In this document: in pieces, positions 1-64,000 of the stretch | Numbering within the stretch: the stretch's first letter is position 1 | How the letters are laid out: every line of letters begins with the position of its first letter | Source of the DNA: Bacteroidota bacterium | GTDB lineage: Bacteria > Bacteroidota > Bacteroidia > M30B66 | Direction of reading: 5' to 3' | NCBI GenBank assembly: GCA_027483445.1 | Contig: JAIXUS010000008.1 | Coordinates: forward strand, 60,487 to 124,486 | Length of the DNA: 64,000 bases | The notes under the pieces: model-generated | What the model was told of the DNA's origin: nothing | The model's database searches: none | Seen by the model: only the letters and a program-made list of their open reading frames with translations | Translations under genes and position numbers: made by a program

Positions 1-1
1 G

Positions 2-1045
2 TTCCGGCCCATCTTAAATTACCTGCAGCCCGACGTAGTCACACTCAACGAAATAACGGCCATTCAAGCCCTCGATTCGCTCGACAAATACGCCTTCGAC
101 ACCTCCAGGTTTGTGCACGCACCATGGATTACCGACGGTGAGCTGGTGAGCGTGATGTACTACCGAAAAGACCGCTTAGTCCTCCACAGCCAGGGCTTCT
201 TGAATACAGATCCACGTCGAACCAATTACTACAAACTCTATTCGCGGTTTCAGGATTTTTCAGCGTTTCCCGACACCCTCTTTTTCACCGTTTTTGTGGC
301 CCACTTTAAATCGAGCCAGGGTAGCGACAATGAAGCGATTCGTGCCCAGCAAGCTTCTACCGTTCGAACATTTATGGATGGCCTTTCGCCCGGTGCCAAC
401 GTTTTGTTCGCCGGAGATTTTAACGTGTACCGTTCAACCGAACCGGCGTGGATCAACCTAAAAGCCGAGGGGCGACACGCCCTTAACGACCCGATTAACC
501 GCGAAGGCAGCTGGAGCAACAACAGTAGTTTTGCCGATGTACACACCCAAAGTCCTCGAACAGCCTCCTTCGACCTTGGCGTAACCGGCGGCCTTGATGA
601 TCGCTTCGATTTTATTTTGGCTTCCGATGCGGTAATGGATGGCCGTTTTGGAGCCCAAATATTACCCGAAACCTATAAGGCCATCGGCAATGATGGCGAA
701 CATTTTAACCGCGCAATTATCGCCAGTCCAACAAACACAAGCGTACCCGATTCAGTACTTCAGGCTTTACATGATTTTTCAGACCATTTACCGGTTTTTT
801 GTAAGATGACTTTAAATCCCGAATTGGCCTACAATTCCACCATGTCGAGCAATTATTGGGGCATCAATTGCGACTTTAATCTCGATCAATTGCAGGAAGG
901 AAAATTGTTGGATTATACCGGAAGAATTATTGCTATTAATCCAAATAAAGAAGTTTGGAGTTCCCTAAAATCGGGAATGTACATTTTCGAGGGCAACCTG
1001 AAAAATGGTGAAAACTGCACTCAGAAAGTATTTAAAATGGAGTAA
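2..1045 (+). CDS. Endonuclease/exonuclease/phosphatase (EEP) family protein, 5' partial. The reading frame is open from nt 2, so the gene continues upstream of the window.
   Basis: Frame 2 is open from position 2 with no stop before the listed GTG at 113. An N-terminal 'DVVTLNEI' and an internal 'FAGDFNVY' match EEP catalytic motifs. There is about 100 aa of extra C-terminal sequence. Confidence 0.7.
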   Translation, partial: FRPILNYLQPDVVTLNEITAIQALDSLDKYAFDTSRFVHAPWITDGELVSVMYYRKDRLVLHSQGFLNTDPRRTNYYKLYSRFQDFSAFPDTLFFTVFVAHFKSSQGSDNEAIRAQQASTVRTFMDGLSPGANVLFAGDFNVYRSTEPAWINLKAEGRHALNDPINREGSWSNNSSFADVHTQSPRTASFDLGVTGGLDDRFDFILASDAVMDGRFGAQILPETYKAIGNDGEHFNRAIIASPTNTSVPDSVLQALHDFSDHLPVFCKMTLNPELAYNSTMSSNYWGINCDFNLDQLQEGKLLDYTGRIIAINPNKEVWSSLKSGMYIFEGNLKNGENCTQKVFKME

Positions 1046-1069
1046 TTTCTTGGTTATAAACCTAGCGCA

Positions 1070-1489
1070 CTATTTCAACTTCAACTGCGCAAAATAGGGA
1101 TGTTCCGGGTTCACAATGAGCTCATTTCGGAGTGGATGAATGAGTACATCCATTTCTTCCAGTGGAATCGCCCCTAACAATGGCTCTGCATCGCCCGGAA
1201 GCACCATGGCTCTGCCCGACCATTGCCTGTTTTTAAACCGAAGCTGCACCTGATCAACCACCGGACAATCGATAATTCGGTTATCGGCTGTTTGGGCCTT
1301 CTTTGAATCTACAATTGGCAATTGAAGCTGTTCCTGAATAGATTCGTTAATACACAGCATATAGGAACCTGTATCGACGAGTACATTTAAATGAATTCTT
1401 CGCACGTCTTCTTCAGCCATGAAATTTCTACGAGCTAAGACTAGATCTTCACCGTTAATTAGTTCAACTTCCGCGTAAACGAGTCCCAT
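1070..1489 (-). CDS. Retropepsin-like (clan AA) aspartic protease, stand-alone 139 aa
   Basis: A 'LVDTGSY' D-T-G-S active-site motif is followed by a hydrophobic flap region, with a size typical of single-domain bacterial retropepsin-like proteins. Confidence 0.65.
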   Translation of the reverse strand: MGLVYAEVELINGEDLVLARRNFMAEEDVRRIHLNVLVDTGSYMLCINESIQEQLQLPIVDSKKAQTADNRIIDCPVVDQVQLRFKNRQWSGRAMVLPGDAEPLLGAIPLEEMDVLIHPLRNELIVNPEHPYFAQLKLK

Positions 1490-1553
1490 ACAATTTGTTT
1501 TTTCAAAAATACAGAAATAGGATGATTTTGCTTTTGGAGACGTGGTTCTTTTT

Positions 1554-1702
1554 GCGCCAGCGGTTGGAGCGGATACCCCGCAAAACAGAGCGGGAGCGGG
1601 AAAGCGCGAGAGCGGGCACTGTTTGAGGAGTATTAGCGAAAAACGCGGTGCCCTGCCAATACTGTTGAGGTGAAAACCGGAAGCTTACCAGGGCAGGCGC
1701 CC
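1554..1702. repeat. Conserved inverted-repeat-bounded element, copy A; candidate structured ncRNA or miniature repeat. The second copy is at 57812-57989.
   Basis: The conserved blocks 'gcgccagcgg.tg.agcggataccccg.aaaacagag' and 'ctgtttgaggagtat.agcgaaa.acgcggtgccc...gggcaggcgccc' are shared with copy B, while two internal segments differ. Compatible pairings are gcgcc/ggcgc, aaacag/ctgttt, atacccc/ggagtat and gtgccc/gggca. Confidence 0.8.
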
Positions 1703-1794
1703 AAAATCAATCGTTAAACGGCAAAATGTGTAATGTCTATTGAAATGGGCGATGCCATGCAGTATTGTTGGGCTTTACAAAGAAACCCACAATA

Positions 1795-1822
1795 AAAAAG
1801 CCGGAACACATGCCCCGGCTTC
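1795..1822 (-). terminator. Rho-independent terminator of ndk
   Basis: On the minus strand the sequence gccgg-ggcatgtgtt-ccggc is followed by UUUUUUAUU, about 25 nt past the ndk stop. Confidence 0.6.
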
Positions 1823-1844
1823 GATGTTTAATGTCTGTTTGGAG

Positions 1845-2264
1845 TTAGAAGCGCTCCAGACCTGAGAAGAAGAAATTGCCTTCGATTTGGGCGTTTTCGT
1901 CAGAATCAGAACCGTGAATGGCGTTGGCCTCGATCGACTTGGCAAACAGCGCACGGATGGTTCCCGGTGCAGCCTTGGTGGGGTCGGTGGCGCCAATAAG
2001 CTCGCGGAAATCTGCAACGGCGTTGTCTTTTTCCAAAATCGCGGCTACGATTGGTCCTGATGACATGTAGCTTACCAAGTCGTTGTAGAACGGACGAGCG
2101 CTGTGTACGGCGTAAAACTGTCCGGCAGCTTCAGCACTCAGTTTGGTGTATTTCATCGCCTTGATGCGGAATCCGGCTTCGTTGATTTTCTGAAGAATTG
2201 CACCAATGTGGTTGTTGCCAACAGCATCGGGTTTAATCATTGTAAAAGTTACTGAACCAGCCAT
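1845..2264 (-). CDS. ndk: Nucleoside diphosphate kinase
   Basis: A 139-aa product carries a strongly conserved 'NAIHGSDS' active-site histidine region and 'ERTFxMIKPD'-type N-terminal motifs. Confidence 0.95.
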
Positions 2265-2316
2265 ATTGTATTTTGTGTTTGCGTTTCGGGGCGCAAAAGT
2301 AGTATTTCCAAATGGA

Positions 2317-3135
2317 TTATAAATGCTCCGCGATGAGGTGTTTAAAAATGGCGGTCATTTTAACCTCCGCTTTCGACGCCGCAGCAATCACATCTTCGTG
2401 CGTTACCTCCATGATTTTACCTTCCACTCCGAGGTCGGTGATTACGCTTACCGCAAAACACGGGATCGACATGTGGCGGGCTGCAATCACCTCCGGAACG
2501 GTCGACATACCCACGGCGTCGCCACCAATAATACGCATGTATTTGTACTCCGCCGGCGTTTCGAAACATGGGCCACTTACCGAAACATACACCCCTTCGT
2601 GAAGGGTAAAGCCTTCGTTTTGCGCAAATTCTCTGGCATGGGCCAGCATTTTGCGGTCGTATGGCTCGCTCATATCAGGGAAACGAGGTCCGAATTCTTT
2701 CTCGTTCTTTCCAATCAACGGGTTTGAAGGCAGCAGATTGATATGGTCGTTCAGGGCCATCACATCGCCAATTTCGTAGTTCGGGTTTACACCGCCACTG
2801 GCATTGCTTACAAACAGAAACTGGATGCCCAGGTATTTCATCACCCGAACGGGGAAAACCACTTGCTGCATCGAATACCCTTCGTAGAAATGAAAGCGAC
2901 CCTGCATTACCACAACGGGTTTGCCACCAATCTTTCCAAATATCAGTTTGCCGGAATGGCCTTCTACTGTTGATACCGGGAAATTGGGGATTTCCTCATA
3001 GGGTAAAACATAGGCGGTTTCGATTTCTCTAACCAATCCGCCGAGGCCGGTTCCGAGAATGATTCCAGCCGCAGGTTCAAATCCTTCTGTTTTTGAGCGG
3101 ATGTACTCAACGGTTTGTTGTATCTCCTTCAACAT
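2317..3135 (-). CDS. Purine nucleoside phosphorylase, trimeric PNP/MTAP family
   Basis: The '[12 protein letters not shown]' and '[11 protein letters not shown]' motifs are present. The start is taken at the internal Met '[15 protein letters not shown]' and verified at nt 3135. It overlaps the 3' end of lpxK by 29 nt. Confidence 0.85.
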
Positions 3136-4150
3136 AAGCGTAAATGCGTTTTTTAAGGTCTTCTTCCCGGTCGAACCGGTATTGTATGGGTATTTCGAAC
3201 CAGAATGATTGTAGCTCCGGCGCAACCAGCGAATGAAGCTTCACATGGTCTTTTGCCGTACACAACACGCGGGCGTCGTGGGCAAACATACAACGTTTTG
3301 CCTCGATTTGAGCCACATCATCGGCCGTGTAAGCATGGTGGTCTTCAAAACGAAAATGCTGCTTCGGCCCCTTTCCCTCCTTAAAAAGCTCCTGCAAACC
3401 GCCATCACCGGCCAAACCGGTTACCAAAACAAAGGGCTCGGAAAGCGCCTGCTGCACCCCGATTTTTGCACTGCCATCAAACGAAATCAACGACTCATAC
3501 TCAATCGTCGAAAAGTAAATGTTGTGGGGTGGAAATGGGTGGATGGCCTTGTAGATGGCCTCTTTCTCCCATTGCTGAATGGTGTGCGGACATTTGCTGA
3601 TGACTACCACGTCGGCTTTCAGCCTCCGTTTCCACAAGTCGCGTTCATTTCCCGCCGGGAGCAACAAACGTGGCTTGAAAAAGTCGGCGAAAGGCATCAT
3701 CAATACTGAAAATCCAGCCTGAATCCGACGGTGTTGATACGCGTCATCGAGCAATATCACCTGCACGCCTGCACGCTCTTTGAGTATCCTACTGATGCCG
3801 TTTTTTCGATTTCCATCTACCGCCACCGGAGCCTCCGGAAATGCCTGTTTGAACAGCATGGGCTCATCGCCGGTTTCGGTGGTATTCATTTCCTGCTCTA
3901 CCCATCGAAAGCCCTTGCTTTTTCGTCCGTAGCCCCGACTCAGAAAGGCCGGTTTATGCTTGGTAATGAGCCAATTACCGAGTTGTAGAATCATTGGTGT
4001 TTTGCCACTTCCACCTACCCTTAAATTGCCCACAACAATGGTTCGTACCGGAGCCTTCCACGACGCCAACACACCTTGGTCGTACAGCCAATGCCTGATG
4101 AATAAAACCAAACCGAACAGCCATGAAAAGGGGAGAAGTAAACTTCGCAT
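3107..4150 (-). CDS. lpxK: Tetraacyldisaccharide 4'-kinase
   Basis: It has a 'VGNLRVGGSGKTP' P-loop and an N-terminal membrane anchor 'MRSLLLPFSWLFGLV'. The start is moved to an internal Met, with the ATG verified at 4150-4148. Confidence 0.85.
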   Translation of the reverse strand: MRSLLLPFSWLFGLVLFIRHWLYDQGVLASWKAPVRTIVVGNLRVGGSGKTPMILQLGNWLITKHKPAFLSRGYGRKSKGFRWVEQEMNTTETGDEPMLFKQAFPEAPVAVDGNRKNGISRILKERAGVQVILLDDAYQHRRIQAGFSVLMMPFADFFKPRLLLPAGNERDLWKRRLKADVVVISKCPHTIQQWEKEAIYKAIHPFPPHNIYFSTIEYESLISFDGSAKIGVQQALSEPFVLVTGLAGDGGLQELFKEGKGPKQHFRFEDHHAYTADDVAQIEAKRCMFAHDARVLCTAKDHVKLHSLVAPELQSFWFEIPIQYRFDREEDLKKRIYAYVEGDTTNR

Positions 4151-4190
4151 CGCTACAAAGAAAAGGATGTTTTGCGATTGAGTACCTTCG

Positions 4191-5297
4191 TTGCCCGATA
4201 TGCAAATCACGATTTCAACCATTATTGCGGTGCTCGAACGCTGGGCGCCGCCTTCGCTGCAAGAGAGTTACGACAATTCCGGCTTGCTTACCGGCTCACC
4301 GGATATGGCATTCACGGGAGCCGTTGTTTGTTTGGATGCCACCGAGGAGGTCATATTCGAGGCTGCTGCAAAAGGCTTTAATCTGGTGGTTGCGCACCAT
4401 CCCATCGTGTTCAGCGGATTGAAAAAGCTGAACGGAAAGAATTATGTGGAGCGGGCAATTATGGCCGCGATTCGGAACGATGTGGCCATCTACGCGCTGC
4501 ATACCAATCTCGATGCGGTGCATACGGGTGTGAATCAACGAATTGGAGAGATGCTAGGCATGGCTGATATGGCCATTTTACGTCCTGCTAAAAACCAATT
4601 GCTGCAATTGAGTACCTACATTCCGCTTGCATCGGTTGAAGCGGTGAAGAATGCCCTGTTTGAAGCCGGAGCCGGAACAATCGGTAAATACAGCAACTGT
4701 AGTTTTTCGGTGGATGGCAGAGGCACTTTTCGCGCTGAGGATGGTGCCAATCCATACATTGGAAATATTGGAGAAACCCATACCGAGTCGGAGGTGCGTA
4801 TTGAGCTGACCGTTCCCCGCTGGCTGAAGGGAAGCGTTGAAGCGGCGTTGAAAAAAGCACACCCTTACGAGGTTGTAGCATTTAACTGGATTGCCTTGGA
4901 AAATGTGCACCAGGAAATAGGCTCCGGCATGGTTGGTCAGTTGCCGGAGTCGGTGCAGGTGATGGACTTTTTGCAGAAATTGAAGCGCACCTTCGGTGGG
5001 ATGGTAAGGCATACTCGTTTGCTTTCCGATTCTATTCAACGGGTTGCCTGGTGTGGCGGATCAGGTAGTTTTTTACTCGATGATGCCATCCGGCAGAAGG
5101 CCGATATCTTCCTTACTTCAGATTTTAAATACCATCAGTTTTTTGATGCAGAGGACAAAATTGTGATTGTAGATATCGGACACTTTGAAAATGAGCAGTT
5201 TACAATGAAGTTAATTTATGAGGTGCTGAATAAGAATTTTCCTAATTTTGCGGGCTGCATTACTCAGGTGCACACCAATCCGATTCATTATCTCTGA
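4191..5297 (+). CDS. Nif3-family dinuclear metal centre protein, a YqfO/GTP cyclohydrolase 1 type 2 homolog
   Basis: The architecture is typical of Nif3 (COG0327), with an inserted PII-like domain. The alternative start 'MQITIS' at 4200 is equally plausible. Confidence 0.8.
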   Translation: MPDMQITISTIIAVLERWAPPSLQESYDNSGLLTGSPDMAFTGAVVCLDATEEVIFEAAAKGFNLVVAHHPIVFSGLKKLNGKNYVERAIMAAIRNDVAIYALHTNLDAVHTGVNQRIGEMLGMADMAILRPAKNQLLQLSTYIPLASVEAVKNALFEAGAGTIGKYSNCSFSVDGRGTFRAEDGANPYIGNIGETHTESEVRIELTVPRWLKGSVEAALKKAHPYEVVAFNWIALENVHQEIGSGMVGQLPESVQVMDFLQKLKRTFGGMVRHTRLLSDSIQRVAWCGGSGSFLLDDAIRQKADIFLTSDFKYHQFFDAEDKIVIVDIGHFENEQFTMKLIYEVLNKNFPNFAGCITQVHTNPIHYL

Positions 5298-5300
5298 ACC

Positions 5301-6068
5301 ATGAGCGTAAACCTCGCAGAAACCAAGTCAGACATTACCGTTGAAGAAAAACTCCGTTCCTTATTCCGCCTCCAGCAGGTAGATACGCAGATCGATAAGA
5401 TTCGTATCGTGCGTGGTGAACTTCCTCTTGAAGTTCAGGATTTGGAAGATGAACTGGCTGGACTTCAAACCCGGGTATCCAATCTTCAGGAAGAAATTGC
5501 CCAGCTTGAAAATTCAATCAACGACAAGAAAAATGCGATTAAGGACTCTTTGGCCTTAATTAAAAAATACGAAGCGCAGCAAGGCAACGTGCGCAATAAC
5601 CGTGAGTTTGACTCCATCAATAAAGAAATCGAGTACCAAACGCTCGACATTCAACTGTCAGAGAAGCGCATCAAGGAGTTCAAAGCGGCTATTGAAGCGA
5701 AGAACGAATTGATTGCCCAAGCGCAAAACACGCTTAATGAGCGGGCTTCTGATCTTGAGCATAAGAAATCGGAATTGGCCGATATCGTTGCTGAAACGGA
5801 GAAGGATGAACAAAAGCTGGTAGACGAATCTCAAAAAGCGGCTACAAAAATCGAAGAGCGCCTTATTTCTGCATATAAGCGTATTCGTTCGAATGCAGCA
5901 AATGGTCTGGCGGTTGTTTCAATTCAACGTGATGCCTGCGGCGGGTGCTTCAATAAGATTCCACCTCAGCGCCAGATGGATATTCGTTTACGCAAGAAAA
6001 TCATTGTATGTGAGTACTGCGGGCGTATCCTTGTTGACCCTGAAATTGCCGGTGAAATTGGTTCATAA
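5301..6068 (+). CDS. Coiled-coil C4 zinc-ribbon protein (COG1579), the conserved partner of Nif3
   Basis: A long coiled-coil is followed by CGGC...CEYCGR zinc-ribbon cysteine pairs. It is encoded immediately after Nif3, as in many bacteria. Confidence 0.75.
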   Translation: MSVNLAETKSDITVEEKLRSLFRLQQVDTQIDKIRIVRGELPLEVQDLEDELAGLQTRVSNLQEEIAQLENSINDKKNAIKDSLALIKKYEAQQGNVRNNREFDSINKEIEYQTLDIQLSEKRIKEFKAAIEAKNELIAQAQNTLNERASDLEHKKSELADIVAETEKDEQKLVDESQKAATKIEERLISAYKRIRSNAANGLAVVSIQRDACGGCFNKIPPQRQMDIRLRKKIIVCEYCGRILVDPEIAGEIGS

Positions 6069-6091
6069 TTCATAAAATCTTCTCAATATTG

Positions 6092-6120
6092 AAGGGAATT
6101 CGAGAGGGTTCCCTTTTTTT
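6092..6120 (+). terminator. Hairpin plus T7 tract after the zinc-ribbon gene
   Basis: The stem agggaa...ttccct is followed by ttttttt, and the next ATG at 6121 is directly adjacent. Confidence 0.45.
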
Positions 6121-7566
6121 ATGCGCCACCTCTGCTGTTTGCTAACCTGCTTTTTTTTGCTTTCTTCGCTCAAAGCAGGTCAGTATGTGCTTTCTTCTGA
6201 GGTCAAACACATTTGGGAAGCCCAGTTGCGTTTCGATTGGGAGAGTGTTCAACAGTCGCTGAAAAAGGCAAAAGCTCAGGAGCCCGACAATCTCTTCTAC
6301 CCATTTCTTGAGGCCCGAACGCTGTTTCTGAAGGTTATTCTCTTCGACGACCCGGCCGATCTGTTGCAATTCCGGCTGCGGTATCAAGATCAACTAGAGC
6401 AGTTGGAAAGTGCGTCCGAAGAATCTGCATTTTCGTTGTTCTGCCTTTCTGAGTTTTACTTGCAATCTTCTTTCATCCACGCCCGTGAGTCGGAGCCGAT
6501 TAGTGCAGCCCGCGCCTTGAAGAAAGCATTCCATTACAACAACAGAAACCGCGCACAGCATCCCGATTTTGCACTACAGCTCAAAACACAGGTTGTTTTA
6601 CAGGCGCTCGCCTCGGCAATACCTAACTCATATCGATGGATGGCCGATTTAGCCGGAATCTCCGCAAGTTCCCGTGAGGCACTGCAGGCTTTGAAGGTGT
6701 TCAGGAACACATTAATAACCCAACAAACACACGTCTTCCTCCAGCCGGAACTGTACTTTATTGATGTATTTATCAGCACTCAATTGAATGATCATGCGCG
6801 CTCTGTTGCTGTGCCTGATGGCTTTACCAATCATCCTTTGGTTTCTTTGAGCCAGATGCTGCACCACCAAAAGCAACGAAATGCAAAGGCGGTACTTCAA
6901 GCCTATCAACAATATAAAGCTTCACGGGCCGCCACCTTTCCGTACTTGTTTTATCTGCAAGCTGAGGCTTTGCAAAACTCCGGTCATTCAGCGGCTTCAT
7001 TTAGCTACTTCTTGCTAAACAGCCGCGGAAACTGGTTTCGGGCCTCTGCCTTGCGAAAGTTAGCCTGGGAAGCCTTACTGCTTGGTAACCCGAACGAATA
7101 TTCCAAGCGCATGCAGCAGATCCTCGAGCTAAAGCAATTTCCATCGGAAGAAGACCGGCAGGCGAGGCGAGAGGCTCAACTAAAGCGAAGGCCCCTGTCT
7201 GGTTTGCTGAAGTCGAGACTACTCGCCGATGGTGGTTTATACAACGAAGCCCTAATGGCCTTGCAAAACAACGAATATCAGCTTCGTGACCGTTACGATT
7301 CTACTGAGTGGCACTACCGCCGGGGCAGGGCCTTTCAGGGACTAAACCGCATCACTGAGGCCATCGCCTGTTTTGAGCAGACCATTGTTTTGGGGCTAAA
7401 GCTCAGTGAGTATTTTGCAGCTTCTGCGGCACTCCAGGCAGGTATTCTATTAAAGGAGACAAACCCAAGTCTTGCCCGGAACTATTGGCGCAAAGTGAGT
7501 CGCTTTCCCAACCACCCCTACAAAAAAAGCCTCGACGCAAAGGCCGAGGCTTTCTTGAGTTTATAG
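6121..7566 (+). CDS. Hypothetical secreted protein with helical (TPR-like) repeats
   Basis: It has an N-terminal signal peptide 'LLTCFFLLSSLKAG' and an alpha-helical, Leu/Ala/Gln-rich composition. No catalytic motif was recognised. Confidence 0.5.
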   Translation: MRHLCCLLTCFFLLSSLKAGQYVLSSEVKHIWEAQLRFDWESVQQSLKKAKAQEPDNLFYPFLEARTLFLKVILFDDPADLLQFRLRYQDQLEQLESASEESAFSLFCLSEFYLQSSFIHARESEPISAARALKKAFHYNNRNRAQHPDFALQLKTQVVLQALASAIPNSYRWMADLAGISASSREALQALKVFRNTLITQQTHVFLQPELYFIDVFISTQLNDHARSVAVPDGFTNHPLVSLSQMLHHQKQRNAKAVLQAYQQYKASRAATFPYLFYLQAEALQNSGHSAASFSYFLLNSRGNWFRASALRKLAWEALLLGNPNEYSKRMQQILELKQFPSEEDRQARREAQLKRRPLSGLLKSRLLADGGLYNEALMALQNNEYQLRDRYDSTEWHYRRGRAFQGLNRITEAIACFEQTIVLGLKLSEYFAASAALQAGILLKETNPSLARNYWRKVSRFPNHPYKKSLDAKAEAFLSL

Positions 7567-7582
7567 TGGTTATGTTAGAGAA

Positions 7583-9052
7583 TCAGAATCGGGTACCAAT
7601 CGAAAAAACGATGTTGTTGTTGCGAATTCGGGCGTTGGCCGGTTGAATATTTAATCCCGGTGCTGAGTAAGGGAAAAACATGAGGTCTTGACCTGAGAAT
7701 GCATACGAAATATCCATAAAAAAGTCGCCATTCCGATAGCCTCCACCCAAAGAATACACCTGATAGGCTTTTCCAAAAGCGGTGTTTTCGTAAGGCGTAC
7801 CAATTACTTGAACGCCGCCGCGGGCGTATAAATCGTTGAAACGTCCTTCCAGACCAATCCTTAGATTTCCGCTATTCCGAAAGCCATCTCTGATTTGGTC
7901 GTTAAATGCTGCATAAGAATCGGCGTCATCCATTAACCGAAGGCGCGAGTAATTGACCATTTCATAGTCGATGGAGAGCAAGCCCAGCTTCTTGTAAACA
8001 AAAGCGCCGCTAAAGGTGAAGCGCGCCGGATTTCTCAATTTATACCGATACTCTCCATCGGGAGAGGCATAATAAAATTCGCCGGTGGCCAGGCTGCTGC
8101 TCATTTCGGCGAAATACTCGGTACGTACTGTATAATCTAGCGGTAACAGAGCCGAAGCGCCGAGTCTGAAAAAGTCGTTAACCCGATAAATGGCACCTGC
8201 TCGTAGTGCTACTGATGTAGCCCGATCACTGAGTGTTTGTCGGTATTCGAGATTGTTAAATCCAGGCACTGAGTCGGTTTCGTTCCTCTCGGAGTACGTG
8301 TATTCACGCTCGTAAACAATGCGGCGAATGGCCAGGCTACCACCAACATACAAACGATTGCTGTAATTGCCGGCAAAGGCGATATTCGTTTCTCCGGCTC
8401 TCCCGCGGGTTTCAATCAATCCACGTTGGGTCATCCCCCCGTTAAGGGGACCATAAATACTGGTGTAACCACTGCCTGTAGTTTGATCAGGGTCGATGAG
8501 AAAGGTTTGGTAAGCCAGCGCAGACCCAAATGGGTTAAGGTTGCCCGGACTGGCATTTCCGGCATCGAGGATGAACTGATTAACCAGAGAGTTGTCTGGA
8601 TTGACACCTTTGAAACTCCAGCGTTCGCTAAGATTGCTTTGTTTGTTGTAACCGATAGCGAATGTGGTACTCAGCCAACCCTTGGTTTTCAGGCGGTTGA
8701 AGGAAGGTGAGTGGATGACCAAATGTAAATTCGGAATATTGAAGTTGAACTTTCGGTCGTCGGAGCTGCTTCCATAAAAGGTACTGCTTCCCGATGCATT
8801 GAAAATACTGGCGCTACCGGCGAATTCGCTCATTCTATACAATCCGATACCGGCCGGGTTTACGCTTACGCTTGAAAAATCGGCTCCAACTGCTCCGATT
8901 GCCCCTCCCATACCTTGCGAAAGTGCGGTGCCACCGGTTTGAGTTCGGCTATACCGCACCGCATCGTCGGTGTTTTGTGCCGGCAACTCCGAAATCAGAG
9001 CTGCCAGCACGATCATCAAAACACTATTTTTATTCATCATCCTGAATTTCAA
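7583..9052 (-). CDS. FadL/TodX-family outer-membrane beta-barrel protein (PorV-like fold)
   Basis: It has a signal peptide, a glycine-rich N-terminal hatch with an 'NPAGIG' (NPA) motif and a C-terminal aromatic residue (…GTRF). It lies 3 nt downstream of the lipoprotein gene on the same strand. Confidence 0.65.
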   Translation of the reverse strand: MKFRMMNKNSVLMIVLAALISELPAQNTDDAVRYSRTQTGGTALSQGMGGAIGAVGADFSSVSVNPAGIGLYRMSEFAGSASIFNASGSSTFYGSSSDDRKFNFNIPNLHLVIHSPSFNRLKTKGWLSTTFAIGYNKQSNLSERWSFKGVNPDNSLVNQFILDAGNASPGNLNPFGSALAYQTFLIDPDQTTGSGYTSIYGPLNGGMTQRGLIETRGRAGETNIAFAGNYSNRLYVGGSLAIRRIVYEREYTYSERNETDSVPGFNNLEYRQTLSDRATSVALRAGAIYRVNDFFRLGASALLPLDYTVRTEYFAEMSSSLATGEFYYASPDGEYRYKLRNPARFTFSGAFVYKKLGLLSIDYEMVNYSRLRLMDDADSYAAFNDQIRDGFRNSGNLRIGLEGRFNDLYARGGVQVIGTPYENTAFGKAYQVYSLGGGYRNGDFFMDISYAFSGQDLMFFPYSAPGLNIQPANARIRNNNIVFSIGTRF

Positions 9053-9055
9053 GGA

Positions 9056-11260
9056 TTAACGACGAGGTGAACTCATTCTGTTTCCGCCCGAAGGAGCACT
9101 TGGACGAGGGCTGCTACCCGGACTGCTCATGCGAGGGCTACTCTCCATGCGTGGTGAGCTCATTCTTGGACTACTCTCCATGCGCGGCGAGCTTATTCTT
9201 GGACTACTTTCCATGCGTGGGCTGGATTGCATGCGCTGTTCGCGTTGAGGTGTTTGATAGTTTTGATTCATGTTGCGCTGTTCGCGCTGAGGGCTTTGGT
9301 ACTGCTGAAAGTTATTTTGACGTTCAGGCTGACGTTGGTATTCCTGATAGTTGTTTCTTGGAACCGACTGTGGTTGGCGATACTGCTGTTGTTGCTGCGG
9401 CATCTGCTGGAAATTGTTCCTTGGTTGGCTTTCAGGTTGACGCATCTGCGGCTGCACCGGATTGCGTTGATCCATTTGAGGTTGACGGAAATCCTGCTGA
9501 CGGGGTTGTTGCTGAACAGGTTGATCGGGGCGAACCGATGGATTCATGGGCTGTCGTACATCGTTTGGACGAGTAATGGGCTGTGGTGAATACTGTTCGG
9601 GCCTTGTTGTAGGTTGCTGAGGACGCACAGTGGAAGGCTGCTGAGGGCGGACCACTTCGGGCGTATTATTCCGTATGGCGTTGTTGTAGTTGTAGTTAGG
9701 ATTGTACAACTCTTTCTGTGGAGTGCCCGTTACCGGCTGCCCGGGGCGCGATTGAAGTCCACCATTTGCAGGACTCACACCATTGCCGGGGTTTCGCAAA
9801 TCGTTGGATGGGCGTGTACCGAATGGTGAGCTTGGAGCATTGTCGGAAACTACCTGTGGTTGGTTAGAATTTACCGGAGCGCTGGTATAGTTGTCGGCTT
9901 TAGGGCGAACTACACCTTGCTGAATGAGCTGGTCTTTTCCGCTTCCACCTGAAGTAGCCGGGCTATACTGGTTTACTTTACCGGGCTGCTGAGCCTGAAT
10001 AGGCTGTGTGCCGGTTCCGGTTTGTTTTCCGGGCTGTTGAGCCTGTACAGGCTGAACTCCATTGGAAGTTTGTTTTCCGGGTTGCACAGGAGTGTTTATC
10101 TCCTGTTTTCCGGGACTTGATGGGTTTTGTACTCCACTCACGCCCGGTTTAGCACTGTTGTTCTGAACGTTGCCTGGAAGTTTTCCGCTACCAGAGTTAG
10201 CATTGTTTTGATTTACCGGGGTTGAGCCACCTTTTACATCTTGAGCTGTACCAAGGTTGTTCACCGGTTTTACAACATTACCTCCAGTTGAGTTTACCAC
10301 AGGCATTCCATCTTTTCCACTATGCGCTACAGAAGGCGTCATGCCGAGCTGCTTAGAAAAATTAGAAGTTAAGTTTGGAGCGGTCGTGAAGCCTGAACCT
10401 CCGCCAATACCTCCGGTGTTAGGACCAAATGATACGGGGGCGTTGAAGTTAAAGGTGTTATAATCAAAACTGTTGTAATACACAGGGTTATTGAACATGT
10501 TGTTCATCATCATGCCGTAGGCAAAACCATTGTTAAACCCTTGCTGATAGCCTAAACCGTAGTTGAACGGTGAATGGAAGAAGGGGTTGTAAGCGAATGG
10601 CGACATAAATGGATCGTAGCCCCAGTTATTCCAACGCCAAGGGTTGTTGAAATTCCAAGGATTGTTCCAAGGGTTGTTCCAGGAGTTGAATCCAATATTG
10701 AAGTGCCAGCCTGTGAAAGAGTTCCACCCAAAGTTGACCCCTGGAGTCCAGCTATTCCAACCCCAAGGTACAAATGGATTGAAGAAGGAGTAAGTGGAGT
10801 AGATTGAATTACCAAACATGAATGGATCATAATTGTACCAGTACATGTTTGTGAAGAAAGGGTCGTAATATCCAAAACCCGGCATTGGACGGTGGAAACG
10901 ACGTATGCGGGAAGCGAACATGTAATCGTAATAATCGTCCATGTCGTAATCCACGTCGTAGTAATTGTTTACGATAGGAGCGTCGCCGTTATTGTCGGGC
11001 ATTGAGGTATAGTCGTTTGCGCGCGCTCCGGATTGGTTATCGGGAGCATCAAAGCCGTCCATGTTTTCTACTGATTCGCGTGGGGCGGATTCAGCAGGTT
11101 GACTTTGATTGAGTTTTTTAAGTTGTCGGGCTTCCCTTCGAGCGTCAGCCAACGAATAATATCGGTCGTCGGCCTCAAAGCGAGCGGTGTTCCGGTTGGT
11201 GCTGCAGGAAGTGCTGAGGATCATCAACACAACTCCTGAAAGAATCGGTAGGAGTTTCAT
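9056..11260 (-). CDS. Low-complexity lipoprotein with three compositional zones: N/W/F/Y/P-rich, then Q/P/G-rich, then tandem [12 protein letters not shown]-terminal repeats
   Basis: The start is moved to the internal '[20 protein letters not shown]' (ATG verified at 11260-11258), giving a signal peptide and a Cys lipobox-like site. The rest of the protein has extreme compositional bias. Confidence 0.6.
9097..9228. repeat. Tandem 33-bp coding repeats encoding [11 protein letters not shown]
   Basis: Two near-identical 33-bp units, ctctccatgcg(t/c)gg(t/c)gagct(c/t)attcttggacta, are flanked by degenerate copies. Confidence 0.8.
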
Positions 11261-11372
11261 GGTACCGGGATTATGTAAAGTAAAAAGGGACATTCGGCGA
11301 AGGCAGCGGTTTTGTGTTAATTTTGCCGCTGACGACGCGATTTTTACAAATACCATACCACACAAAAAATAC

Positions 11373-12845
11373 ATGAGTAAAGTATTGGCAAGCCGTGAGG
11401 AAAATTACGCTCAATGGTACAACGATCTGGTAATCAAGGCCGATTTGGCCGATAACTCCGCTGTTCGCGGATGCATGGTCATTAAACCTTATGGTTACGC
11501 CATTTGGGAAAAAATGCAGCAGGCACTCGACCAGATGTTCAAAGACACCGGACATGTGAATGCCTATTTTCCTTTGTTCATTCCGAAATCGTTTTTAAGC
11601 AAAGAAGCGGCACATATTGAAGGTTTTGCCAAAGAGTGCGCTGTGGTAACACACTATCGTTTGAAGAATGATGAAAACGGAAAAGGCGTAATTGTAGATC
11701 CGGAAGCCAAACTTGAAGAGGAGCTCATTGTTCGACCAACATCTGAAACCATTATTTGGAACACCTACCGCGATTGGATTCAGTCGTACCGCGATTTACC
11801 ATTGTTGATTAACCAGTGGGCCAATGTTGTTCGCTGGGAGATGCGTACGCGGCTCTTTTTGCGTACGGCAGAGTTCCTTTGGCAGGAAGGGCATACCGCG
11901 CATGCCACAGCTGAAGAAGCGGTGGAGGAAACCCGTCGAATGCTGGACGTTTATGCCGATTTTGCGGAGAATTTCATGGCCATACCGGTGATTAAAGGTG
12001 TGAAAACGGCCAATGAACGTTTTGCCGGTGCAGTTGACACTTATTGCATCGAGGCGATGATGCAAGACGGTAAAGCCTTACAGGCCGGTACCTCGCACTT
12101 TTTGGGGCAGAACTTCGCCAAAGCATTTGAGGTGAAGTTTACCGGAAAAGATGGAAAACAAGACTACGTTTGGGCTACCTCATGGGGCGTTTCAACACGC
12201 TTGATGGGAGCGTTAATTATGACTCACAGCGACGATAAGGGCTTGGTTTTGCCTCCAAAATTGGCTCCTTTTCAGGTGGTTATCGTTCCAATTTATCGTT
12301 CCGACGAAGAATACCAGACGGTGTGCGATGCCGGGAGATCCATCAAAAAGGAGCTGGAGCGATTCGGCGTGCGGGTAAAACTCGACGACCGCGACACCCA
12401 CAAGCCCGGATTTAAATTTAATGAGTATGAGTTGCGTGGTGTTCCGCTCCGCATTGCCATTGGTCCGCGCGACGTGGCCAACGGAACAGTTGAGGTAGCC
12501 CGCCGCGATACCTTGGAAAAAGAAGTGCTGCAGTTGGCAGACCTGAGTAATAAGGTAGTACACTTGCTTGAGCAAATTCAGCAAAACTTGTATACAAAGG
12601 CTCTGTCGCACCGCGAACAAAACACCCACAGGGCAGACCATTGGGACGAGTTCATTCAAAAACTCGATATTGGAGGATTCGTTTATGCCCATTGGGATGG
12701 AACTGCCGAAACGGAAGAGAAAATTAAAACACTCACCAAGGCAACCATTCGTTGCATACCTTTAGGCAATCCTTCGGAGGAAGGAGCCTGTATCTTAACC
12801 GGAAAACCATCTACCCAACGGGTTATTTTTGCCCGTGCATATTGA
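11373..12845 (+). CDS. proS: Proline--tRNA ligase (archaeal/eukaryotic-type class II ProRS)
   Basis: The '[19 protein letters not shown]' N-terminus and class II aaRS motifs are present. The ATG is verified at 11373. It is transcribed divergently from the lipoprotein gene. Confidence 0.9.
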
Positions 12846-12852
12846 TTGAACT

Positions 12853-13539
12853 ATGGCGAATGCAGAGGAACTTATCCTTCAAACCCTCAAAGAGAAAGCC
12901 TGCTTAAAACAGGATATCTTCAAGCTGACCATCGATATTTTTGATGAGTTTAAGCAGGAACTCAGAAAAATTGCCGTTTCGCTCAATGAGCAGATTCAGC
13001 AGGTCGATAAGCGGGTGGTAATTGAGTACCACGAACGTTCGCCTTTTTCAATTTACATCAGAACTGCCGGCGATTTGCTCGTATTTGAAATGCACACCAA
13101 TGTGTTTCTTTTCGACAGCCAGCATAAGATATGGAATTTGAGCTACCTCGATGAGGACAGTACCCGTGGCTATTGCGGTTTAATCTCGATGTACAACTTC
13201 CTGTCAGATTCGATGAAGTACAAGCGAGTGAATGACGTTGGATATCTCATTGGTCGCTTGTTTGTGAACAAAGACAGACATTTTATCGTGGAAGGCAAGC
13301 GACAGATGGGGTTTTTGTACAACAATTTCTCTGCTGATGTTCTGAATTCAGAGCGTATTCGCGAGGTGATTCATTCAGCGATACTCTTCGTTTTGAATTT
13401 CGATTTGCTCACACCTCCGTATGAGGCGGTTCAGGAGGCTTCGATAAATCAGCTGAATGAAAATGCACAAATGATGAATTCGATAACCGGTAAGCGCCTC
13501 GGTTTTCGTTTTCACAATGATGAGGACCAGATTGTATGA
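12853..13539 (+). CDS. Hypothetical protein
   Basis: This is a 228-aa ORF in an operon position after proS, with no recognisable motif. Confidence 0.45.
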   Translation: MANAEELILQTLKEKACLKQDIFKLTIDIFDEFKQELRKIAVSLNEQIQQVDKRVVIEYHERSPFSIYIRTAGDLLVFEMHTNVFLFDSQHKIWNLSYLDEDSTRGYCGLISMYNFLSDSMKYKRVNDVGYLIGRLFVNKDRHFIVEGKRQMGFLYNNFSADVLNSERIREVIHSAILFVLNFDLLTPPYEAVQEASINQLNENAQMMNSITGKRLGFRFHNDEDQIV

Positions 13540-13934
13540 AATACCTGCTTTACACACTTGCATTTGCTGTAGTGTGGCAAGTAGGGAAAACACAGGTTTT
13601 AGATTATCATCAAATCAGAATCGATACTTCTTTAGCCGTTCAGGTAAGTCGTTTGGCCGGTGATGACAACGTGAGCAGCTTTGTTATTGTTGTAAACGAT
13701 TCGGTTCAGGCGCATTTTCATCAAAACCATGCAGAGCATGTGTATGTTCTTGAAGGAAGCGGTTCGATGCGACTTGGAGATCAGCGATTTGAAGTAAAGG
13801 CCGGAGATTTTGTTTTCATCCCGCAGGGAGTCATCCACGCAGTGAGACCCCGCAAAGGCCAAGCCTTAAAAGTGCTTTCCATTCAGGCGCCTGCGTTCGA
13901 TGGAAGCGACCGAGTGCTTGTTCCCCAAAAATAA
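13536..13934 (+). CDS. Cupin-domain protein with a signal peptide
   Basis: It has the cupin two-His motif region 'HFHQNHAEHVYVLEGSG...GDFVFIPQGVIHA'. Its start overlaps the upstream stop by 4 nt. Confidence 0.7.
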   Translation: MKYLLYTLAFAVVWQVGKTQVLDYHQIRIDTSLAVQVSRLAGDDNVSSFVIVVNDSVQAHFHQNHAEHVYVLEGSGSMRLGDQRFEVKAGDFVFIPQGVIHAVRPRKGQALKVLSIQAPAFDGSDRVLVPQK

Positions 13935-13935
13935 A

Positions 13936-13962
13936 CCCCTGCAAGCATAAAGCTCACAGGGG
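13936..13962 (-). terminator. Hairpin between convergent genes; likely a rho-independent terminator for the giant gene
   Basis: The stem cccctg...cagggg is followed on the minus strand by uuuauuuuuggg. Confidence 0.5.
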
Positions 13963-13981
13963 CAAACGGTTAAGGTTAGGT

Positions 13982-16900
13982 TTACCGTTTAATTATGGAT
14001 CTGCTGCCTTCGAATTCGATACGTTTGTCGTTGCTGATGTTTAAGTGATACACACCTGCCGGTAAGTCGTTAATGTCGAGGCGAATGCTGGAGCGGCCCT
14101 CTGAAATTTCGATGGGTGCCGACAAGAGTAACTGCCCGGCCGTGCTGAATATCGAAATGTTGGCCTTGGTTGCCTGATCGGCATTTAACTGTAGATCAAC
14201 AAATGCGCTTGCCGGATTTGGCGATAGTTGCAAGGTGTTGGTGGTGAATTGTTTACAGCTTACAAAAACAGGGTCGAAAATTTCGAAGTTTCCGTTAAAG
14301 TCGGTTTGACGCAAGCGCAGGTAACTTCCTTTTGAACCGCCAGGCTTAAGCGTAGCTTCATAACTTCTGGTGGTGTTTGAATTCCCTGCACCCTCGATAG
14401 CATATACCTTTTTCCAGCTGAGTGCATCTTCACTTTCTTCCAATTCGAACAAGCGATTATTAGCCTCTGATGCGGTGCTCCATCGAACCAAATACTGTTC
14501 TCCCAAGCATTCGGCTTCAAATGTTGCTAGTTTAATCGGTAAGGCATTGTTCTCTCTTGAACCACCTGTCCAAGTTGAAAATTCGGCAATATTACTCTTA
14601 ACAAGTTGGTTGTTGGTTGCATCGAGTGTTGCCCATTGAACATTCCAATACGCTCCATCGAAACGCCACAAGTCAAGCTCATTTTCGGCAATTGTTCCAA
14701 GTGGTGTGATAAGCTCATTGTCGAAGTAATTGAACTTTAGTGTTGCGTTGAGATTGCTGTTATTGGTTGGATGGATTTCATAGTACCTGTTAATCCCAAA
14801 ACCAGCATTGTAGGTTTGCTGTTGATGCCCTCTCACTACAGTAGTAAGCCCCATGTTGTTTGCACAGGTTAAGGTTGCCCCGAGCCCTGCCACATTCATA
14901 TCGCTAATGTTATTGAGGACACGCTGAGCGGTTATTGTGCCACTTGAACCCTGAATGCGGTTTTCGCTGTTTTCGTTAATTACCGTTCCTGTTGTACTCA
15001 GTTGGATGCTATTCCCATTTAGTTCAACATCGCCCGAAAGTAGATTGAGGTTCCCGAGTACGGTGATTGGAGTAGCCAAAAACAAGGCAAGGTCGCTCGC
15101 TGCTTTGTTAATGGTAAGGTTTGTAAATGTTGATGGCTGTCCCATTAACCGCGAAACTTGAGTTCCACTGAGTGTAACCGGACGACCATTCAAGCTTAGC
15201 TGTCCACCTACGTTTAAATCGCGCTGAATTTCAAGTGAGGCATCATTGTTTAGCGAAAGGCCAGAACCGGTGAGTATATTCAGGTTCGTTCCTGAAATAA
15301 AGTCGCCACTGAGTGTAGAGCTGCTATTGTTGATAATCATAGCCCCATTGCCTTGGGTAGCCCCACCTTGCGACTGAATGTTTCCAAAGACACTTAAGTT
15401 GTGGGTTGCAGGAATATTGATTATAACTCCCGAAGCCATTGACAAATCGCGACAAATGCCATTTGATCCGCTATGAATCGATGGCTGATTGGCCACCAAT
15501 CCTATAGTTACGTCATCGTTCATGTCTGGAACTTCGTTCGGCTGCCAATTGCCGGCAAGATTCCAGTTTGTATTCACATTTCCGGTCCAAATAAGTCCTT
15601 CAACAGCCTCTCCGGCCTGAAATAATCCAAATGCCGTTAATCCTGTGGTTTCGGTGAACAAAGGTTGGCCGGTGTTACTGCCATTCATGGTCCATAAGCC
15701 TCCTAGAAGTCGCGATGTTCTGAACGACAGTGGGTTGGCAGATGGGTCAAGGTCATTCGCGTTGAAGTTAAAACGTGCAGTGTAAGACGAGAAGCCAAGC
15801 AGCGACTGTGCACTCAGCGTCCATGTGCGGTTTACCGATTTTTGACTGTTAATGCCACTGAGGTACATGTCGGGATGATCGCCGGCGCTAGTGCTGGCCA
15901 TGAGACTGCCGCCATTGCCAATGGTACCGCTGAAACTAATTGCTACAGGGGCATACAGATTTTCATCGCCAACTTCAAAGTTTACAGCGGAAGTGGCTGA
16001 TTGAAGGCGTTTACGAAGATTGCCATGCACATAACTACTTGAGGATCCGCCCACCACAGTTCCCGACAATCCGATAATCAGTTCGTTGGCGTTGGTTTGT
16101 ACTAAACCTTGCATCAGGTTTAGGTGTAGAACATTCATTGAGGCTGTTAGCTCTTTTACACCGCCATTCACTATGCGAAGAGTGGTAAAATTGGTAGCTC
16201 CGCTGAGTGTTTGATTGGTTCCGTTCAATTCTACAATCCCCAGGCCTCCCGGAATAAAGCCACCCAAACCAACAAGGTTTGTCCAGTTTCCTTTTATCTG
16301 CATTTGGCGGTTAAATGTATTCGATACTTGGCCCGCCGAAATGAGCACATTGCCATTGATGATCAGATCGGCAGCCGGTAAGGTTTTAACACCTGAGCCG
16401 CTGAATGTTAAATGGTTGTAAACTGTTTGTACGGGAAGTGTAGCCGAAGAATTGGAACTATACTCAAAAGTTCCACCTACCGACGACACAAAGGCATTGT
16501 AGTTACCGCCCGGGAAAATAAAGGTGTTAGAGGGCGTTGGTGTAATTCTTACCAAACCGGTTCCGCTTACTACTCCAAAGTTGTGTCCGAACGTATTGCC
16601 GAGCACCAGATTGCCGTGGAGTACTGATGTTGGCGCGTTCTTATTGTTATCGGTAACGGTAATGGTGTGTCCGCTGGCGATGACAATATTTTTTCCGCTA
16701 GGCGCAACGGTTGCCGGCGGTCCATCATGTTGCAAGGTAATGTCGGTAGACCATGCGTTAAGGTCGTTCCAATTGCCTCCACTGGTAGCATTGCGGCTAA
16801 AGTAGGTTTGGATGATTCCAAACTCCGTGCTTTCGCCGGCCGTAAAGTCGCCGTTTAGATAGTTTACTGCACTCAGCGTTATTCTATCTGTGGCAGCATT

Positions 16901-19900
16901 TACAGTCGATGGAATTCCGCCCACAGGCACCCAAACGTTGTTGAAGTAACGACCAGCGCGGTAGTTCGCTTCTGTACCGTTGAGAGCATCACCGGGGAAG
17001 TAGGAGTATTGGTGGTTATAGGTTGCTCCAGGTGAGAAGCCGCTGCTAATCACACTCCAATAGAATTCGAGCTCAAGATTCGCAGCATCGGTTGTGGCAG
17101 GGTGTTTAATGTTTACCGGCTTCGCCGTGATGACACCTGCAGTTGAATTACCTGAAATACTGTATTCGGCTGGAGTGTACTTTAAGGTTGTTCCGAAAGG
17201 GAAATTGAAACTCATTTCTCCTGCCGCAAATTGTTTTCTCACTCCGGCATCCGACACTACACCATTCAACCGAATCATCATGTTTGGATTGATGGCTCCT
17301 GTTGCATTGGCATTCGCTGCAAAATTCAGCAGGAAGTTATTGATGTATAAAATGCCCTGGCTGAAATTGAGGTTCTCGTTGATGGTGAGTGCGGCGGTAA
17401 GCTCGGCACCCACCGAATTGGAAAGACGGAGCTTATCGATTGTAGCCTGTCCATTGCCCTGTATCAATTGATTGGTTGTTCCTCCAAGAACGAGGTAACC
17501 ACTTTCAGAGAAAACGTCATGCTGGCTTTGCACGTTGCCCAACACAGTCATGTTGTTGTTGCCTAAACTCAGGTCGCCTGCCGTTAGCGTTAAACTCCCG
17601 TTTACCCTTACCTGAGTATTGTTTTGCAATTGGATCGTAGCGGTAGGGTTGGTATTATGGATAACTAGGTTGGCAAAATTGGTCAGGTTGTTCAATACAC
17701 CAGTAATGAGCTGGCTTGAAGTAGAACCATTCATTGTTGTAATTTGCCCACTTGTTCCGGGTTTAAATCCTCCCGCATTAAGACCAATGGCACTGCTGGT
17801 ATGGGTGTTGGTGAAGTTTCCTCCAATATTGACATCAAAACCATTTGCTCTAAATTCGGAATTACCCTCAATAAAAAAATTGTTTAACACGTTGAGGGCC
17901 GCATTGGTGTTATTCACGAATTTATTGGTTGTTTGGCCATCGATACGGATATTGTAAAAAGGACTCAGAGAATACAGGTTAAATGAAGAGTTGGAAGGAG
18001 TATTGGCTGTTCCAATTACGACTTCACCTCCGGTCATTGAGAAGCTTGAAGGCGTTAAATAAATATCACCGAAAAAGTTGGATGGCAATCCTGAGCGATC
18101 GAGAATGAGCAAAGCGTTTTCCGTCATAGAAAACGAAGAGCCCTGGTTGAGAATTTCGAATTTTGCCCTGTCGAGATTGAAAGAACTCGCTGTTTCAGGG
18201 TTTTTTCCGCGTACAAGCACAGTGCTGTTTCCCGACTGCGAGTACTGCACGCTTCCTTGAACAGAGAATGTGCTTCTTCTGAACTGTCCATTGATGTTGA
18301 GCACACCATTGTTGCGCACATCTACCGATGGAGTTCCTGCAGCGCTGTATTCAAGGTCGTTGTGAGCTGTATTGCTTGCGGCACCGATGTTTACTGTACC
18401 ATCGAGAATTTCCAGTTGCCCGGCTAAAACTACATCTGAACCATTTGAGTTGTGTTGGGTGAGGTTTAGAATTGCTGATGGGTGGTTTACCGAAAGCTTT
18501 GTGCGCGCAGGAATTGAAAAGCTAAGATTGCTTTCATTGTTGATAAGCAACGAAACTGCCTTCGAAACACGGAATGTTCCGTTCATCAGGTTTAACCAGC
18601 TGCTGTTTGGCACCTGAATGTTACCGGCCATGGTTAGGTTGGTAAGCAGGGAGGCATCATCGCCTTTGTTGATGTGCAGCTGGAAGAAACTGGCAACAGC
18701 AGAAGCGTTGCTGCCATCAATAACAGCGGCCGAGTTTCCGGTCATCTCAATAATCCACTTTGAACTCTCGTTGCAACGCAGGTTACCGTTGATGCTCAAA
18801 TTTCCGTGCAGTTGGATGCGGTGCGATACGCCTGAAGCATGTGTGGCATTAACTGTAGCATCTGGACCTACAGTCATATTGCCAGCAATGTTCAGGATTT
18901 GTGCAAATTCACTTCTCGCGCTAAGTCGTCCTCCACTAACATTAAGGTTTCCACGAATTGTTATGGCATGCGAGGTATTTTCGGCCAGTGAGGCTTCTGC
19001 AGAAGGGGAATTACTGGTGATAGTAAGATCTTCGAAAATGGTAAGGTCGCGACCGGGCATGATGATTCGGTTGTTACTGCCAGGATTAATAATCAGGTTC
19101 CGATAGCTTGGAATTTCCATCAATGTGGGCGAAGCTGTTTGTGCAGGAATTGTGAAATTGCTGCCAACAGTGTAATATTCAGCAGTTCCACCATCGGGCT
19201 GGAAAAAGAGTCCAAAGTCGCCAGCAGGGAATTGTGCCGTTGCAGTGCTAGACGAAATGCGGATTTTACCGGCTCCTCCTGCGGTAGAGTAGGGTAGAGC
19301 CCCAAAGTTATTGCCTTGTGTGGTGCCTAAATCGAGCGTTGAGCCGGCATTAATGAGCAATGAGCCGGCAAGGGTGTTGTTTTGTGTAACAGTAACTGTG
19401 TGGTTAAACATAGAGCCATCACCAATAAAAACAGGAACATTCGCATTGGGAATGCTGCTTGATGCCGTTCCATTATGTCCAATGTTTGACCATGTTGCCG
19501 AGCTGTTCCAGTTTCCGTTTGCGCGGCTGTAAAATGGCACAACTGTTCCAAACGCTGCAGGTATACCGGCTGTATAATCGCCTTCAAATTTGTTAAACGG
19601 GCTAAACTGGATATCGTTTGTGCTCTCATTCACCGCGTTAACGTTGTTTACTGTTGTGTAAGCTATTTCGGCGTAGTTGTAGTACCCTGGAATGTAAGCT
19701 GTATTATCGGGTAGGTTCCCATAATTGAAGGTGAGGTTTATGGAGTTTGCTGCAATGCCACTAAACCCGTTTTGGTTGAGTTTCCAATAGTATGAGAATG
19801 CATTGGGGTTGGTAACATACAATTGCTGCGCGTTAACAGGTCGAAGGTCAATAGTTCCTATTGTTGCAGGAGCAGTTGTAAATGCTACTGTAGCCGGAGT

Positions 19901-22900
19901 GTAGTTGGTGCCGGTACCGAATGGAAAGATGAAACTAAGAGCAGCCGGAGCATAGGTTTTTGCAATACCTCCATCGGAGAGGAATCCACGGGTTTTGATA
20001 AATCGGGTTGATGAAAATCCGCCAGCTCCGGCAGTAATGGTAGCGGTTGCATCGACCGTTAATCGGAAGTTTTGAATGTCGAAAACCCTTTCTGTGTTGA
20101 GGTTTAGGTTGGCGTTTACCCTAAATCCTGCCGTGGCAGCGGTTTGTACAGATCCAGTACTTCCACCTGAATTCGAGAGGGTTAGGTTCCGTATTTCACC
20201 GTCACCGTCACCGAAGATAGTTTGTAAGTTACTACCGCTCAAGTTAATGGCTGCGGTGCCTGTTCCATAAATTCGGGTGTTGTTTGTAACGTTCGCATCC
20301 ACATTCAGATTTTTATTGGCATGGTTGAGTTCACCCATATTCACCAATAAATTTCCTCGAATATTCAGCTGAGTTGCCGCTCCAGTAATCTGAAGTGTAC
20401 TATTTCCAGGCTTATCTAATACAAGTGAGTTTATCCCAGTATTTGTATTTGGCTGATAAGGGCTTGCAGTACTTCCGCTTTCAACTTTCATTCCCCACAC
20501 GTAAATACCCATTGCTGTGTTACCTACATATGAAGTTTGGCAGCTTCCATTACCTAGGGCGAGGCGCGCTTGGTATTGATTGCTACCATTTGATGTTGCG
20601 CTAATCCGATACCAACCATCGGCGAGGGCTGTAATTGAAGTACCCTGAATTCCGCCGGATGTTGAGGTTACACTGCCGCCGCCGGTAAGATTAAAGTTAG
20701 CAACGGCCACCGAAGCGCCTGGGCCAACCTGTAAAGAAACACAGTTCCTTCCGGCCGGTTTAACATGAATAGATACTGTTACCTGACCGCCAGCACTTGG
20801 TATTGTTGGTGTACTAAAGCGGTGAAGGCCGTTTTCGGTTGTTTCATTCAGGAGTTCGGCACTTTGTACTCCATTGGGTGAAATCCCCGAATTTTGAGTT
20901 GAAGTGAGACGTTCGAAGGAATAATTGGTTCCCGGTATAATTGCTTCAGGTCCATTAATCAAGCTAGATCCACCAGAACTCTCAAAAAGGGTAACACCAT
21001 TCAATGCGAAATTCTGTGTTGAATTACTGATAAATCGAATAGAGTTGTTCCCGGAAATGAGGGTAGAATTGGAATTGATATTCAAATTTCCGGCAATTAT
21101 CAGGTCCTGATCCATCGCATTCAAAGCAGGAGAATTGCTGCTTAAAATGGTTAGATCGTTTAAAATTGTTAAGTCCGACGCAGGTACGTTGGTGCGGGTT
21201 GCTTCAGAGCCTGTTATCGACCAGTCGACAGAATTCAATCGAACCTGTGCAGTTCCGGCAGTAGCTCTGCCAATGTTGACCGTATGCAAAGGCACAGTGG
21301 AGGTAACATCGAGGTGTATGTTTCCAGTTGTATTGAAGTTAACGGTACCACCACTCACCTCATAGTTTGCAGAAGTTGAGGCTACCATGAATCCCCCGTT
21401 TGGCGTAATACCGCCTGTTGAGGTTCGGGTGATTGTAATAGTGCCTCCCGACATTTTGAACACATTTTCGGGATATGGAAGCGAGAAAATTGAATAAAAG
21501 CTTTGCTCGGTACCCCCATTTCCAAGAAGATTAAGCGTTCCGGAAGTCATTTCGAAAGAACCCCTGTGGGTTGTTGCGGTTACCGAAGTTCTGATGATTC
21601 CGGCAACAACGGTACCACCAAAAATTTCAATTGCACCGGATTCACGGATCACAATAGCCTTTTGCCCGTTCTGACACGTAAATGTACCCGAAGTAATTCG
21701 AATTGTTCCGTAAGGAACTACTGCACCACCTAAACCACCATCGGTAATGTTTGCGCCATCAATCCATAAACGTGGAACCGCAGTGGGGCTTCCCAAATCG
21801 AAGTTTCCACCTCCACCTCCAATAAGCACGGGTATATTGATGTTTTCGCCAAAACGTAAAGTGCCATTTCCGTTGACCTGGAAAGTGTTTCCTCGATTTA
21901 CAAAAGAGACATTTGCCCCGGAAGCGGCAGCTACAAGAAGCTGAAAGCCGGTTGATTTCGTTGAGCTGAATCCATAAAATGTGGTGTTACTTCCTGCATT
22001 TAGCTGGATGCTTGTATTGGCATTACTACCCTGTATATTCAGGTTTGCAGCGCCATTTGTGGCATTGGCGTAATCGGCACTATTGGTAAAGTCAATGGTT
22101 CCGCTGCTGGTAAGGTTGCCATGAATATTAATCGTATGAACAGCATTGAAATTACCGGTTAGCCATGTGCATCCGCCACCTAAAGCAACATTGCGCATAA
22201 TGGTAATTGTTCGTGGGGTGGTTGAGTTGCCTACAACAAAAGTATTAGTGCCTGAACCGGTGCGGTCAAGGCTTAAGTTACCATTAATGGTGAGGTTATG
22301 ATTCAGAATCAGGCTCGTAGCTGTTGAAGTACTGTTCGTGTACTCGAGGTTGTTGTAAGTGTTTAGTGTACTATTCAACTCCAGTGGCGTTGCTCCAATG
22401 TTGTAGTATTCAATTGTTCCTCCTGTGGAACTCACGAATTGGGTGTAATTGCCGTTAGGCAGTGATGTGGATGACAACCGGAGTTTCCCTTCACCGCTGA
22501 TGGGACCAAATTGATGGCCTGAAGAGCTGCCTAAGTCGAGCACTCCGCCTTGTTGAATGGTAACTGAGCCAACTGTTGTTGCCGCAGCCATATTGTTTAC
22601 AGTACGGCCATTGAGGATTATTATTTGATCTCCGGCTTGAGGTACCATCGGGCTTACCAAGGTGTTGCCTGAAGGGTCGGTTGTCCAGGTGTTGGCTGAG
22701 TTCCAATCGCCCGATTGATATGAATACAAGGCTGAACGCATGGTTGGGTCGATGGCTGTCCACGAACCACTTAAGATGGTGGTACCGTTTGAGGTAAACG
22801 GATTAGAGCCCGGGGCGGAAGGAGAGTTTGGTATGATTAGATTATTGCCATCCCACAAGCGTGGAGAATACAGCGAAACCGAGCCAATTACTTCTTCAGG

Positions 22901-24598
22901 ATTGAAGTTGAAGCGAACGTTCGCGCTTATTCCTGACATGTTAACTGTTTCGATTAACCAGTGCTTTGTGAGCGCATTGTTGAAGTAGGGAATGTTTGGT
23001 TGGCGTGTAGGTGTGGCTTTAACGTAAAGATTGGCGGTTCCAACAAGTGTAGCAGTTAAAGATTGAAGGGTCATCGGCGAATAAAATCCACCGGATCCAA
23101 CGGGGTATAAGCCTGCACTCACCATGTCGGTAGTAAAGTCGGCGGTGCTTAGACCTTCTTTAATTAAAAAGCCTTCGCCATCGGTAATAAAATATCGTGT
23201 TGCGCTGAATGTACCCGAGAGAGAGCCTTGGGGTGCGATTTTCATGGAGTTATCGCCCAATGAAACGTAATAGCTTCCGGCGGCAGTTAGATTTACATTT
23301 CCGGCCGCTCTAATGGCTCCTCCTAAACTTTTTACTCCACTACCCGCGAAAAAAAGTGACTGGTAATTGGTGCTTGGAAAAACCTCCTGATCGCCCATTC
23401 TATTGTATTGCACCCGTGCCGAAACGTTGTCAGATTCAAGGCTTCCAATACTGTTGTGTTCTCCTCCCAGATTTAAGATGTGTGCCGCTCCATTCATGCG
23501 GATGGTTCCATTTCCCGAAAGGTCATCGTTAACGGTAACAGTTCTTGCCGCAGTGCCAAAGTTGAACACACCACCCGAAACTGTTAGTTTTCCTGTTGTG
23601 ATGTTATTGTTGAGAAGGCTTAAGCTTGAGCCGGCTTTGCTGATGATGATTTCTTCAAATGTTAATGCCGTATTCGTGGTGAGACTTGCTGCAAATGAGC
23701 CTGTAAATGTTTGAATTCCGGTTAGCACCAACGTTCCATTGGTTCTGATGAAATCGCCGGCTACTTCAATGGACGGAATCGTTTTTGTTCCTGCAGCGGT
23801 AAAGCTGATGTGGAAATAGCTTCCCGCTCGAATTTCCTGCGTCGAGCCTGCATATTCAACTGTATTTCCGGTGGCAGTTACATTAAATGTACCGGCCGAT
23901 TGCATGGGCTGGTTAGCTCCAAGGTACCGCAGTCGGACATTGGAAGCATTCAAAAAGGTAGAATTCACCGCAGTGCCATCCAACGAAACAGGAATTACCA
24001 ATCCACTCGAGTGCAAGCAGTTGTTAATGAGTGTTATATTTCCTTGGATAATGACATTGTCGATGGAAATTGAGCCGCTTCCGCTAAGTGTTTGAGAAGT
24101 GGTCGAGAAGCGAGCCGTGCTTGAAGCCGTTAACGCGATAATGCCACCATTTGAAATGCCATTGCGAAATTCCAGTTGAGCTTCAACGCCTGTGTTATTG
24201 TCTAATCGGCCTGATGATGAGATACTGACCGGTCCGCGGAAGACTTTTGGCTGGCCCACAGCAATCACTCTGAAAGTTCCGTTGATTGAGGTGGTGCTAT
24301 TTATTTGCACAGCTGATGCGCCAACCGATAAAGTTCTACTGGCGTTTATAGTAAGGTTGTTTATTTCGACGGCGGCATCAATTGTCATGTTGTGGTTAAT
24401 CACCACATTGTCGTTGGGGCCGGGTGTTCCTGCTGGAGTCCAGACCTGAGCTGACCACGCATTTGTTGAGGTGCTGGTATACGTTACCTGTGCTCCTGCC
24501 TTAAATGTCATACCTAGAATTAGAATAGGCAGAAGGAAAGTAATGGCCAGGGAAGGCGACTTTTTAAAGACGTTTATTAGAGTAGAATTTTGGATCAT
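13982..24598 (-). CDS. Giant (3538 aa) secreted surface protein with a T9SS C-terminal sorting domain, probably an adhesin
   Basis: It has a signal peptide. The body is extremely Asn/Thr/Ser/Gly-rich and beta-solenoid-like, with internally duplicated modules. The last roughly 80 aa contain the 'SPNPA...VDL...AGVYHLNI' T9SS CTD signature. Confidence 0.85.
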   Translation of the reverse strand: MIQNSTLINVFKKSPSLAITFLLPILILGMTFKAGAQVTYTSTSTNAWSAQVWTPAGTPGPNDNVVINHNMTIDAAVEINNLTINASRTLSVGASAVQINSTTSINGTFRVIAVGQPKVFRGPVSISSSGRLDNNTGVEAQLEFRNGISNGGIIALTASSTARFSTTSQTLSGSGSISIDNVIIQGNITLINNCLHSSGLVIPVSLDGTAVNSTFLNASNVRLRYLGANQPMQSAGTFNVTATGNTVEYAGSTQEIRAGSYFHISFTAAGTKTIPSIEVAGDFIRTNGTLVLTGIQTFTGSFAASLTTNTALTFEEIIISKAGSSLSLLNNNITTGKLTVSGGVFNFGTAARTVTVNDDLSGNGTIRMNGAAHILNLGGEHNSIGSLESDNVSARVQYNRMGDQEVFPSTNYQSLFFAGSGVKSLGGAIRAAGNVNLTAAGSYYVSLGDNSMKIAPQGSLSGTFSATRYFITDGEGFLIKEGLSTADFTTDMVSAGLYPVGSGGFYSPMTLQSLTATLVGTANLYVKATPTRQPNIPYFNNALTKHWLIETVNMSGISANVRFNFNPEEVIGSVSLYSPRLWDGNNLIIPNSPSAPGSNPFTSNGTTILSGSWTAIDPTMRSALYSYQSGDWNSANTWTTDPSGNTLVSPMVPQAGDQIIILNGRTVNNMAAATTVGSVTIQQGGVLDLGSSSGHQFGPISGEGKLRLSSTSLPNGNYTQFVSSTGGTIEYYNIGATPLELNSTLNTYNNLEYTNSTSTATSLILNHNLTINGNLSLDRTGSGTNTFVVGNSTTPRTITIMRNVALGGGCTWLTGNFNAVHTINIHGNLTSSGTIDFTNSADYANATNGAANLNIQGSNANTSIQLNAGSNTTFYGFSSTKSTGFQLLVAAASGANVSFVNRGNTFQVNGNGTLRFGENINIPVLIGGGGGNFDLGSPTAVPRLWIDGANITDGGLGGAVVPYGTIRITSGTFTCQNGQKAIVIRESGAIEIFGGTVVAGIIRTSVTATTHRGSFEMTSGTLNLLGNGGTEQSFYSIFSLPYPENVFKMSGGTITITRTSTGGITPNGGFMVASTSANYEVSGGTVNFNTTGNIHLDVTSTVPLHTVNIGRATAGTAQVRLNSVDWSITGSEATRTNVPASDLTILNDLTILSSNSPALNAMDQDLIIAGNLNINSNSTLISGNNSIRFISNSTQNFALNGVTLFESSGGSSLINGPEAIIPGTNYSFERLTSTQNSGISPNGVQSAELLNETTENGLHRFSTPTIPSAGGQVTVSIHVKPAGRNCVSLQVGPGASVAVANFNLTGGGSVTSTSGGIQGTSITALADGWYRISATSNGSNQYQARLALGNGSCQTSYVGNTAMGIYVWGMKVESGSTASPYQPNTNTGINSLVLDKPGNSTLQITGAATQLNIRGNLLVNMGELNHANKNLNVDANVTNNTRIYGTGTAAINLSGSNLQTIFGDGDGEIRNLTLSNSGGSTGSVQTAATAGFRVNANLNLNTERVFDIQNFRLTVDATATITAGAGGFSSTRFIKTRGFLSDGGIAKTYAPAALSFIFPFGTGTNYTPATVAFTTAPATIGTIDLRPVNAQQLYVTNPNAFSYYWKLNQNGFSGIAANSINLTFNYGNLPDNTAYIPGYYNYAEIAYTTVNNVNAVNESTNDIQFSPFNKFEGDYTAGIPAAFGTVVPFYSRANGNWNSSATWSNIGHNGTASSSIPNANVPVFIGDGSMFNHTVTVTQNNTLAGSLLINAGSTLDLGTTQGNNFGALPYSTAGGAGKIRISSSTATAQFPAGDFGLFFQPDGGTAEYYTVGSNFTIPAQTASPTLMEIPSYRNLIINPGSNNRIIMPGRDLTIFEDLTITSNSPSAEASLAENTSHAITIRGNLNVSGGRLSARSEFAQILNIAGNMTVGPDATVNATHASGVSHRIQLHGNLSINGNLRCNESSKWIIEMTGNSAAVIDGSNASAVASFFQLHINKGDDASLLTNLTMAGNIQVPNSSWLNLMNGTFRVSKAVSLLINNESNLSFSIPARTKLSVNHPSAILNLTQHNSNGSDVVLAGQLEILDGTVNIGAASNTAHNDLEYSAAGTPSVDVRNNGVLNINGQFRRSTFSVQGSVQYSQSGNSTVLVRGKNPETASSFNLDRAKFEILNQGSSFSMTENALLILDRSGLPSNFFGDIYLTPSSFSMTGGEVVIGTANTPSNSSFNLYSLSPFYNIRIDGQTTNKFVNNTNAALNVLNNFFIEGNSEFRANGFDVNIGGNFTNTHTSSAIGLNAGGFKPGTSGQITTMNGSTSSQLITGVLNNLTNFANLVIHNTNPTATIQLQNNTQVRVNGSLTLTAGDLSLGNNNMTVLGNVQSQHDVFSESGYLVLGGTTNQLIQGNGQATIDKLRLSNSVGAELTAALTINENLNFSQGILYINNFLLNFAANANATGAINPNMMIRLNGVVSDAGVRKQFAAGEMSFNFPFGTTLKYTPAEYSISGNSTAGVITAKPVNIKHPATTDAANLELEFYWSVISSGFSPGATYNHQYSYFPGDALNGTEANYRAGRYFNNVWVPVGGIPSTVNAATDRITLSAVNYLNGDFTAGESTEFGIIQTYFSRNATSGGNWNDLNAWSTDITLQHDGPPATVAPSGKNIVIASGHTITVTDNNKNAPTSVLHGNLVLGNTFGHNFGVVSGTGLVRITPTPSNTFIFPGGNYNAFVSSVGGTFEYSSNSSATLPVQTVYNHLTFSGSGVKTLPAADLIINGNVLISAGQVSNTFNRQMQIKGNWTNLVGLGGFIPGGLGIVELNGTNQTLSGATNFTTLRIVNGGVKELTASMNVLHLNLMQGLVQTNANELIIGLSGTVVGGSSSSYVHGNLRKRLQSATSAVNFEVGDENLYAPVAISFSGTIGNGGSLMASTSAGDHPDMYLSGINSQKSVNRTWTLSAQSLLGFSSYTARFNFNANDLDPSANPLSFRTSRLLGGLWTMNGSNTGQPLFTETTGLTAFGLFQAGEAVEGLIWTGNVNTNWNLAGNWQPNEVPDMNDDVTIGLVANQPSIHSGSNGICRDLSMASGVIINIPATHNLSVFGNIQSQGGATQGNGAMIINNSSSTLSGDFISGTNLNILTGSGLSLNNDASLEIQRDLNVGGQLSLNGRPVTLSGTQVSRLMGQPSTFTNLTINKAASDLALFLATPITVLGNLNLLSGDVELNGNSIQLSTTGTVINENSENRIQGSSGTITAQRVLNNISDMNVAGLGATLTCANNMGLTTVVRGHQQQTYNAGFGINRYYEIHPTNNSNLNATLKFNYFDNELITPLGTIAENELDLWRFDGAYWNVQWATLDATNNQLVKSNIAEFSTWTGGSRENNALPIKLATFEAECLGEQYLVRWSTASEANNRLFELEESEDALSWKKVYAIEGAGNSNTTRSYEATLKPGGSKGSYLRLRQTDFNGNFEIFDPVFVSCKQFTTNTLQLSPNPASAFVDLQLNADQATKANISIFSTAGQLLLSAPIEISEGRSSIRLDINDLPAGVYHLNISNDKRIEFEGSRSIIKR

Positions 24599-24936
24599 CA
24601 GGCTGGTGATTAAATGAGCGGGACAATGAAAGTTGTCGGCACCGGCACTGACTCATTCTCAAATGAAAAACAAGCCCAATAATCATTAGAGCGAGTAGCA
24701 GAACTGTTTTTCAGGTAAGAATGCTTCATGCTTCCGGTTTTCCAGACGCATGATTTTACTCATTCAAATAGGGAATGTTACCCAAAGATTTAGTGTTTAA
24801 TCACGCTTAATGTCTACTTGCGTTCTGCTTGATGTTTTTTGATATTATCTTAATAATAAGGTTGTTATGAAAAATTGTAGTTGGAGAATGGATTCAAATT
24901 GAATGAATCTTACACAAGAAAATCAATGAAGCTGAT

Positions 24937-25536
24937 TTATTGATTTTGAACTAAAAGTCGTGTGTTGAAGGTATCTTCTCCTCGCTGAACGCAAAGCAAA
25001 TATATTCCGTCTGTTAATGAGGAGACGTCTAATACAGGCTCGCTTTGGTTGTCAATTTTTGGTGAAAAACGACGTCCATCCGGAGCATACAAATAGTAAA
25101 GGACTTCTTTTGGGTTCCAGTTGTTGGGAAGGAGGATTTTAGATAATCGTTGGGTTGGATTAGGAAAAACTTGTAATTGTTGAGTTTGATTAAATACTGT
25201 AACGGCTAATGTATCGCTGTAAATAGTTCCGTTTTCAACAATTCTAAAATACCACTGTCCTGGGTCAGCGTTTGTTTGGGACCAACTGTAGCTTAATTCC
25301 TCATCTGTGCTACCGCAGATTCCTGCATACCTGAAAATCTCGTAAAATTGGATTAAATCGTTGGAGGCCTGAATTGTTAAATCCGAGCAGGTGCTCCCTT
25401 TTGCGGTAACCCAAGAGTGCAGAATAACAGGTTGGTTGTAGGAAGCTTCGTATCTGATGACCGTTGCTTGCGCATGAATTTTTGCCTGAAATTGAAGGCA
25501 GCAAACAAGCAAAGTGAATCCCAGCGATTTTATCAT
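24937..25536 (-). CDS. Small secreted protein with a T9SS C-terminal domain
   Basis: It has a signal peptide and a C-terminal 'VFPNPTQ...DGIYLLCVQ' Por-secretion CTD motif. Its start overlaps the upstream stop by 1 nt (TAATG). Confidence 0.65.
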   Translation of the reverse strand: MIKSLGFTLLVCCLQFQAKIHAQATVIRYEASYNQPVILHSWVTAKGSTCSDLTIQASNDLIQFYEIFRYAGICGSTDEELSYSWSQTNADPGQWYFRIVENGTIYSDTLAVTVFNQTQQLQVFPNPTQRLSKILLPNNWNPKEVLYYLYAPDGRRFSPKIDNQSEPVLDVSSLTDGIYLLCVQRGEDTFNTRLLVQNQ

Positions 25537-26414
25537 TAACTTAAATTGCTCAGTCGACCAAACACACCTAAGGGGAGATTTTGACCACTCGCTGAAGGCA
25601 AAAACAGTTCTCCAATCTCTAATGTTGTGTTGGGGAGATTATTTTTATTCAACAAGTTAGGTAAAATGAGAGAAGAAAATCCTAATGAGTAGGTGTTGAG
25701 AATGAGAAAGTGTTCTTCTGGATCAAGTAATTGAAGAACGTCCTTTACCAATTCGTTAAGTTGCTTTTCGAGCTTCCAGCTTTCACCATTAGCTCCATGC
25801 CCATAGGCAGGCGGATCCATAATGATGCCTTGGTAAACACTCCCTCTTCTGAGTTCTCTTTTCACAAATTTCATGGCATCTTCAACCACCCAACGAATGT
25901 CGGAAAGTCCTGAGTGCTGCTGATTTTCATTGGCCCAAGTAACCACTTGTTTGATAGAATCAACGTGTGTGGTATCGGCACCTGCCGCTTTAGCTGCCAG
26001 TGAAGCGGCCCCTGTGTAAGCAAAAAGGTTCAGGAATCGAGGGTTGCTTTTCTTAACTTTCTTTATGGAGGATGAGATGAAGTCCCAATTTACGGCTTGT
26101 TCAGGAAATACTCCCACATGTTTGAATGAGGTTAATGCGAGCCGAAGTTTCAGTCGAATGTGTTTATTCTCGTAACCAATCATCCATCGGTCGGGCATTT
26201 CACGAAGTTTTTGCCATGTTCCCGACGAGCTGCTCTTGGCAACAAATCGAACATGAGCTCGCTTCTCCCATTCTTTTTGGCTGAGTTGTTTGTCCCACAA
26301 AGCCTGTGGTTCAGGACGTATGGTGATGTATTGACCAAATCGCTCTAATTTTTCGAAGTGGCCGGAGTCGATCAGTTCGTAATCTTTGAAACCTTGAGGA
26401 GAGAGTAGCAGCAC
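25536..26414 (-). CDS. Class I SAM-dependent methyltransferase (RlmI/YccW-like)
   Basis: 'FAYTGAASLAAKAAGA' (motif I) and 'IIMDPPAYGHG' (motif IV, DPPxY) indicate an rRNA/nucleic-acid methyltransferase. Confidence 0.7.
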   Translation of the reverse strand: MLLLSPQGFKDYELIDSGHFEKLERFGQYITIRPEPQALWDKQLSQKEWEKRAHVRFVAKSSSSGTWQKLREMPDRWMIGYENKHIRLKLRLALTSFKHVGVFPEQAVNWDFISSSIKKVKKSNPRFLNLFAYTGAASLAAKAAGADTTHVDSIKQVVTWANENQQHSGLSDIRWVVEDAMKFVKRELRRGSVYQGIIMDPPAYGHGANGESWKLEKQLNELVKDVLQLLDPEEHFLILNTYSLGFSSLILPNLLNKNNLPNTTLEIGELFLPSASGQNLPLGVFGRLSNLS

Positions 26415-26640
26415 CTTGCAAAGGTATAAACCCCATTTGATTATGCCGCTATGCCATCCTCCGATAGGAGATTATCGCCTAAATGCGAGCCATGAAAAGT
26501 AGTTCTGCCTTGTATTCAGGAGTGCCATTTTCATCGAATTAAGTTGTTCCTGTATGGATTGGCTGAACTTTTAGTTGCTTGGTAACGGTGGCTGCGTTTC
26601 AGCAAGGGCTTGAGCTCTGTTTAAGAAGGGGGCTCGCATT

Positions 26641-26669
26641 AAACAAAAAAGCCAGTCGGTTTTGACTGG
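26641..26669 (-). terminator. Rho-independent terminator of gyrB
   Basis: On the minus strand the stem gccagtc-aaaac-gactggc is followed by uuuuuuguu, right after the gyrB stop. Confidence 0.65.
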
Positions 26670-26677
26670 CTTCGAGA

Positions 26678-28693
<2,016 letters not shown>

Positions 28694-28861
28694 TTAGGTG
28701 CCTGTTTTTTAAGCCGTGCAAAGTTAGTGAATATCGCCCGTTGACAATGGAGAGAGCCTTAGGAAAGGCTCCTATTTTTTAACATCGAATTAACATTTGA
28801 GGCTGATAAGTTTGTGGTCTGTTTGTTTCGGAACAAAACTATGCTGCGTTATCTTTAACTC

Positions 28862-30250
28862 ATGGAAAACAGAAGAGTCCATCTGAAAAAGCTCATGCTA
28901 GGGGCTCCCCTGGCAGTTTCATCGCTGGGTTGGCTGAGTAACTGTAAAAAAGAAGATTTGCTGGACGGAGCGAATTTTTCAGGTAAAGTATTGATAGTTG
29001 GTGCAGGTGCTTCTGGGGTGTATGCGGCTGAATTGCTCATCCGCAAGGGCATAGATGTACAAATTCTTGAAGCTTCTTCAAAGGCTGGAGGGCGCATTCA
29101 GTCGGCCGATATTCCCGGCGTTGGTAGCGTAGAGTTAGGGGCAGAATTTATTCATGGTAGCCGCTCAGTTTTTTACGATATGGCTCTCAGTCAAGGTGCA
29201 GATTCACTCATTCTTGATGAAGGCGATGACCTGTTTTGGCTTGAAAACCAGATTCGAAACGAACAGTATATGAGAGAGAGTCCGACCCTAAACGGTGGAG
29301 GGCAAACACTTTTTCAAATTATCGAAAGTTTAGGCAGCTTTCCGGGTGGAGATCAAAGTTTGTTGCAGTATTTAACTGATTTTCCTTTGGAACCACCGCT
29401 TCTTCCTATTGCCAATGCGCTTATAGCTAATGATTATGGCTCTGACCTTGCCAGTATTGGAATGTTTGCACTGCGCGATGCTGAAGCAGGATTTAGTTCA
29501 GGTTCAGAGAATTATCGTCTTAAGCAAAGTATTTGGTCGTTGTTCGAAAAGAGATGCCCTAAAGCATTAAGTAAGATTAGCAATAATCAAGAAGTGCGCA
29601 AGATAAGCTATGGGGCGGCCGGAGTTACAGTTGAAACTTCGAATGGGGAAGTTTACAGTGCCGACCGTGTTCTTGTAACTGTGCCCTTGACCATGCTTAA
29701 GGCCAATCGAATAGAATTTACACCACCATTACCGATTGAAAAGCAGAATGCCATCAACACTATTGAAATGGACGGAGGAAGCAAGTATTTCATGCGTTTT
29801 ACCGGGCCATTCTGGCCTGATGGCACATCGTCAATCATTGGTGGTCAAGTAATCCCCGAATATTGGGTGATACCAGACAAGGATTTGAACGAGGCTGCCG
29901 GTTTAACTGCTTTTGTCACAGGGCCTTTACAGGCACAACTTAGAGTACTTTCTGAAGCCGAGCAGCGAAGCTTAATTTTGGGAGAGTTATCTGCTATGTT
30001 TCCAGGCGAAAGTGTATCTTCATCTCTTACGTCATTTTATGTAAAAGACTGGTCTAGCGAGCCATTTATTGAAGGTGCATATTCATACCCTTCGCTGTTA
30101 TCTGCTGGTCAGCGAGTGCCTCTATCTCTACCTGTAGATAATCTTGTGTTTTTTGCCGGTGAGGCTACGAATTTTAATGGACATCAAGGCACGGTGCATG
30201 GCGCAATGGAGTCAAGTTATAGAGCAGTACTTGAAATATTGAAGTCATGA
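28862..30250 (+). CDS. Flavin-containing amine oxidase family oxidoreductase, exported
   Basis: It has a 'VLIVGAGASGVYAA' Rossmann dinucleotide fold and 'EAS..AGGRI' typical of the amine oxidase family. The N-terminal signal/lipobox-like 'LSNCKK' is also present. Confidence 0.7.
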   Translation: MENRRVHLKKLMLGAPLAVSSLGWLSNCKKEDLLDGANFSGKVLIVGAGASGVYAAELLIRKGIDVQILEASSKAGGRIQSADIPGVGSVELGAEFIHGSRSVFYDMALSQGADSLILDEGDDLFWLENQIRNEQYMRESPTLNGGGQTLFQIIESLGSFPGGDQSLLQYLTDFPLEPPLLPIANALIANDYGSDLASIGMFALRDAEAGFSSGSENYRLKQSIWSLFEKRCPKALSKISNNQEVRKISYGAAGVTVETSNGEVYSADRVLVTVPLTMLKANRIEFTPPLPIEKQNAINTIEMDGGSKYFMRFTGPFWPDGTSSIIGGQVIPEYWVIPDKDLNEAAGLTAFVTGPLQAQLRVLSEAEQRSLILGELSAMFPGESVSSSLTSFYVKDWSSEPFIEGAYSYPSLLSAGQRVPLSLPVDNLVFFAGEATNFNGHQGTVHGAMESSYRAVLEILKS

Positions 30251-31005
30251 AAATTCGATTCATTGTTTCCATTCTACTATTTGGAGCTTCCATTTTGAAT
30301 GGTCAGAACCACTGGGATTTCATGGGCGGCCTTCAAAGCATGAATCCTAAGGCCTGGAACAGAACAATTCAAGCATACAATTTTAGTAGGGTTTGGCAAA
30401 ATGAACCTATGCCTGAGCTTCGTTCGGCAATGATTGCCGGCCTCGGATTTAATGGAGTATTGCTTAAAGGAGTCTATATAAGTCCACAGCTTCAATATGG
30501 CTCCTTTCGGTCTCTTGTGGAGCAAGAATCCATAAACACTTTGCTTAGGTTAAGATGGGCAAGTGGCATCATAGCGTTCGATTTGTTTCCATTGGAGTTT
30601 GGTCTTGATACTGTTCGATATCGTTTTAGACCTTTTGTTCGCCTTGGTGCTGGGGCTTCTTTGGTTATGCCTCGCTTTTTACAAAACGACAGTTTGGTAT
30701 CTGTAAATGGAACCATTTGGCAACCTATGGTTTGGCCGTTTTTTTCCTATGCTGCTGTTGGGATTCGTGTTAGTCTAAATCATTCACTAGGAATAGTTTT
30801 ATTGGCATCCCATCATTTTTTTCCCGAAGTTCGATTGCCCGATTACACAACAGCAGTGCATGGAACTGCGTTGCCTTCTTTAAAAGACAAGGATAAAATC
30901 CATCAATGGAATGTTCAGTTTGGATTTTCTCTACGTTTGCATCCCACCGAAGAGGATGACGACAAGAAGGAAGAAGATAAAAAGCTAAAAAGACGGCGGT
31001 TTTGA
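30247..31005 (+). CDS. Hypothetical secreted or outer-membrane protein
   Basis: It has a signal peptide, an aromatic-rich beta-strand-like body and a charged KE-rich tail. Its start overlaps the upstream stop by 4 nt. Confidence 0.45.
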   Translation: MKIRFIVSILLFGASILNGQNHWDFMGGLQSMNPKAWNRTIQAYNFSRVWQNEPMPELRSAMIAGLGFNGVLLKGVYISPQLQYGSFRSLVEQESINTLLRLRWASGIIAFDLFPLEFGLDTVRYRFRPFVRLGAGASLVMPRFLQNDSLVSVNGTIWQPMVWPFFSYAAVGIRVSLNHSLGIVLLASHHFFPEVRLPDYTTAVHGTALPSLKDKDKIHQWNVQFGFSLRLHPTEEDDDKKEEDKKLKRRRF

Positions 31006-31015
31006 ACACATAATA

Positions 31016-31378
31016 TTGACCAACATGTTTAACTTAAAGATGAAATCCGTGAAAACCCTCATTTTATCGTTACTTGGAGTAGCTGTTTTCCAGACAGTTG
31101 TGGTTGCTCAATCCAGCGGAACTGTAAAACAACAACCAGCCCCCGCGGCTAAGGTTTCCAGCGGATCGGCCAAACAAAATTTGCCTTCCGTTAAGCCCTC
31201 TAATCCAACACCGGTAAAAAGTAACCAGCCCAAAGGCAAGGCTACTCAAACTAAACCGGCCTTTAAGCCAGTGAGTTCCTCCAAGCCAAATTCTGGATCA
31301 GGCAATAAGGTTAAAAAGGACGGAACTTCCGATATGCGTTACAAAGACAACAAGCAATCGGCCCCAAAAGCAAAGTAA
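31016..31378 (+). CDS. Lys/Pro/Ser-rich low-complexity secreted protein
   Basis: A signal peptide is followed by 'KPSNPTPVKSNQPKGK'-type repeats. Confidence 0.45.
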   Translation: MTNMFNLKMKSVKTLILSLLGVAVFQTVVVAQSSGTVKQQPAPAAKVSSGSAKQNLPSVKPSNPTPVKSNQPKGKATQTKPAFKPVSSSKPNSGSGNKVKKDGTSDMRYKDNKQSAPKAK

Positions 31379-31525
31379 TCCAAGCAAGGCGATTCTTGGA
31401 GTTCTAATCTACCCAAAATCATCATTACGAAGTAAAGCGTTCGTCTGAACTGACTAAGATATTCTTAATGATTGGTTCGCCTTAATTCATTACACGAGTA
31501 GTGAATAACAATTTGTACAAACCTA

Positions 31526-31578
31526 AATGTGTGTTGCCTAATGTATTGGCCAAACTTAGGCAACACATTAGGCGTTTT
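31526..31578 (+). terminator. Strong 16-bp hairpin with a downstream T-run (candidate terminator or regulatory stem-loop)
   Basis: aatgtgtgttgcctaa-[14 nt loop]-ttaggcaacacatt is followed by aggcgtttt. Confidence 0.4.
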
Positions 31579-31974
31579 GAATTTGGCAGGCATCAAAGCT
31601 GTTTGAATGCGGTTGCATACTGATTAAAAGTTATAGGAATCGAAGCAATACGACCATTGCATCATTATCAAATTCGCCATTTCGCAGTTTTTGTGCTGAA
31701 TTGGGGCTGATTGTCCTCGCTTTTTGTTGGTATTCAGGCTATTAATCCCAGGTTTAATACGAGTCTGAACAAATGCTTATTCAAACGATTTCATGAAGCC
31801 TGTGCCTGCCTGTTTTGCTTCTTTCTGCTAGGAAAATTCCAAAATACAGAATTCGCACAGCTGAATTGTATGCGCTGTATTTCAGGCTTTTCAGCACGCT
31901 TACAATTTAGTCGATGGGTGTTAACCTATCTGAATTCGAATCTTTAAGCATGATGACCGAATTTGCTAAATCAG

Positions 31975-32116
31975 TTCAGCGTATTGACTGAATTAGATTA
32001 AAAATCGTCAGTTAACTGACTGAATTTAATTAAAACCAGTCAGTGTAATGACGATATTTGATTAAAAAACGTCAGTTAACTGACTGAATTTTATTGAATA
32101 TCGTCAGTTGCTGGAG
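31975..32116. promoter_or_regulatory. Array of four phased GTCAG...TGAC palindromic sites (two tandem 64-bp units) immediately upstream of the DUF4143 ATPase gene
   Basis: The 14-bp perfect palindrome GTCAGTTAACTGAC occurs at 32007 and 32071. Variant sites lie at 32039 (GTCAGTGTAATGAC) and 32103 (half-site GTCAGTTG), giving an exact 32-bp spacing within conserved 'gattaaaaa.c' contexts. Confidence 0.7.
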
Positions 32117-32137
32117 ATTTATGTGTAATTTTGGGTT

Positions 32138-33277
32138 GTGGAAATTACAAGAGCTATCGAAGATAGATTTCGTAAAGTACTTAGGCCCAATAAGGTAGTA
32201 TTGTTGTTGGGGGCTAGACGGACTGGAAAGACCTGGTTTCTCAAGACGGTGATACCAGGATTAGGGATGCCCTATCTTTTTTTAAACGGCGATGATGCAG
32301 CCGTTAGGAAGGTATTTGAAGAGCAAACGCTTTCCGGCTTTAGAAGTTTGGTTGGCAAAAACACACTTTTAGTTATTGATGAGGCACATCGGATTCCAGA
32401 AGTAGGTTGGGGGCTTAAGTTGATGGTAGATGAAATACCAGGTTTACACATTGTAGCTACTGGATCTTCAGTTTTTGATCTAAAAAACATTACCGGAGAG
32501 CCTTTAACAGGCCGAAAATCAGAGCTCTATCTTTACCCATTCGCACAAATGGAGCTCTCGACGCGCGAGAACTTTGCCGAGACCCGATCTGAATTAGCAG
32601 AGAGGCTCGTTTTTGGAACCTACCCTGAATTACTTCATCTAAAAAGCTTAAACGATAAGGCTGATTATTTGCGTGATATGGTTTCATCTTACCTGTTTAA
32701 GGACATCCTTGAATTTGATGGGGTAAGAAATTCAGGAAAGATTCAGGATTTGCTGCGCTTAATTGCCTTTCAGCCCGGTAAGGAAGTTTCAATGGATGAG
32801 CTAAGTAAGCATCTTGGGCTAAGCAAAAACACTGTTGACCGCTACCTTATGCTTCTTCAGAAGGTATTCATACTCCAAAAGTTACCCGGATTTAGCAGGA
32901 ATTTACGCAAGGAAGTTACTCGTCATTCCCGCTATTATTTTATCGATAATGGCGTTCGTAATGCCTTGATTAACAACTTTAATCCCATTCCCTTACGAAA
33001 TGATGTTGGTGAGTTGTGGGAAAGCTACCTGATTATGGAGCGGGTAAAGTATCAATCATATACGAACCTTTACTCGTTAAACTACTTTTGGAGGACCTAT
33101 CAGCAGCAGGAAATCGATTTTATTGAAGACCGTGAGGGGAAACTATATGCTTACGAATTCAAATGGAATATGGATAAAAAGTCCAAGATTCCATCTGCCT
33201 GGAAAGAGGCATATCCAGATTCGGAATTCAATACGATTGATCCAAGCAACTACTTGTTTTGGATTGATAAAGTATGA
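32138..33277 (+). CDS. AAA+ ATPase with a C-terminal DUF4143 domain (AAA_14 family)
   Basis: Walker A 'LLGARRTGKTW' and Walker B 'LLVIDEAH' are present. The C-terminal region is conserved in the archaeal/bacterial DUF4143 ATPases. A GTG start is inferred. Confidence 0.75.
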   Translation: MEITRAIEDRFRKVLRPNKVVLLLGARRTGKTWFLKTVIPGLGMPYLFLNGDDAAVRKVFEEQTLSGFRSLVGKNTLLVIDEAHRIPEVGWGLKLMVDEIPGLHIVATGSSVFDLKNITGEPLTGRKSELYLYPFAQMELSTRENFAETRSELAERLVFGTYPELLHLKSLNDKADYLRDMVSSYLFKDILEFDGVRNSGKIQDLLRLIAFQPGKEVSMDELSKHLGLSKNTVDRYLMLLQKVFILQKLPGFSRNLRKEVTRHSRYYFIDNGVRNALINNFNPIPLRNDVGELWESYLIMERVKYQSYTNLYSLNYFWRTYQQQEIDFIEDREGKLYAYEFKWNMDKKSKIPSAWKEAYPDSEFNTIDPSNYLFWIDKV

Positions 33278-33394
33278 GTTACTTCCTGTGTTATAGCGAG
33301 TTGAGCAACACTTGAAATAGGAGGTTTATCGTTTTTTGAGGAGGAGTCGGTAATGCGTTTTTCGGGAATGGTAATTTTCGGTGAATCTTTAAAT

Positions 33395-34621
33395 CTACCA
33401 CTGGGTTGCAGCGATCAGTAGGTCAAGGTCTTTATATGGAATATTGTATGTTTCCCCGATGTACTTATGGGTGAGCATTCCATTATATAAGTAAACTCCA
33501 TTTCTAACGCCGGGACTTTGGCGTAGGTAGTTTTCAAGTCCACCTTTTCCTCCCATTTCTAATAAAATAGGGGTGAATATGTTGCTTAAAGCAATAGATG
33601 CCGTTTGTGCTACTCTTGATGCTACATTTGGCACACAATAATGAACCACACCATACTTTCTAAAAACGGGATTCTCATGATTCGTCACTTGTGATGTTTC
33701 AAAACAACCGCCTTGATCAATCGATATATCTACGATTACAGATCCAAATTTCATGTTACTTACCATGTCTTCTGTAACCACAACAGGGGTTCTCCCTTCT
33801 TTTGCTCGAAGCGCTCCAATCACAACATCGGCGGTGGATAGTGCCTTTTCCAGCTCAACAGGTTCAATAATTGAGGTGAACAATCTCATTCCAAGATCAT
33901 TTTGAAGTCGACGGAGGCGATAAAGGCTGTTGTCGAAAATCTTTACGGTTGCTCCCAGACCCACAGCCGCTCTTGCAGAAAATTCACCAACAGTTCCTGC
34001 TCCAATAATAACCACCTCAGTTGGAGGTACGCCGGAAATTCCTCCAAGCATCATCCCTCTCCCTCCATTGGTTGTGCTCATATATTCAGAGGCTACCAGT
34101 ATGGCTGTATTTCCAGCAATTTCGCTCATTGCACGAACAATCGGGTAAATGCCAGAGCGATCTTTGATGAAGTCGAATGCTAAACCAGTGATTTTCTTTG
34201 AAATGAGATGATTGAAAAAGTTTTTTTGTTGAACGGTGAGTTGTAATGCAGAAATAAGACATTGCTTATAACTCATCATTTCAATTTCTTCGAAGGTTGG
34301 AGGGGCTACCTTCAATACAATATCGGCCTTGTAAACCTGTTCCGTATTGTAGGCTATTTGTGCCCCGGCTTCACTGTAGTCTTTGTCCTGGAAATTTGAA
34401 TGCAGCCCTGCTCCAGTTTCAACCATAACATTATGGCCATTGTTCACAAGAACTGCAACTGCAGCAGGCACCAGAGAAACCCTTCTTTCTTGAAACGAGG
34501 TTTCTTTCGGGATACCAATATGCAAACGTGCAGTGCCTCTGGCAACTTCGAGCATCTCTTCCTGCGGAAGCAATCCACCCTGTGTTGCCATGCGAATCAG
34601 GGGATTAGGGTCGTTAGTCAT
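33395..34621 (-). CDS. ald: Alanine dehydrogenase / PNT-family NAD(H)-dependent dehydrogenase
   Basis: It has 'IGIPKE' and the 'VVIIGAGTVG' NAD-binding fold. There are about 20-30 extra N-terminal residues, so the true start may be an internal Met at 34591 or 34555. Confidence 0.7.
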   Translation of the reverse strand: MTNDPNPLIRMATQGGLLPQEEMLEVARGTARLHIGIPKETSFQERRVSLVPAAVAVLVNNGHNVMVETGAGLHSNFQDKDYSEAGAQIAYNTEQVYKADIVLKVAPPTFEEIEMMSYKQCLISALQLTVQQKNFFNHLISKKITGLAFDFIKDRSGIYPIVRAMSEIAGNTAILVASEYMSTTNGGRGMMLGGISGVPPTEVVIIGAGTVGEFSARAAVGLGATVKIFDNSLYRLRRLQNDLGMRLFTSIIEPVELEKALSTADVVIGALRAKEGRTPVVVTEDMVSNMKFGSVIVDISIDQGGCFETSQVTNHENPVFRKYGVVHYCVPNVASRVAQTASIALSNIFTPILLEMGGKGGLENYLRQSPGVRNGVYLYNGMLTHKYIGETYNIPYKDLDLLIAATQW

Positions 34622-34656
34622 TCGTTGTTTTGAACAAGGGACGATAAAGATAGGGC

Positions 34657-35085
34657 TTAGTCGATAACTTCGGCGCTTACTTTACGACCGTCTTCCAACA
34701 GTTGAATGTGAATTTTTACATACCGATCTGGTAATAAGCCGGGTGCAACAGATGGCCACTCAATAAAACAGTAATTTCCGCTGTAGATTAGCTCGTCTAG
34801 TCCAGCTTCGAAACCTTCCTCTTCATGCTTTAAGCGGTAAAAATCAAAATGATACACGGTTTGCAACTGCTGGGTTGTATACTGATTTACCAAGGCATAC
34901 GTTGGGGATTGAACGACATCCCTGCTCCCAAGAGCTTTTACCAATGCTGCAATGGTGGTCGTTTTTCCAGAACCCATCTCTCCTTCTAGGGCGAACACTT
35001 TTTGTTTAGAAAAGTATTTCCAGAATTCTTTGGCAAATGAATCTATTGCTTTTAAATCAGGAATTATATACTCAAATACAGCCAT
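34657..35085 (-). CDS. tsaE: tRNA threonylcarbamoyladenosine biosynthesis protein TsaE
   Basis: The size of 142 aa and the P-loop 'GEMGSGKTT' are typical of YjeE/TsaE. Confidence 0.85.
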   Translation of the reverse strand: MAVFEYIIPDLKAIDSFAKEFWKYFSKQKVFALEGEMGSGKTTTIAALVKALGSRDVVQSPTYALVNQYTTQQLQTVYHFDFYRLKHEEEGFEAGLDELIYSGNYCFIEWPSVAPGLLPDRYVKIHIQLLEDGRKVSAEVID

Positions 35086-35130
35086 TTAAGTCCATCAAAA
35101 GCCAGAAAAAAAGTTTCATTGATTCAATAT

Positions 35131-36684
35131 TTACCGAACGCTCAGGGTGATGTATGGAATGAGCATTTCTTCTAATGATATACCTCCATGCTGAAATGTG
35201 TTTCGGTAGTAATTTACGTAGTAATTGTAGTTATTGGGGTAGGCGAAAAATTTATCCTCTTTGGCAAACACAAAACCTGAACTAACATGCTGTCGTGGAA
35301 GGTAAATATCGGCTGGGTTTTTTACCTCAAAAACGTCTCTTTTCTCGTAGTTCAGATTTTTACCTTGTTTATAACGGAGGTTTGTATTGGTATTTCGATC
35401 GCCAATAATTTTACTAGGTTCCGTTACTCGAATGGTACCATGGTCGGTAGTGATGATTAAACGAGCTTTGCGTTCGGCAATTTGACGGAAAATATCCAGT
35501 AAAGGTGAATGCTCAAGCCAGCTTTGTGTAATTGAGCGATAGGCTTTTTCATCGTCAGCAAGCTCACGGATTACCTCCATTTCTGTTCGAGCGTGAGAGA
35601 GCATATCTACAAAATTGTAAACAATTACATTGAATTTGTTAACCATTAAATTCGGAATGTTATCCGACAACTTTTTTCCAGCCTGGAGATTGGTGATTTT
35701 CGTGTAAGAAGTTTTGATGTCTTTACCCAATCGTTTGAGCTGCTCCTGCATGAAAAACTCTTCATGTAGGTTTTTCCCTCCTTCATCTTCATCGTTAAGC
35801 CAATATTTTGGATAACGCTTTTCAATTTCTGAAGGCATCAACCCTGCAAAAAAGGCGTTACGCGCATACTGAGTTGCAGTAGGCAAAATGGAGCAGTACA
35901 AATCCTCTTGGTCAACTTTAAAATAATCATTCAATAGAGGTTGAATAACCTTCCATTGGTCGTATCTGAGGTTATCAATCAAGACCAAGAATGTAGTTTC
36001 TGCCTTGTCAATTTCAGGGATTACCCTGTTTTTGAAAATTGTATGAGAGAGTAGGGGAGCATTGGCATCCTTACCATTTAGCCAATCCTGATAATTATGA
36101 ATGATGTATTTATTAAACTGAGTATTGGCTTCGGATTTCTGCATGCGTAAGATTTCTTCCATGCCTTCTTCCTTAGAACGGGTTAATTCTAACTCCCAAA
36201 AAACCAACTTCTGATACACTTCTTTCCACTCATTAAAATTAAGCCGGTCGCTGAGTGTCATCCCAATTTGCCTAAACTCCTGCTGGTAAGCCGATGATGT
36301 TTTCTCACGAATCAACCGCTTATTTTCAAGGTTCTTTTTCAGTGAAAGCAAAATTTGGTTGGGATTAACAGGTTTGATTAGATAATCGGAGATTTGTGAG
36401 CCAATGGCATCTTCCATAATGTGCTCTTCTTCCGATTTGGTGATCATCACAACAGGTATATCGTTTCGGATTTGCTTTATCTTCACCAGAGTTTCCAAGC
36501 CGGATATTCCAGGCATGTTTTCATCCAGAAAAATAATATCAAAGGGTTGTTCCTTCACAAGGTCTAACGCATCGTCGCCTGAGTTGGCCGTTGCTACTTC
36601 ATAGCCTTTTTCTTTCAAAAAAAGGATATGTGGCTTGAGCAATTCGATTTCGTCATCGGCCCAGAGTATATTGATCTTATCCAT
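35131..36684 (-). CDS. porX: PorX-type response regulator: CheY receiver fused to a PglZ/alkaline-phosphatase-like domain (T9SS regulator)
   Basis: The N-terminal receiver has the acceptor Asp 'IIFLDENMPG' and a 'K' in 'LIKP'. A roughly 380-aa C-terminal PglZ-like domain gives a total of 517 aa, as in PorX. Confidence 0.75.
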   Translation of the reverse strand: MDKINILWADDEIELLKPHILFLKEKGYEVATANSGDDALDLVKEQPFDIIFLDENMPGISGLETLVKIKQIRNDIPVVMITKSEEEHIMEDAIGSQISDYLIKPVNPNQILLSLKKNLENKRLIREKTSSAYQQEFRQIGMTLSDRLNFNEWKEVYQKLVFWELELTRSKEEGMEEILRMQKSEANTQFNKYIIHNYQDWLNGKDANAPLLSHTIFKNRVIPEIDKAETTFLVLIDNLRYDQWKVIQPLLNDYFKVDQEDLYCSILPTATQYARNAFFAGLMPSEIEKRYPKYWLNDEDEGGKNLHEEFFMQEQLKRLGKDIKTSYTKITNLQAGKKLSDNIPNLMVNKFNVIVYNFVDMLSHARTEMEVIRELADDEKAYRSITQSWLEHSPLLDIFRQIAERKARLIITTDHGTIRVTEPSKIIGDRNTNTNLRYKQGKNLNYEKRDVFEVKNPADIYLPRQHVSSGFVFAKEDKFFAYPNNYNYYVNYYRNTFQHGGISLEEMLIPYITLSVR

Positions 36685-36749
36685 AGCAGGAAATTGTCTA
36701 TTTTGGTGGCTGCCAAATTACCTGTACAAACAGGATAATCCAGTTAATA

Positions 36750-38003
36750 TTGTCGGTGAACCTTACGCAAAACAAAAAAAAGCTAATTAACGATCCGGTG
36801 TACGGTTTTATAACCATTCCCGATGAGTTGTTGTATGATATTATTGAGCATCCTTGGTTTCAACGGTTGCGTCGCATTCAGCAATTGGGATTAACCGATT
36901 ATGTTTATCCGGGTGCAAAGCATAGTCGTTTCCACCATGCCATCGGTGCGATGCACCTGATGACCCTTGCATTAGAAGCATTAAAAAGCAAGGGCCACAT
37001 GATTACCGACGATGAATCGAGAGGCGTGCTTGCTGCCATTTTATTGCATGATATCGGGCATGGTCCTTTTTCTCACGCACTTGAGCATTCCATTATTCCC
37101 GACCTCCATCATGAAAGTCTTTCCGTTATGTTTATGGAGGAGCTCAATATTGATATGGGAGGCCGCCTCGACACCTGTATTGCCATTTTTACCAACAGAT
37201 ACCCCAAAAAGTTCTTGCATCAACTGGTGAGCAGTCAACTTGATATGGATCGGCTTGATTATCTGAATCGTGACAGCTTTTTCACCGGCGTTGCCGAAGG
37301 AACAGTCGGAAGTGACCGAATAATAAAGATGTTGGATATTGTTGATGATCAAATTGTTGTGCAGGAAAAGGGCATCTACAGCATCGAAAAGTTTCTCTTG
37401 GCCAGACGCTTAATGTACTGGCAGGTATATTTACACAAAACCGTGCTTGCTGCCGAAAATCTACTGGTGAATATGCTGCGAAAAGCCAGAACTTTAGCCA
37501 TGTCGGGTGTTGATTTACCCATGCCTTCCAACCTCCGAGATTTTCTAAATGGTCGCTACAGCGCATCCGCTTCAACAGAACGCCGTTCGCTGTGTGAGGC
37601 TTTCGCAGGCTTGGATGATTATGATATATTTGCAGCCGCAAAGGAATGGATGAATTATCCCGACCCTATTCTCAAAGATTTGAGTTCACGATTGCTTAAC
37701 CGGGAGCTGTTTCGCATTCAGCTCGATTTTCAGCCTTTTGACGAGGCTCGAATTCACCGTTTAAGGCAGGCTTGGATGAGTTTGGGCTATTCACCTTCAG
37801 ACCTCGAATACTACGTGTTTACCGGTGAAATCACCAATAGTGCCTATAAAGTTGGAGATGAGAATATCAACGTTATACTGAAGTCGGGTCAGGTAATGGA
37901 TATTCGAAGAGCCTCTGATCAGCTTGGGCTATCGGTATTAACGCAGTCGACCCGGAAGTTTTTCCTTTGCTATCCTAAAGAACTCGATACTCTATCTGCA
38001 TAA
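36750..38003 (+). CDS. HD-domain phosphohydrolase (dGTPase-like)
   Basis: 'HSRFHHAIGAMHL' and 'LLHDIGHGPFSH' form the HD motif. It sits immediately upstream of lpxD. Confidence 0.8.
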   Translation: MSVNLTQNKKKLINDPVYGFITIPDELLYDIIEHPWFQRLRRIQQLGLTDYVYPGAKHSRFHHAIGAMHLMTLALEALKSKGHMITDDESRGVLAAILLHDIGHGPFSHALEHSIIPDLHHESLSVMFMEELNIDMGGRLDTCIAIFTNRYPKKFLHQLVSSQLDMDRLDYLNRDSFFTGVAEGTVGSDRIIKMLDIVDDQIVVQEKGIYSIEKFLLARRLMYWQVYLHKTVLAAENLLVNMLRKARTLAMSGVDLPMPSNLRDFLNGRYSASASTERRSLCEAFAGLDDYDIFAAAKEWMNYPDPILKDLSSRLLNRELFRIQLDFQPFDEARIHRLRQAWMSLGYSPSDLEYYVFTGEITNSAYKVGDENINVILKSGQVMDIRRASDQLGLSVLTQSTRKFFLCYPKELDTLSA

Positions 38004-38006
38004 CGA

Positions 38007-39053
38007 ATGGAATTCACAGCCCAACAAATCGCCGACCTTCTCCAAGGTGTAATCGAAGGCAACGCGCAAGTGAAAGTGAGCAGGCTTGCCAAAATTGAAG
38101 AGGGCGAACCTGGAACACTCACTTTTTTGGCGAACCCTAAATACGAAGAATTTATCTACACTACCGGGGCAAGCCTTGTAGTTGTGAATGAATCTTTTGC
38201 ACCCGAAAAGCCAATCTCTGCTACACTGGTTAGGGTTAAGGACGCCTACAAAAGCTTTGCGGTGCTGCTCGATACATACAATAAAATCCAACAGAAAAAA
38301 CCAAGTCGAGAAGAACCTCATTACCTGGCATCTTCAGCTAAGATTGGCGGAAATCCTTACATCGGTGCTTTCGTATACGTAGGCGAAAATTCTGAGATTG
38401 GAGACAATGTGCGATTGTATCCAGGAGTGTATATTGGAGATAATGTTAAAATTGGTTCAAACACCACGCTATTCCCGGGCGTAAAGGTTTATGGCGATTG
38501 TATCATTGGCAACCACTGTACATTGCATGCCGGAGTAGTTGTAGGTGGTGATGGCTTTGGGTTTGCTCCTCAAGATGACACCAACTATTTGAAAGTAGCT
38601 CAGATTGGAAACGTGATCATTGAAGATCATGTTGAAATTGGTTCTAACACCACAATTGATCGGGCTACACTTGGCTCTACCATCATTCGTAAAGGTGTAA
38701 AGCTGGATAACCTTATTCAAGTTGCGCATAACGTAGAGATTGGCGAGCACACTGTAATTGCTGCCCAAACCGGCATTGCAGGCTCAACCAAAATTGGTCG
38801 GTTCTGCATGATTGGAGGTCAGGTTGGAATTGTTGGTCATCTTGTAATTGCTGACAAAGTGAAGATTGCAGCCCAGTCGGGAATTGGGTCACCCATAACA
38901 AAAGAGGGCGAAATTGTTCAGGGTTCGCCGGCTTTCGGCATTGGTGATTACAAAAAATCATATGTAGGGTTTCGCCGTCTTCCAGAAATCCTTGCGCGCT
39001 TAGAAGAACTTGAAAAACTGGTGAAAGAATCCCAATTCCCTCAAAATGGCTGA
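38007..39053 (+). CDS. lpxD: UDP-3-O-acylglucosamine N-acyltransferase
   Basis: It contains left-handed beta-helix hexapeptide repeats, and its N-terminal domain is typical of LpxD. Confidence 0.9.
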   Translation: MEFTAQQIADLLQGVIEGNAQVKVSRLAKIEEGEPGTLTFLANPKYEEFIYTTGASLVVVNESFAPEKPISATLVRVKDAYKSFAVLLDTYNKIQQKKPSREEPHYLASSAKIGGNPYIGAFVYVGENSEIGDNVRLYPGVYIGDNVKIGSNTTLFPGVKVYGDCIIGNHCTLHAGVVVGGDGFGFAPQDDTNYLKVAQIGNVIIEDHVEIGSNTTIDRATLGSTIIRKGVKLDNLIQVAHNVEIGEHTVIAAQTGIAGSTKIGRFCMIGGQVGIVGHLVIADKVKIAAQSGIGSPITKEGEIVQGSPAFGIGDYKKSYVGFRRLPEILARLEELEKLVKESQFPQNG

Positions 39054-40455
39054 TTTACAGAAAACGATTAAGCAAAATGCTTCCTTAAGTGGAGTAGGAT
39101 TGCACACCGGAGCAAACGTTAATATGTTATTCTTACCCGCTCAGGCAGGAAAAGGTATTGTTTTTCGTCGAACCGATCTTCCCGGAGAGCCGGATGTGCC
39201 AGCTGATGTTGATTATGTGGTTGAAACAGCAAGAGGCACAACCCTAGAAAAAGATGGTGTACGCGTAGCCACTGTTGAGCATGCATTGGCGGCCGCAAGT
39301 GGATTGGGTATCGACAATTTAGTGATTGCTATTGATGGTCCTGAAATTCCTATTCTAGATGGTTCTTCAAAACCATTTACAGAGGCGTTAATTGAAGCAG
39401 GAATCACTGAATTGGAGGCTGAACGAGATTACTATGAGCTAAAAACCAATGTGTTTTATACAGACCCGGCTCGGGGAGTAGAAATCATGGCTGTTCCTTC
39501 CGATTCCTATAAAGTAAAGGTGATGATCGATTTCAACTCCAGGGTGCTTGGGTTTCAGCATGCGCAGTTAAATGACATCAGTGAGTTCGATCATGAAATT
39601 GCTTCTTGCCGAACTTTTGTATTTCTTCACGAACTGAAGACTCTATTGGATAACAATCTGATTAAAGGTGGTGATTTAAGTAATGCAATTGTTTACGTAG
39701 ATCGCGAACTTTCTGACGATGAGCAAGATAGTCTCAGTAAAGTGTTCGGAAGAAGCGATATGAAGGTTACCACGGATGGCACTTTAAATAATGTAGAACT
39801 CACTCATCAGAATGAGGCAGCCCGTCATAAACTGCTTGATGTTATTGGCGATTTGAGTCTGGTTGGGCGCCCAATTAAAGCCCAAGTTTTTGCAACTCGT
39901 CCGGGACACGCCGCCAATGTTGAGTTTGCCCGAAAGATAAAGCAACTCATTAAGGCAGAAAAGGGTAAAAAATCAGATGCCTGGGAGTACGATTTGTCGC
40001 AACCACCGATGTATAACATCAACGACATAGCCCGTATTCTTCCTCACCGACCCCCATTTTTATTGATCGATAAGATTATGGAAATGAGCGACAGCCACGT
40101 GATCGGATTGAAGAATGTGACCATGAATGAGGATTTTTTCAAAGGTCATTTTCCCGGGAATCCCGTTATGCCCGGGGTTTTGATTATCGAGGCTATGGCA
40201 CAGGTTGGCGGCATTCTAGTATTGAATACCGTACCTGATCCGGAAAATTATCTCACATACTTCATGAAGATCGACAATGTTCGATTCAAGCAAAAAGTTA
40301 TACCAGGCGATACTTTGGTGTTTAAACTTGAGCTTCTTTCGCCCATTCGTCGAGGCATCTGCCACATGAAAGGCATTGCCTATGTGAATGGAAAGCCGGT
40401 AACTGAGGCAGAAATGATGGCTCAAATTGTGAAAGAAAAAGGATTGAGTGACTAA
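39046..40455 (+). CDS. lpxC/fabZ: Bifunctional UDP-3-O-acyl-GlcNAc deacetylase / 3-hydroxyacyl-ACP dehydratase (LpxC-FabZ fusion)
   Basis: The N-terminal roughly 300 aa match LpxC and the C-terminal 'HFPGNPVMPGVLIIEAMAQ' is a FabZ hot-dog motif. The fusion is characteristic of Bacteroidota. Confidence 0.9.
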   Translation: MADLQKTIKQNASLSGVGLHTGANVNMLFLPAQAGKGIVFRRTDLPGEPDVPADVDYVVETARGTTLEKDGVRVATVEHALAAASGLGIDNLVIAIDGPEIPILDGSSKPFTEALIEAGITELEAERDYYELKTNVFYTDPARGVEIMAVPSDSYKVKVMIDFNSRVLGFQHAQLNDISEFDHEIASCRTFVFLHELKTLLDNNLIKGGDLSNAIVYVDRELSDDEQDSLSKVFGRSDMKVTTDGTLNNVELTHQNEAARHKLLDVIGDLSLVGRPIKAQVFATRPGHAANVEFARKIKQLIKAEKGKKSDAWEYDLSQPPMYNINDIARILPHRPPFLLIDKIMEMSDSHVIGLKNVTMNEDFFKGHFPGNPVMPGVLIIEAMAQVGGILVLNTVPDPENYLTYFMKIDNVRFKQKVIPGDTLVFKLELLSPIRRGICHMKGIAYVNGKPVTEAEMMAQIVKEKGLSD

Positions 40456-40481
40456 TCCTTCCTTTTTCTACTTTTGCCGGA

Positions 40482-41267
40482 ATGATTCAGCCCTTAGCCT
40501 ACATCCATCCCAACGCAAAGATTGCCCCGGGAGTTACCATTGACCCTTTTGCTGTTATCCATGGTGACGTTGAAATTGGTGAGGGCTCATGGATTGGCTC
40601 AAACGTAACCATTATGGATGGTGCTCGGATTGGCAAAAATTGTCGCATTTTTCCGGGTGCCGTTATTTCAGCCATACCTCAAGACCTTAAGTTTGGTGGC
40701 GAAAAAACCACCGTTGAGATTGGCGATCACGTGACCATTCGAGAGTGCGTTACAGTTAATCGTGGAACCGTAGATAAAATGACTACGAGAGTTGGAAGTC
40801 ACACTTTGGTTATGGCTTACTCTCACATTGCTCACGATTGTTTGGTAGGCGAACACTGTATTATTGCCAATGCTGTAAATATGGCAGGCCACGTTGGTGT
40901 TGGCGATTATGCTGTTATTGGAGGAATGTCGGCCATACATCAGTTTGTTCAAATTGGCCAACATGTGATGGTTTCGGGAGGTTCTTTGGTTCGAAAAGAT
41001 ATACCCCCGTTTGTTAAAGCAGGTCGTGAGCCCTTGGCCTACGTAGGCATCAATTCTATTGGTTTGCGACGTCGTGGGTTTGGAAATGAGCAAATTAGCG
41101 GTATTCAAGACTTCTATCGCATATTATATGTAAGTGGCTTGAATACAACTGCCGCCTTACAGAAAATTGAAGCAGAACTTCCGGCAACCCCCGAACGAGA
41201 CGAGATGATTCTGTTCATAAGTAACTCACGACGAGGCATCATGCGTGGATATGGAAAAGATGAGTAA
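40482..41267 (+). CDS. lpxA: Acyl-ACP--UDP-GlcNAc O-acyltransferase
   Basis: The hexapeptide-repeat N-terminal region and the length of 261 aa fit LpxA. Confidence 0.9.
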   Translation: MIQPLAYIHPNAKIAPGVTIDPFAVIHGDVEIGEGSWIGSNVTIMDGARIGKNCRIFPGAVISAIPQDLKFGGEKTTVEIGDHVTIRECVTVNRGTVDKMTTRVGSHTLVMAYSHIAHDCLVGEHCIIANAVNMAGHVGVGDYAVIGGMSAIHQFVQIGQHVMVSGGSLVRKDIPPFVKAGREPLAYVGINSIGLRRRGFGNEQISGIQDFYRILYVSGLNTTAALQKIEAELPATPERDEMILFISNSRRGIMRGYGKDE

Positions 41268-41278
41268 ACAGCAAGCGT

Positions 41279-41896
41279 ATGGAAATTAGCCTGAATAATG
41301 CAGGTAAACGCTTCAATTTTAATTGGATATTCCGTCACGTAAACCTTCAAATCCAAACAGGCTCTTCTTGGGTTTTGTTAGGAGCCAATGGTAGTGGAAA
41401 GTCCACTTTACTTCAAATATTGGCCGGCAATACAAGTATTTCAGAGGGCGAAATCAACTGGAAGATTAACGGACTGCACGAAGAACGCGATACTGTATTT
41501 CAATCGGTAACCATTGCCGCGCCTTACCTTGAACTCATCGAGGAATTTACTTTGGCTGAACATCTTAATTTTCATTTTTCGATAAAACCTCCAATCGGGA
41601 AGTTAAGTATCAATGAACTACTAGCACTTTCGGGTCTCAAGGCGAAATCGGATCTTCGAATTAGCTACTTTTCATCAGGCATGAAACAGCGGGTAAAACT
41701 CTTACTGGCTATCCTTTCAGACACCCCTTTATTGTTGCTTGATGAGCCGCTTTCAAACCTTGACCGATCGGCTGCACGTTGGTATCAGTCGTTAATCGAA
41801 GAGTACGGAAAAGGAAGAACCATTGTGGTTTGCTCAAATTCTGTGGAAGAGGAGTATCGGTTCTGCCATCACCAATTTCAAATATCGTTGTCATGA
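41279..41896 (+). CDS. Small ABC transporter ATP-binding protein with no adjacent permease
   Basis: Walker A 'GANGSGKST', a signature-like 'FSSGMKQR' and Walker B 'LLLDEP' are present. Confidence 0.75.
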   Translation: MEISLNNAGKRFNFNWIFRHVNLQIQTGSSWVLLGANGSGKSTLLQILAGNTSISEGEINWKINGLHEERDTVFQSVTIAAPYLELIEEFTLAEHLNFHFSIKPPIGKLSINELLALSGLKAKSDLRISYFSSGMKQRVKLLLAILSDTPLLLLDEPLSNLDRSAARWYQSLIEEYGKGRTIVVCSNSVEEEYRFCHHQFQISLS

Positions 41897-42402
41897 AAAC
41901 TATTGGGTTGATGTCTGATACTCACGGACATATTGATCCTCTAGTATTCAAGTATTTTGAGCCCTGTGATGAGATATGGCATGCGGGCGATATAGGTTTG
42001 GCCGCCACGGCGGATGAATTGAGCGCATTCAAGCCTTTGCGCGCGGTATATGGAAACATTGATGGCGCCGAGTTAAGGCGAATGTTTTCAGAAGAGTTGG
42101 TATGGGATTGTGAAGGACTGAAGGTTTATATGACGCACATAGGAGGTTACCCCGGACGTTATCCTGCAAGGATTAAGCAGCGTATAATGCAGGAGCGCCC
42201 TGGTTTGTTTCTGTGTGGTCACTCCCACATTTTGAAAGTTATGTTCGACAAGGAACATCAGTTAGTACACATGAATCCAGGTGCAGCGGGTATTCATGGT
42301 TTTCACGTAAAAAAGACCCTAATCAGGTTTCGGGTTTCAGCAGGTAAAATAATTGAACCTCAAGCCATTGAAATAGGTGATCGGGTTAGTCGTAAGGCTT
42401 AA
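41893..42402 (+). CDS. Metallophosphoesterase (YfcE/MJ0936 family)
   Basis: 'MSDTHGH', 'HAGDIG' and 'GHSH' are metal-binding motifs. The ATG at 41893 overlaps the ABC gene stop as ATGA. Confidence 0.8.
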   Translation: MKTIGLMSDTHGHIDPLVFKYFEPCDEIWHAGDIGLAATADELSAFKPLRAVYGNIDGAELRRMFSEELVWDCEGLKVYMTHIGGYPGRYPARIKQRIMQERPGLFLCGHSHILKVMFDKEHQLVHMNPGAAGIHGFHVKKTLIRFRVSAGKIIEPQAIEIGDRVSRKA

Positions 42403-43478
42403 CCCGGGAAATTTAGTCCTAACTCCTCGCTAAGCTGTTTGAGGTCGTCGACCACCTTTGGTACCAGTGGAATTCCATGTTCGAGACGTTCGTTTTTGGC
42501 AAATCTTTCTGCATCTCCCGGAATTTGCACTGGTTGATTGGGGTGTATGGGACTGGCATTTCGGAATGTTTGAATCCAATTATCCATATGTTGAAGAAAT
42601 TCCTCTTTTGGCCTGAAGGCATCCACGCGCATAGCGCCGAAAAAATGACCGATGCCTTCGCCCACGGGATTGTTTGGAGGATCTAGAAACGCTACGAATG
42701 GAGGCACCCAGGGGCCATAGTTGGCTCCGGAAAGTACGGCGGAAAAAATATCGACAACAGCACCCAAACAGTAGCCTTTATGACTACCATGCTCTCTATC
42801 GCTACCTAATGGCAAGAGTGCCCCTCCGGAAGCCAGTTCATTGGGGTTATTGGAGTTGGCTCCTTGGGCATCCTGAATCCATCCCGAAGGGGCCAATTGA
42901 TTTTTCCGCTGGAGGATTTCCAATTTTCCGTTAGCCGCAGTGGTTGTGGCAAAATCGGCAATAAATGGAGGTTCGGATGCTGCCGGAATTGCGAAGGCCA
43001 TGGGATTGGTTCCAAGCATGCGGCTGAGGGAAAACGTTGGGGCTACAAGTGGCGAGGCATTGGTCATTGCTATTCCAATCATATCATGAGGTAGTGCCAT
43101 TGCGGCATGGTAACCGGCTATACCAAAGTGGTTAGAGTGTTTTACGGCCACCCATCCGGTTCCGGCCGTATTGGCTTTATGGATGGCAATTTCCATGGCC
43201 TTTGGTGCAGAAACTAGCCCCAGGGCCCCATCCGCATCGACAGTTGCAGTAGAGGGGCTTTCATGGATAATCCGAATGTGAGGGGTGGTGTTAATGCGAT
43301 TTTTTTTGAATAGCCGAACATACCCACTGAGTCGGGCAAGACCATGTGAATCGACCCCGCTAAGGTCTGCTGCAAGCAGAACATTTGCAGCAGTTTGCGC
43401 ATCGGTATCGTTACATCCAATAGCTTGAAAAGCGGTTTTGGCAAAAATTAACAGATCGTGGTATGGGAATGTATTCAT
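42399..43478 (-). CDS. Ldh_2 family (malate/L-lactate/ureidoglycolate dehydrogenase type 2) oxidoreductase
   Basis: It has the conserved 'DSHG' and 'HFGIAG' motifs of the Ldh_2 family. The start is chosen at the internal 'MNTFPYHDL' and not verified at nucleotide level; the listed ORF begins at 43505. Confidence 0.75.
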   Translation of the reverse strand: MNTFPYHDLLIFAKTAFQAIGCNDTDAQTAANVLLAADLSGVDSHGLARLSGYVRLFKKNRINTTPHIRIIHESPSTATVDADGALGLVSAPKAMEIAIHKANTAGTGWVAVKHSNHFGIAGYHAAMALPHDMIGIAMTNASPLVAPTFSLSRMLGTNPMAFAIPAASEPPFIADFATTTAANGKLEILQRKNQLAPSGWIQDAQGANSNNPNELASGGALLPLGSDREHGSHKGYCLGAVVDIFSAVLSGANYGPWVPPFVAFLDPPNNPVGEGIGHFFGAMRVDAFRPKEEFLQHMDNWIQTFRNASPIHPNQPVQIPGDAERFAKNERLEHGIPLVPKVVDDLKQLSEELGLNFPG

Positions 43479-43614
43479 GGATTTGGAATAAAGCCTTATT
43501 AACAAAACACTCTTATTAAATTAAATTTCGGCTTTGTGGACGCAAATATATATTTTAGCGTTCTTGGCTGTTGCTGCTTCGGTGCAGCTATTCTATGAAC
43601 CAAAACAAGACACT

Positions 43615-43914
43615 ATGAAAATTAACATTCAGTCGGTACATTTTGATGCCGACAAAAAGTTGCTCGATTTCATTGAAAACAAGCTCGGTAAATTGTCGAG
43701 CCATTACGATAGCATTATTGAATCGGAGGTGACCTTGCGGCTGGATAAGGCTACGAACAACGAGAATAAAATTGCGGAAGTGAGGCTTAATGTTCGCGGG
43801 AATGATCTTTTTGCAAAGAAGCAATGTAAGACATTCGAAGAGGCGACTGATTTGTGTGCTGAGGCGTTGAAGACCCAATTGGAGAAGCACAAGGAGAAGA
43901 CTCGTCAGCTCTAA
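43615..43914 (+). CDS. hpf: Ribosome hibernation promoting factor (short HPF/RaiA)
   Basis: 'MKINIQSVHFDADKKLLDFIENKL...' is a sigma-54-modulation-protein/S30EA fold signature. The ATG is verified at 43615. Confidence 0.85.
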   Translation: MKINIQSVHFDADKKLLDFIENKLGKLSSHYDSIIESEVTLRLDKATNNENKIAEVRLNVRGNDLFAKKQCKTFEEATDLCAEALKTQLEKHKEKTRQL

Positions 43915-43978
43915 TAATCTGAAAAAGAAAGCATTGTTGGAACTTTACAAAATTTCTTTGATGTTTTTCTCAAAATAA

Positions 43979-44009
43979 TTTGGTGTGAATGTTTTCTTGT
44001 CTACATTTG
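43979..44009 (+). promoter_or_regulatory. Candidate Bacteroidota sigma-A promoter (TTTG ... 19 nt ... TAcaTTTG) for the tRNA-tuf operon
   Basis: The -7-like box TACATTTG at 44002-44009 and the -33-like TTTG at 43979-43982 lie about 60 nt upstream of the first tRNA. Confidence 0.35.
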
Positions 44010-44071
44010 CACACCTTTTTTGAAGGGTAGTGGTTTGTGCAAGCGAGCCAATATCAGAAAGAGAGGTAAAA

Positions 44072-44144
44072 GCCGAAGTAGCTCAGCTGGTAGAGCAGCT
44101 GATTTGTAATCAGCTGGTCGGGGGTTCGAGTCCCTTCTTCGGCT
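44072..44144 (+). tRNA. tRNA-Thr (anticodon TGT)
   Basis: A manual cloverleaf was drawn with acceptor gccgaag/cttcggc, anticodon loop ttTGTaa and T-loop ttcgagt. No CCA is encoded. Confidence 0.85.
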
Positions 44145-44176
44145 CTGTTCTTTGTAGTACTTAGTACAAGGAGGTT

Positions 44177-44262
44177 GGGGAGATAGCCAAGTGGCCAACG
44201 GCAACAGACTGTAAATCTGTCCTCTTCGGAGTTCGCAGGTTCGAATCCTGCTCTCCCCACCA
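44177..44262 (+). tRNA. tRNA-Tyr (anticodon GTA), long variable arm, CCA encoded
   Basis: Acceptor ggggaga/tctcccc, anticodon loop ctGTAaa, a long variable arm and a 3' CCA were identified. Confidence 0.85.
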
Positions 44263-44310
44263 CGAAAAAAACGGTTGGAGCTGCACTTGCCGTTGCAGCG
44301 ACAACTAAAA

Positions 44311-44386
44311 GCGGAAGTAGCTCATTTGGTAGAGCATCAGCCTTCCAAGCTGAGGGTGGCCGGTTCGAGCCCGGTCTTCCGCTCCA
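44311..44386 (+). tRNA. tRNA-Gly (anticodon TCC), CCA encoded
   Basis: Acceptor gcggaag/cttccgc, anticodon loop ctTCCaa and T-loop ttcgagc were identified. Confidence 0.85.
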
Positions 44387-44408
44387 ATTTGGTTCTTTTG
44401 AACCAGAA

Positions 44409-44480
<72 letters not shown>

Positions 44481-44539
44481 CAACCACAGCAACATCAATT
44501 AACACACACACTCAAACAAATCAAAAACAAACACTAGCC

Positions 44540-45727
44540 ATGGCTAAAGAAAAATTCGACCGTTCCAAACCGCACGTGAACATCGGTACCATTGGTCACG
44601 TTGACCACGGAAAAACTACCCTTACTGCAGCAATCACCACCGTGTTGGCTAATGCTGGTCTTTCTGAAGCCCGTTCATTCGATTCTATCGATAACGCGCC
44701 TGAAGAGAAAGAGCGTGGTATCACCATCAATACTTCACACGTTGAGTATTCTACAGCAAACCGTCACTACGCACACGTTGACTGTCCAGGTCACGCCGAC
44801 TATGTAAAGAACATGGTTACCGGTGCTGCTCAGATGGATGGTGCTATCCTCGTAGTTGCCGCTACAGATGGACCAATGCCACAAACACGTGAGCACATCC
44901 TCCTTGCTCGTCAGGTAGGTGTACCTAAAATCGTTGTGTTCATGAACAAAGTGGACATGGTTGATGACCCTGAGCTTCTTGACCTCGTGGAAATGGAAAT
45001 TCGCGAATTGTTGAGCTTCTACGAATTCGACGGTGACAATACACCTATCGTTCGTGGTTCTGCGCTCGGCGGTTTGAACAACGATGCCAACTGGGTTCCA
45101 AAGATTCTTGAATTGATGGAGCAAGTGGATACTTTCATTCCGATTCCTCCTCGTCAGGTTGACAAGCCTTTCTTGATGCCGGTTGAAGACGTTTTCTCGA
45201 TCACAGGTCGTGGTACTGTAGCCACAGGTCGTATTGAAACTGGTGTGATCAACTCCGGCGACGAAGTTGAAATCATGGGTATGCAAGATGAGAAGCTTAA
45301 GTCAACAGTTACCGGTGTTGAGATGTTCCGTAAGATTCTTGACCGTGGTGAGGCTGGCGACAACGTAGGTTTGCTCCTCCGTGGTATTGACAAGAAAGAG
45401 ATTCGCCGTGGTATGGTTATCGCCAAGCCAGGTTCAATCACACCTCACACGAAGTTCAAGGCCGAGGTTTACATCTTGAAAAAAGAAGAAGGCGGACGTC
45501 ACACTCCATTCCATAATAAGTACCGTCCACAATTTTACCTCCGTACAACGGATGTGACTGGTGAGATTACGCTTCCAGAAGGACGTGAAATGGTTGTTCC
45601 TGGTGATAACCTTACAATTGAAGTAAGCCTTATCGTTCCTGTAGCTATGGACAAAGGTCTTCGTTTCGCAATCCGCGAAGGTGGACGTACAGTAGGTGCC
45701 GGTCAGGTAACTGAGATCATCGCATAA
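44540..45727 (+). CDS. tuf: Elongation factor Tu
   Basis: The '[15 protein letters not shown]', 'DCPGHADY' and 'NKVD' G-motifs are present in a 395-aa product. Confidence 0.98.
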
Positions 45728-45831
45728 TCTGCTTAAACTCATCATTAAAAGGTGCATCGACCCTTATACGGTCGTGCACCTTTTCAAAGTGTATAGCCCT
45801 CCCTTCTTTCTGAAGGCTTGAAAACAAACAC

Positions 45832-45904
45832 ACGGGTGTAGCTCAATTGGTAGAGTGGCGGTCTCCAAAACCGTAGGTTGTAGGTTCGAGCCCTGCCATC
45901 CGTG
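45832..45904 (+). tRNA. tRNA-Trp (anticodon CCA)
   Basis: Acceptor acgggtg/catccgt has one G·U pair, with anticodon loop ctCCAaa. It has the canonical position between tuf and secE. Confidence 0.8.
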
Positions 45905-45918
45905 CAAATCTGACGACC

Positions 45919-46113
45919 ATGTCAAAGATCATAACATACATCGAAGAATCGTACAACGAGCTTATTCACAAGGTAACCTGGCCAACCTGGTCAGAGTTGC
46001 AGTCATCTGCTCTGTTGGTGATGGTATCTTCTATTATAATCGCCCTGTTAATCTTCGCGATGGATTTCTCTTTCAGCAATGTGATGGAGATTTTTTACGG
46101 ACTTTTTAAATAA
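45919..46113 (+). CDS. secE: Preprotein translocase subunit SecE
   Basis: This is a 64-aa single-TM protein, 'KVTWPTWSELQSSALLVMVSSIII', in the conserved position before nusG. Confidence 0.9.
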   Translation: MSKIITYIEESYNELIHKVTWPTWSELQSSALLVMVSSIIIALLIFAMDFSFSNVMEIFYGLFK

Positions 46114-46121
46114 TATCGGGT

Positions 46122-46676
46122 GTGATGACGGAAGAAACAGCGACCTCCAAAAAATGGTATGTAGTCCGTGCCGTGAGCGGCAAGGAAAAGAAAGTCAAGG
46201 AGTATATAGACTCTGAGATTATTCGAAATAGCATTCAGGAGTATATCTCACAGGTATTGATTCCAACCGAGAAGGTTTACCAAATCCGGAATGGAAAAAA
46301 GGTGAGTAAGGAACGCAGTTATTTCCCTGGTTACATCATGATAGAGGCTCACATGGTGGGAGAAGTTCCGCATATTTTGAAGAATATTCCTGGAGTAATT
46401 GGCTTTTTGGGTGACAAAGGTCAACCCATTCCCCTTCGTCCGGCTGAAGTTAAACGTATTTTGGGAACTGTAGATGAGTTGAGCGAAAGTGATGCTGAAA
46501 TCAACATTCCGTTTATTGTGGGTGAGTCGGTAAAGGTAATCGATGGGCCATTCAATAGTTTCACCGGGACTATTGAAGAAATCAATGAAGAGAAGAAAAA
46601 ACTGGTTGTAATGGTGAAGATTTTCGGAAGAAAAACACCATTAGAGCTGAATTACATGCAGGTAGAAAAAGAATAA
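46122..46676 (+). CDS. nusG: Transcription termination/antitermination factor NusG
   Basis: The NGN domain 'KWYVVRAVSGKEKKV' and the KOW motif 'GESVKVIDGPFNSFTGTIEEI' are present. Confidence 0.95.
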   Translation: MMTEETATSKKWYVVRAVSGKEKKVKEYIDSEIIRNSIQEYISQVLIPTEKVYQIRNGKKVSKERSYFPGYIMIEAHMVGEVPHILKNIPGVIGFLGDKGQPIPLRPAEVKRILGTVDELSESDAEINIPFIVGESVKVIDGPFNSFTGTIEEINEEKKKLVVMVKIFGRKTPLELNYMQVEKE

Positions 46677-46771
46677 AGACAGTGGGTAATTGAAAGAGTC
46701 GGGTTGTCTTCTCCACGTAAAATGCTTCCCCTCCCGGCAAAATCAGTTTCCGCGATTCAATAACAAACACA

Positions 46772-47209
46772 ATGGCTAAAGAAGTAAGTGCGCTCATAAA
46801 GCTACAGGTGAAAGGCGGAGCAGCGAATCCTTCACCACCAATCGGACCGGCTCTCGGTGCGAAGGGTGTGAACATTATGGATTTCTGTAAGCAGTTCAAT
46901 GCCCGTACTCAGGATCAGCCAGGTAAGGTGTTACCGGTTCTTATTACGGTGTATGTCGACAAGTCGTTCGACTTCATCATTAAGACTCCACCGGTTGCCG
47001 TACAGTTGAAAGAAGCAGCCAAATTACAGAGCGGTTCTGCGGAACCAAACCGTAAGAAAGTTGCTACTATTTCCTGGGATGTTGTGCGTACCATTGCAGA
47101 GAGCAAAATGCCAGACTTAAATTGTTTTACGATTGAGTCTGCCATGAGCATGGTTGCAGGTACAGCACGCAGCATGGGTATTAACGTCGACGGTCAGCGC
47201 CCATTTTAA
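46772..47209 (+). CDS. rplK: 50S ribosomal protein L11
   Basis: '[28 protein letters not shown]' is the L11 signature. Confidence 0.97.
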
Positions 47210-47227
47210 TCTAACAAGAACGAAGAG

Positions 47228-47923
47228 ATGGCAACACTGACAAAAAAACGTAAGGCTGTAATTGGTAAAATAGAGGAGGAAAAAGCGTATGCTCTCCTTG
47301 ACGCCGCCAAGCTTGTAAAGGAAATCACCACTACCAAATTCGATGCATCAGTTGATATCGCTGTTCGTTTGGGAGTAGATCCACGTAAAGCAAACCAAAT
47401 GGTTCGCGGTACGGTATCTCTTCCACATGGAACCGGTAAAACTGTACGCGTGCTTGTGCTTTGTACTCCCGATAAGGAAGACGAGGCAAAAGCTGCGGGT
47501 GCTGACTTTGTGGGATTGGATGAATACATTGACAAAATCAAAGGAGGTTGGACGGATGTAGACGTAATCATCACCATGCCTAGCATTATGGCTAAGGTTG
47601 GTGCATTAGGACGTGTACTTGGTCCTCGCGGCTTGATGCCGAACCCCAAAACAGGTACAGTAACTGTTGAAGTTGGAAAAGCGGTAACCGAGGTAAAAGC
47701 CGGTAAAATCGATTTCAAAGTTGACAAGACTGGTATCGTGCATGCTGCAATCGGCAAAGTGTCTTTTTCACCTGACAAACTGCATGACAATGCGAAGGAG
47801 CTTCTTCAGACAATTCTGAAGCTGAAGCCTACCAGTGCAAAAGGTCAGTATGTAAGAAGCATTTACATGTCGAGTACTATGAGTCCTTCGGTTTCGGTTG
47901 ACCTTAAGTCAATCGGTGCCTGA
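47228..47923 (+). CDS. rplA: 50S ribosomal protein L1
   Basis: The 231-aa product has the L1 family sequence and operon position. Confidence 0.97.
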
Positions 47924-47952
47924 TTTCACTAACCTTTTATTCTTGACCAAAC

Positions 47953-48474
47953 ATGAAGAAAGAAGAAAAAGACCAGGTGATTGAAGCACTGGTTGCAAAA
48001 TTGTCAGAAACCAAGAACTTCTACCTCACCGATACATCTGCAATGACGGTTGAAAAGACCAATAATCTGCGCAGAACGTGCTTCAAGCGTAATATCGAGT
48101 TGAAGGTAGTTAAGAACACTTTGCTAAGAAAGGCATTCGATCGCCTCGAAACAGACTACAGTGCTTTGTATCCTATTTTAAAGGGTTCTACCGCTGTTAT
48201 GTTTACTGATTCGGTGAACGAGCCAGCCAAACTTATCAAAGAAGTTCGCAGAACAGATGATAAGCCCGTGCTTAAAGGTGCTTATGTAGAGGAGTCATTC
48301 TACATTGGCGACAATATGCTCGATGCACTCATCGCCATCAAAACCAAAAACGAGGTTATCGGAGAAATCGTTGGATTGCTTCAGTCTCCTGCACGCAATG
48401 TTGTTTCGGCTCTTCAGTCGGGCGGCGGAAAGTTGGCAGGTATCGTGAAGACCCTCAGCGAAAGAAACGCTTAA
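47953..48474 (+). CDS. rplJ: 50S ribosomal protein L10
   Basis: The 173-aa product has L10 family features and position. Confidence 0.95.
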   Translation: MKKEEKDQVIEALVAKLSETKNFYLTDTSAMTVEKTNNLRRTCFKRNIELKVVKNTLLRKAFDRLETDYSALYPILKGSTAVMFTDSVNEPAKLIKEVRRTDDKPVLKGAYVEESFYIGDNMLDALIAIKTKNEVIGEIVGLLQSPARNVVSALQSGGGKLAGIVKTLSERNA

Positions 48475-48529
48475 GCTCAACCCCTTTTTTTTAATCCTTT
48501 TTTTGTACAATCTCTAAAACACAATAACA

Positions 48530-48907
48530 ATGGCAGATCTGAAAGCTTTCGCAGAACAGTTGGTTAACCTGACCGTGAAAGAAGTCAACGAACTGGCTCA
48601 AATCCTTAAAGACGAATACGGTATCGAACCGGCTGCTGCTGCAGTTGCCGTTGCTGCCCCTGCTGCAGGTGGTGGTGGTGCCGCTGTGGAAGAAAAAACA
48701 TCTTTTGATGTTATTCTTAAATCAGCTGGTGCAAACAAGCTCGCCGTAGTTAAACTGGTGAAAGAACTCACTGGTCTTGGTCTGAAAGAAGCCAAGGACC
48801 TCGTTGACGGTGCACCTAAGCCCCTCAAGGAAGGCGTAGCCAAGGACGAAGCAGAAGCGTTGAAATCGCAACTGACTGAAGCCGGAGCTGAAGTTGAAGT
48901 TAAGTAA
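48530..48907 (+). CDS. rplL: 50S ribosomal protein L7/L12
   Basis: It has an Ala-rich hinge '[18 protein letters not shown]' and a C-terminal '[18 protein letters not shown]'. Confidence 0.97.
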
Positions 48908-48925
48908 TACTTCGCTCCTTCAAAG

Positions 48926-48962
48926 CAGCTTAAGACTTCAATTTTATTGAGGTCTTAAGCTG
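48926..48962 (+). terminator. Hairpin between rplL and rpoB (partial terminator/attenuator)
   Basis: The stem cagcttaagac...gtcttaagctg is followed by tttata. Confidence 0.55.
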
Positions 48963-49013
48963 TTTATACCCTTTCATCCTCAGCATTCTTTCTCAATTAA
49001 AAATCCGAGTCCC

Positions 49014-52000
49014 TTGACATACTCTAAAAAACGTCAGCAAAGGTTTACCTTCGCTAGCAACAAGTTACCAGTGGATTATCCAGATTTTCTGGATGTTCAG
49101 GTTCAATCGTTCAAGGATTTCTTTCAGCTGGAAACCACCCCTGAGAACCGCTACAATGAAGGTCTCTTTAAGGTTTTCGCTGAGAATTTCCCGATTTCGG
49201 ATGCACGAAACAATTTCGTGCTCGAATTCCTGGATTACTTCATTGACCCACCGCGATATTCCATTGAGGAATGCCTAGAGCGTGGGTTAACCTACAGCGT
49301 ACCGCTGAAGGCCAAATTGAAACTCTACTGCACCGATCCGGAGCATGAAGATTTCGAAACCATCGTTCAGGATGTGTACCTCGGTACTATTCCATACATG
49401 ACACCCAAGGGCACCTTTGTTATCAATGGTGCTGAACGTGTTGTGGTTTCTCAGCTTCATCGCTCACCGGGTGTATTCTTCGGTCAAAGCCGTCACGCTA
49501 ACGGTACTAAACTCTACTCTGCCAGGGTAATCCCATTCAAAGGTTCGTGGATTGAGTTCGCTACCGACATCAATAACGTGATGTATGCTTACATCGATCG
49601 TAAAAAGAAATTACCTGTAACCACTTTGCTTCGTGCAATCGGTTACGAAAGCGATAAGGATATTCTCGAGATTTTTGGTTTGGCCGACGAATTCAAAGTC
49701 AGCAAAACCTCCATCAAGAATGCCGTTGGACGCAAACTCGCCGCCAGGGTCCTCAAGACCTGGATTGAAGACTTCGTTGACGAAGATACTGGTGAAGTAG
49801 TATCCATCGAAAGAAATGAGGTGATTATCGATCGCGAAATCGTGATTGAAAAGGAACATCTCGATCAGATTCTGGAGTCTGGCGTAAAATCAATCATCCT
49901 TCACAAGGAAGATATTAATGCCGCAGACTACAGCATTATCTACAATACTTTACAAAAAGATACCTCTAACTCCGAAAAGGAGGCTGTTGAGCACATCTAC
50001 CGCCAGCTTCGTAATGCTGAGCCGCCTGATGAAGAAACCGCAAGGGGCATCATTGATAAGCTCTTTTTCTCCGACAAGCGCTATGATCTTGGTGATGTTG
50101 GACGTTATCGAATTAACAAGAAGCTTAATCTAACCACGCCTGAAGATGTGCGGGTTTTGACCAAGGAGGACATCATTTGCATAATTCGTTATCTAATCGA
50201 GTTGATTAACTCGAAGGCCGATGTGGATGATATCGACCACTTGTCGAACCGCCGCGTGAGAACAGTGGGTGAACAGCTCTACGGTCAATTTGGTGTTGGG
50301 CTTTCCCGTATGGCTCGTACAATTCGCGAACGGATGAATGTACGTGACAATGAGGTTTTCACGCCAACAGACTTGATTAATGCGAAAACACTCTCGAGCG
50401 TAATTAATTCCTTCTTTGGTACCAACCAGCTGAGCCAGTTTATGGATCAGACCAATCCATTGTCGGAAATTACGCACAAGCGACGTTTGTCGGCACTTGG
50501 ACCTGGAGGTCTTTCCCGAGAGCGAGCCGGCTTCGAAGTTCGAGACGTTCATTATACGCATTACGGTCGTTTGTGTACCATCGAAACCCCTGAAGGTCCA
50601 AACATCGGTCTGATTTCTTCACTCTGCGTTTTTGCAAAAATCAATAAGCTTGGATTTATCGAAACGCCTTACTATACCGTTACTGACGGGAAGGTAGATA
50701 TCGATAAACCTATGATTTATCTCTCCGCGGAGGAAGAGGAAACCTCAATCATCGCTCAATCAAAGACCGATCTCGATGAGAAGGGGAATTTTGTTGATCA
50801 TCGCGTGAAGGCGCGTTTTGCTGGCGACTTCCCCGTGGTTGAGCCTAAAGAGATCAAGTTGATGGACGTAGCTCCAAACCAGATTGCTTCGATTGCGGCT
50901 TCTCTCATTCCTTTCCTTGAGCATGACGATGCGAACAGAGCGCTGATGGGGTCGAATATGATGCGTCAGGCGGTTCCGTTACTTCGTCCGGAAGCTCCAA
51001 TTGTGGGTACTGGTTTGGAAGGTGCAGTTGCTCGCGACTCTCGGGTATTGATTAATGCTGAGGGTGAGGGAGTTGTTGAATGGGTAGATGCCAACGAAAT
51101 CGTAATTCGATACAACCGCACTGAAGACGAGCGTCATGTGAGTTTTGAAGATGACATTCGTACTTACCGACTCACAAAATTCCGCAAGACTAACCAGAAT
51201 ACAACCATTAACCTCAAGCCGATTGTTGCAAAAGGTGATAAAGTTGTTGAAGGTCAGGTGCTTTGCGAAGGTTATGCCACTCAAGGTGGTGAGCTTGCTT
51301 TAGGAAGAAATCTTAAAGTGGCCTTCATGCCTTGGAAAGGGTATAACTTCGAGGATGCAATTGTTCTTTCTGAGCGCATTGTTCGCGAAGATGTATTTAC
51401 CTCTCTGCATATCGAGGAATTTATTCTTGAAGTTAGGGATACCAAGCGCGGATTGGAGGAATTAACTTCCGATATCCCGAATGTGAGCGAGGAAGCGACA
51501 AAAGATTTGGATGAACATGGGTTGATTCGCATCGGTGCGGAAGTAAAACCAGGAGATATCCTTATCGGTAAAATCACCCCTAAAGGTGAAAGCGATCCTT
51601 CCCCAGAAGAAAAGCTCCTTAGAGCAATCTTCGGCGACAAAGCCGGTGATGTGAAAGATGCTTCATTGAAGGCACCACCATCTTTGAATGGTGTGGTAAT
51701 CGACAAGAAGTTGTTCTCTCGCGTCATTAAAGATCGTAAGGCAAAGACAGAAGAAAAGCCAACCTTAGCTAAGATTGATGCTGAGCGAGACAAGGATTTG
51801 GCTGAACTTAAAAATAAGTTGATTGAAAAGCTTTTCCAGATAGTGAATGGGAAGACTTCTCAAGGCGTTTACAATAACTTCAAAGAGGAGATTGTACCGA
51901 AAGGAGCCAAGTTTACTGTGAAAATGCTTCAAGGCATCGATTACAGTACGGTTAATCCGAGCAAGTGGACAACAGACAAGGACAAGAACAACCTTATCAA

Positions 52001-52826
52001 GCAGTTGCTCAATAACTTCCTGATTCGCTACAACGATATCAATGGTATCGCGAAGCGAAAGAAGTTCGCTGCAACTGTTGGTGATGAACTTCCTGCCGGC
52101 ATTGTTCAATTAGCCAAGGTTTACATTGCCAAGAAGCGAAAGCTTAAAGTGGGCGATAAGATGGCCGGTCGTCACGGTAATAAGGGTATTGTAGCCCGTA
52201 TAGTTCGTGATGAGGAAATGCCATTCCTTGAAGATGGAACGCCTGTCGACATCGTGTTAAATCCTCTTGGTGTACCTTCCCGAATGAACCTTGGTCAGAT
52301 TTATGAGACCGTTTTAGGTTGGGCAGGTAAAGAATTGGGGATGACCTTTGCGACGCCAATTTTCGATGGTGCAACGATTGATGAAATCAACGGATACACT
52401 GAAAAGGCGAATGTTCCTAAATTCGGACGTACCTTCCTTCGTGATGGAGGTACGGGCGATAAGTTCGATCAACCGGCCACCGTGGGTATCATTTACATGA
52501 TGAAACTCGGCCACATGGTAGATGACAAGATGCACGCTCGTTCAATTGGTCCTTACTCGCTCATTACGCAGCAACCACTTGGTGGTAAGGCTCAGTTTGG
52601 GGGCCAGCGTTTCGGTGAGATGGAGGTTTGGGCACTCGAAGCCTTCGGTGCAGCCAACATCTTACAGGAAATCCTTACCGTGAAATCGGACGATGTAATT
52701 GGACGCGCCAAGGCTTATGAAGCCATCGTTAAAGGCGACAATATGCCAACGCCGGGAATACCGGAATCATTCAACGTATTGTTGCATGAGCTCCGTGGCC
52801 TCGGATTGAAAATCACTCTCGACTAA
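49014..52826 (+). CDS. rpoB: DNA-directed RNA polymerase subunit beta
   Basis: All conserved beta regions are present over 1270 aa. The apparent TTG start at 49014 has no upstream in-frame ATG. Confidence 0.97.
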
Positions 52827-52834
52827 ATTAAGTG

Positions 52835-52859
52835 CCTCCCGGTTCAAAAAGCCGGGAGG
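52835..52859 (+). promoter_or_regulatory. rpoB-rpoC intergenic hairpin (attenuator-like)
   Basis: cctcccgg-ttcaaaaag-ccgggagg is followed by attttcac. Confidence 0.45.
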
Positions 52860-52885
52860 ATTTTCACTTCAAGCACCTTTCAAAT

Positions 52886-55800
52886 ATGGCTTTGCGCAAA
52901 GACGTAAAACTGAAAAGCAACTTCAAGAAAATCATCGTATCGCTGGCTTCTCCGGAAGATATTCTGGACCAGAGTCATGGTGAAGTATTGAAACCGGAAA
53001 CCATAAACTACCGAACCTACAAGCCTGAAATGGGCGGTTTGTTCTGCGAGCGGATTTTCGGTCCAGTTAAAGATTATGAATGCCACTGCGGCAAATACAA
53101 ACGAATCCGTTACAAGGGAATTATCTGCGACCGATGTGGTGTGGAGGTTACCGAGAAAAAGGTTCGTCGTGAGCGCATGGGCCACATTCAACTTGTGGTT
53201 CCGGTTGCCCACATTTGGTTTTTCCGTTCACTTCCCAATAAAATCGGTTACTTACTTGGCTTGCCTACCAAAAAACTCGATGCGATCATTTACTATGAGC
53301 GCTACGTGGTAATCCAGTCCGGTCAGGCCGGAGAGAATGGAGTGAGCGATATGGACTTCCTCACTGAAGAGGAGTACCTTCAAACACTGGAAAACCTGCC
53401 AAAGGAAAACCAGTATCTCGACGACAGCGATCCAAACAAATTTATCGCGCGCATGGGGGCGGATGCTCTTTACATGTTGCTCTCTCGTTTGAATCTTGAG
53501 GAGTTGTCGTACGACCTTCGTCACAAAGCAAACAATGAAACTTCTCAGCAACGGAAAAACGAGGCTTTGAAGCGTTTGCAGGTGGTTGAAGCCTTCCGCA
53601 TGGCCAATGAGAACAACTTTATTAATCGTCCGGAATGGATGATTTTAAAGGTGATTCCGGTTATTCCACCAGAATTGCGTCCGCTTGTTCCTCTGGATGG
53701 TGGTCGTTTCGCCACCTCCGACTTGAACGATTTATACCGTCGTGTGATCATTCGGAACAACCGTCTTAAGCGATTGATCGAAATTAAAGCTCCCGAAGTG
53801 ATTTTGCGCAACGAAAAGCGTATGCTTCAGGAAGCGGTAGACTCGTTGCTCGATAACAGCCGTAAGTCTAACGCGGTGAAAACAGAATCGAACCGTGCGC
53901 TGAAATCACTCTCTGATTCACTCAAAGGTAAGCAAGGTCGTTTCCGTCAAAACCTCCTTGGTAAGCGTGTCGATTACTCCGCTCGTTCGGTAATTGTTGT
54001 TGGTCCTGAACTCAAACTTCACGAGTGTGGTTTGCCAAAGGATATGGCAGCTGAGCTCTTCAAGCCGTTTATCATCCGTAAGATGATTGAGCGTGGAGTT
54101 GTGAAAACTGTAAAGTCGGCCAAGAAAATCGTCGACAAGAAAGAGCCAATTGTTTGGGATATCCTTGAAAACATCCTTAAAGGGCACCCTGTACTACTGA
54201 ACCGTGCCCCAACGCTCCACCGTTTGGGTATTCAGTCGTTCCAACCTAAACTTATCGAAGGTAAAGCTATCCAGCTCCACCCACTCGTATGTACCGCATT
54301 CAACGCCGACTTCGACGGTGACCAGATGGCTGTTCACGTTCCTCTTGGAAACGCGGCTATTCTTGAAGCTCAGTTATTGATGCTGGCCTCACACAATATC
54401 CTGAACCCGGCCAACGGTGCGCCAATTACCGTTCCTTCACAGGACATGGTTTTGGGACTTTATTACATGACCAAAGGGCGTAGAACGGATGAAACCCGCG
54501 TGGTGAAGGGCGAAGGCATGAGCTTCTATTCTCCGGAAGAAGTCATCATTGCCTACAATGAAAAGCGCGTAGACCTGCATGCCTGGATTAAGGTGAAAAC
54601 CAATGTGAAGGAAGGCGATCTGCTGCAATACAAAATGATCGAGACTACTGTTGGTCGCGTGTTGTTCAACCAGGTTGTTCCTGCGAAAGTGGGGTACATC
54701 AATGAGTTGCTCACCAAGAAATCACTGCGCGACATCATCGGTAACATCGTGAAAGAAACCGGAATGGCAACTACTGCCAAGTTCCTCGATGACATCAAGG
54801 AGCTCGGATTTATGATGGCCTTCCGTGGTGGTCTATCCTTCAACCTGGGCGACGTAATCGTTCCGGCCGACAAGGAGAAGATGATCGAAGATGCCAACCG
54901 TCAGGTGGAAGAGGTTTTGGCCAACTACAGCATGGGATTCATCACCAACAACGAGCGTTACAACCAGATTATCGATATCTGGACGCACACTAACTCTCGC
55001 TTGACTCAGCGTTTGATGAACCAACTGGTAAATGACAACCAAGGCTTCAACCCAATTTACATGATGCTCGATTCAGGGGCACGTGGATCGAAAGAGCAGA
55101 TTCGTCAGCTTTCCGGTATGCGTGGTCTGATGGCCAAGCCGCAAAAATCCGGAGCTTCGGGTGGGGAAATTATCGAGAACCCGATTCTTTCAAACTTCAA
55201 GGAAGGCCTTTCGATTCTTGAGTACTTCATTTCTACGCACGGTGCCCGTAAGGGTCTTGCCGATACGGCTCTTAAAACGGCTGATGCCGGTTACCTGACC
55301 CGTCGTTTGGTGGATGTGTCGCAAGACGTGATTATCAGCGAGGAAGACTGCGGAACCCTGCGTGGTTTAACTGCTACAGCGCTTAAGAATAATGAAGAAA
55401 TTGTGGAAAGCCTCTACGACCGCATTCTGGGTCGTACCTCTCTCCACGATGTGATTTCACCAACTACAGGCGAGTTGCTTGCTCAGAGTGGTGAACAAAT
55501 TAACGAAGACATCGCCCGTAAAATTGAAGCTGCCGGTATCGAAAGCGTCGAAATCCGCTCGGTACTCACGTGCGAATCTGAGCAAGGCGTTTGTACCAAG
55601 TGTTATGGACGTAACCTCGCTTCGGGACGAATGGTTCAAAAAGGTGAAGCTGTGGGTGTTATTGCTGCACAGTCGATCGGAGAACCGGGTACTCAGCTTA
55701 CGCTGCGTACATTCCACGTAGGTGGTACGGCTTCTAACATTGCTGCTTCTTCGAAGATTGAGGCTAAGTATGATGGTCTTCTCGAAATTGATGAGTTGCG

Positions 55801-57187
55801 TACTGTAACCAAGCAAGACGATAATGGTAAAGACGTTGAAATCGTAATTGGCCGCTCGGCTGAGATGCGTATCATCGACCGCAATACCATGATGGTGCTT
55901 ACTACCGGTAACATTCCTTATGGTGCAACGATGTATATCGCCAATGGCAGCGACGTGAAAAAGGGCGACCTGATTTGCGACTGGGATCCATACAACGCGG
56001 TAATCATTTCGGAAACTGCAGGTCGTATTGCTTTTGAAGATCTCGAAGATGGTATTACTTACCGTGAAGAGAGCGACGAACAGACCGGATTTGCTGAGAA
56101 AGTGATTATCGAACGACGCGATAAAACCCGTAACCCGGTAATTAAGATCATGGATCCTTCTAACGAAGTGATGCGTTCTTATTCATTACCGGTTGGCGCA
56201 CATATCGTGGTAAATGATGGTCAGGATGTGAGTACAGGTGAGATTTTGGTGAAGATTCCACGTCAGACAGGAAAGCTTGGTGACATCACCGGCGGTCTTC
56301 CTCGTGTTACAGAACTCTTTGAAGCGCGTAACCCATCGAATCCAGCCGTTGTTTCGGAAATTGATGGTATCGTAAGCTTTGGTAAAGTGAAGCGCGGTAA
56401 CCGTGAGATTATCATTGAAAGCAAAACCGGAGAACAAAAGAAATATCTTGTTTCATTGAGCAAGCACATTCTTGTTCAAGAGAACGACTTCGTGAAGGCT
56501 GGACAACCGCTTTCAGATGGTGCTACAACTCCAAGTGATATTCTATCCATCAAAGGACCAACGAAAGTTCAGGAATACCTTGTGAATGAGATTCAGGAAG
56601 TTTACCGTCTCCAGGGCGTGAAGATCAACGACAAGCACTTTGAGGTGATTGTTCGTCAGATGATGCGCAAGGTGGAGATTGAAGATCCGGGTGATACTAA
56701 ATTCCTCGAGGGTCAAACGGTTAACCGACTGGAATTCAAGGAAGAGAATGACTTTATCTTCGACAAGAAGGTTGTTATTGAGCCAGGTGATTCAACCACG
56801 TTGAAGGCTGGTCAAATCATTACTGCCCGTAAGCTTCGTGATGAGAACTCGATGTTGAAGCGCAAGGACATGAAACTTGTTGAGGCCCGCGATGCTGTAC
56901 CCGCGACAGGTACTCAGGTGCTTCAAGGGATTACCCGCGCCTCTCTGCAAACCAAGTCGTTTATCTCAGCAGCATCGTTCCAAGAGACTACCAAGGTACT
57001 CAACGAGGCTGCAATCTCAGCGAAGGCCGACGAGCTTCTTGGTTTGAAGGAAAACGTAATTGTGGGTCACTTGATTCCAGCAGGTACAGGTTTGAGAGAG
57101 TACGAAAACATTATCGTAGGTTCTCAAGACGAATTTGCTGCGCTGATGGCATCCAAGAAGAAAATGAAAGAAGAAAGTCTCTCCTAA
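52886..57187 (+). CDS. rpoC: DNA-directed RNA polymerase subunit beta'
   Basis: The zinc-finger '[20 protein letters not shown]' and the 'NADFDGDQM' catalytic triad are present. The ATG is verified at 52886. Confidence 0.97.
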
Positions 57188-57199
57188 GCAACGCACTAT

Positions 57200-57517
57200 A
57201 TGAACGAAGAACAACAGCCCGAAGGGCAACTGAATATTGAGCTCAGCGAGGAGATTGCTGAGGGGATTTATTCCAACTTAGCCATCATCACACACTCTAA
57301 TTCGGAGTTTGTGCTCGACTTTATCAAAGTGATGCCAGGAGTTCCAAAAGCGAAGGTAAAGTCACGGGTGTTGCTAACTCCTCAGCATGCCAAGCGTTTG
57401 CTAGCAGCCTTGAAAGACAACGTTGCCAAATTTGAGGCATCACATGGTCCGATTAAGGTTGATGGACAAACAGCAGCCTTTCCGATGAATTTCGGCGGAC
57501 CTGCAGCTCAGGCTTAG
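57200..57517 (+). CDS. DUF3467-family small protein, conserved downstream of rpoC in Bacteroidota
   Basis: The 105-aa product, 'LNIELSEEIAEGIYSNLAIITHSNSEFVLDF', matches the DUF3467 family. It starts 12 nt after the rpoC stop. Confidence 0.7.
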   Translation: MNEEQQPEGQLNIELSEEIAEGIYSNLAIITHSNSEFVLDFIKVMPGVPKAKVKSRVLLTPQHAKRLLAALKDNVAKFEASHGPIKVDGQTAAFPMNFGGPAAQA

Positions 57518-57535
57518 TTATTTCCATTTACTTTC

Positions 57536-57578
57536 AAAGCGGCTGTATCGATAAACGGTACAGCCGCTTTTGTTTTGT
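57536..57578 (+). terminator. Rho-independent terminator of the rpoBC-DUF3467 operon
   Basis: The stem agcggctgta-[11 nt]-tacagccgct is followed by ttttgttttg. Confidence 0.75.
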
Positions 57579-57811
57579 GTGGGATAAGTGCTGGAATTGG
57601 AGGGTTCTCGAAGTCAAAATATTCCTCATGCGATTCCAGCTCCGATTGGATGGTAAGCTAATTTCATTGAATGATAGATTTAACCGCGTTTTTCGTTTCC
57701 TTCCTGCGGGACCTCTGCTCTTTTCCGGTGGATTAGGATTGTTTTACTGTTTTCCAGTACACAGTTACGAGCAGTAAACCCTCAGAAACGTTCGGCATTC
57801 AGCGAATTTTT

Positions 57812-57989
57812 GCGCCAGCGGGTGAAGCGGATACCCCGGAAAACAGAGTGAGTGTGGGAGTGAGAGAGAAGAGCGTGTGTAAGTGAGCGTGAGGCGGGGG
57901 AGAGCTCTGTTTGAGGAGTATGAGCGAAACACGCGGTGCCCGCCGATGAAGCTGAGGCTTAGAGTAAAACTAAAATAGGGCAGGCGCCC
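57812..57989. repeat. Conserved inverted-repeat-bounded element, copy B (candidate structured ncRNA or miniature repeat)
   Basis: It shares the conserved core with copy A at 1554-1702. It has a longer purine-rich insert 1 and a different insert 2. It is flanked by the same ttttt / cccaaaa context. Confidence 0.8.
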
Positions 57990-58032
57990 AAAAAAGAAAA
58001 AATACCCTGAATAAATGGGGCTTTATAATCGA

Positions 58033-60978
58033 CTATAATAGGTCGTAAATGGCTTCCTGAATTTCGACGCGGGTTGCCAATGTATTTATTTTTTTATTTT
58101 CTGCGTCGGGATAAACACGGTTACTGAGGAATACATATATAAGTTTTTTATCAGGATCGGCCCAGGCGATGGTGCCTGTAAAGCCCGTGTGGCCGAAACT
58201 TAAGGAAGAAACGCACTTGCAGGTTGGTCCTGTTTTTCCGTAATTCATTTCGGGTTTATCAAAGCCTAAACCACGCCGATTATCGTTTTCACAAAATTGA
58301 CAACGGGTAAATTCTTTAATTACATTTTCACTTAAATAACGGTCGCCACCGTAGGTGCCATAATTTAAAATCATCTGCATTAATGCGGCTAAATCTGTGG
58401 CATTAGAGAATAATCCTGCATGACCAGCAACTCCGCCCATCATTGCAGCACCTTGATCGTGCACATAGCCATGCACCAATTGTTTCCGGAATAATTTATC
58501 ATTTTCGGTTGGAACAATTTCTTCTTGATTGAAGCGACGAAGCGGATTGTAGGTAATTCTTGATAATCCCATTTTTCGATAAAATGTTTGAGCTGTATAT
58601 TCATCAAGTCCCATATTTTCGCGCTTTTCAATAATATGCTTGAAGAAATAATACCCTAAATCGGAATATTTATATTCAGGATTTTTACGATTACTAAGCT
58701 CACAAGCCGCAATACGCATCAAAATGGTGTCGGGGTAATCGAATCGCATAAACATTTTATCGGCCACCTGATGAGGAAAACTGTCAGAAGCCGCATTTCG
58801 ATAATATTTATTTCTGCGTTCTGCGGTATTGATTGTGCTATTGTAAAATGGAATCCATGCGGGTAATCCGGCCTGATGAGCAAGCACATCGCGCAACCTT
58901 AATTGCCCTTTGTTAGTGACTTTCAGCGCTGGAATATATTCTCCAATGGTTTTATCTACGTCAATAAATCCTTCATCAACCTGACGCATAATTGATATGG
59001 TTGAAGCAGCCACTTTAGTTATAGACGCAATGTCGTACAAGTCTGTAATTTCCACAGGTCGAACCGGTGCGTATGTATGGAATCCAAAAGCCTTGTTGTA
59101 AAAGACTTTTCCATCTTTTGCAATGAGCAATTGGCAGCCGGGCGTTGCTTTTGCATTGATGGCTACTTTGGCCAACGAATCAACCTTCGAGAGCGAACGA
59201 CTCGCAATGCCTAATTCTTCGGGCTGGGTGAATTTCAGCCGAATCACTTCGCTGAGCTCAAGCCCTTGTCCGGCCTTGTATTTACCTACAGAAACCGGCA
59301 TCATTCCATTGGCTTTTATACCGCCAAAAATAAGCTGGGCCGACAAATCCTGACTGTTTTTATTGTCTTCAAAAGCTTCAATTAATCCATGAGGTTTATG
59401 CGTCAGTTTTTCGAGCGAATAGGGATTGGCCAACACATTTACAATCACTTTCGATTGTTTTAGAACCCCACCAATAAAGGTATTCACGGCTGCATTTACG
59501 CCGGCCGATTTATTCATGGTGTTTTTGGGATTATGCACACTAATAATCACCAAATTATAAGGTTTAAGCTTTTGCAGCAATTCAGCCTGGCGTGCAGAAA
59601 GTTCATCTTTATCGACCGCAAAACCTTTCACCTGCGTGTAAAGGTTCAAGGTTTTTAGAAATACATTTCCTTCTTTTCCGTCGATCGCCACCGAAGCAAT
59701 ACGCAGCGTGTCGAGTCGCTTGAGCGGCATAAGATTTCGGTCGTTTTCCAGCACGCAAAGTGAGGCTTCTGTGAGCTTTCTCCTGAGCATTTCACTTTCG
59801 GCCGTGTTCAGATCTTCATGCAAATTCTTTATTTCTACTTTCCTCGATTTATGGGCTCCTAACCAATGTTTTGCATGCAGAATTTTCCGGCAACGGCGGT
59901 CTATTTCTTCCTGTGTAATTTCTCCGGACTGTATTGCTTTTTTAATTTCTGCCATTCCAGCCGTTACACTTTGAGTGAACAGCAATACATCGTTTCCGGC
60001 CAGCAAAGCGCGTACATCAGCCTTTCCGGGCCCATTAGAAGAGGCTACACCTTGCATATTCAGCGCATCGGTAAAAATGAGACCTTTGAAACCCATTTCC
60101 TTTTGTAAAAGCTCTGTAATGATGGCTTTTGAAAGAGTTGATGGCTTTGCAGCACTGCTGTCGAGGGCCGGAACAAAAAGGTGTGCAACCATCATTGAGC
60201 CCAAGCCACGTTCAATGAGATTACGGAAAGGCCATAGCTCAACAGAATCGAGTCGGGCGCGATTGTGGGCAATCACAGGTAAGGCTTTATGAGAGTCGGT
60301 ATCTGTGTCGCCGTGTCCAGGAAAATGTTTCGCATTGGCCAGCACATTGCCATCTTGCAAGCCCTGCATGTATGCCAGCGCCTTATTGAGTACGTTCTGC
60401 TTAAGTTCGCCAAATGAACGCATGTTAATAACAGGGTTGGCAGCATTGTTATTCACATCGGCTACCGGGGCAAAGTTCACGTGAATGCCCAATCGACGGC
60501 ATTGGCGCGCAATTTCTCGTCCCATTTCGTACACCAGCTTTTCGTCGCGGATTGCACCAAGGGTCATCTGTTTAGGAAACGACTGGGTTGAATCAAGTCG
60601 CATGGAAAGGCCCCATTCACCATCGATGGAAATCATTAGCGGTACCTTGGCCAATTTCTGGTATTTGTTGGTGAGGATGGCTTCACGAACAGGTCCGCCC
60701 TGCATAAAAATTAATCCACCGATTCCCTTTTTCTCAACCAGATTGCTGATTTCCTGCTCATGAGCTTTGTCTTTGTTGGAGTACGCAGCGACCATGAAAA
60801 GTTGGGCAATTCGCTCATCGGGACTTAGGTTTTTCATCACCGAATCAACCCATGCCTGTCCGCTGTTGAGATATGGAGGATCGGTTTGGTTTGCCGATTT
60901 TTGCGGCAAATTGAGGTTCGACATGAGCCAAAGTCCTGATCCAGCAAGCATTACGGTAAGAAAGAGGGTTTTCTTCAT
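58033..60978 (-). CDS. Glycoside hydrolase family 3 (NagZ-like beta-N-acetylglucosaminidase) fused to a serine beta-lactamase/PBP-like domain
   Basis: The N-terminal 'KHFPGHGDTDTDSH' and 'FTDALNM' are GH3 motifs. The C-terminal 'ASITKV' SxxK and 'HTGFTG' (KTG-like) motifs mark a beta-lactamase-class domain. The ATG is verified at 60978-60976. Confidence 0.8.
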   Translation of the reverse strand: MKKTLFLTVMLAGSGLWLMSNLNLPQKSANQTDPPYLNSGQAWVDSVMKNLSPDERIAQLFMVAAYSNKDKAHEQEISNLVEKKGIGGLIFMQGGPVREAILTNKYQKLAKVPLMISIDGEWGLSMRLDSTQSFPKQMTLGAIRDEKLVYEMGREIARQCRRLGIHVNFAPVADVNNNAANPVINMRSFGELKQNVLNKALAYMQGLQDGNVLANAKHFPGHGDTDTDSHKALPVIAHNRARLDSVELWPFRNLIERGLGSMMVAHLFVPALDSSAAKPSTLSKAIITELLQKEMGFKGLIFTDALNMQGVASSNGPGKADVRALLAGNDVLLFTQSVTAGMAEIKKAIQSGEITQEEIDRRCRKILHAKHWLGAHKSRKVEIKNLHEDLNTAESEMLRRKLTEASLCVLENDRNLMPLKRLDTLRIASVAIDGKEGNVFLKTLNLYTQVKGFAVDKDELSARQAELLQKLKPYNLVIISVHNPKNTMNKSAGVNAAVNTFIGGVLKQSKVIVNVLANPYSLEKLTHKPHGLIEAFEDNKNSQDLSAQLIFGGIKANGMMPVSVGKYKAGQGLELSEVIRLKFTQPEELGIASRSLSKVDSLAKVAINAKATPGCQLLIAKDGKVFYNKAFGFHTYAPVRPVEITDLYDIASITKVAASTISIMRQVDEGFIDVDKTIGEYIPALKVTNKGQLRLRDVLAHQAGLPAWIPFYNSTINTAERRNKYYRNAASDSFPHQVADKMFMRFDYPDTILMRIAACELSNRKNPEYKYSDLGYYFFKHIIEKRENMGLDEYTAQTFYRKMGLSRITYNPLRRFNQEEIVPTENDKLFRKQLVHGYVHDQGAAMMGGVAGHAGLFSNATDLAALMQMILNYGTYGGDRYLSENVIKEFTRCQFCENDNRRGLGFDKPEMNYGKTGPTCKCVSSLSFGHTGFTGTIAWADPDKKLIYVFLSNRVYPDAENKKINTLATRVEIQEAIYDLL

Positions 60979-61032
60979 AGCACGGTTCAAATTCTTTACA
61001 AAATAACGCTGCAAACAAGGAGGGCATTTCCG

Positions 61033-61470
61033 ATGTTTGAAGGAGTAATCAACAATAACAGGTTAACGAAAATGGAGGCGAATCGGATATCCGAATCCAG
61101 TCAGGACAACTGGGTGTTTTTCGATGGTGGATGTGCCATGTGTAGCGGTTCTGTTCGTTTCGTGAAAAAGCATTTGGCCAGCCCTGTTTTTCGTTTTGAG
61201 GCCTTGGATTCCAACTTTACGCGGGAGTTTTTAGATGCTCATCCTTTTCCGGGAACCGTCCCGGATGCGATTTTAGTCTATTCCAACGGATCTTGGTCTG
61301 AAGGTCCGGAGGCCTTATTTGTTATTGTACGCAAGATGCGTTGGTATTTTCGATGGCTTGGCGTGTTTCGATTCACTCCTCGGTTTATGCAAACGGGCCT
61401 TTATCGATTTATTGCACGCAACCGCATTCGTTGGTTTGGAAAATCGAATATAAGTTGTGCTCATGAGTAA
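61033..61470 (+). CDS. Thiol-disulfide oxidoreductase, DCC family (DUF393)
   Basis: It has the 'FFDGGCAMCSG' DCC motif. Confidence 0.75.
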   Translation: MFEGVINNNRLTKMEANRISESSQDNWVFFDGGCAMCSGSVRFVKKHLASPVFRFEALDSNFTREFLDAHPFPGTVPDAILVYSNGSWSEGPEALFVIVRKMRWYFRWLGVFRFTPRFMQTGLYRFIARNRIRWFGKSNISCAHE

Positions 61471-62044
61471 GGATGCGCTTTTTGCTTTGCGCCATTATTT
61501 AGGTTTTTTTGGTCGGCTTGAAGAAGAAGAGTGGAATGCGCTCGTAGAGCAGCTTCAACCGTTTTCATACCCGGCAAATACGCATTTGGTTCGCCAGGGC
61601 GACGAAACGGTGCGGCTTTATTTTTTGCTTCAGGGTTATGCCCGGCATTATTTTTTAGATGCAGAGGGCGAGGAAATCAGCAATTGGTTTAATATTCCGG
61701 GCAGCATGGCCACCGACTATGAGGCCTACACTACCGGAAATGTGTGCACGTACTCGATTGTATCGCTCACTGAGGTACAGGGCTTTTGGATCGACCGCCA
61801 AACGCTGCTTTCGTTGTATGATCGGTATAAAAACTGGGAGCATATTGGTCGGATGATGAATCAGATGTATCTCATCTCGCTGATGCGTCGAAACCAGCGG
61901 CTTTACAGCCAAACAGCGGCCGAGCGCTATGCTCATTTTTTAAAAACGCAGCCCGGAATCTTTCAGGTAGCCAAGCTGAAACATATTGCCTCCTATCTTG
62001 GAATTACCCTTGAAACGCTGAGTCGATTGCGGGCAAAACGTTGA
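61457..62044 (+). CDS. Crp/Fnr-family transcriptional regulator (cNMP-binding domain plus C-terminal HTH)
   Basis: It has a beta-roll region and a C-terminal 'IASYLGITLETLSRLR' HTH. Confidence 0.8.
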   Translation: MLMSKDALFALRHYLGFFGRLEEEEWNALVEQLQPFSYPANTHLVRQGDETVRLYFLLQGYARHYFLDAEGEEISNWFNIPGSMATDYEAYTTGNVCTYSIVSLTEVQGFWIDRQTLLSLYDRYKNWEHIGRMMNQMYLISLMRRNQRLYSQTAAERYAHFLKTQPGIFQVAKLKHIASYLGITLETLSRLRAKR

Positions 62045-62111
62045 TTTTTTGATGTACATCAAATTAGTATGTGGGGATGACCTCACACTTTTGCAGAAAA
62101 CTCTCCGGTAA

Positions 62112-64000
62112 ATGCAAAAGATTGGTTTTCTATTCTCCACGTTGACGTTATTATTGAGTTCAGCCTGTTTGCCTCCTTCCAATCCTTATCCGGTGGAGCC
62201 TCCCGATACCATCGTGCAAAGAGCCGAAGCCTGGTCGGATTCGCTGGAAGATTACATCGAAGCCTGGACCCAAGGGCACGTTTCCGACAGTATTCCCGAT
62301 GAACTCATCCCGCAGGGCATAGAAGACAGCCGTAATTTTTATTTGAAAGACCCCGATCTGGTTACGCCCGGAGAAACCTGGGCCATCCGCAAGGCAAAAC
62401 CCATTAATAAAGATTCGCTGTATGCCGGCATTCCCGACCCGCGTGTAACCTATCTCTTTCTCGGAACGGCCCTCGCTCCATTTGGCAGCAAGCTGGTGAT
62501 TGAAGGGGAATTTCCGCATTGCCGCTTTTTTTCGATTCAGGCTTCGCCGCCTCTCAATGGCAAGGAGTATTACTCGCAGCGTCAATTTGGTCCGGCCGAA
62601 GTCTCGATTGTAGATGCCGACATTGAGCCCTTGCCGGGGCATACCAATCCGTTCAGGCCCGGGGCCGACCGAACTGCGCAGAACCGCTCGTATCGGGTCA
62701 CTTTTGATCTCACAACGGGCGATCCGGTAGCACTAAACGACACGGCATTTCAACATCCATATCGGTATCACACCAACAACCGAAAGGCGGCCATGCTGGT
62801 TTACCAAGGGCCTTTGGGGTATCAGACCATCGCCGGAACACCGCTGCCCGTGCAGGGCGACTGGAATTTGGGCTGTATATGGATTCGTTATTACGCCCCC
62901 GATGATCAGGTGGATGCCTTTGGTGGCGTGCCTTTACCGAAGGTGTATTATGAGTTGCCCAATGGCGAGAAGTATTTCATCGGTTCTAATTTTAGTAAGC
63001 TCCAACAGCGGGCTGATGCCACCATTGCCAATCGGGTTACGGCTCCCACACCCGGTGGAAGCGAAGGGCCTTCGGTGGGTTGGTTCAAAAGCTGGAGCAT
63101 AACGCGTTCTATTCTCAACGGTGTTTGTCAGAGTAACAACTGGAGTCGAATCGACAGCGGTGCACGGGTTCGCGATATTGATTTAGGATGGACGGGTAGG
63201 GGTGAGTTTCAGCCGCCGCCGGCCAACATCGAGCCACATGCTACCACCAACAACTACGCAACCTATTTAGGGAGAAACCTCACTGTGCCTGAGGGCAAGG
63301 TGGCCGTGCTTACCGGACGGTTACCGACATTTCCATCCACCCGAAACGGGGAACCGGAAATGGGTACCGGGCAAGTCAGGTATTGGAGCATTTGCGGCAT
63401 TGACCAGGATCCGCTTTCGCCGATGCCGGCCACTACGATTCATGCCATTAGCGACGATGAAGTGGTTACCGATGCGTTGAACAATTACGTAATTGTGTAT
63501 TCCCGCCCCGACGACCGTCCTTCAAATGCCCTGGCTTCTCGAGGCGTTAGCTGGGTGGATTGGGGAACGCAATCGACCATGGGCATTTTGATGCGATGGG
63601 TGAATATTGCCCCCGATTGGACCTTCCCGTTTGCGCCTCAGGAGCACAATTTAAGCTTTAGCATTAGTGATTGGGCGGCAACCTTGTACGATAGCACGCT
63701 GATAGGGGTGAACTGGAGACGTGGGTTTATGCAATGCTACCTGCCCAGGGTGCACCTGATGGACAAGGAAGAGTTCGAAGCCCTCACGATGGAACCAATC
63801 ACGGCTGAAGATGTTCCGGTTTGGGTGGACCCGGTTTACACGGCTGTTGGTCCCGCCGAGTCGCATTTGGCATCGGTCGTAGCCAGTTCGGTAGCCGATA
63901 CCGCAGCAGCTTCACAGCCTGAAAACGTGATTGACCGAAACATTACCACCTTTTGGGCGAGTGCCTTTGGCCAACAGGATGTGACCTTTACGGTAGATTT
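62112..64000 (+). CDS. Hypothetical lipoprotein, 3' partial (open to the window end); absent from the supplied ORF track
   Basis: Manual translation from the ATG at 62112 gives an uninterrupted frame of at least 629 codons. The N-terminal 'MQKIGFLFSTLTLLLSSAC' is a signal peptide with a lipobox-like Cys. Confidence 0.6.
   Translation, partial: MQKIGFLFSTLTLLLSSACLPPSNPYPVEPPDTIVQRAEAWSDSLEDYIEAWTQGHVSDSIPDELIPQGIEDSRNFYLKDPDLVTPGETWAIRKAKPINKDSLYAGIPDPRVTYLFLGTALAPFGSKLVIEGEFPHCRFFSIQASPPLNGKEYYSQRQFGPAEVSIVDADIEPLPGHTNPFRPGADRTAQNRSYRVTFDLTTGDPVALNDTAFQHPYRYHTNNRKAAMLVYQGPLGYQTIAGTPLPVQGDWNLGCIWIRYYAPDDQVDAFGGVPLPKVYYELPNGEKYFIGSNFSKLQQRADATIANRVTAPTPGGSEGPSVGWFKSWSITRSILNGVCQSNNWSRIDSGARVRDIDLGWTGRGEFQPPPANIEPHATTNNYATYLGRNLTVPEGKVAVLTGRLPTFPSTRNGEPEMGTGQVRYWSICGIDQDPLSPMPATTIHAISDDEVVTDALNNYVIVYSRPDDRPSNALASRGVSWVDWGTQSTMGILMRWVNIAPDWTFPFAPQEHNLSFSISDWAATLYDSTLIGVNWRRGFMQCYLPRVHLMDKEEFEALTMEPITAEDVPVWVDPVYTAVGPAESHLASVVASSVADTAAASQPENVIDRNITTFWASAFGQQDVTFTVD

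What the first reader, a model, noticed from the sequence alone, without database searches (positions are those of the whole stretch)
57812..57989. Copy B of the conserved element, in the rpoC-downstream convergent intergenic region
Copy B has the same conserved core as copy A but a 57-nt purine-rich insert 1 (gagtgtgggagtgagagagaagagcgtgtgtaagtgagcgtgaggcgggggagag) in place of 28 nt. Insert 2 differs in sequence yet retains short shared words (gaagct, tgagg). Both copies are bounded by the same ttttt...gcgcc / ggcgccc aaaa context, which forms a long terminal inverted repeat. Their location in unrelated gene neighbourhoods (ndk/protease versus rpoC/GH3-bla) argues for a dispersed element, not a cis-regulatory leader of one operon.
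Basis: seen in the sequence. Interest (0 to 1): 0.7.

Follow-up and report, generated by a model that had tools for sequence, protein, structure and literature searches.

The report
Dispersed three-way-junction repeat of freshwater Bacteroidota
Copy B is a real member of an unannotated family of roughly 115-215-base intergenic repeats in Bacteroidota that fold into a conserved three-armed structure with two variable arms; this probably matters at the RNA level, but its function and transcribed strand are still unknown.

Summary
Window 57812-57989 (copy B) and 1554-1702 (copy A) share a conserved core. They score 103 and 101 bits (E about 1e-25) against a covariance model built from copies in other genomes.

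The family is dispersed. At least 12 copies lie on separate contigs of a closely related MAG (RE-18aug17-170). More divergent copies occur in Flavobacteriales, Saprospiraceae and a Spirochaeta-labelled MAG.

The core is a three-way junction. A 5-bp closing helix (GCGCC/GGCGC) joins a long irregular helix with purine-rich internal loops and a second hairpin. In 23 copies, 15 of 25 modelled pairs show compensatory changes (0/500 shuffles reach this).

Insert 1 is often a purine hexamer microsatellite: 2 units in copy A, 12.5 in a relative with about 90% nucleotide identity.

Copy B lies 44 nt after the stop codon of the GH3/beta-lactamase gene. It is kept there in relatives with at least 90% identical GH3 and is absent from relatives at 75% and 66%.

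The element has no Rfam match, no conserved ORF, no target-site duplication, no conserved long inverted repeat and no canonical Bacteroidetes -7 box.

The best reading is an ERIC/REP-like structured element at gene 3' ends. Function and strand are inferred, not shown.

The parts
57807..57811 (+). T-run directly 5' of the element (generic T-rich flank)
   Evidence: The flank is T-rich in most copies, but complementarity to the 3' flank is not copy-specific.
57812..57816 (+). P1 5' strand, GCGCC
   Evidence: Pairs with 57983-57987. The pairing is nearly invariant, with compensatory variants: GCGCA/UGCGC in the orthologue L108, and GCGCG/CGCGC and GCGUG/CACGC in short variants.
57818..57839 (+). 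P2 5' strand: GCG.G.GU.GAA.GC.GG.AUACCCC.GG
   Evidence: Alignments A2 and A6. Pairs 16/188 (GC 13, UA 7, CG 2, UG 1) and 17/187 (UA 18, CG 5) covary.
57840..57912 (+).
   Evidence: The same stem with different purine loops occurs in L034, L056, L061, L070, L084 and L108. TRF finds 12.5 hexamer units in L001 and none in copy B.
57913..57934 (+). P2 3' strand: GA.GGAGUAU.GA.GC.GAA.AC.A.CGC
   Evidence: It contains the nearly invariant C.A opposition (57835 with 57917), found in 21 of 23 copies.
57937..57982 (+).
   Evidence: The helix continues with covarying pairs: C-G, U-A or G-C at the fifth position; UGCCGCCU/AGGCGGCA in L083.
57983..57995 (+). P1 3' strand GGCGC (57983-57987), conserved CC (57988-57989), then an A-run
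   Evidence: 'CC' follows P1 in all 23 copies and is usually followed by A.
1549..1708 (+). Copy A of the same family, between the ndk terminator (1797-1822, minus strand) and the aspartyl-protease gene start (1489)
   Evidence: It is kept at the same locus in L001, whose flanks are 87-91% identical.
58033..61014 (-). GH3 / beta-lactamase fusion gene; its stop codon lies 44 nt from the 3' end of copy B (convergent with the + sense of the element)
   Evidence: The gene-element linkage is conserved in L108 and L109-L111.
57536..57570 (+). Intrinsic terminator of the rpoC-DUF3467 unit, 240 nt upstream of copy B
   Evidence: Homology with the ~90%-identical relatives L003/L004 ends just after it, at about 57576.

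Best explanation
What it is (about 0.9 confidence). Copy B belongs to an unannotated family of dispersed intergenic elements, about 115-215 nt long, found in Bacteroidota. The conserved blocks pair into a three-way junction:
- P1, a closing helix GCGCC/GGCGC.
- P2, a long irregular helix interrupted by conserved purine-rich internal loops and capped by variable arm 1.
- P5, a helix UGCC/GGCA capped by variable arm 2.
Arm 1 is often a slippage-prone purine hexamer tract.

How it works (inferred, about 0.4 confidence). The element lives in the spacers next to gene 3' ends. It has no recognisable promoter of its own and is transcribed by read-through from a neighbouring gene. For copy B, the complementary strand would form the 3' UTR of the GH3/beta-lactamase mRNA. 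The GC-clamped junction would then act as a stable RNA end structure: a barrier to 3'-to-5' exonucleases and an insulator between converging transcripts, as REP/BIME and ERIC elements do in enterobacteria.

The family has multiplied in the past but is now old and mostly vertically inherited. Its copies serve as breakpoints for genome rearrangement.

Shown: family membership, fold, covariation, genomic context and orthologous retention. Inferred: transcription, strand and effect on RNA.
For: Family and dispersal:
- Pattern scans and a covariance model give 23 credible copies plus the orthologue L108.
- At least 12 copies sit on separate contigs of one MAG. That MAG is a close relative of the window organism (GH3 protein 93% identical).

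Structure:
- 89.9% of cells form standard pairs.
- 15 of 25 pairs show compensatory change; 0/500 shuffles reach this, and slid controls give at most 4 pairs.
- An orthologous compensatory change in P1 converts GCGCC/GGCGC to GCGCA/UGCGC.

Context:
- No conserved ORF spans the element.
- Neighbouring genes are functionally unrelated.
- About half of roughly 16 independent loci lie between convergent genes, and 0-1 lie between divergent genes. The element therefore sits at terminator-side spacers.
- The nearest stop codon is 9-143 nt away.
- No TAnnTTTG -7 box lies within 150 nt upstream in either sense, for any of 22 copies.

Linkage to a gene 3' end:
- Copy B is kept 41-44 nt after the GH3 stop codon in relatives with at least 90% identical GH3.
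- In the two ortholog pairs with one rearranged flank, the conserved flank is the gene whose 3' end abuts the element.

Age:
- Copies within the related MAG are at most 89% identical to each other.
Against: - No expression data exist. Neither the transcribed strand nor transcription itself is shown.
- Structural logic favours the + strand, which for copy B is antisense to GH3. The internal loops are purine-rich (G.A type). One copy (L014) replaces the C-G/C.A step with tandem G.A/A.G. Sporadic G.U pairs occur (3) but sporadic A.C pairs do not (0). The + strand folds better in 14 of 20 copies.
- Only the near-invariant C.A (a G.U on the - strand) and the genomic context favour the - strand.
- Among co-directional loci the element occurs in both orientations, roughly 3-4 each.
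- The structure is followed by an A-run, not a U-run, in both senses, so it is not an intrinsic terminator.
- Core sequence invariance across orders is stronger than a mere exonuclease block would require. It hints at a specific binding partner.
- Gene calls in the flanks come from a naive ORF finder.
Confidence: 0.4

Rival explanations
1. The element is an independently expressed, trans-acting small RNA family, with the + sense as drawn being the RNA. The conserved junction and purine internal loops would bind a protein. The expandable purine tract in arm 1, rich in GGA/GGAG, would act as a multivalent platform or sponge, analogous to CsrB/RsmZ-type RNAs.
For: - Near-invariant junction sequence across Bacteroidota orders, together with covarying helices.
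- Purine-rich G.A internal loops, a better + strand fold in 14/20 copies, and sporadic G.U but no sporadic A.C pairs.
- Purine repeats recur at the arm tip even in divergent short variants, e.g. GGAGCGGAGCGGAG in L017:620-713 and L044:4144-4249.
- Repeat number differs strongly between close relatives.
Against: - No conserved promoter motif or terminator is present. Flank conservation stops at the element ends.
- In two ortholog pairs the 5' flank, where a promoter would lie, is completely replaced.
- About a third of copies (arm type II: L041, L044, L045, L071, L038) have no purine tract.
- CsrA is, to my knowledge, not typical of Bacteroidota. This was not tested here.
Confidence: 0.25
2. 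The element is a selfish, non-autonomous mobile DNA element (MITE- or REPIN-like). Its hairpin/junction structure would be needed in single-stranded DNA for mobilisation by a transposase supplied in trans, with no host function.
For: - It is multi-copy and dispersed, and lies in spacers that tolerate insertions.
- L030 and L049 share a 94%-identical ~260-bp unit in different gene contexts in two species-level MAGs.
- Synteny breakpoints coincide, within 3 nt, with the element's 5' end in two ortholog pairs.
- Most pairs are Watson-Crick, so the fold would also form in DNA.
Against: - There is no target-site duplication.
- Only 5 bp of terminal complementarity is conserved.
- No near-identical paralogues exist; the maximum is 89%.
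- Orthologous retention spans about 20-30% flank divergence.
- No transposase gene lies beside any copy.
- No match in the plasmid or phage collections, and only a chance hit in viral contigs.
- Arm sequences diverge while the core is held, which points to selection on the core rather than recent copying.
Confidence: 0.2
3. The element is a DNA recombination site that marks the end of a gene-plus-element unit, in the manner of an integron attC site, or it is simply a substrate for homologous recombination between copies.
For: - The gene-element unit is conserved, while the distal flank is replaced exactly at the element boundary in two pairs.
- L108 carries a 5' flank module shared with the paralogue L070, which suggests exchange between copies.
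Against: - No attC core sites (RYYYAAC/GTTRRRY), no cassette arrays and no integrase nearby.
- Neighbouring genes are core housekeeping genes.
- Breakpoints at dispersed repeats are expected from ordinary homologous recombination and need no dedicated function.
Confidence: 0.06
4. The element is a cis-regulatory 5' leader or riboswitch controlling the downstream gene.
For: The core is a conserved junction with invariant nucleotides, and three invariant segments allow alternative pairings: GCGCC with either GGUGC or GGCGC, and GGUGCC with GGCGCC.
Against: - In either sense most copies face a gene's 3' end rather than its start.
- Neighbouring genes are functionally unrelated.
- Copy A lies upstream of the probable -7 box of the protease gene (CAAAAATA at 1504-1511, read).
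- No Rfam riboswitch match.
Confidence: 0.03

Closest known systems
ERIC / IRU elements of enterobacteria (description from my own knowledge, not tested here)
   Same: Both are ~130-nt structured intergenic repeats found in transcribed spacers near gene ends. Both are conserved across genera, occur in either orientation, and have size variants made by insertions at fixed internal sites. Copy numbers range from a handful to hundreds.
   Different: There is no sequence relationship. ERIC is one long imperfect palindrome, whereas this element is a three-way junction with a near-invariant core and covarying helices. This family occurs in Bacteroidota. One arm carries a hexamer microsatellite.
REP / BIME / REPIN elements (with their RAYT transposases)
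   Same: Both are dispersed extragenic structured repeats enriched at gene 3' ends. REPs are thought to stabilise upstream mRNA and are substrates for rearrangement.
   Different: REPs are 20-40-nt palindromes with a GTAG or CGTC head (abstract of PMC3733652) and usually have hundreds of similar copies. This element has no such head, is 4-6 times longer and is branched. No RAYT gene could be looked for.
MITE carrying a minisatellite in Porphyromonas gingivalis (Mob DNA 2015, PMC4596501; abstract only)
   Same: Both are Bacteroidota intergenic repeat elements that carry an internal variable tandem repeat.
   Different: That element is described as a MITE with inverted repeats. This one lacks conserved long inverted repeats and a target-site duplication. 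Its repeat unit is 6 nt and sits in the loop of a covarying helix. Sequences were not compared.
CsrB/RsmZ-type protein-sponge sRNAs
   Same: Both have a variable number of short purine motifs containing GGA, displayed in loops of a structured RNA.
   Different: Sponge sRNAs are single-copy genes with their own promoter and terminator. This element is multi-copy with neither. A third of the copies lack the purine tract, and no partner protein is known.

Membership tests
Any Rfam 15 family | Match to a curated covariance model at the gathering score, or at least a suggestive E-value | tested here: not met
   At gathering thresholds the window yields only 5 tRNAs. No hit with E<=10 overlaps copy B, or the short copies in L014, L017, L045 and L095.
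MITE | Terminal inverted repeats of about 15 bp or more, conserved between copies | tested here: not met
   Only GCGCC/GGCGC (5 bp) is conserved. Duplex energy of a copy's own flanks (mean -3.7 kcal/mol) is no better than that of flanks from different copies (-4.0; Mann-Whitney p=0.71).
MITE | Target-site duplication flanking each copy | tested here: not met
   The flank list for 23 copies shows no direct repeats. The 5' flanks are T-rich and the 3' flanks read CC+A-rich.
MITE | Recent amplification: many near-identical copies, and presence/absence polymorphism | tested here: inconclusive
   Paralogues in the RE-18aug17-170 MAG are at most 89% identical. Copy B is present in relatives with >=90% identical GH3 and absent at 75% and 66%, but the neighbouring genes differ there, so no clean empty site exists. 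L030 and L049 share a 94%-identical unit in different contexts.
REP / REPIN | 20-40-nt palindrome with a conserved GTAG/CGTC head, and an associated RAYT gene | tested here: not met
   The element is about 115-215 nt, branched and has no such head. RAYT presence cannot be tested without whole genomes.
Structured RNA (generic criterion) | Helices supported by compensatory base changes beyond phylogenetic and chance expectation | tested here: met
   15/25 pairs have changes on both sides, in 40 cells; 0/500 shuffles reach this. Slid controls give 1-4 pairs. An orthologous compensatory change occurs in P1. Caveat: the alignment was fitted to the model.
Riboswitch / 5' leader | Constant position and orientation upstream of functionally related genes | tested here: not met
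   Most copies face gene 3' ends, and the neighbouring genes are unrelated in function.
Integron attC site | R''/R' core sites, tandem cassette arrays, an intI integrase | tested here: not met
   The element ends read GCGCC... and ...GGCGCCCAAA. There is one copy per locus except two loci that also carry a divergent short variant. No integrase is among the flanking ORFs.
Independent sRNA gene of Bacteroidota | Its own promoter (-7 TAnnTTTG) at a fixed distance, and a terminator | tested here: not met
   No exact TAnnTTTG lies within 150 nt upstream in either sense for 22 copies. Flanks are not conserved. Only an exact motif was scanned, so degenerate promoters are not excluded.

The most novel reading that the evidence does not exclude
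The element is a new class of functional non-coding RNA specific to Bacteroidota. Its near-invariant three-way junction would be bound by a dedicated protein. Its arm-1 purine hexamer tract (GGA/GGAG-rich, expanding and contracting between close relatives) would tune a sponge-like or scaffold activity. Alternatively, it could be the RNA or single-stranded-DNA form of a so far unknown mobilisation system that needs no inverted repeats or target duplications.
Probability: 0.2. Interest if true: 0.8.

Novelty: new variant of a known kind. Interest (0 to 1): 0.6.

Why it matters
Bacteroidota are poorly served by current RNA-family catalogues. A multi-copy, covariation-supported three-way-junction element conserved across several orders would add a new entry.

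Practical consequences:
- The window holds 2 copies in 64 kb, which hints at on the order of 100 copies per genome. This is an extrapolation, not a measurement.
- Several assemblies break inside the element. Recognising it would help the assembly and annotation of freshwater Bacteroidota MAGs.
- It marks rearrangement breakpoints.
- Its hexamer tract could serve as a strain marker.

If the RNA has a dedicated partner, it would open a new post-transcriptional system in a phylum that mostly lacks the classical Hfq/CsrA paradigms. That last statement is from my own knowledge and was not tested.

Tried and rejected
- Rfam at gathering and permissive thresholds, on the window and on short copies: nothing.
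- Plasmid and phage BLAST with a short copy: no match.
- Viral-contig pattern scan: one hit, inside GC-rich sequence with a marginal model score.
- The first metagenome pattern gave 16 hits. Only 3 were real; the others were GC-rich coding sequence.
- Single-sequence folding of copy B is not significant on either strand (z = -0.9 and -1.6). Only the comparative evidence carries weight.
- Extension of P1 into the flanks: rejected.
- A conserved downstream module: it was only the orthologous flank shared by L020 and L034.
- Coding potential: rejected.
- Canonical -7 box search: empty.
- Strand decision by alignment folding: not decisive (structure conservation index 0.37 for + against 0.33 for -).
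- An apparent orientation bias (downstream gene convergent in 15/19) disappeared. Convergent loci count equally for both senses, and co-directional loci split about evenly.
- Resemblances considered from memory and not pursued, because Rfam models for these families gave no hit: hammerhead, HDV-like, twister, 5S rRNA, tRNA-like CCA end, k-turn.
- Three literature searches found no named family. This was not an exhaustive search.

Full report
**Observation.** Copy B (window 57812-57989, + strand) and copy A (1554-1702, + strand) are real. The repeat finder pairs 1549-1611 with 57807-57869 (83% identity) and 1606-1653 with 57894-57941 (85%). The pairwise alignment shows four conserved blocks: TTTTTGCGCCAGCGG, AGCGGATACCCCG.AAAACAGAG, CTGTTTGAGGAGTAT.AGCGAAA.ACGCGGTGCCC and AGGGCAGGCGCCCAAAA. 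A covariance model built only from copies in other genomes scores B at 103 bits and A at 101 bits (E about 1e-25). With all filters off, nothing else in the 64 kb exceeds 9 bits. The purine-rich loop of B is 56 nt (57849-57904), 79% purine, with 3 C (read).

**Source.** Exact-protein look-ups place the window in uncultured freshwater Bacteroidota: lake metagenomes, with neighbouring genes carrying CHU_C and Por_Secre_tail domains. The GH3/beta-lactamase protein next to copy B is 93% identical to one on contig CANHCM010000054 of the MAG 'Bacteroidetes bacterium RE-18aug17-170' (GCA_947459155.1). That MAG is therefore a close relative.

**The family.**
- A metagenome scan with a 5' block pattern found three further copies, L014, L017 and L020.
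It still returned 11 copies on 11 contigs of the RE-18aug17-170 MAG, two from Flavobacteriales MAGs (L030, L049), one from a Saprospiraceae MAG (L083) and a compact copy in a Spirochaeta-labelled MAG (L095). The remaining hits were GC-rich chance matches.
- The covariance model confirms 23 copies at E<1e-5. Two of these are short, divergent variants (94 and 106 nt, 38 bits) on contigs that also hold a full copy.
- There is no match to Rfam 15 at any threshold, for long or short copies.
- There is no match in the plasmid, phage or viral collections beyond chance.

**Anatomy** (written for the + strand).
- P1 is GCGCC (57812-57816) paired with GGCGC (57983-57987).
- P2 is a long irregular helix formed by 57818-57839 and 57913-57934. 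Its paired segments are GCG/CGC, GU/AC, GC/GC and AUACCCC/GGAGUAU. Conserved purine internal loops separate them: G opposite A, GNA opposite GAA, and GG opposite NA. A C.A opposition is present in 21 of 23 copies.
- P5 is UGCC (57937-57940) paired with GGCA (57979-57982).
- Together these make a three-way junction with J1/2 = A, J2/5 = GG and no linker between P5 and P1.

**Support for the structure.**
- On the 23-copy model-fitted alignment, 89.9% of cells form standard pairs.
- 15 of 25 pairs show changes on both sides, in 40 cells. No shuffle out of 500 reaches any measure. Sliding the partner by 1-3 columns gives 1-4 such pairs and 25-51% pairing.
- The clearest pairs are 16/188 (GC 13, UA 7, CG 2, UG 1) and 17/187 (UA 18, CG 5).
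- P5 continues into arm 2 with C-G, U-A and G-C alternatives.
- P1 covaries in the short variants (GCGCG/CGCGC, GCGUG/CACGC). It also covaries between orthologues: window GCGCC/GGCGC against L108 GCGCA/UGCGC.
- Three invariant segments could also pair in other ways: GCGCC with GGUGC, and GGUGCC with GGCGCC. The L108 compensatory change supports P1 as drawn. A conformational switch is not excluded.
- Single-sequence folding of copy B is not significant. The evidence is comparative.

**The two 'inserts'.** Insert 1 is the tip of P2 (arm 1). It comes in at least two types.
- Type I has the stem AAAACAGAG/CUCUGUUU(U) around a purine loop of degenerate GYGRRA hexamers. It occurs in A, B, L001, L020, L034, L056, L061, L070, L084 and L108.
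- Type II is a GC-rich hairpin, GUAGGGGCGGC-loop-GCCGCCCUAC, with compensatory changes between copies. It occurs in L041, L044, L045, L071 and L038.

The hexamer tract behaves as a microsatellite. Copy A has GCGGGA twice. The same locus in L001, whose flanks are 87-91% identical, has 12.5 units by TRF. The orthologue of B in L108 has a shorter loop that begins with the same 22 nt. Purine repeats such as GGAGCGGAGCGGAG also sit at the tip of the short variants. Insert 2 is the tip of P5 (arm 2, 36-39 nt in most copies). No consensus fold was found for it beyond the base of the helix.

**Context.**
- No ORF is conserved across the element. Element lengths fall in all three residues mod 3. The + strand has stops in all frames in most copies. 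Three copies have stops in all six frames.
- Neighbouring genes are unrelated: ndk, an aspartyl protease, DUF3467 after rpoC, GH3/beta-lactamase, adenylate kinase, shikimate dehydrogenase, a nucleotidyl transferase, enoyl-CoA hydratase, a WD40 protein, GSCFA and a pseudouridine synthase.
- By ORF inspection, about half of roughly 16 independent loci are convergent intergenic regions. The others are co-directional, in both orientations in roughly equal numbers. At most one is divergent. These counts rest on a naive ORF finder.
- A stop codon lies 9-143 nt from one end of the element.
- Flank conservation stops at the element.
- Flank complementarity is generic, T-rich against A-rich, and not copy-specific.
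- No exact Bacteroidetes -7 box (TAnnTTTG) lies within 150 nt upstream in either sense.
- The structure is followed by an A-run in both senses, so it is not an intrinsic terminator. rpoC-DUF3467 and ndk have their own terminators.

**Evolution.**
- Copy A is retained in L001.
- Copy B is retained 41 nt after the GH3 stop codon in the RE-18aug17-170 MAG (L108). It is also present, cut by the contig end, in three further contigs with GH3 at least 90% identical (L109-L111).
- Relatives with GH3 at 75% (L112) and 66% (L113, from a 4.2-Mb contig) lack it, but their neighbouring genes differ. No clean empty site exists.
- Relatives about 90% identical at rpoC-DUF3467 (L003-L005, L007) diverge from the window just after the terminator, at about 57576.
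- Homology between the window and L108 ends within 1 nt of the element's 5' end. Homology between L020 and L034, whose flanks are about 71% identical, starts 3 nt before it. Rearrangement breakpoints therefore coincide with the element.
- L108 shares a 5' flank module with the paralogue L070, which suggests exchange between copies.
- L030 and L049 share a 94%-identical ~260-bp unit, including an extra 5' UUCG hairpin, in different gene contexts. Copies have therefore moved or been exchanged at some time.
- Within the RE-18aug17-170 MAG, no two copies exceed 89% identity.
- Several Logan contigs end inside the element, as expected when an assembly meets a repeat.

**Which strand.** This is unresolved.
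- For the + strand: the internal loops are purine-rich (G.A type) and would stack to hold the 2-bp helices that demonstrably covary. L014 replaces the C-G/C.A step with tandem G.A/A.G. There are three sporadic G.U pairs and no sporadic A.C pair. The + strand has the lower folding z-score in 14 of 20 copies (means -1.6 against -1.0). Alignment folding slightly favours + (structure conservation index 0.37 against 0.33).
- For the - strand: the near-invariant C.A would be a G.U wobble. In both rearranged ortholog pairs the retained flank is the gene for which the - sense would be a 3' UTR.

**Mechanism.**
- Shown: a dispersed family, a covarying three-way junction, variable arms with a microsatellite, location at gene 3' ends, long orthologous retention and breakpoint association.
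- Inferred (about 0.4): the element is transcribed by read-through and acts as a stable RNA end structure or insulator, like ERIC or REP elements.
- Rivals: a trans-acting sRNA or protein sponge read from the + strand (0.25); a selfish mobile element that needs the fold in single-stranded DNA (0.2); a recombination site (0.06); a 5' leader (0.03).
- The strength of core conservation across orders is the main reason not to dismiss a dedicated partner.

**Known relatives and novelty.** The element fails the defining tests for MITEs (conserved inverted repeats, target duplication), for REP/REPIN (size, head motif), for attC sites, for a riboswitch and for every Rfam family. In genomic behaviour it most resembles ERIC elements. 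Conceptually it resembles the minisatellite-bearing MITE of Porphyromonas gingivalis (PMC4596501, abstract only). I rate it a new variant of a known kind, namely structured dispersed intergenic repeats, with interest 0.6. The literature check was limited to three full-text searches.

Noticed in passing
window 31967-32126: Four to five head-to-tail 32-nt units, each with a palindromic core (e.g. GTCAGTTAACTGAC). This looks like an iteron- or operator-like array (repeat finder family D1).
   Followed up: no
window 9125-9223 and 9232-9315: Three tandem 33-nt units followed by two 42-nt units (families D5 and D12). Whether they are coding or not was not examined.
   Followed up: no
L017:620-713 (+) and L044:4144-4249 (+): Short (94 and 106 nt) divergent hits to the covariance model (38 bits). 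Their P1 covaries (GCGCG/CGCGC, GCGUG/CACGC), they have a (GGAGC)n-type purine loop, and they lack a clear second arm. L044's copy also contains two direct repeats of AATGGAAAGCCCG. They may be a hairpin-only sister family, lying on the same contigs as full copies.
   Followed up: partly
L002:1, L109:5436, L110:3328, L111:5599 (contig ends): Four independent Logan contigs end inside the element, mostly near arm 1. This is consistent with assemblies breaking at a dispersed repeat or microsatellite.
   Followed up: partly
window 57811/57812; L108:5688; L020 and L034 (3 nt 5' of GCGCC): Synteny with orthologous loci ends within 1-3 nt of the element's 5' end in two independent pairs. Rearrangement breakpoints therefore coincide with the element boundary.
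   Followed up: partly
L108:5693-5750 (-), L070:435-493 (+), L056 upstream of 5766: A further ~55-nt module (CTCAAATGTTAAAACAA...ACGACT) precedes the element in L108 and L070, with a weaker version in L056. A word CAGAA(A)CGTTCGG is shared by the 5' flanks of window copy B (57784-57797) and L061. The spacers may hold other small repeats.
   Followed up: partly
L030 and L049, about 40 nt 5' of the element: The Flavobacteriales copies carry an extra 5' hairpin with a UUCG loop (AAGGCCGGC-UUCG-CCGGCCUU). It is part of the 94%-identical shared unit.
   Followed up: no
window 1504-1511 (minus strand): TATTTTTG, an exact Bacteroidetes-type -7 box (TAnnTTTG), lies 14 nt upstream of the aspartyl-protease start codon. 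It places copy A upstream of that promoter rather than in the 5' UTR.
   Followed up: no
window 44072-44480 and 45832-45904: A cluster of five tRNA genes (Rfam RF00005, 62-74 bits), upstream of the rpoB/rpoC region.
   Followed up: no
L003:3530-3700 and 3880-4060: In the ~90%-identical relative, the spacer after rpoC-DUF3467 contains a direct repeat of about 180 nt (GGGCTGCTCCCGGGGTCCACCATCCTCC...CCCGTTTTG), seen by eye.
   Followed up: no

Follow-up and report, generated by a model that had tools for sequence, protein, structure and literature searches.

A truncated Bacteroidota gene encodes a predicted secreted protein with a conserved core and is probably activated by an adjacent Crp/Fnr regulator

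The 64-kb window, by which we mean the whole stretch of DNA that was analysed, ends within a gene for a predicted secreted protein with a large conserved core domain, and transcription of this gene is probably activated by the Crp/Fnr-family protein encoded directly upstream. We place the probability of this account as a whole at about 0.7. The statements on the gene itself, its architecture and its secretion, which together describe a multidomain envelope or surface protein of a freshwater Bacteroidota bacterium, are made with high confidence. As a conserved hypothetical gene the target is ordinary overall; its regulatory handle is well defined. The new result of the analysis is regulatory: regulator and target constitute a module of two genes that is conserved. 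Coordinates of all features are given in Table 1.

Table 1. Positions of the target gene, its predicted domains, upstream elements and neighbouring or overlapping reading frames in the window.
Feature	Position	Strand	Basis
DCC1-like thiol-disulfide oxidoreductase gene; local neighbour, 14-nt overlap with the regulator start	61033..61470	+	PF04134, E 5e-19
Crp/Fnr-family regulator gene; conserved partner, predicted activator of the target	61457..62044	+	PF00027
Predicted operator, 16-bp perfect palindrome with FNR/CRP-type box TTGAT-N4-ATCAA (62049-62062)	62048..62063	.	Box statistics
Candidate sigma-A -7 element	62086..62093	+	Conserved TTTG spacing
Target partial CDS, codons 1-629 of ~807, cut at the window end	62112..64000	+	No stop, codon score, P0001 match
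Predicted signal peptide, residues 1-18; lipobox L-S-S-A-C at 62154-62168	62112..62165	+	PS51257 rule, Cys19
Cys19 codon; the residue is predicted to be lipidated and to begin the mature protein	62166..62168	+	Cys/Gln family counts
Conserved core domain, residues 19-585 (~570 aa), uncurated superfamily, predicted 6ANS/VPA0735-like fold	62166..63866	+	
Discoidin (F5/8 type C) glycan-binding module, first 41 residues, cut at the window end	63876..63998	+	P0001 Pfam matches
Shadow ORF, 160 aa, not a gene	62160..62642	-	Minus-frame codon scores negative; + frame conserved in 439 homologs
Shadow ORF, 66 aa, not a gene	62902..63102	+	Different + frame, poor codon score

Results

The open frame at the window end is a gene

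Translation of the forward frame from ATG 62112 to base 64000 gave 629 codons and no stop, whereas the other five frames of 62112-64000 contained 12-29 stops in a six-frame comparison. Because an in-frame TAA (62109-62111) lies directly before the ATG, the start codon is unambiguous. Codon-usage log-odds, trained on rpoC and a GH3 gene that both come from the window, were positive in the target frame only (+0.05) and ranged from -0.22 to -0.55 in the other five. A search for homologs of the product recovered 439 proteins at E<=1e-3. The best of these, an 807-aa protein designated P0001, shares 98% identity with the query along its whole length (100%) and is encoded in a shared gene order; the window holds 78% of the target gene. 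The first-pass annotation had interpreted this stop-free stretch of about 1.89 kb as a real gene that was missing from the ORF track for want of a stop within the window. The homology and codon-usage checks bear out that interpretation, and ORFs running off the end are indeed unlisted in the track. Two internal ORFs that had been dismissed as shadows of this gene occupy frames whose coding scores are poor, in agreement with that view. ORF tracks restricted to stop-terminated frames drop real genes at window edges.

The opposite reading, in which the frame is open by chance or is left over from a pseudogene, the true gene being one of the internal ORFs, draws on nothing but the absence of a stop within the window. 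It is at odds with the uninterrupted length of this frame alone among the six and with its having the best codon score, and it is refuted by the number of homologs and by conservation at 98% identity along the full length. We give it practically no chance of being correct.

Predicted secretion signals at both ends of the protein

The target product begins with a Sec-type signal peptide of the SPII type. Its N-terminus, MQKIGFLFSTLTLLLSSAC, satisfies the PROSITE PS51257 lipobox rule, with K3 and Cys19; this lipoprotein criterion combines a positive n-region, a hydrophobic h-region and a lipobox Cys within residues 15-35. Among the 111 homologs with an intact N-terminus, 98 have Cys at +1 and the remaining 13 have Gln, which corresponds to an SPI/Q-rule variant (PMC5837995). 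The residue at -1 is A, S or G in 96 of the 98 Cys members, Leu is dominant at -3, and the family shows at its N-terminus a conserved [ASG]-C with LPPxxPYP after it. Cys19 of the target protein is thus predicted to be lipidated, consistent with the earlier designation of the product as a probable lipoprotein. The accompanying description of a Pro/Trp/Gly-rich protein stood in part, as the composition (P 8.9%, G 7.2% and W 2.9%) amounts to a mild enrichment only.

P0001 extends 178 residues beyond the equivalent of the window end. This extension takes in the rest of a discoidin module and then a type A sorting domain of the T9SS, and the window product aligns with P0001 through the discoidin start. 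Two overlapping discoidin matches were found in P0001, PF00754 at residues 589-696 (E 5e-16, 59.5 bits, cutoff 28.2) and PF22633 at residues 605-692 (56.9 bits). A Pfam scan of the 629-aa fragment gave no discoidin match, just 41 residues of the domain being inside the window. The sorting domain of P0001 was recognized by TIGR04183 at residues 735-805, past the window end, with a score of 31.7 (cutoff 23). PF18962 scored 24.1 in P0001, under its cutoff of 27, and is carried by most family members of ~810 aa. Because the protein is expected to continue through these 178 residues into the discoidin and T9SS domains, the target is predicted to be T9SS cargo and not a lipoprotein alone.

The arrangement predicted for the full-length protein, with a Sec signal followed by a functional domain, then a lectin-type module and finally a sorting domain, resembles that of T9SS type A cargo such as the multimodular CAZymes and proteases of Bacteroidota (TIGR04183/PF18962), and T9SS-linked multimodular glycoside hydrolases share the build of the target family (PMC5831590). 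The target differs from such cargo in having a functional domain outside known enzyme families and in its signal, which is SPII in 88% of the target family whereas SPI is usual for cargo (PMC5837995). There is also a likeness to the SusE/SusF surface glycan-binding lipoproteins, which have an N-terminal lipobox, a beta-sandwich-rich body and a lectin-type module. However, the target loci examined contain no SusC/SusD genes and no other PUL genes close by, the proteins share neither sequence similarity nor a top structural match, and the target family has a T9SS sorting domain.

A conserved core domain with a predicted VPA0735-like fold

The core defines a superfamily that is not curated and comprises 845 clusters at 50% identity, its members occurring in Bacteroidota, Cyanobacteria, Actinobacteria, Proteobacteria, Verrucomicrobiota and other phyla. 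In many phyla the core alone constitutes the whole mature protein, and fusions to lectin modules (discoidin, ricin-B) and to esterases are recurrent. About 39 core positions, 11 of them charged, are at least 95% identical across lineages that share just ~40% identity.

No obvious motif had been seen in the product at first, and sequence searches were likewise empty. The 629-aa product had no match in Pfam, NCBIfam or PHROGs, and phmmer and profile searches of PDB sequences returned nothing at E<=10 but one chance ribosomal match. For the core region, Pfam gave no match at E<=1 in the window protein and close homologs, and 19 additional superfamily members had none at E<=0.01; Pfam scans of 29 superfamily members beyond the window protein identified accessory domains alone. 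A profile built from the most distant (actinobacterial) members was compared with 5.8 billion proteins, and the matches listed, all of them "hypothetical", led to no named family. The Pfam annotation on two of them covered accessory domains only. The core also had no sequence or fold match to the catalytic domains of known GH, PL or CE families.

PDB-based fold searches with a confident AlphaFold model of the core matched three structures only, 6ANS, 2P3Y and 3U07. On the basis of this three-dimensional similarity, the core is predicted to adopt the fold that SCOP calls 'VPA0735-like', as do 6ANS from Burkholderia cenocepacia, 2P3Y/3VB9 (VPA0735 of Vibrio parahaemolyticus) and 3U07 (VPA0106). 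We take these to be Pfam DUF1254/DUF1214 proteins, and the core itself gave no Pfam match to the DUF1254/DUF1214 profiles (PF06863/PF06742). The differences from the three structures are considerable: identity is 9-14% only, Pfam, NCBIfam and PDB phmmer/hmmsearch provide no link, the window core is ~200 residues larger than 6ANS (257 residues aligned), and it is fused to discoidin and T9SS modules, unlike the VPA0735-like proteins. A literature search for functional studies of DUF1214, DUF1254, VPA0735, 2P3Y, 3U07 or 6ANS found none. The core represents a large superfamily of secreted proteins for which Pfam and NCBIfam have no model and whose sole structural relatives are three structural-genomics hypotheticals.

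A Crp/Fnr regulator and a candidate operator upstream of the target

Inspection of the upstream region confirmed that the target follows genes for a DCC oxidoreductase and a Crp/Fnr regulator, as had been noted; the latter contains a cNMP_binding domain (PF00027, E 4e-10). The regulator gene is found directly 5' of the target on the same strand in ~20 loci, with a gap of 63-96 bp in most. Across these loci the identity of the target protein ranges from 94% to 43% and the remaining flanking genes differ. When 868 flanking ORFs from 80 loci were clustered, the regulator was the sole widely recurrent neighbour. SusC/SusD genes were absent beside the target in the window and in the Pfam-annotated loci and formed no recurrent cluster among the 80 loci. 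A conserved operon or PUL was rejected, as contexts differ between homologs. We also rejected a functional link between the DCC1-like gene and the target. A tblastn search detected the DCC gene in only one fetched locus (L004), and the P0001 contig carries it as well; because this gene is confined to the nearest relatives, we consider this neighbour incidental.

The 67-bp gap between the regulator and the target contains a 16-bp perfect palindrome, TTTGATGTACATCAAA. The perfect TTGAT-N4-ATCAA box within it occurs once in the 64-kb window. Of 19 loci that have the regulator upstream, 10 carry a perfect box, compared with 0.1% of shuffles and with 1 of 55 loci lacking the regulator, and the centre of the box is 50-66 bp 5' of the ATG. 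Downstream of the box is a candidate sigma-A -7 element, CACTTTTG (consensus TAnnTTTG). In 13 of 21 boxed loci the TTTG ends at a distance of 36-39.5 nt from the centre of the box, compared with 2.9% of shuffles. The -7 box spans -12 to -5 (PMC9723704). From the sequence we infer a transcription start near 62098, so the box centre would be at -42.5 in the window and at -41.5 with the modal spacing of related loci. A scan of the gap for sigma-70 promoters and terminators revealed no terminator-like site; promoters in Bacteroidota cannot be judged by the sigma-70 consensus. The palindrome is not rich in G+C and does not represent a terminator stem.

In E. coli FNR class II promoters, TTGAT-N4-ATCAA is centred at -41.5 and is read by an E--SR recognition helix. 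The target resembles class II CRP/FNR promoters in its perfect box and in the predicted position of the box centre. The resemblance extends to the adjacent regulator, which combines a cNMP-binding domain with an E-T-L-S-R helix; all 25 linked regulators carry an E-T-x-S-R helix of the FNR type (E--SR). The system differs from the E. coli FNR paradigm in its promoter, which is of the Bacteroidota sigma-A type (-7 TAnnTTTG), and in its regulator, whose role is predicted from sequence. The regulator contains a single Cys and lacks an Fe-S cluster motif; on these grounds we rejected its identification as an FNR that senses oxygen.

Discussion

We propose that the target gene has its own promoter in the gap 3' of the regulator gene. 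The box, lying ~42 bp 5' of the predicted start, would be placed as in class II promoters that depend on an activator and would replace the upstream promoter element. The adjacent regulator would most likely bind the box and activate the target in response to a small-molecule signal. Judged from sequence features, regulation of the target by this protein is probable. The module of regulator, operator and gene also provides an experimental entry point, as a reporter screen for the inducer should point to the substrate.

Two aspects of this model, the identity of the operator-binding protein and the location of the target protein, have to be weighed against other readings. The palindrome could be the site of another Crp/Fnr paralog, or it could belong to the tail of the transcript from the regulator gene, the target simply being transcribed together with the DCC and regulator genes. 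The shortness of the gap and the lack of a terminator-like site there are compatible with this reading. In addition, five loci retain a 9/10 or 10/10 box with no same-strand regulator directly upstream; in one of the five (L067) a divergent regulator is located just upstream. These loci show that the box does not need a co-oriented regulator immediately upstream in order to work. Nevertheless, we consider a non-cognate site unlikely. Perfect boxes accompany the regulator far above chance, the distance between the box and the -7-like element is fixed, every adjacent regulator has the matching recognition helix, and the composition of the palindrome is not that of a terminator stem. As for location, the target could be a conventional periplasm-facing or outer-membrane lipoprotein, with the lipid on Cys19 setting its location and the T9SS domain irrelevant or absent. 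The prevalence of the lipobox fits this reading, as do its retention in short, core-only Bacteroidota versions without a sorting domain and the rule that T9SS cargo proteins are usually SPI substrates (PMC5837995); moreover, the sorting domain is not within the window itself. Yet the syntenic, nearly identical P0001 has TIGR04183 above cutoff, PF18962 is found in most of the longer members, and published pipelines for predicting T9SS substrates admit SPII signals (bioRxiv 10.64898/2026.09.25.754504). Since the 13 members with an SPI/Gln N-terminus have kept the sorting domain, the lipid anchor appears dispensable. A location set by the lipid alone is therefore improbable, and we favor T9SS cargo. 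A secondary reading would have the protein doubly targeted, by its N-terminal lipid and its C-terminal T9SS signal, in which case it would be a natural test case for T9SS handling of lipidated cargo. The combination of a lipobox and a T9SS domain with natural Cys-to-Gln variants constitutes a comparison set for relating N-terminal processing to type IX secretion.

The function of the core is less certain. That lectin modules and esterases are fused to it suggests a substrate that is a glycan or an esterified polymer. The core would be the functional, probably catalytic, part of the protein, acting outside the cell on a glycan or on an esterified polymer or glycoconjugate, and the discoidin module would be its targeting lectin. 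An enzymatic core acting on glycans or esterified polymers has, in our estimation, somewhat less than an even chance of being correct. Only tentatively do we extend this to an undescribed extracellular enzyme family for glycans, esterified polymers or glycoconjugates, with the core as its catalytic domain and the regulator cassette sensing the substrate or a breakdown product. Alternatively, the core may be a non-catalytic binding or adhesion module and the protein a surface lectin or adhesin, that is, a glycan-binding lipoprotein displayed via T9SS; the core of the esterase fusions would then be a large carbohydrate- or polymer-binding module. This alternative seems rather unlikely to us, given that a domain of this size is the sole mature domain in many phyla, that it bears discoidin and ricin-B binding modules of the kind normally attached to catalytic domains, that its invariant positions include charged residues conserved between distant lineages, and that SusC/SusD genes adjoin the core gene in none of the loci examined. 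If the core is indeed enzymatic, this would be the first function for the VPA0735-like fold (6ANS, 2P3Y, 3U07), which has gone without an assigned function since 2007. By its lectin and esterase fusions, the superfamily qualifies as a candidate for an activity, yet to be described, in the turnover of extracellular polymers.

The open frame is a gene cut by the window end

The first-pass annotation had proposed an open-ended ORF, here called the target gene, running to the end of the window. Translation of this frame yielded 629 codons with zero stops, which confirmed the claim, while the remaining five frames of the same interval contained 12 to 29 stops. An in-frame TAA abuts the ATG, and therefore the gene has no alternative upstream start. 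When codon-usage log-odds were trained on rpoC and the GH3/beta-lactamase gene, the two certain genes of the window, the target frame was the sole positive one (+0.05, others −0.22 to −0.55). When 5.8 billion proteins were searched, the product had 439 homologs, the top one of which (P0001, 807 aa) was 98% identical across the entire query. Gene order on the 47.6 kb contig of P0001 is the same as in the window up to the target gene: rpoB, rpoC, DUF3467, GH3/beta-lactamase (opposite strand), DCC1-like, cNMP-binding regulator and target homolog. Thus, the Crp/Fnr regulator and DCC oxidoreductase originally noted as neighbours recur in the same order, and the window contains 629 of about 807 target codons. 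Downstream of P0001 are a transketolase-like gene and then an H+-pyrophosphatase gene. We conclude that the target ORF is a genuine gene and that the end of the window truncates it. As the annotation had stated, it is missing from the ORF listing, which leaves out ORFs running off an end and includes two internal ORFs that lie inside the gene. The nearest matches from named genomes are in freshwater 'Bacteroidetes bacterium' MAGs (94% identity), and Saprospiraceae and Chitinophagales MAGs carry homologs at about 70% identity.

Positions of features in the window
Feature	Position	Strand	Remark
GH3/beta-lactamase gene	58033-61014	-	993 aa
DCC1-like gene	61033-61470	+	
Crp/Fnr-family regulator gene	61457-62044	+	
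Perfect 16-bp palindrome	62048-62063		TTTGATGTACATCAAA; in 67-bp regulator-target gap
Inferred transcription start	~62098		
In-frame TAA	62109-62111	+	
Target gene	62112-64000	+	open-ended
Internal ORF	62160-62642	-	
Internal ORF	62902-63102	+	
Predicted discoidin module	from ~63876	+	41 residues, then window end

No other 1.8-kb stretch of the window is as GC-rich as the target gene (53.6% versus a mean of 45.5%, z ~3). Its GC3 is 58%, and GC is not raised in the regulator (48%) or DCC1-like gene (45%). High GC and patchy synteny could indicate horizontal acquisition; the excess could also be a mere reflection of the Pro/Gly/Ala/Arg-rich composition. Some genomes contain paralog pairs. Loci L018 and L061 lie about 12 kb apart on Cytophagaceae contig JALONH010000006.1, one encoding an 807-aa discoidin/T9SS form and one a 597-aa core-only form, and Hymenobacter terrenus has two core-only copies (L057 and L066).

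A linked regulator and its predicted binding site

The regulatory link of the target gene is the most solid new result of the analysis. When 868 called ORFs from 80 loci with homologs were clustered, the sole widely recurring neighbour was a Crp-type regulator, about 190 aa long. In about 20 loci it directly precedes the target homolog in the same orientation, mostly with a gap of 63-96 bp. Target identity to the window's gene falls from 94% to 43% across these loci, whose remaining flanking genes are unrelated.

The palindrome between the two genes includes an FNR/CRP-type box, TTGAT-N4-ATCAA, the only perfect one in 64 kb. Among the 19 loci with an upstream regulator, the box matched at 10/10 positions in 10, at 9/10 in three and at 8/10 in four, two of the last being the symmetric variant TTGAC-N4-GTCAA. 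A 10/10 box occurred in 0.1% of shuffled sequences, and scores of regulator-less loci were mostly background. In most regulator-upstream loci the box centre is 50-66 bp upstream of the start codon. All 25 linked regulators have the recognition helix E-T-x-S-R despite divergence to 27% identity; E--SR is the motif with which E. coli FNR reads TTGAT. An FNR-like cysteine cluster was found in none of the 25, and only one Cys is present in the regulator of the window.

A TTTG lies at a near-constant distance from the box; in 13 of the 21 loci with a box, its G is 36-39.5 nt away from the box centre (2.9% of shuffles). The Bacteroidota sigma-A −7 element, TAnnTTTG, occupies −12 to −5 and has TTTG as its conserved end (PMC9723704). 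Read as part of such an element, the TTTG would place the box centre in the window at −42.5 relative to the inferred start. The most frequent spacing in the other loci would give −41.5, where class II CRP/FNR activator sites lie. From its sequence, the target promoter is predicted to follow the class II Crp/Fnr paradigm, here set on a Bacteroidota promoter background. In the most likely mechanism, the regulator would bind an effector through its cNMP-binding-type domain, bind the box upstream of the target gene and activate its promoter. The regulator-box-gene cassette could serve to find the inducer.

Regulator-less loci often have another dedicated regulator upstream, namely a LytTR response regulator with a histidine kinase in five, and an ECF sigma factor with a 229-aa lipoprotein in some flavobacteria. 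These alternatives point to a tightly induced function. The DCC1-like gene was rejected as part of the module, its linkage being confined to the nearest relatives (L004 and the P0001 contig). It overlaps the regulator start by 14 nt, which suggests that the two are co-transcribed. Cluster c7, a predicted lipoprotein of 222-236 aa that lacks a Pfam match, adjoins the target homolog in L047, L049, L053, L057 and L063, accompanied by a Crp regulator or ECF sigma factor in three of the five. The GH3 (NagZ-like) and beta-lactamase-family domains, assigned by Pfam on the syntenic contig, look like a cell-wall recycling type fusion unrelated to the target.

Signal peptide and secretion

The annotation's prediction of a lipoprotein signal was borne out, as the N-terminus, MQKIGFLFSTLTLLLSSAC, obeys the PROSITE lipoprotein rule with Cys19. 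Among family members with an intact N-terminus, 98 of 111 have Cys at this position, preceded by A, S or G in 96 of the 98 and with mostly Leu at −3; LPPxxPYP is conserved directly after Cys. The remaining 13 (P0056, P0058, P0063-P0065, P0070-P0076 and P0079) have Gln exactly at the Cys position, after Ala, as A-Q-[LF]-P; all have discoidin and most match the sorting domain. By the 'Q-rule', Gln after Ala marks the signal peptidase I substrates of Bacteroidota (PMC5837995), and these members apparently switched from a lipoprotein signal to such an N-terminus. Because Cys is so prevalent and Gln replaces it in 13, Cys19 is most likely a genuine lipidation site, yet would be dispensable for the fold.

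Pfam placed an F5/8 type C (discoidin) domain at residues 589-696 of P0001 and a weak Por_Secre_tail at 735-804. The NCBIfam T9SS type A sorting domain TIGR04183 exceeded its cutoff in P0001 (31.7 versus 23 bits) and in three further family members. The target product is predicted from P0001 to have the same build as T9SS type A cargo but differs in its functional domain of no described family and its lipoprotein-type signal peptide. Since T9SS cargo is described as SPI substrates (PMC5837995), it is unusual to find a lipobox together with a sorting domain; one T9SS-substrate prediction pipeline, at least, takes SPII signals (bioRxiv 10.64898/2026.09.25.754504). Core-only Bacteroidota versions (570-590 aa) retain the lipobox without discoidin or sorting domain, and proteobacterial versions have TAT signals. 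All superfamily members examined are predicted to be exported.

The core is an uncurated superfamily with a predicted VPA0735-like fold

The core (residues 19-585) had zero matches in Pfam, NCBIfam, PHROG or PDB sequences, in keeping with the initial description of no obvious motif; judged by profile, the product lies outside every curated sequence family. A profile of core-only sequences matched 845 of 1.84 billion cluster representatives at E<=1e-3, 502 at E<=1e-10 and 129 at E<=1e-30. The core occurs in many Bacteroidota orders, Nostocales cyanobacteria, Verrucomicrobiota, Armatimonadota, Lysobacterales, Hyphomonadaceae and Myxococcota. A reduced core of 400-560 aa, annotated 'hypothetical' throughout, is found in Actinobacteria (for example Thermoleophilaceae, Solirubrobacteraceae, Nocardioides and Marmoricola). 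This branch has an invariant Cys (C-x-W, column C33 of alignment A3) just past the signal peptide, outside any lipobox context, which perhaps forms a disulfide.

For P0241, the minimal homolog from Actinobacteria, the structure model (pLDDT 83.9) matched PDB entries 6ANS, 2P3Y and 3U07 with scores of 21.9, 15.5 and 14.9, stronger than the target core, and its alignment covered 282 of the 368 residues of 6ANS. The superfamily's common core is therefore the fold of these entries, of which, according to the models, the Bacteroidota version is an expanded form. SCOP names this fold 'VPA0735-like', represented by two DUF families (PMC2744874). All three entries are structural-genomics proteins with no assigned function, and our literature search found no functional study of them or their DUF families. 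We take the latter to be DUF1254 and DUF1214, to which the core had no detectable Pfam match; its likeness to the fold group is thus structural, without sequence-profile support.

Clues to function

Depending on lineage, discoidin, ricin-B beta-trefoil, FG-GAP, Fn3, Ig-like, beta-propeller or T9SS sorting domains are attached to the core; most are lectin/scaffold types, which are the usual partners of extracellular catalytic domains. Five representatives of an intermediate branch (P0197, P0205, P0206, P0208 and P0221) are fused to esterases, alpha/beta-hydrolases of the PHB-depolymerase/CE1, phospholipase/carboxylesterase or type-B carboxylesterase type. In parallel, at actinobacterial locus L085 (5364-8227) a 408-aa minimal homolog overlaps an upstream 546-aa esterase gene (PF00756/Abhydrolase_1) by 4 bp. 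In a set of 59 sequences spanning the superfamily, identity reaches 95% or more at 39 positions, among which are R120, E145, D150, D152, N161, R169, R174, R241, D246, T392, R405, D430, N454, R477 and N516 and the aromatics Y96, W239, W306 and W463 (mature numbering; precursor +18). The invariant Arg/Asp and aromatic residues would be consistent with a specific site that accommodates a polar, possibly anionic, ligand. Alongside the target gene, in the window and in the homolog loci examined, neither SusC/SusD nor other polysaccharide-utilisation genes were found.

The main rival reading is that the core is a non-catalytic lectin or adhesin. Taking the accessory modules, esterase links, conserved residues and lack of a polysaccharide-utilisation context together, we think that the core is the functional unit and acts on an extracellular glycan or esterified polymer, more probably as an enzyme than as a module for binding alone. 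To a specialist the product is a typical 'conserved hypothetical' secreted protein; added interest comes from how large the uncurated superfamily is, from its fusions to esterases and lectins and from the clean regulatory cassette.

In five loci of one order (L042, L043, L045, L059 and L072), where the linkage may be inherited synteny and not functional, the genes flanking core-only Nostocales homologs encode an FtsX-type permease and an HlyD-type membrane-fusion protein, similar to those of a DevBC-type ABC exporter.
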